Positions 1 through 4,589 of a stretch of 4,589 nt of DNA are shown piece by piece. The notes beneath the pieces were generated by a model. That model was not told where the DNA came from. It did not search any database and saw nothing but the letters and a program-made list of their open reading frames with translations. Numbering within the stretch: position 1 is the first letter of the stretch; the number at the start of each line of letters is the position of its first letter. The DNA comes from a virus (lineage: Duplodnaviria > Heunggongvirae > Uroviricota > Caudoviricetes). The stretch is from the IMG/VR virus record IMGVR_UViG_2529292977_000011. One strand, 5' to 3'. The position numbers and the translations under genes were made by a program.

Positions 1-344
1 TCCACATCTTTCACCAGCCGATCCCTCCGTTCGACGATCTCACGGTAATATTCAGAGCTGTGACTGCGCATACGGGCCACCAGCAGAGGCGGCATTGCCT
101 TTTCGATCGCCGGTAACAGAGCCTGAATTTTTTCAACAGCATCAGGGGTGTCTTTATCCAGCCAACGGAAAATTTTCTGGGTATTACGAGCCAGGGCTTC
201 CGGATGGCTGTCGTCGTACAGTTCCGGGAACGTCATCCCCAGCTCGAAATAAGTCCGGGCTATTTCAGCTGCAGGAACTTTCTCACCGTCCGGATAGGCC
301 CAGGCATTGATCGCCATGCGGATGTGCTCATGTTTGATTTTCAT
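1..344 (-). CDS. ydaT: YdaT-family (CII functional analogue) prophage regulatory protein; 5' portion only, ORF runs off the left edge of the window
   Basis: Minus-strand ATG at 344..342 preceded by a GGGGGA RBS. The frame is open to position 1 (about 114 codons: MKIKHEHIRMAINAWAYPDGEKVPAAEIARTYFELGMTFPELYDD...QKIFRWLDKDTPDAVEKIQALLPAIEKAMPPLLVARMRSH...). The MKIKHEHI start and the RWL/EKIQ..LLPAI pattern match my recollection of YdaT from lambdoid cryptic prophages. Start overlaps the upstream cro-like stop by 4 nt (ATGA). Not on the ORF track because it is truncated by the window edge. Confidence 0.6.
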   Translation of the reverse strand, partial: MKIKHEHIRMAINAWAYPDGEKVPAAEIARTYFELGMTFPELYDDSHPEALARNTQKIFRWLDKDTPDAVEKIQALLPAIEKAMPPLLVARMRSHSSEYYREIVERRDRLVKDV

Positions 345-568
345 GAATCCCCCTTTCCTTCGCCCTGAGTGGTATCCTTCTTTTTGTAAAGTTCTGGGTT
401 CAAAGATAATTTCCCCTTGGAGTATGCAGCAGCTTCCGCAGCCCTCCCCTTCGGAACTATTTCACCAGGACGCTTACGCCACATGTAAATAGCTTCGCGG
501 GTTATCCCATAAAAATCGGCAACCCTCTGAACAGAACCAAAAAACTGGACAAGTTCATCAACTCGCAT
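341..568 (-). CDS. Cro-like small HTH regulator (DicC/YdaS-type), 75 aa
   Basis: Minus-strand ATG at 568..566 with GGGAGG RBS 5 nt upstream (complement of 574..579). Product MRVDELVQFFGSVQRVADFYGITREAIYMWRKRPGEIVPKGRAAEAAAYSKGKL... has the FGS...helix-turn-helix...VPxGRA pattern of DicC/YdaS-like Cro proteins. Divergent from the repressor gene. The ORF track starts it at a TTG 12 nt upstream; I prefer the ATG with the RBS. Confidence 0.75.
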   Translation of the reverse strand: MRVDELVQFFGSVQRVADFYGITREAIYMWRKRPGEIVPKGRAAEAAAYSKGKLSLNPELYKKKDTTQGEGKGDS

Positions 569-662
569 TTTACCTCCCAAATCTAAGTATTTTTAGATTA
601 CAAGATAATTTTTTTTAGGTCAATGCAATCTAAAATAATTTATATTCAATTTGCAGGAGAAA
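569..662. promoter_or_regulatory. Divergent promoter/operator region between the cro-like and cI-like genes (OR-like)
   Basis: Perfect inverted repeat AATCTAA-N6-TTAGATT at 580..599; further AATCTAA half-site at 627..633; TTAGGT at 615..620. Minus-strand promoter candidate for the cro-like gene: -35 TTGACC (complement of 618..623), 17-nt spacer, -10 TAATCT (complement of 595..600), overlapping the operator. Plus-strand -10 candidates TAAAAT (631..636) or TATATT (641..646) with a poor -35, as expected for a PRM-type promoter. Confidence 0.55.
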
Positions 663-1310
663 ATGATGGAAAGCCTTGGCTTCAGGCTTAAGAGACTTAG
701 AAAAGATAAGGGGCTGACCCAAGTAGAACTGGGTAAGCTTTCAGGCGTGACTGGGGTTACTATAGGGTACTGGGAGAAAGATCTAAACGAACCAGGTAGC
801 AAAGCTCTAAGTAAGTTAGCCCAGGCATTAGGAACTACTGAGTCCTATCTCCTATATGGAGTATCGTCTCCTGAATTATCTTTTGTACAAAGTACCTCAG
901 GCACCAAGATCCCCTACCTTTCGTGGGGTGAGGCGATTTCTTTCCTAATCTTAAAAGGAGAGAAAACAATGGGAAATGTCGATAGAATCACCACATTCTT
1001 TGATGTCGAGGAAGGTGATTTTGCCGTTTCAATGCCTGATGACACAATGCATAACCCATCAGGATCACCGAGTATCCCAGTTGGTGCTACTGTGATCCTA
1101 AGGCCAGGAGAAAGTTATAAAAATGGCAGCATCGTCGCTGTAATAGTTCCGGATCCGCTTAAAAATGAACCATCTATGACTATAAAGAAATTAGTTATTG
1201 ATGGGAAGCTTGTGTATTTAAGCCCTCTCAATCCACGCTATCAGTCATCCTTACTTACACCAGAGTGTAAAATTGTTGCCGTAGCAAAAGGTGTACAGTT
1301 CAACTTATAA
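663..1310 (+). CDS. CI-like prophage repressor: N-terminal HTH (XRE family) plus C-terminal S24 LexA-like peptidase domain
   Basis: ATG at 663 (or 666) preceded by AGGAG; TAA at 1308..1310. The N-terminus GLTQVELGKLSGVTGVTIGYWEKDLNEPGSKALSKLAQALG is a classic HTH_3. The C-terminal half aligns by eye to lambda CI: conserved Ser in AVSM (cf. GNSM), conserved Lys in MTIKKLVID (cf. FTFKKLIRD), and LSPLNPRYQ (cf. LQPLNPQYP). Confidence 0.85.
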   Translation: MMESLGFRLKRLRKDKGLTQVELGKLSGVTGVTIGYWEKDLNEPGSKALSKLAQALGTTESYLLYGVSSPELSFVQSTSGTKIPYLSWGEAISFLILKGEKTMGNVDRITTFFDVEEGDFAVSMPDDTMHNPSGSPSIPVGATVILRPGESYKNGSIVAVIVPDPLKNEPSMTIKKLVIDGKLVYLSPLNPRYQSSLLTPECKIVAVAKGVQFNL

Positions 1311-1331
1311 CCCGCCACGTCCTTTACTTGA

Positions 1332-1356
1332 GGTCGGCAATGCCGACCTTTTTTTT
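1332..1356 (+). terminator. Rho-independent terminator after the cI-like gene
   Basis: GGTCGGC-AAT-GCCGACC perfect 7-bp GC-rich stem (1332..1348) followed directly by an 8-T run (1349..1356), 22 nt after the repressor stop codon. Confidence 0.7.
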
Positions 1357-1357
1357 A

Positions 1358-1405
1358 AATTAATCTAGATTTACCTTGACTGAAAAACTAAATACTTTTA
1401 GATTT
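1358..1405 (+). promoter_or_regulatory. Second operator cluster (OL-like) with an outward, pL-like promoter
   Basis: 10-bp perfect palindrome AATCTAGATT at 1362..1371; TACTTTTAGATT at 1393..1404 is 11/12 identical to TATTTTTAGATT at 588..599. -35 TTGACT (1376..1381), 17-nt spacer, -10 TAGATT (1399..1404) overlaps the operator half-site and points into the downstream plus-strand operon. Confidence 0.45.
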
Positions 1406-1584
1406 ATTACATACCACCCTACCTCGCCCCACAGAACGTCGGGCAATACCTCGAGTTACCCGGCAGTGGTCAGGGGTTAAGTAGCCAGCCCGAGGCGTAT
1501 GAACATGACGGCGGGAACACTTTGTATAACAGCGCAGCAGGTTTTTAGTTCCGCGACCCGGCGTTAAGGGTAAATGAGGTCAAC

Positions 1585-1737
1585 ATGGATATGCTCAATC
1601 TTGGCAACAATGAATCTCTGGTGTGCGGAGTATTCCCCAACCACGACGGCACGTTTACCGCGATGACGTATACCAGAAGTAAAACGTTTAAAACCGAAGC
1701 TGGCGCGCATCGCTGGTTAGCAAGAAACGCTAACTGA
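1585..1737 (+). CDS. Small hypothetical protein, 50 aa, first gene of the early-left operon (ydfA-like position)
   Basis: ATG at 1585 with GAGGT RBS 4 nt upstream (1576..1580); TGA at 1735..1737. Product MDMLNLGNNESLVCGVFPNHDGTFTAMTYTRSKTFKTEAGAHRWLARNAN. Below the length cutoff of the supplied ORF track. Size and position match ydfA of the K-12 Qin dic operon, but I cannot confirm sequence identity from memory. Confidence 0.5.
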   Translation: MDMLNLGNNESLVCGVFPNHDGTFTAMTYTRSKTFKTEAGAHRWLARNAN

Positions 1738-1801
1738 TTAGCGCCAGTAAAAACAGGTTTCCACAGGTTAATTTACCCTGAAAAGTCAGGGCATAACACG
1801 A

Positions 1802-1865
1802 AAGCGCACGGCGAAGTTAGTCTCTCTGTATAGGTCGTCGTTAAATTTAATTCGACCGTGCGCTT
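1802..1865 (+). repeat. Long-range inverted repeat (10-bp perfect arms) in the untranslated spacer upstream of the DicF-like sRNA
   Basis: AAGCGCACGG at 1802..1811 pairs with CCGTGCGCTT at 1856..1865; pairing can extend by CGAA (1812..1815) with TTCG (1851..1854) around a bulged A. No ORF with a credible start or RBS in this interval. Confidence 0.4.
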
Positions 1866-2000
1866 CTGGTTGTGGCAATCCGCGAAATGGCGCGGCGGTA
1901 AGTATGGCGGGGTTATTCCTTCCCCCGTTGAGGACACCGGGTTGTCAGGTTGACCATACGCTTAAGTGACACCCCAGCCACAACAACCTCTGTTATCACT

Positions 2001-2039
2001 TTTCTGGTGATTCGGCGGAAATGGATATCCGCCCTTTTT
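2001..2039 (+). ncRNA. dicF: DicF-like sRNA, compact variant (about 39 nt)
   Basis: TTTCTGGTGA at 2001..2010 matches the 5' end of E. coli DicF as I recall it (UUUCUGGUGACGUUUGGCGG...CUCUGCCGCCCUUUUU). It is followed by a GGCGGA/TCCGCC hairpin (2014..2033) and CTTTTT (2034..2039), an intrinsic terminator. It lies about 180 nt upstream of dicB, as in the Qin dic operon. The internal stem-loop of canonical 53-nt DicF is absent. The 5' end is inferred, not seen. Confidence 0.5.
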
Positions 2040-2217
2040 AAAGTGAATTTTGTGATGCGGTGAATGCGGCTATGCGCACGCGGAACAGTTAAAGCAGTAA
2101 GGCGGTCTTTTACTGGCGTAACGAGCATCAACTAACCCGACGTTAATTGTTAACTGGTTAACGTCACCTGGAGGCACCAGGCACTGCATCACAAAATTCA
2201 TTGTTGAGGACGCGATA

Positions 2218-2406
2218 ATGGAAACGTTATTACCAAACGTTAATACGTCTGAAGGTTGTTTTGATATTGGTGTTCTGCTCAGTAATAAAGCGTTTACTGA
2301 GGATGCCATTAATATGCGGAAATATGAGCCTTATCTGCTCAATGATAATTCCATTCTTTCCCGAATTGCCCTTATTAAACTTGGTATTTTCGGAGAACGT
2401 CAATGA
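2218..2406 (+). CDS. dicB: DicB-like cell-division inhibitor (MinC-activating small protein), 62 aa
   Basis: ATG at 2218 with GAGGA RBS (2206..2210, 7-nt spacing); TGA at 2404..2406. Product METLLPNVNTSEGCFDIGVLLSNKAFTEDAINMRKYEPYLL...; the N-terminal two thirds match my recollection of K-12 DicB (xxTLLPNVNTSEGCFEIGV...FTEDAIN.RK). Same length as DicB and same position after DicF. Confidence 0.8.
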   Translation: METLLPNVNTSEGCFDIGVLLSNKAFTEDAINMRKYEPYLLNDNSILSRIALIKLGIFGERQ

Positions 2407-2591
2407 CTTCAGCATTTGCACTGATGATGACGGTTTTTCTTATAACGGGTGAATCACAGAATGTGATTACCGGAATTTATGCCAGTAAAGAATCCTGCCT
2501 CCAGGCAAGAGACGAGCAAAAAATTTCTGGTGAATGCCTACCGGTAAAAAAAGTATCGCTGTACCTGAATAACGAAACACCGGCTGGATAA
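2403..2591 (+). CDS. ydfD: YdfD-like small membrane lysis protein, 62 aa
   Basis: ATG at 2403 overlaps the dicB stop (ATGA); GGAG RBS at 2392..2395. Product MTSAFALMMTVFLITGESQNVITGIYASKESCLQARDEQKISGECLPVKKVSLYLNNETPAG has a hydrophobic N-terminal segment. Position directly after dicB and size match ydfD of the Qin prophage. Confidence 0.7.
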   Translation: MTSAFALMMTVFLITGESQNVITGIYASKESCLQARDEQKISGECLPVKKVSLYLNNETPAG

Positions 2592-2683
2592 CCCTCCAGC
2601 CATATTAACACCATACCAACGGATTAAAAATGCCAGCAATGGCAGGGATTTGTTCACCCTTAAATCTGTAATGAGGTTTATCA

Positions 2684-3928
2684 ATGAGCACTGATAAAGA
2701 AGAATTTGCGCTATATTGCGAAGCAAAAAATGACAAAGTCAGAAAACGTCTGGGAATTAAAGGTGGTTTTTACTGGACTACAGCAAAAAAATTATCTGTT
2801 GCCATCTCCCGCTGCATTACCGCAATGGATGACAACGATTATGATGAAGACGACTTTAAAAAACCCGTTCGCGTCCATTTACCCGTTGTGAATGACCTTC
2901 CACCTGAAGGCGTGTTTGATACCGAATTCTGCAACCGATACGAAAAAGGCGGGGAAGATGGCATTACAATGGTATTTATCGCGCCCTCTCCCTCCGTGCA
3001 GGAGAAACCAGCCAGTACTGACAATACCAACGTCAACGGCGAAGACATGACGGAGATTGAGGAGAATATGCTCCTGCCGGTTTCTGGTCAGGAGCTGCCC
3101 ATTCGCTGGCTTGCGCAACACGGCAGCGAAAAACCAGTAACGCACGTTGCACGGGAAGAACTTCAGGCATTACATATAGCACGGGCGGAAGAACTGCCGG
3201 CTGTTACTGCCCTGGCCATTTCTCACAAAACAAAGCTGCTCGACCCGCTGGAGATTCGCGACCTTCACAAACTGGTACGCGACACTGACAAAGTTTTCCC
3301 TAATCCCGGTAATTCAGACCTGGGACTGATAACTGCTTTTTTCGAGGCATACCTGGACGCTGACTACACTGATCGGGGTCTGCTGACAAAAGAGTGGATG
3401 AAAGGAAATCGTGTTTCGCGTATCACCCGTACGGCTTCCGGTGCAAATGCCGGTGGCGGGAACAAAACCGATCGCAATCCGAATTTAGTACACACCTTCG
3501 ATACGCTGGATGTGGAGATTGCAGCAGCCACACTTCCGATGGATTTTAATATTTATGAAATTCCGGGCAGCGTTTATCGTCGCGCAAAAGAAATCGTCCT
3601 GAAAAGAGAAAGTCCGTTCAAAGAATGGTCCGCAGCACTTCGCGCAACCCCGGGTATTCTGGACTATTCCCGCGCCGCTATTTTTGCACTTATCCGGAGC
3701 GCTCACCCTGAGTTTTATCACTACCCGGGACGCCTTCAGGGGTATATCAACGCCTACTTAACGGAGACTGATCACGAGAACCCCAGCAAGGAAACTCTCA
3801 CTGCTGCACGACATACACCGGAAAAAGATATCCTGGAAGAAGTTAACCGCGAACTGTCTGCTAAGCAGGAAACAGAAGAAGAAAATGATGAAGAAAAACC
3901 GCAACCATCTTGCGCAATGGCAGAATGA
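2684..3928 (+). CDS. Uncharacterised 414-aa prophage protein with acidic N- and C-terminal tracts; possibly a full-length YdfE-like protein
   Basis: ATG at 2684 with GAGG RBS (2673..2676, 7-nt spacing); TGA at 3926..3928. Long uninterrupted ORF with only short antisense ORFs opposite. Acidic clusters DDNDYDEDD (near N-terminus) and EEENDEEK (C-terminus); glycine-rich SGANAGGGNKTD segment. I recognise no catalytic or DNA-binding motif. Confidence 0.8.
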   Translation: MSTDKEEFALYCEAKNDKVRKRLGIKGGFYWTTAKKLSVAISRCITAMDDNDYDEDDFKKPVRVHLPVVNDLPPEGVFDTEFCNRYEKGGEDGITMVFIAPSPSVQEKPASTDNTNVNGEDMTEIEENMLLPVSGQELPIRWLAQHGSEKPVTHVAREELQALHIARAEELPAVTALAISHKTKLLDPLEIRDLHKLVRDTDKVFPNPGNSDLGLITAFFEAYLDADYTDRGLLTKEWMKGNRVSRITRTASGANAGGGNKTDRNPNLVHTFDTLDVEIAAATLPMDFNIYEIPGSVYRRAKEIVLKRESPFKEWSAALRATPGILDYSRAAIFALIRSAHPEFYHYPGRLQGYINAYLTETDHENPSKETLTAARHTPEKDILEEVNRELSAKQETEEENDEEKPQPSCAMAE

Positions 3929-4461
3929 TAATCAGAAGAAATCTGGCAAAAGACCGTTTTACAGTACCAAAAACACAGGCGGGAACCAATCGTGTGATTC
4001 ACCTTATTAAGCCCGCAATCGACGCTCTCCGGAGTCAGATGGCACTAACGAGACTGAGCAAAGAGCATATCATCGATGTTCACCTCAGAGAATTCGGCAG
4101 AACAGAGAAACAAAAATGTACCTTTGTTTTTCAACCTGAAGTGTCAGCGAAAGTAAAAAATTATGGCGACCATTTTACCGTTGACTCAATAAGGCAGATG
4201 TGGGACGCAGCGGTAAAGCGTGCCGGAATCCGCCATCGCAAATCGTATCAGTCGAGACACACTTATGCCTGCTGGTCGTTAACAGCAGGAGCTAACCCGG
4301 CATTCATTGCAAACCAGATGGGCCATGCAGATGCGCAAATGGTGTTTCAGGTGTACGGGAAATGGATGTCAGAAAATAATAATGCGCAGGTAACGCTGTT
4401 AAATACACAGTTAAGCGAGTTTGCCCCAACCATGCCCCATAACGAAGCGATGAAAAGTTAA
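3910..4461 (+). pseudogene. Tyrosine recombinase (phage integrase) remnant: C-terminal catalytic half only
   Basis: Product has the integrase beta-hairpin Lys region (FTVPKTQAGTNRVIHLIKPAIDAL), the HxxR motif (SRHTYA), MGH and the nucleophile Tyr region (VYGKW). It is only about 180 aa: the arm-binding and core-binding domains and the box I Arg are missing, because the upstream sequence belongs to the 414-aa ORF in another frame. Possible starts are TTG 3910 or ATG 3925, the latter overlapping the upstream TGA as ATGA; no obvious RBS. TAA at 4459..4461. Confidence 0.7.
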
Positions 4462-4589
4462 TTTTTTATTTATCAATTAGTTAGATTGAATGACTCTTGA
4501 AATCCATAATTCATAGATGTTTTTTACTATTCTGTGGGTTTTTGGGTGTTTTCTAAGTTTTTTCAGATGGTTGTATTTTTTCTAAAAAT

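Follow-up and report, generated by a model that had tools for sequence, protein, structure and literature searches.

A compact terminator hairpin at the dicF position of an Escherichia coli O157:H7-type prophage lacks the mapped pairing regions of DicF

In an O157:H7-type lambdoid prophage of E. coli the position of dicF is taken by a 39-nt element, TTTCTGGTGATTCGGCGGAAATGGATATCCGCCCTTTTT, which retains the 5' end, the base of the terminator hairpin and the U-tract of K-12 DicF without its mapped target-pairing regions. DicF is a classic prophage small RNA (sRNA) with links to cell division, sugar metabolism and the virulence of EHEC. Judged from alignment and fold, the compact element is a homologue of dicF by position and descent that fails the sequence-and-structure definition of the DicF family. 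On balance we favour the reading that it is a payload-less dicF allele, i.e. a short intrinsic terminator with a processing site that gates dicB, and that the released RNA of about 34-40 nt is without the DicF regulon. Termination, processing, the existence of the small RNA and its lack of activity in trans are all parts that we infer.

The window (the whole stretch of 4,589 nt that was analysed) comprises the immunity and early-left region of the prophage, as seen from the list of open reading frames (ORFs), a consensus scan and comparison of strains (Table 1). The ydfA-like ORF is annotated as a DUF1391 family protein at the identical locus in strains 86-24 and EDL933, and the encoded DicB, which shares 39 of 62 residues with K-12 DicB, is annotated as dicB in both strains; ydfB and ydfC of K-12 are missing from the operon in the window. 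A promoter candidate between the repressor terminator and the ydfA-like ORF likely drives a ydfA-dicF-dicB operon, a function assigned from the layout of the dicB operon in K-12. The leader upstream of the element folds somewhat better than shuffled sequences (z = -2.33). Two ORFs overlap the element (1950-2063 on the plus strand and 1913-2131 on the minus strand), and a short protein encoded there was considered and rejected, as the annotations of K-12, 86-24 and EDL933 show no gene of this kind and the region is a conserved untranslated leader.

Table 1. Features in and around the compact element (positions in the window).
Feature	Position	Strand	Basis and remarks
dicC/cro-like gene	341-571	minus	
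LexA/CI-type repressor gene, full-length	663-1310		own terminator at 1330-1350
Sigma-70-like promoter candidate, TTGACT-17-TAGATT	1376-1404	plus	consensus scan only; adjoins repressor gene
ydfA-like ORF, DUF1391, 50 aa	1585-1737	plus	ORF list; first gene of the operon
Untranslated leader, long and conserved, about 240 nt	1760-2000	plus	almost identical to the leader that precedes dicF in K-12
Predicted precursor stem-loop, AUCACU/GGUGAU	1995-2011	plus	position corresponding to the RNase E-made 5' end of K-12 DicF lies in the loop
5' element, single-stranded, 13 nt, UUUCUGGUGAUUC	2001-2013	plus	fold; alignment
Compact terminator hairpin, GGCGGA-AAUGGAUA-UCCGCC	2014-2033	plus	fold and terminator scan; 37-nt hairpin in K-12 instead
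C followed by U5 tract	2034-2039	plus	alignment; same as K-12
Predicted long-range duplex, 5' arm, 16 bp	2041-2056	plus	pairs with 2187-2202; sequence as in K-12
Predicted long-range duplex, 3' arm	2187-2202	plus	just upstream of the dicB ribosome-binding site
dicB, cell-division inhibitor gene, 62 aa	2218-2406	plus	ORF; downstream of the hairpin
ydfD-like ORF, DUF1482, 62 aa	2403-2591	plus	ORF list and 86-24/EDL933 annotation; last conserved gene of the operon

Over positions 1-2678 the window matches prophage CP-933U of EDL933 with 99.8% identity, and positions 1771-4589 are about 97% identical to a right arm of the CP-933O type. The left part is also found in strain 86-24, where the prophage is located at tRNA-Ser beside mtfA and yeeJ. 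A search of complete genomes found no E. coli genome in which the whole window is colinear, and 3' of the ydfD-like ORF there is a truncated exonuclease ORF followed by an integrase fragment. The window is a rearranged, degraded prophage arm.

The original prediction of a DicF-like, shortened element at 2001-2039 was borne out in sequence, fold and position, and the alignment with K-12 showed it to be orthologous by position. The element sits exactly where K-12 has dicF (b1574, in the Qin prophage), between the ydfA-like gene and dicB; position 2001 coincides with the annotated 5' end of K-12 DicF, and the flanks are near-identical to K-12 over about 240 nt upstream and about 55 nt downstream. 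It is because of this position, exactly on dicF in the alignment of the K-12 dic locus, that the element rises above chance. The fold of the 39-mer is not unusual by itself (z = -1.27 relative to shuffled sequences; minimum free energy (MFE) -10.7 kcal/mol for the 39-mer and -9.6 kcal/mol for the hairpin alone), and the consensus scan found 10 terminator-like sites in the window, one of them at 2014-2033, with 5.1 +/- 2.4 expected.

The compact hairpin spans 20 nt, as compared with 37 nt in K-12, and consists of a 6-bp stem with 5 G-C pairs and an 8-nt loop. Its sequence and fold have the features of an intrinsic terminator (a GC-rich stem of at least 5 bp, a loop of 3-8 nt and a U-rich tract within 2 nt), both the size of its loop and the length of its U-tract lying towards the weak end. 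The 5' element is about as accessible as in K-12 (probability of being unpaired, P(unpaired), 0.64 in the compact form and 0.66 in K-12), and its first 10 nt, UUUCUGGUGA, are identical to nt 1-10 of K-12 DicF. An anti-terminator-like hairpin between the compact 5' end and CGGAAA was rejected as a candidate, given that the terminator fold dominates, that seed accessibility equals that of K-12 and that the nascent K-12 RNA has a comparable alternative.

When aligned, the K-12 row reads UUUCUGGUGACGUUUGGCGG-UAUCAGUUUUACUCCGUGACUGCUCUG-CCGCCC and the window row UUUCUGGUGA--UUCGGCGG-AAAUGGAUAU-CCGCCC. Common to both are nt 1-10, the GGCGG/CCGCC base stem and the tail of C plus U5. Relative to K-12, nt 11-12 (CG) are deleted, one U is changed to C, and nt 21-47 (27 nt) are replaced by 10 unrelated nucleotides, AAAUGGAUAU. 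The original prediction had the 5' element followed directly by the terminator hairpin; UUUCUGGUGA, the terminator base stem and the U-tract are indeed kept, but a 3-nt spacer (UUC) intervenes, in addition to the CG deletion and the U to C change. It had also credited K-12 DicF with an extra internal stem-loop, and no separate one exists there. K-12 DicF is one long hairpin with a 7-bp base stem, an internal loop, a 4-5-bp upper stem and a 9-11-nt loop, of which the compact form keeps the base without the upper part. Missing from the compact form are the upper stem (CAGU/ACUG) and the loop with the anti-ftsZ/pykA sequence UUUUACUCCGUG, and the K-12 5' region UUUCUGGUGAC(G/A/U)UUU with the xylR seed is not intact, only nt 1-10 being kept. 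The compact RNA is shorter, as claimed, but the lengths of 39 and 53 nt mixed two conventions, the latter excluding the U-tail; like for like, 34 nt are to be compared with 53 nt, or 39 nt with 58 nt when U5 is included.

The Rfam covariance model for DicF (RF00039, gathering threshold 48 bits) gave 76.7 bits for K-12 dicF as a positive control, and no DicF match at E<=10 in either the whole window or the 121-nt stretch 1960-2080. The two comparisons that had been named as able to overturn the original prediction therefore point in different directions: alignment of the seed keeps the first 10 nt, and the covariance-model match is lacking.

Balasubramanian et al. (2016) showed by mutation and compensation that the 3' region of K-12 DicF pairs with ftsZ and pykA, and its 5' end with xylR (PMC5069750). 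In the same study point mutations in the pairing regions already abolished regulation, further targets were inferred to rely on the residues changed in DicF3, a mutant of the 5' end, and DicF was toxic upon expression (PMC5069750). We scanned for pairing with a windowed duplex energy to which the opening energies of both RNAs were added, using ViennaRNA in a home-made calculation similar to IntaRNA. As a control, the four validated sites of K-12 DicF (ftsZ, xylR, pykA and manX) were recovered. A global duplex calculation was dropped in favour of this accessibility-corrected scan, as it returned unrealistically long duplexes.

Table 2. Predicted pairing of K-12 DicF and the compact RNA with DicF targets (kcal/mol). 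Compact energies are the best anywhere on each mRNA, none of them at the validated site; the pchA row is the best predicted site of K-12 DicF only, not a validated one.
mRNA	mRNA site	K-12 DicF nt	K-12 DicF	Compact RNA
ftsZ	-21 to +1 (RBS)	25-44	-4.7	+4.1
xylR	+11 to +20	6-15	-12.6	-2.0
pykA	-18 to +1	26-43	-12.5	-2.1
manX	+35 to +53	35-54	-11.5	+1.6
pchA	+16 to +34	32-51	-4.5	-0.8

Interaction prediction against ftsZ and the other DicF targets, which had been suggested as a check, spoke against a minimal DicF: energies ranged from +4.1 to -2.1 kcal/mol for the compact RNA as compared with -4.5 to -12.6 kcal/mol for K-12 DicF (Table 2). The pairing sequences for ftsZ, pykA and manX and the best predicted pchA stretch are absent from the compact RNA, the xylR seed GGUGACGUUU is broken because CG is deleted, and the weak xylR site that remains differs from the one in K-12. 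Since every mapped pairing region is deleted or altered, the compact RNA would not be expected to regulate the known DicF targets, and the allele is predicted not to silence ftsZ or any other of them. The target range should accordingly differ from that in K-12, as had been proposed, but not as a modified set, ftsZ, xylR, pykA and manX all being predicted lost. A minimal DicF with a functional seed likewise finds no support, given the deletion or alteration of all genetically defined pairing regions and the lack of a covariance-model match.

The 5' end of K-12 DicF is made by RNase E, and the 3' end of a 72-nt form is cut by RNase III in a downstream duplex (PMC5069750, PMC9438474). In the predicted precursor fold UGGUGA of the 5' element pairs with UAUCA upstream, in the same small hairpin in K-12 and in the window; the base at -2 is C in the window and A in K-12. 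Downstream, the 16-bp duplex (-20.1 kcal/mol) also appears in the MFE fold of 2001-2225 and would, by analogy, be the counterpart of the K-12 RNase III region. The pairing of UGGUGA with UAUCA raises the possibility that processing, and not use as a seed, is what keeps the first 10 nt conserved.

The 45 compact loci that were compared fall into 30 distinct flank haplotypes with strongly mosaic distal flanks, and in the block from -11 to +45 only nt 22 (in the loop, U or C) and nt 34 are variable. When a hairpin-only pattern was used, which leaves the 5' end unconstrained, the 13-nt 5' end was invariant in all 48 loci with dic context. The invariance of the block is suggestive of constraint, with the reservation that the search patterns fixed most hairpin positions and that around dicF a comparable island of conservation is seen in canonical loci. 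An intact dicB ORF follows in 42 of 44 compact loci, so the operon is maintained and a gate before dicB would still have something to control.

The distribution of the compact form was determined with a 71-nt query able to seed on compact copies only. It is present in 442 of 5,426 complete E. coli genomes (about 8%), mostly O157:H7 and other STEC and usually as one copy per genome, and canonical dicF is present in 3,974 genomes. EDL933, 86-24 and the type strain of E. albertii carry the compact form. No compact copy was found among 50,697 deposited phage genomes, in which the canonical form occurs in 22. In a scan of metagenomes with the hairpin core, one of 60 stretches had a dic context, nearly all the rest being chance matches.

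In EDL933, where the loci were examined in seven stretches of 2.5-50 kb each, the compact copy lies in CP-933U at 2,802,005, and three canonical copies lie in CP-933M, O and P, the same three prophages that Balasubramanian et al. give for DicF in this strain (PMC5069750). An RNA-seq study of EDL933 lists four Rfam DicF copies of 52, 52, 56 and 52 nt, the 56-nt copy being named 'DicF_3' (PMC5331693). That 56-nt copy matches the sole sub-threshold DicF match of CP-933R in length and strand and lies at roughly the expected coordinate. The compact copy is not among the four, and the table of the RNA-seq study has no entry at the compact locus. Laboratory conditions allow little expression of the dic operons. 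The compact copy is hence a fifth dic-type locus in EDL933, which counts based on similarity and Rfam have missed. Reviews mention "four copies" of dicF for Sakai and 86-24, and there the compact copy may already have been counted among the published four. Two further lines of evidence were set aside. PGAP annotates no ncRNA at the compact locus, but canonical dicF is likewise unannotated in RefSeq genomes, making this uninformative. Reads assigned to STnc100 in EDL933 could not serve as a proxy for read-through, the true STnc100 copies being late-region neighbours of Q on the opposite strand, some 10 kb distant.

Pattern scans, anchored either on the 5' element plus the downstream flank or on the hairpin core, revealed several architectures at the dicF position: a canonical form of 53 nt, which has minor variants, the compact form and a 51-nt form (type 3). 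A Rac type is the fourth. All four consist of a single hairpin closed by GGCGG/CCGCC and followed by the same U-tract and downstream flank, and their interiors are unrelated; the terminator scaffold is the conserved part. The hairpin energies are -15.1 (canonical), -16.5 (type 3), -18.7 (Rac type) and -9.6 kcal/mol (compact). Type 3 and the Rac type score 43.5 and 39.1 bits, respectively, with RF00039, i.e. below the threshold of 48. The Rac type is 56 nt long and found upstream of kilR in Rac-like phages and in CP-933R of EDL933. The compact form itself occurs as three alleles, with the loop AAAUGG (the window), with the loop AAACGG (the E. albertii type strain) and with the tail CCGCCA. Its 3' arm, GAUAUCCGCC, is identical in 9 of 10 positions to the arm GAUGUCCGCC of type 3 and the Rac type, and in 5 of 10 to the canonical one. 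This hints at descent of the compact form from a type-3-like hairpin by internal deletion, which we infer from the arm sequences.

In the mechanism that we consider, transcription from a repressor-controlled operon promoter would proceed through the ydfA-like gene and the leader of about 240 nt and then meet a short Rho-independent terminator ahead of dicB, where a fraction of the transcripts would be stopped. The main job of the hairpin, flanked by an upstream RNase E-type site and a downstream RNase III-type duplex, would be in cis. As a by-product, an RNA of about 34-40 nt would be formed with the first 10 nt of DicF and the terminator stem, and without nt 11-12 and the upper hairpin. This RNA would not be expected to inhibit FtsZ synthesis, and inhibition of division would be left to DicB alone. 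The compact hairpin probably still halts transcription before the toxic dicB is reached; since it is weaker than the K-12 hairpin (-9.6 versus -15.1 kcal/mol) and is followed by only five U's, termination could be inefficient. We favour the payload-less reading because flanks and position are orthologous, a covariance-model match is lacking, the pairing energies are lost and the scaffold is conserved, and because the allele is widespread and stable, occurring in 442 of 5,426 genomes and in E. albertii, with 30 haplotypes and two variable positions.

The same RNA could instead be a retargeted, trans-acting and Hfq-dependent sRNA, whose 5' end UUUCUGGUGAUUC, perhaps together with the 8-nt loop, pairs with new mRNAs. 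The 5' end, as accessible as in K-12 and invariant, would also fit a trans-acting seed, and this argues against the payload-less reading, as does the possibility that the compact RNA might have kept some of the further, DicF3-dependent targets. A retargeted sRNA would be in keeping with a single-stranded 5' end (P(unpaired) = 0.64) that is invariant in 48 of 48 dic-context loci although unconstrained in the search, with the retained terminator hairpin and U-tail, which form the core of an Hfq-binding module, and with the conserved processing context. It would also agree with the further DicF targets inferred via the DicF3 residues (PMC5069750) and with the unusually short Hfq-bound sRNAs of 51-60 nt encoded by EHEC prophages (PMC4104026). 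We nevertheless regard retargeting as rather doubtful: no candidate target emerged, the best energy on all tested mRNAs being -2.1 kcal/mol or weaker, and pairing with UAUCA in the processing hairpin of the precursor accounts equally well for the conservation of UGGUGA. Moreover, the seed is not conspicuous against flanks that are just as invariant from -11 to +45, the U-rich stretch ahead of the hairpin is shorter than in K-12, and the EHEC Hfq-CRAC/CLASH literature that was searched does not mention the compact locus.

It is distinctly unlikely, in our estimate, that the element is a decaying, functionless remnant, left behind when a toxic RNA was eliminated through internal deletion or replacement and now persisting only by linkage to neighbouring prophage genes. 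DicF is toxic when expressed, so that selection might favour or tolerate alleles without its function; O157 strains have three canonical copies elsewhere, which would make the compact copy redundant; the deposited phage genomes hold no compact copy as against 22 canonical ones; and the window is itself a degraded prophage arm. Yet no allele, in 30 haplotypes and two species, shows damage to the stem, the U-tract or the neighbouring processing elements, where random decay should have broken the 6-bp stem in some lineages. The interior has been cleanly replaced with preservation of a closed hairpin, as opposed to a ragged deletion, and dicB is intact in 42 of 44 loci. That the compact RNA is a functionally equivalent DicF, still repressing ftsZ and the other K-12 targets, is highly improbable. 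Position, first 10 nt and terminator are common with DicF, but the pairing sequences for ftsZ, pykA and manX and the best predicted one for pchA are absent and the xylR seed GGUGACGUUU is broken, in regions where point mutations in K-12 already abolish regulation (PMC5069750), and a match to the covariance model is lacking.

A payload-less allele of this kind can be set beside several known systems. The compact element resembles K-12 DicF in its slot between ydfA(BC) and dicB, in the first 10 nt, the base stem, the C plus U5 tail and the downstream long-range duplex, and its biogenesis is presumably the same (termination, RNase E and RNase III); it differs by the absence of nt 11-12 and of the upper hairpin, by its 34 nt as compared with 53 nt, and by the missing covariance-model match. 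With the Rac hairpin it shares the GGCGG/CCGCC-closed type of terminator, the U-tract and downstream flank, and the placement in a lambdoid prophage's early-left operon, where a small killer gene directed at FtsZ follows, whereas the Rac type has another 5' single-stranded region, a 42-nt hairpin, a score of 39.1 bits and kilR downstream. In the laboratory mutants DicF3, DicF9, DicF21 and DicF23 (Balasubramanian et al. 2016) regulation of some of the targets is likewise lost with the pairing residues, and toxicity is relieved. These mutants carry point substitutions in an otherwise full-length RNA, whereas the compact form is natural and 19 nt shorter, and has lost all mapped pairing regions at once. 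By analogy, the element may also be compared with sRNAs from 3'UTRs and from within operons (SroC, SdhX, CpxQ), which arise from an internal Rho-independent terminator and RNase E cleavage of an mRNA, and which evolve freely except in a short functional segment. For SroC, SdhX and CpxQ seed and targets are established; the compact element, in contrast, is without the regulatory segment of its parent family.

Tentatively, and aware that it may well be wrong, we propose a more general view, namely that the dicF slot of lambdoid prophages is a modular device. A constant terminator scaffold (the GGCGG/CCGCC stem, the U-tract and the processing sites) would be kept ahead of a kil-type gene (dicB or kilR), and an exchangeable payload in the hairpin interior would choose which host mRNAs are regulated. 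If this is true, each of the canonical, type 3, Rac and compact forms would represent a different state of the payload, the compact one being either an empty scaffold or retargeted via its 5' end, and together they would form a natural series showing birth, swap and death of a terminator-derived sRNA. O157:H7 would then possess a fifth, functionally distinct dic locus, which was perhaps left in place in DicF deletion studies.

The occurrence of the compact form means that counts based on similarity and Rfam miss a further dic locus, also in reference strains of O157:H7. The allele is a natural control that separates the role of the dicF hairpin in cis (attenuator) from that in trans (sRNA), and the variable interior on a constant scaffold, with at least four architectures, has implications for the gain and loss of targets by terminator-derived sRNAs. 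Should the compact RNA have targets of its own, multi-copy dicF deletion mutants of EHEC would need to be re-interpreted.

Two further hairpin architectures were found at the dicF position in addition to the canonical and compact forms, and their locations are listed in the table below together with those of the other features considered here. The 51-nt form, which also occurs at loci L014 and L094, has the canonical 5' end and a hairpin interior unrelated to the canonical one, and scored 43.5 bits against the Rfam DicF model, slightly below the threshold of 48 bits. It is predicted to retain pairing with xylR (-11.0 kcal/mol), and pairing with ftsZ, pykA and manX is predicted not to be retained.

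Features of the window and of related loci
Feature	Locus	Position	Strand	Remarks
Full-length LexA/CI-type repressor, ~215 aa	window	663-1310	+	beside the operon
Truncated RecE-type exonuclease ORF	window	2684-3928		on CP-933O-like arm; runs into integrase fragment
Integrase fragment, 552 bp	window	3910-4461		on CP-933O-like arm
Third dicF architecture, 51 nt: UUUCUGGUGACGUUUGGCGGCAUCUGUUUGCCCAUGAACUGAUGUCCGCCC	L007 (E. albertii NBRC 107761)	4612-4661		
Rac-type dicF-like hairpin, GGCGGCAUCAG...CUGAUGUCCGCC + U-tract	L232 (EDL933 CP-933R)	8460-8515		upstream of kilR
Rac-type dicF-like hairpin	L238 (phage vB_EcoS-666R9)	~1460-1515		upstream of kilR
Canonical dicF copy of CP-933M	L231 (EDL933)	~18113	-	

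The Rac-type hairpin, which reached 39.1 bits with the DicF model and matches 'DicF_3' of EDL933 (listed as 56 nt, + strand), differs from dicF at the 5' end but has the same downstream flank. The kil-type genes of Qin- and Rac-type prophages thus share a preceding terminator scaffold.

The canonical copy in CP-933M begins with AUUCUGG, whereas K-12 DicF begins with UUUCUGG, and it differs from K-12 also at nt 12 (A) and nt 38 (A); its tail is U6. The EHEC copies, although called 'identical', thus differ within the xylR and ftsZ/pykA pairing regions. The 10-mer TTTCTGGTGA occurs a second time, without mismatch, within the ydfD-like ORF (window 2524-2533, +), and when one mismatch was permitted the window contained three matches where 0.34 would be expected. 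At the K-12 locus this 10-mer is present only as the dicF copy, and the second copy in the window may be due to chance.

The structured interval between dicF and dicB (window 2032-2250, +) matched the Rfam STnc100 family at 29.5 bits, and the Rac-type locus (L232 8517-8703) did so at 35.5 bits, both below the threshold of 47. This STnc100-like region contains the hairpin CACCUGGAGGCACCAGGCAC. The EDL933 STnc100 copies above threshold adjoin the late-gene regulator Q, and lambdoid prophages may therefore carry a related RNA motif in their late operons as well as in the early-left ones. A conserved leader of ~240 nt, located almost directly 3' of the ydfA-like ORF in the interval 1738-2000 (+), folds more stably than its shuffled versions (z = -2.33) and matched no Rfam family.

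DicB of the window (2218-2406, +) is identical to K-12 DicB at 39 of 62 positions, with a conserved N-terminal and a divergent C-terminal half, and at least seven DicB N-terminal variants were found 3' of compact dicF. Unlike K-12, the window lacks ydfB and ydfC. The window is a mosaic, in which positions 1-2678 match EDL933 CP-933U at 99.8% identity and positions 1771-4589 match the right arm of CP-933O at ~97%; the whole colinear window was found in no complete E. coli genome of the collection. The counterparts of its repressor in 86-24 and EDL933 are annotated as LexA family protein. Compared with its ~215 aa, K-12 DicA comprises only 135 residues. If the repressor self-cleaves as CI or LexA do, the dicB operon of the window could be SOS-inducible.

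What the first reader, a model, noticed from the sequence alone, without database searches (positions are those of the whole stretch)
2218..2591. Translationally coupled dicB-ydfD pair: division inhibitor plus lysis protein
The dicB stop and the ydfD start overlap as ATGA, so the two 62-aa proteins should be made together. From the literature, DicB blocks Z-ring formation through MinC and also protects cells from phages that use ManYZ for DNA entry, while YdfD causes lysis that depends on ongoing division. The coupling therefore resembles a toxin/modulator or exclusion module rather than two independent genes. The DicB-like C-terminus here (..LLNDNSILSRIALIKLGIFGERQ) may diverge from the K-12 protein, but I cannot verify that from memory.
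Basis: partly seen in the sequence, partly recalled or inferred. Interest (0 to 1): 0.5.

Follow-up and report, generated by a model that had tools for sequence, protein, structure and literature searches.

The report
Known prophage dicB–ydfD gene pair
This is an ordinary, already annotated copy of the prophage gene pair dicB (cell-division inhibitor) and ydfD (lysis protein), in the form carried by E. coli O157:H7 prophages, and its four-base stop/start overlap is the same as in the well-studied K-12 copy.

Summary
The two 62-codon ORFs are at 2218-2406 and 2403-2591, and they share ATGA at 2403-2406. ORF 1 is DicB (Pfam PF05358, 1e-35; NCBIfam above its cut-off). ORF 2 is a YdfD/DUF1482 protein (3e-15).

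Against K-12, DicB is 61% identical overall: 80% over residues 1-35 and 37% over residues 36-62. YdfD is 45% identical. So the suspected C-terminal divergence is real. It is a known allele, though: the same DicB protein, and a YdfD differing by one residue, are annotated in O157:H7 genomes, and about 1000 complete E. coli genomes carry this form of the pair.

The overlap, the shared operon and the rescue of YdfD lysis by DicB are already published for K-12.

In this window the pair sits in the early-left operon of a decayed Qin-like lambdoid prophage. It lies downstream of a cI-like repressor, an operator-flanked promoter, ydfA and a shortened DicF-like RNA.

Both genes are under purifying selection (dN/dS 0.1-0.3). 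ydfD has its own Shine-Dalgarno motif inside the dicB tail, so co-expression is likely but strict coupling is unproven.

Comparative data weaken the idea of a dedicated two-gene module. YdfD homologues overlap unrelated upstream ORFs in other phages, and dicB and ydfD alleles reassort. Low interest; already known.

The parts
651..1310 (+). cI-like prophage repressor (HTH plus Peptidase_S24). It occupies the position of K-12 DicA but is longer and carries the self-cleavage domain.
   Evidence: Pfam HTH_3 2e-12 and Peptidase_S24 5e-11; only the HTH part matches the DicA model; annotated 'LexA family protein' in O157:H7.
1330..1350 (+). Terminator-like hairpin after the repressor gene.
   Evidence: 9-bp stem followed by a T run.
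1356..1404 (+). Early-left promoter-like site (TTGACT 1376-1381, 17-nt spacer, TAGATT 1399-1404) flanked by and overlapping two operator-like repeats (1356-1373, 1385-1404). Equivalent of K-12 dicBp.
   Evidence: Promoter scan; the repeats are related to the palindromes at 580-599 and 627-646 between the cro-like and repressor genes; the K-12 arrangement is described in PMC10448788. Function is inferred.
1585..1737 (+). ydfA-like gene (DUF1391), first gene of the operon.
   Evidence: Pfam DUF1391 1.3e-28.
2001..2039 (+). Short DicF-like RNA gene (39 nt) with an intrinsic terminator at 2014-2033. It keeps the DicF 5' end and lacks about 19 nt of the 3' part.
   Evidence: Alignment to K-12 dicF; terminator scan; no Rfam DicF match even at E<=10; the same short form, allowing single-base differences, is in about a dozen related sequences including O157:H7.
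2206..2210 (+). Shine-Dalgarno GAGGA of dicB, 7 nt before the ATG.
   Evidence: Read from the sequence; lies in the block 2190-2264 that is about 99.4% conserved across 52 unique alleles.
2218..2406 (+). dicB, 62-aa cell-division inhibitor, O157:H7-type allele.
   Evidence: Pfam 1.3e-35, NCBIfam 7.4e-33; 65% identity over 55 aa to K-12 DicB; protein identical to the dicB product annotated in O157:H7 PV15-279.
2392..2395 (+). Shine-Dalgarno GGAG of ydfD, encoded by dicB codons G59-E60, 7 nt before the ydfD ATG.
   Evidence: Read from the sequence; a purine-rich GGAG/AGGA/GGGG motif sits at this distance in every junction type seen; G59 is unchanged in all 13 distinct DicB proteins seen (12 plus the L093 variant).
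2403..2406 (+). ATGA overlap: ydfD start and dicB stop.
2403..2591 (+). ydfD homologue (DUF1482), 62 aa. It has an N-terminal hydrophobic segment (residues 3-15) and the two family cysteines (C32, C45).
   Evidence: Pfam DUF1482 2.9e-15; 45% identity to K-12 YdfD; all 12 invariant columns of a 6-sequence family alignment are kept; hydropathy profile.
2582..2601 (+). 7-bp hairpin spanning the ydfD stop codon. Not conserved in K-12; role unknown.
   Evidence: Fold of 2570-2660, z = -3.84; scan.
2631..2654 (+). Conserved small hairpin TGCCAGCAATGGCA followed by GGGATTTGTT. Possible 3' end of the ydfA-to-ydfD transcript.
   Evidence: Terminator-like site; window 2630-2678 is 95.9% identical to K-12 although the flanks have diverged; a transcript ending after ydfD was seen in K-12 (PMC10448788). 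The link between the two is inferred.
2684..3928 (+). ydfE-like N-terminal half of RecE/exonuclease VIII (414 aa), truncated.
   Evidence: Matches positions 1-409 of the 877-position exoVIII model; the intact O157:H7 prophage gene is 2472 bp.

Best explanation
The region is the dicB-ydfD pair of a decayed Qin-like lambdoid prophage, in the allelic form common in E. coli O157:H7 prophages. The two genes are the last small genes of the early-left operon: promoter at about 1376-1404, then ydfA, a DicF-like RNA with a leaky terminator, dicB and ydfD. A cI-like repressor encoded just upstream keeps this operon off. When the repressor is lost, read-through transcripts carry both genes. DicB (shown for K-12, inferred here) binds MinC, takes it to the septum through ZipA, stops Z-ring formation, and through the same MinC interaction blocks ManYZ-dependent phage DNA entry. 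YdfD (shown for K-12, inferred here) is a small protein with a hydrophobic N-terminus. It lyses dividing cells and is reported to act by inhibiting IspG, and its lysis is prevented while DicB blocks division. ydfD is translated from a start codon that overlaps the dicB stop. Its Shine-Dalgarno motif is written into the last codons of dicB, a tail reported to be dispensable for DicB activity. The two proteins are therefore made from one mRNA in a linked ratio, either by ribosomes that re-initiate after dicB or by fresh initiation at GGAG. The overlap is the usual tight packing of phage early genes, not a special device.
For: Homology. Same junction in K-12. Annotated identical or near-identical proteins in O157:H7, in the same gene order (YdaT-like, Cro-like, LexA-family repressor, DUF1391, dicB, DUF1482, exonuclease). 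About 1018 complete E. coli genomes hold at least 80% of the 491-nt query 2150-2640. Purifying selection on both genes. Overlap plus an SD-like motif kept in 86 of 89 sequences and in all junction types. Promoter, operators and terminators. All 20 phage records with DicB also have the YdfD homologue next to it. Literature: same operon with partial overlap, and DicB offsets YdfD lysis (PMC8835842); a ydfABC-dicFB-ydfD transcript detected (PMC10448788); MinC dependence of division block and phage exclusion (PMC6832061); the DicB N-terminus is essential and the last 8 residues are dispensable (PMC4967827). Here residues 1-17 differ from K-12 only by K2E and E16D, and L5 is kept.
Against: No experiment exists on this allele. 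Residues 36-62 of DicB are only 37% identical to K-12, and C-terminal deletions of 12 or more residues weakened K-12 DicB (PMC4967827), so equal activity is assumed, not shown. K2E is a charge reversal at a position where only A, G and R were tried. Strict translational coupling is not supported by any RNA structure. The DicF terminator (2014-2033) and the decayed state of the prophage (truncated recE, integrase fragment) leave it open how much the pair is ever expressed.
Confidence: 0.85

Rival explanations
1. The two genes are functionally independent cargo. The overlap is only compact phage gene packing, and DicB's rescue of YdfD lysis is an indirect by-product of stopping division rather than an evolved pairing.
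For: DUF1482 genes in Klebsiella phages overlap an unrelated 37-aa ORF by ATGA, and in Salmonella and Citrobacter phages an unrelated 66-aa ORF by TGATG. DUF1482 occurs in more genera than DicB. A window-type DicB sits next to a K-12-like YdfD in L093. A second ATGA overlap lies in the same window at 341-344. SulA also prevents YdfD lysis (PMC8835842).
Against: In all 20 phage records and all 88 fetched loci with dicB, a ydfD homologue or its remnant follows directly, though the loci were selected through dicB. Both genes are under purifying selection.
Confidence: 0.4
2. The pair is a toxin-antitoxin-like or abortive-infection module, with YdfD as toxin and DicB as antidote, which excludes superinfecting phages or stabilises the prophage.
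For: The antidote-first gene order with a 4-nt overlap resembles type II TA operons. DicB prevents YdfD lysis and gives ManYZ-dependent phage exclusion (PMC8835842, PMC6832061).
Against: DicB is itself lethal when over-produced and has no DNA-binding or antitoxin family match. No PADLOC defence model matches either protein. The operon is controlled by the prophage repressor, not by the pair itself (PMC10448788). Alleles reassort. Three loci lost the ydfD start while retaining dicB, but no locus with the reverse was looked for.
Confidence: 0.1
3. The ORFs are decaying remnants of a dead prophage and make no functional product.
For: The prophage is degraded: recE is cut to 414 aa and overlaps an integrase C-terminal fragment. 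Several related loci carry truncated or frameshifted ydfD.
Against: Both ORFs are full length with all family-invariant residues. dN/dS is 0.11-0.30. Start codons and SD motifs are intact.
Confidence: 0.07

Closest known systems
dicB-ydfD of the Qin cryptic prophage, E. coli K-12 (b1575-b1576)
   Same: Same two families, same order, same CAATGA stop/start overlap, and the same operon layout (ydfA, dicF, dicB, ydfD, ydfE-like recE fragment, integrase remnant). The integrase end of the window also matches the K-12 intQ end at 90.8%.
   Different: DicB is 61% and YdfD 45% identical. DNA identity collapses after dicB codon 17 and returns about 50 nt before ydfE. ydfB and ydfC are absent. DicF is a 39-nt short form. 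The repressor is a cI-like HTH+S24 protein of 219 aa (as listed from a TTG start) instead of 135-aa DicA.
dicB / DUF1482 pair of E. coli O157:H7 lambdoid prophages (e.g. strain PV15-279, WP_000449168.1 and WP_000199485.1)
   Same: 99.2% DNA identity over 2150-2640. The DicB protein is identical and YdfD differs by one residue (M8V). Same neighbours on the left side and the same short DicF form.
   Different: That prophage keeps a full-length exonuclease gene, a DUF4224 gene and most of the integrase. The window has a deletion joining the recE N-terminal half to the integrase C-terminus.
Lambda Kil and other early-left (PL) operon division inhibitors
   Same: A small host-takeover protein, expressed from the repressor-controlled leftward early operon, that blocks FtsZ ring formation on induction (established knowledge; not tested here).
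   Different: No sequence relationship. DicB acts through MinC and ZipA rather than on FtsZ/ZipA directly.
Single-gene lysis proteins that block envelope precursor synthesis (phiX174 E on MraY, Qbeta A2 on MurA, M LysM on MurJ)
   Same: YdfD is reported to lyse only growing, dividing cells by starving wall synthesis, via IspG (PMC8835842).
   Different: YdfD sits in the early operon of a tailed temperate phage, which normally has its own holin-endolysin lysis system. Its role in phage release is therefore doubtful.

Membership tests
DicB (Pfam PF05358; NCBIfam NF049927) | Full-length match to the family profile above the curated cut-off | tested here: met
   Pfam 121.4 bits against a cut-off of 27, residues 1-62 of 62; NCBIfam 112.2 bits against a cut-off of 100.
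DicB (Pfam PF05358; NCBIfam NF049927) | Intact N-terminal segment needed for activity (residue 2 present, L5, first ~14 residues) | tested here: met
   Residues 1-17 are identical to K-12 except K2E and E16D, and L5 is kept. The requirement is described in PMC4967827. The K2E substitution itself was not among those tested there.
DicB (Pfam PF05358; NCBIfam NF049927) | Location in the repressor-controlled dicBF-type operon downstream of dicF | tested here: met
DicB (Pfam PF05358; NCBIfam NF049927) | MinC-dependent inhibition of cell division | not testable with these tools
   Needs expression in wild-type and minC mutant hosts.
YdfD / DUF1482 (Pfam PF07358) | Match to the family profile above the cut-off | tested here: met
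   56.3 bits against a cut-off of 25, profile positions 1-57 of 57; PHROG 1092 at 6.9e-34; 45% identity to K-12 YdfD. No NCBIfam model matched this protein.
YdfD / DUF1482 (Pfam PF07358) | Two conserved cysteines and an N-terminal hydrophobic segment | tested here: met
   C32 and C45 are invariant in a 6-sequence alignment from four genera. Hydropathy exceeds 2 over residues 3-15. The cysteines are noted in PMC8835842.
YdfD / DUF1482 (Pfam PF07358) | Division-dependent lysis; IspG binding | not testable with these tools
   Reported only for the K-12 protein (PMC8835842).
Translationally coupled gene pair (strict sense) | Stop codon of the upstream gene overlaps or abuts the start codon of the downstream gene | tested here: met
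   ATGA at 2403-2406; kept as ATGA or GTGA in 86 of 89 sequences.
Translationally coupled gene pair (strict sense) | Downstream initiation depends on upstream translation (no usable free SD, or an RBS hidden in structure that the upstream ribosome opens) | tested here: inconclusive
   A GGAG lies 7 nt upstream of the ATG. The predicted local structure is no more stable than in shuffled sequences (z = -1.3 for the window, 0.03 for K-12). Dependence itself needs a dicB nonsense-mutant test.
Type II toxin-antitoxin or anti-phage defence module | Match to known toxin, antitoxin or defence-system protein families | tested here: not met
   No PADLOC hit for either protein at E<=0.1. Pfam and NCBIfam give only DicB and DUF1482.
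Type II toxin-antitoxin or anti-phage defence module | Antitoxin binds the toxin, is labile, and autoregulates the operon | not testable with these tools
   No data. In K-12 the operon is regulated by DicA and DicC, not by DicB (PMC10448788).

The most novel reading that the evidence does not exclude
The end of dicB may be kept mainly for ydfD. The last ~8 codons, dispensable for DicB activity in K-12, carry ydfD's Shine-Dalgarno motif (Gly59, unchanged in all 13 DicB variants seen) and its start codon. If so, the ratio of division inhibitor to lysis protein is hard-wired at this junction. In addition, the O157-type DicB C-terminal half (37% identical to K-12) could give a different partner range (ZipA, ManYZ) and hence a different phage-exclusion spectrum from K-12 DicB.
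Probability: 0.15. Interest if true: 0.35.

Novelty: already known. Interest (0 to 1): 0.12.

Why it matters
It matters little as a discovery. The gene pair, its overlap and the antagonism between the two proteins are already described for K-12, and this exact allele is annotated in many O157:H7 genomes.

Its modest value is as a natural variant set for testing three questions:
- Which part of DicB determines its MinC, ZipA and ManYZ effects. The N-terminal 17 residues are almost fixed while the C-terminal half is replaced.
- Whether the dicB/ydfD junction sets a fixed protein ratio. The natural ATGA-to-ATAA alleles remove the ydfD start without touching DicB.
- How dicB behaves in prophages whose DicF has lost the part that pairs with ftsZ.

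Tried and rejected
- **Rfam.** No family reached its gathering score anywhere in the window. A permissive search of 1750-2700 found no DicF match. It gave only a sub-threshold STnc100 hit over the dicB leader (29.5 bits against 47) and chance-level hits.
- **RNA structure hiding the ydfD start.** Not significant in the window or in K-12. The dicB start region was also not significant (z = 0.66).
- **Co-evolution of the DicB C-terminus with YdfD.** Rejected, because L093 combines a window-type DicB with a K-12-like YdfD.
- **Defence-system models.** PADLOC gave no hit for DicB or YdfD.
- **Solved structures.** None for either protein. I did not run structure prediction, because the output would not decide any question here.
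- **Source of the window.** No complete E. coli genome matches the whole 4.6 kb. The best cover 96-98% at about 93% identity in pieces. L004 matches 1776-4589 at 99.4%. The window is a mosaic that I could not assign to a strain.
- **Species-level scan for DicB.** Only Escherichia and Shigella, plus one MAG labelled Veillonella that I take to be contamination. The scan was limited to two exact peptide patterns.
- **Masuda et al. 2016 (ydfD lysis paper).** Not held in the library. Its results are cited second-hand from PMC8835842.
- **Second TTTCTGGTGA.** A second copy of the DicF 5' decamer lies inside ydfD at 2524-2533, on the same strand. I treated it as chance.

Full report
**1. The observation**

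The window holds two same-strand ORFs of 62 codons each, at 2218-2406 and 2403-2591. The sequence at 2401-2406 is caATGA. The ATG of the second ORF and the TGA of the first therefore share three bases. The coordinates, lengths and quoted C-terminal peptide in the finding are all correct.

**2. Identity**

- ORF 1 matches the DicB family over its whole length: Pfam PF05358, 121.4 bits, E = 1.3e-35; NCBIfam NF049927, 112.2 bits against a cut-off of 100.
- ORF 2 matches DUF1482, the family of K-12 YdfD: 56.3 bits, E = 2.9e-15.
- I fetched the K-12 Qin region for direct comparison. DicB is 65% identical over 55 aligned residues and 61% over all 62. YdfD is 45% identical over 62 residues.
Residues 1-35 are 28/35 identical and residues 36-62 only 10/27.
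- Both genes are under purifying selection against close alleles, with dN/dS of 0.11-0.28 for dicB and 0-0.3 (one value of 0.6) for ydfD. They are not decaying ORFs.

**3. This is a known allele**

- A 491-nt query around the pair (2150-2640) matches E. coli O157:H7 genomes at 99.2%. There the genes are annotated 'cell division inhibition protein DicB' and 'DUF1482 family protein'.
- 1018 of 5426 complete genomes hold at least 80% of that query. Most other genomes, K-12 included, match only the first 163 nt.
- In O157:H7 PV15-279 the DicB protein is identical to the window's, and YdfD differs by one residue.
- The published literature already reports dicBF loci in several O157:H7 prophages (PMC5069750).

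**4. Context**

The window is the immunity and early-left region of a Qin-like lambdoid prophage:

| Feature | Coordinates | Evidence |
|---|---|---|
| YdaT-like gene | 3-344, minus strand | |
| Cro/DicC-like gene | 341-580, minus strand | |
| cI-like repressor (HTH + Peptidase_S24) | 651-1310 | |
| Terminator-like hairpin | 1330-1350 | |
| Promoter-like site TTGACT/TAGATT, overlapped by operator-like repeats | 1376-1404 | |
| ydfA/DUF1391 | 1585-1737 | |
| DicF-like element with terminator | 2001-2039 | |
| dicB | 2218-2406 | |
| ydfD | 2403-2591 | |
| N-terminal half of RecE/exonuclease VIII | 2684-3928 | |
| Integrase C-terminal fragment | 3910-4461 | |

- The operator-like repeats at the promoter are related to the palindromes at 580-599 and 627-646.
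- The integrase end matches the K-12 intQ end at 90.8%.
- The intact O157:H7 prophage has the same order but keeps a full-length exonuclease gene, a DUF4224 gene and an integrase. The window is therefore a deleted, cryptic version. L004 shares the same deletion at 99.4%.
- The layout matches what is described for K-12: DicA and DicC stand for CI and Cro, and dicBp stands for PL. A ydfABC-dicFB-ydfD transcript has been detected there (PMC10448788).

**5. How the pair most likely works**

The functions are inferred by homology from K-12 work.

- DicB binds MinC and is targeted through ZipA to the septum, where it stops Z-ring formation. The same MinC interaction is needed for exclusion of phages that enter through ManYZ (PMC6832061).
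- YdfD lyses cells. The lysis is prevented by DicB or SulA, and the reported target is IspG (PMC8835842).
- The DicB N-terminus is essential and the last 8 residues are dispensable (PMC4967827). In the window, residues 1-17 differ from K-12 only by K2E and E16D, and L5 is kept.
- YdfD keeps all 12 columns that are invariant in an alignment of six family members from Escherichia, Klebsiella and Salmonella sources. These include both cysteines. It also keeps the hydrophobic N-terminus.

**6. Translational coupling**

- The ATGA or GTGA junction is kept in 86 of 89 related sequences, across alleles whose synonymous sites are saturated.
- This is weak evidence for coupling. Each gene's own stop and start are under selection, and changing the geometry would need an indel.
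- ydfD has its own GGAG 7 nt upstream of the ATG. A purine-rich motif sits at this distance in every junction type.
- Gly59 of DicB, whose codon supplies this motif, is unchanged in all 13 distinct DicB proteins seen, although it lies in the dispensable tail.
- Local RNA folding gives no significant structure hiding the site (z = -1.3 in the window, 0.03 in K-12).
- Co-transcription and linked translation are therefore likely. Strict dependence on dicB translation is undecided.

**7. Is it a dedicated two-gene module?**

Evidence for a pairing:
- In all 20 phage records with DicB, the YdfD homologue is adjacent.

Evidence against a dedicated module:
- DUF1482 has a wider host range than DicB. 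In Klebsiella phages it overlaps an unrelated 37-aa ORF by ATGA. In Salmonella SW-37 and Citrobacter Omnitron it overlaps an unrelated 66-aa ORF by TGATG.
- L093 joins a window-type DicB to a K-12-like YdfD.
- Three loci carry ATAA at the junction. This keeps the dicB stop and removes the ydfD start.
- The same window has another ATGA overlap at 341-344.
- Neither protein matches a defence-system model.

I conclude that the overlap is ordinary phage gene packing. DicB's rescue of YdfD lysis may be an indirect effect of arrested division, as SulA produces the same rescue.

**8. Comparison with what is known, and verdict**

The closest known systems are the K-12 Qin dicB-ydfD pair and its O157:H7 prophage copies. 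All sequence-testable family features are met, and the functional features cannot be tested here. The partial overlap, the shared operon and the antagonism between the two proteins are already published (PMC8835842). The finding is correct but already known, and its interest is low.

**9. Side observations**

These are listed separately in the report: the short DicF form, the frozen 5' block of dicB, the SOS-type repressor, the natural ydfD start-loss alleles, the conserved hairpin after ydfD, and the presence of dicB-ydfD in sequenced phages.

Noticed in passing
window 2001-2039: The DicF-like RNA gene is a 39-nt short form. It keeps the DicF 5' end (TTTCTGGTGA) and a terminator hairpin but lacks about 19 nt of the 3' part. 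In K-12 that part pairs with ftsZ and pykA mRNA (PMC5069750). It gives no Rfam DicF match even at E<=10. The same short form, allowing single-base differences, occurs in about a dozen of the 89 related sequences, including O157:H7 PV15-279. In such prophages DicB may be the only division inhibitor of the operon.
   Followed up: partly
window 2190-2264 (dicB ribosome-binding region and codons 1-16): This block is about 99.4% identical across 52 unique alleles. Against K-12, codons 1-17 have dS = 0 with two non-synonymous changes, while codons 18-62 have dS of about 1.7. So either there is a nucleotide-level constraint or this is a favoured recombination joint. In L093 a dicB 5' fragment ending in this block is followed by an inserted Rha gene and then a second complete dicB, which favours the joint. 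A sub-threshold Rfam STnc100 hit covers 2032-2250. Local folding is not significant.
   Followed up: partly
window 651-1310: The repressor is a 219-aa (as listed from a TTG start) cI-like protein with a Peptidase_S24 domain, not the 135-aa DicA of K-12, which lacks that domain. The dicB-ydfD operon here may therefore be inducible by the SOS response.
   Followed up: no
L021, L024, L030 (dicB/ydfD junction): Natural ATGA-to-ATAA alleles. A single G-to-A change keeps the dicB stop (TAA) and destroys the ydfD start, while the rest of ydfD is intact. Several other loci carry truncated or frameshifted ydfD while dicB is intact in all 88. The loci were selected through dicB, however, so this asymmetry is not evidence of differential loss.
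   Followed up: partly
L089, L090 (Klebsiella phages) 2391-2692; L091, L092 (Salmonella, Citrobacter phages) 2301-2698: DUF1482/YdfD homologues sit at the same place in the early-left operon, between the repressor and the exonuclease gene, without any DicB. They are preceded by unrelated small ORFs of unknown function (PHROG 22279 and PHROG 3722) whose stops overlap the DUF1482 start.
   Followed up: partly
window 2630-2678: A short intergenic block upstream of the recE-like gene is 95.9% identical to K-12 although both flanks have diverged. It holds a 5-bp hairpin followed by GGGATTTGTT. It lies roughly where the ydfABC-dicFB-ydfD transcript reported for K-12 (PMC10448788) would end. I did not locate the transcription start precisely, so this link is an estimate.
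   Followed up: no
window 3910-3928: The truncated recE-like ORF (414 aa, N-terminal half of exonuclease VIII) overlaps an ORF for only the C-terminal part of a tyrosine integrase. This is a deletion that removed the rest of recE, the excisionase-region genes and the integrase N-terminus. L004 has the same junction at 99.4% identity.
   Followed up: partly
window 341-344 (minus strand): The cro/dicC-like gene and the ydaT-like gene also overlap by ATGA.
   Followed up: yes
phage records (e.g. mEp460_ev081, Tritos, HannyBb, PPompW phages): DicB and YdfD are present together in 20 sequenced phage records. A 2016 paper reported no DicB hit among about 2000 phage genomes (PMC5069750). The pair is therefore not confined to defective prophages.
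   Followed up: no
L084 (contig JAGZPX010000007.1): A contig labelled as a Veillonella parvula metagenome-assembled genome carries a K-12-like dicBF region. It is 83.7% identical to the window over 1781-3923. I take this to be a binning contaminant from Escherichia.
   Followed up: no
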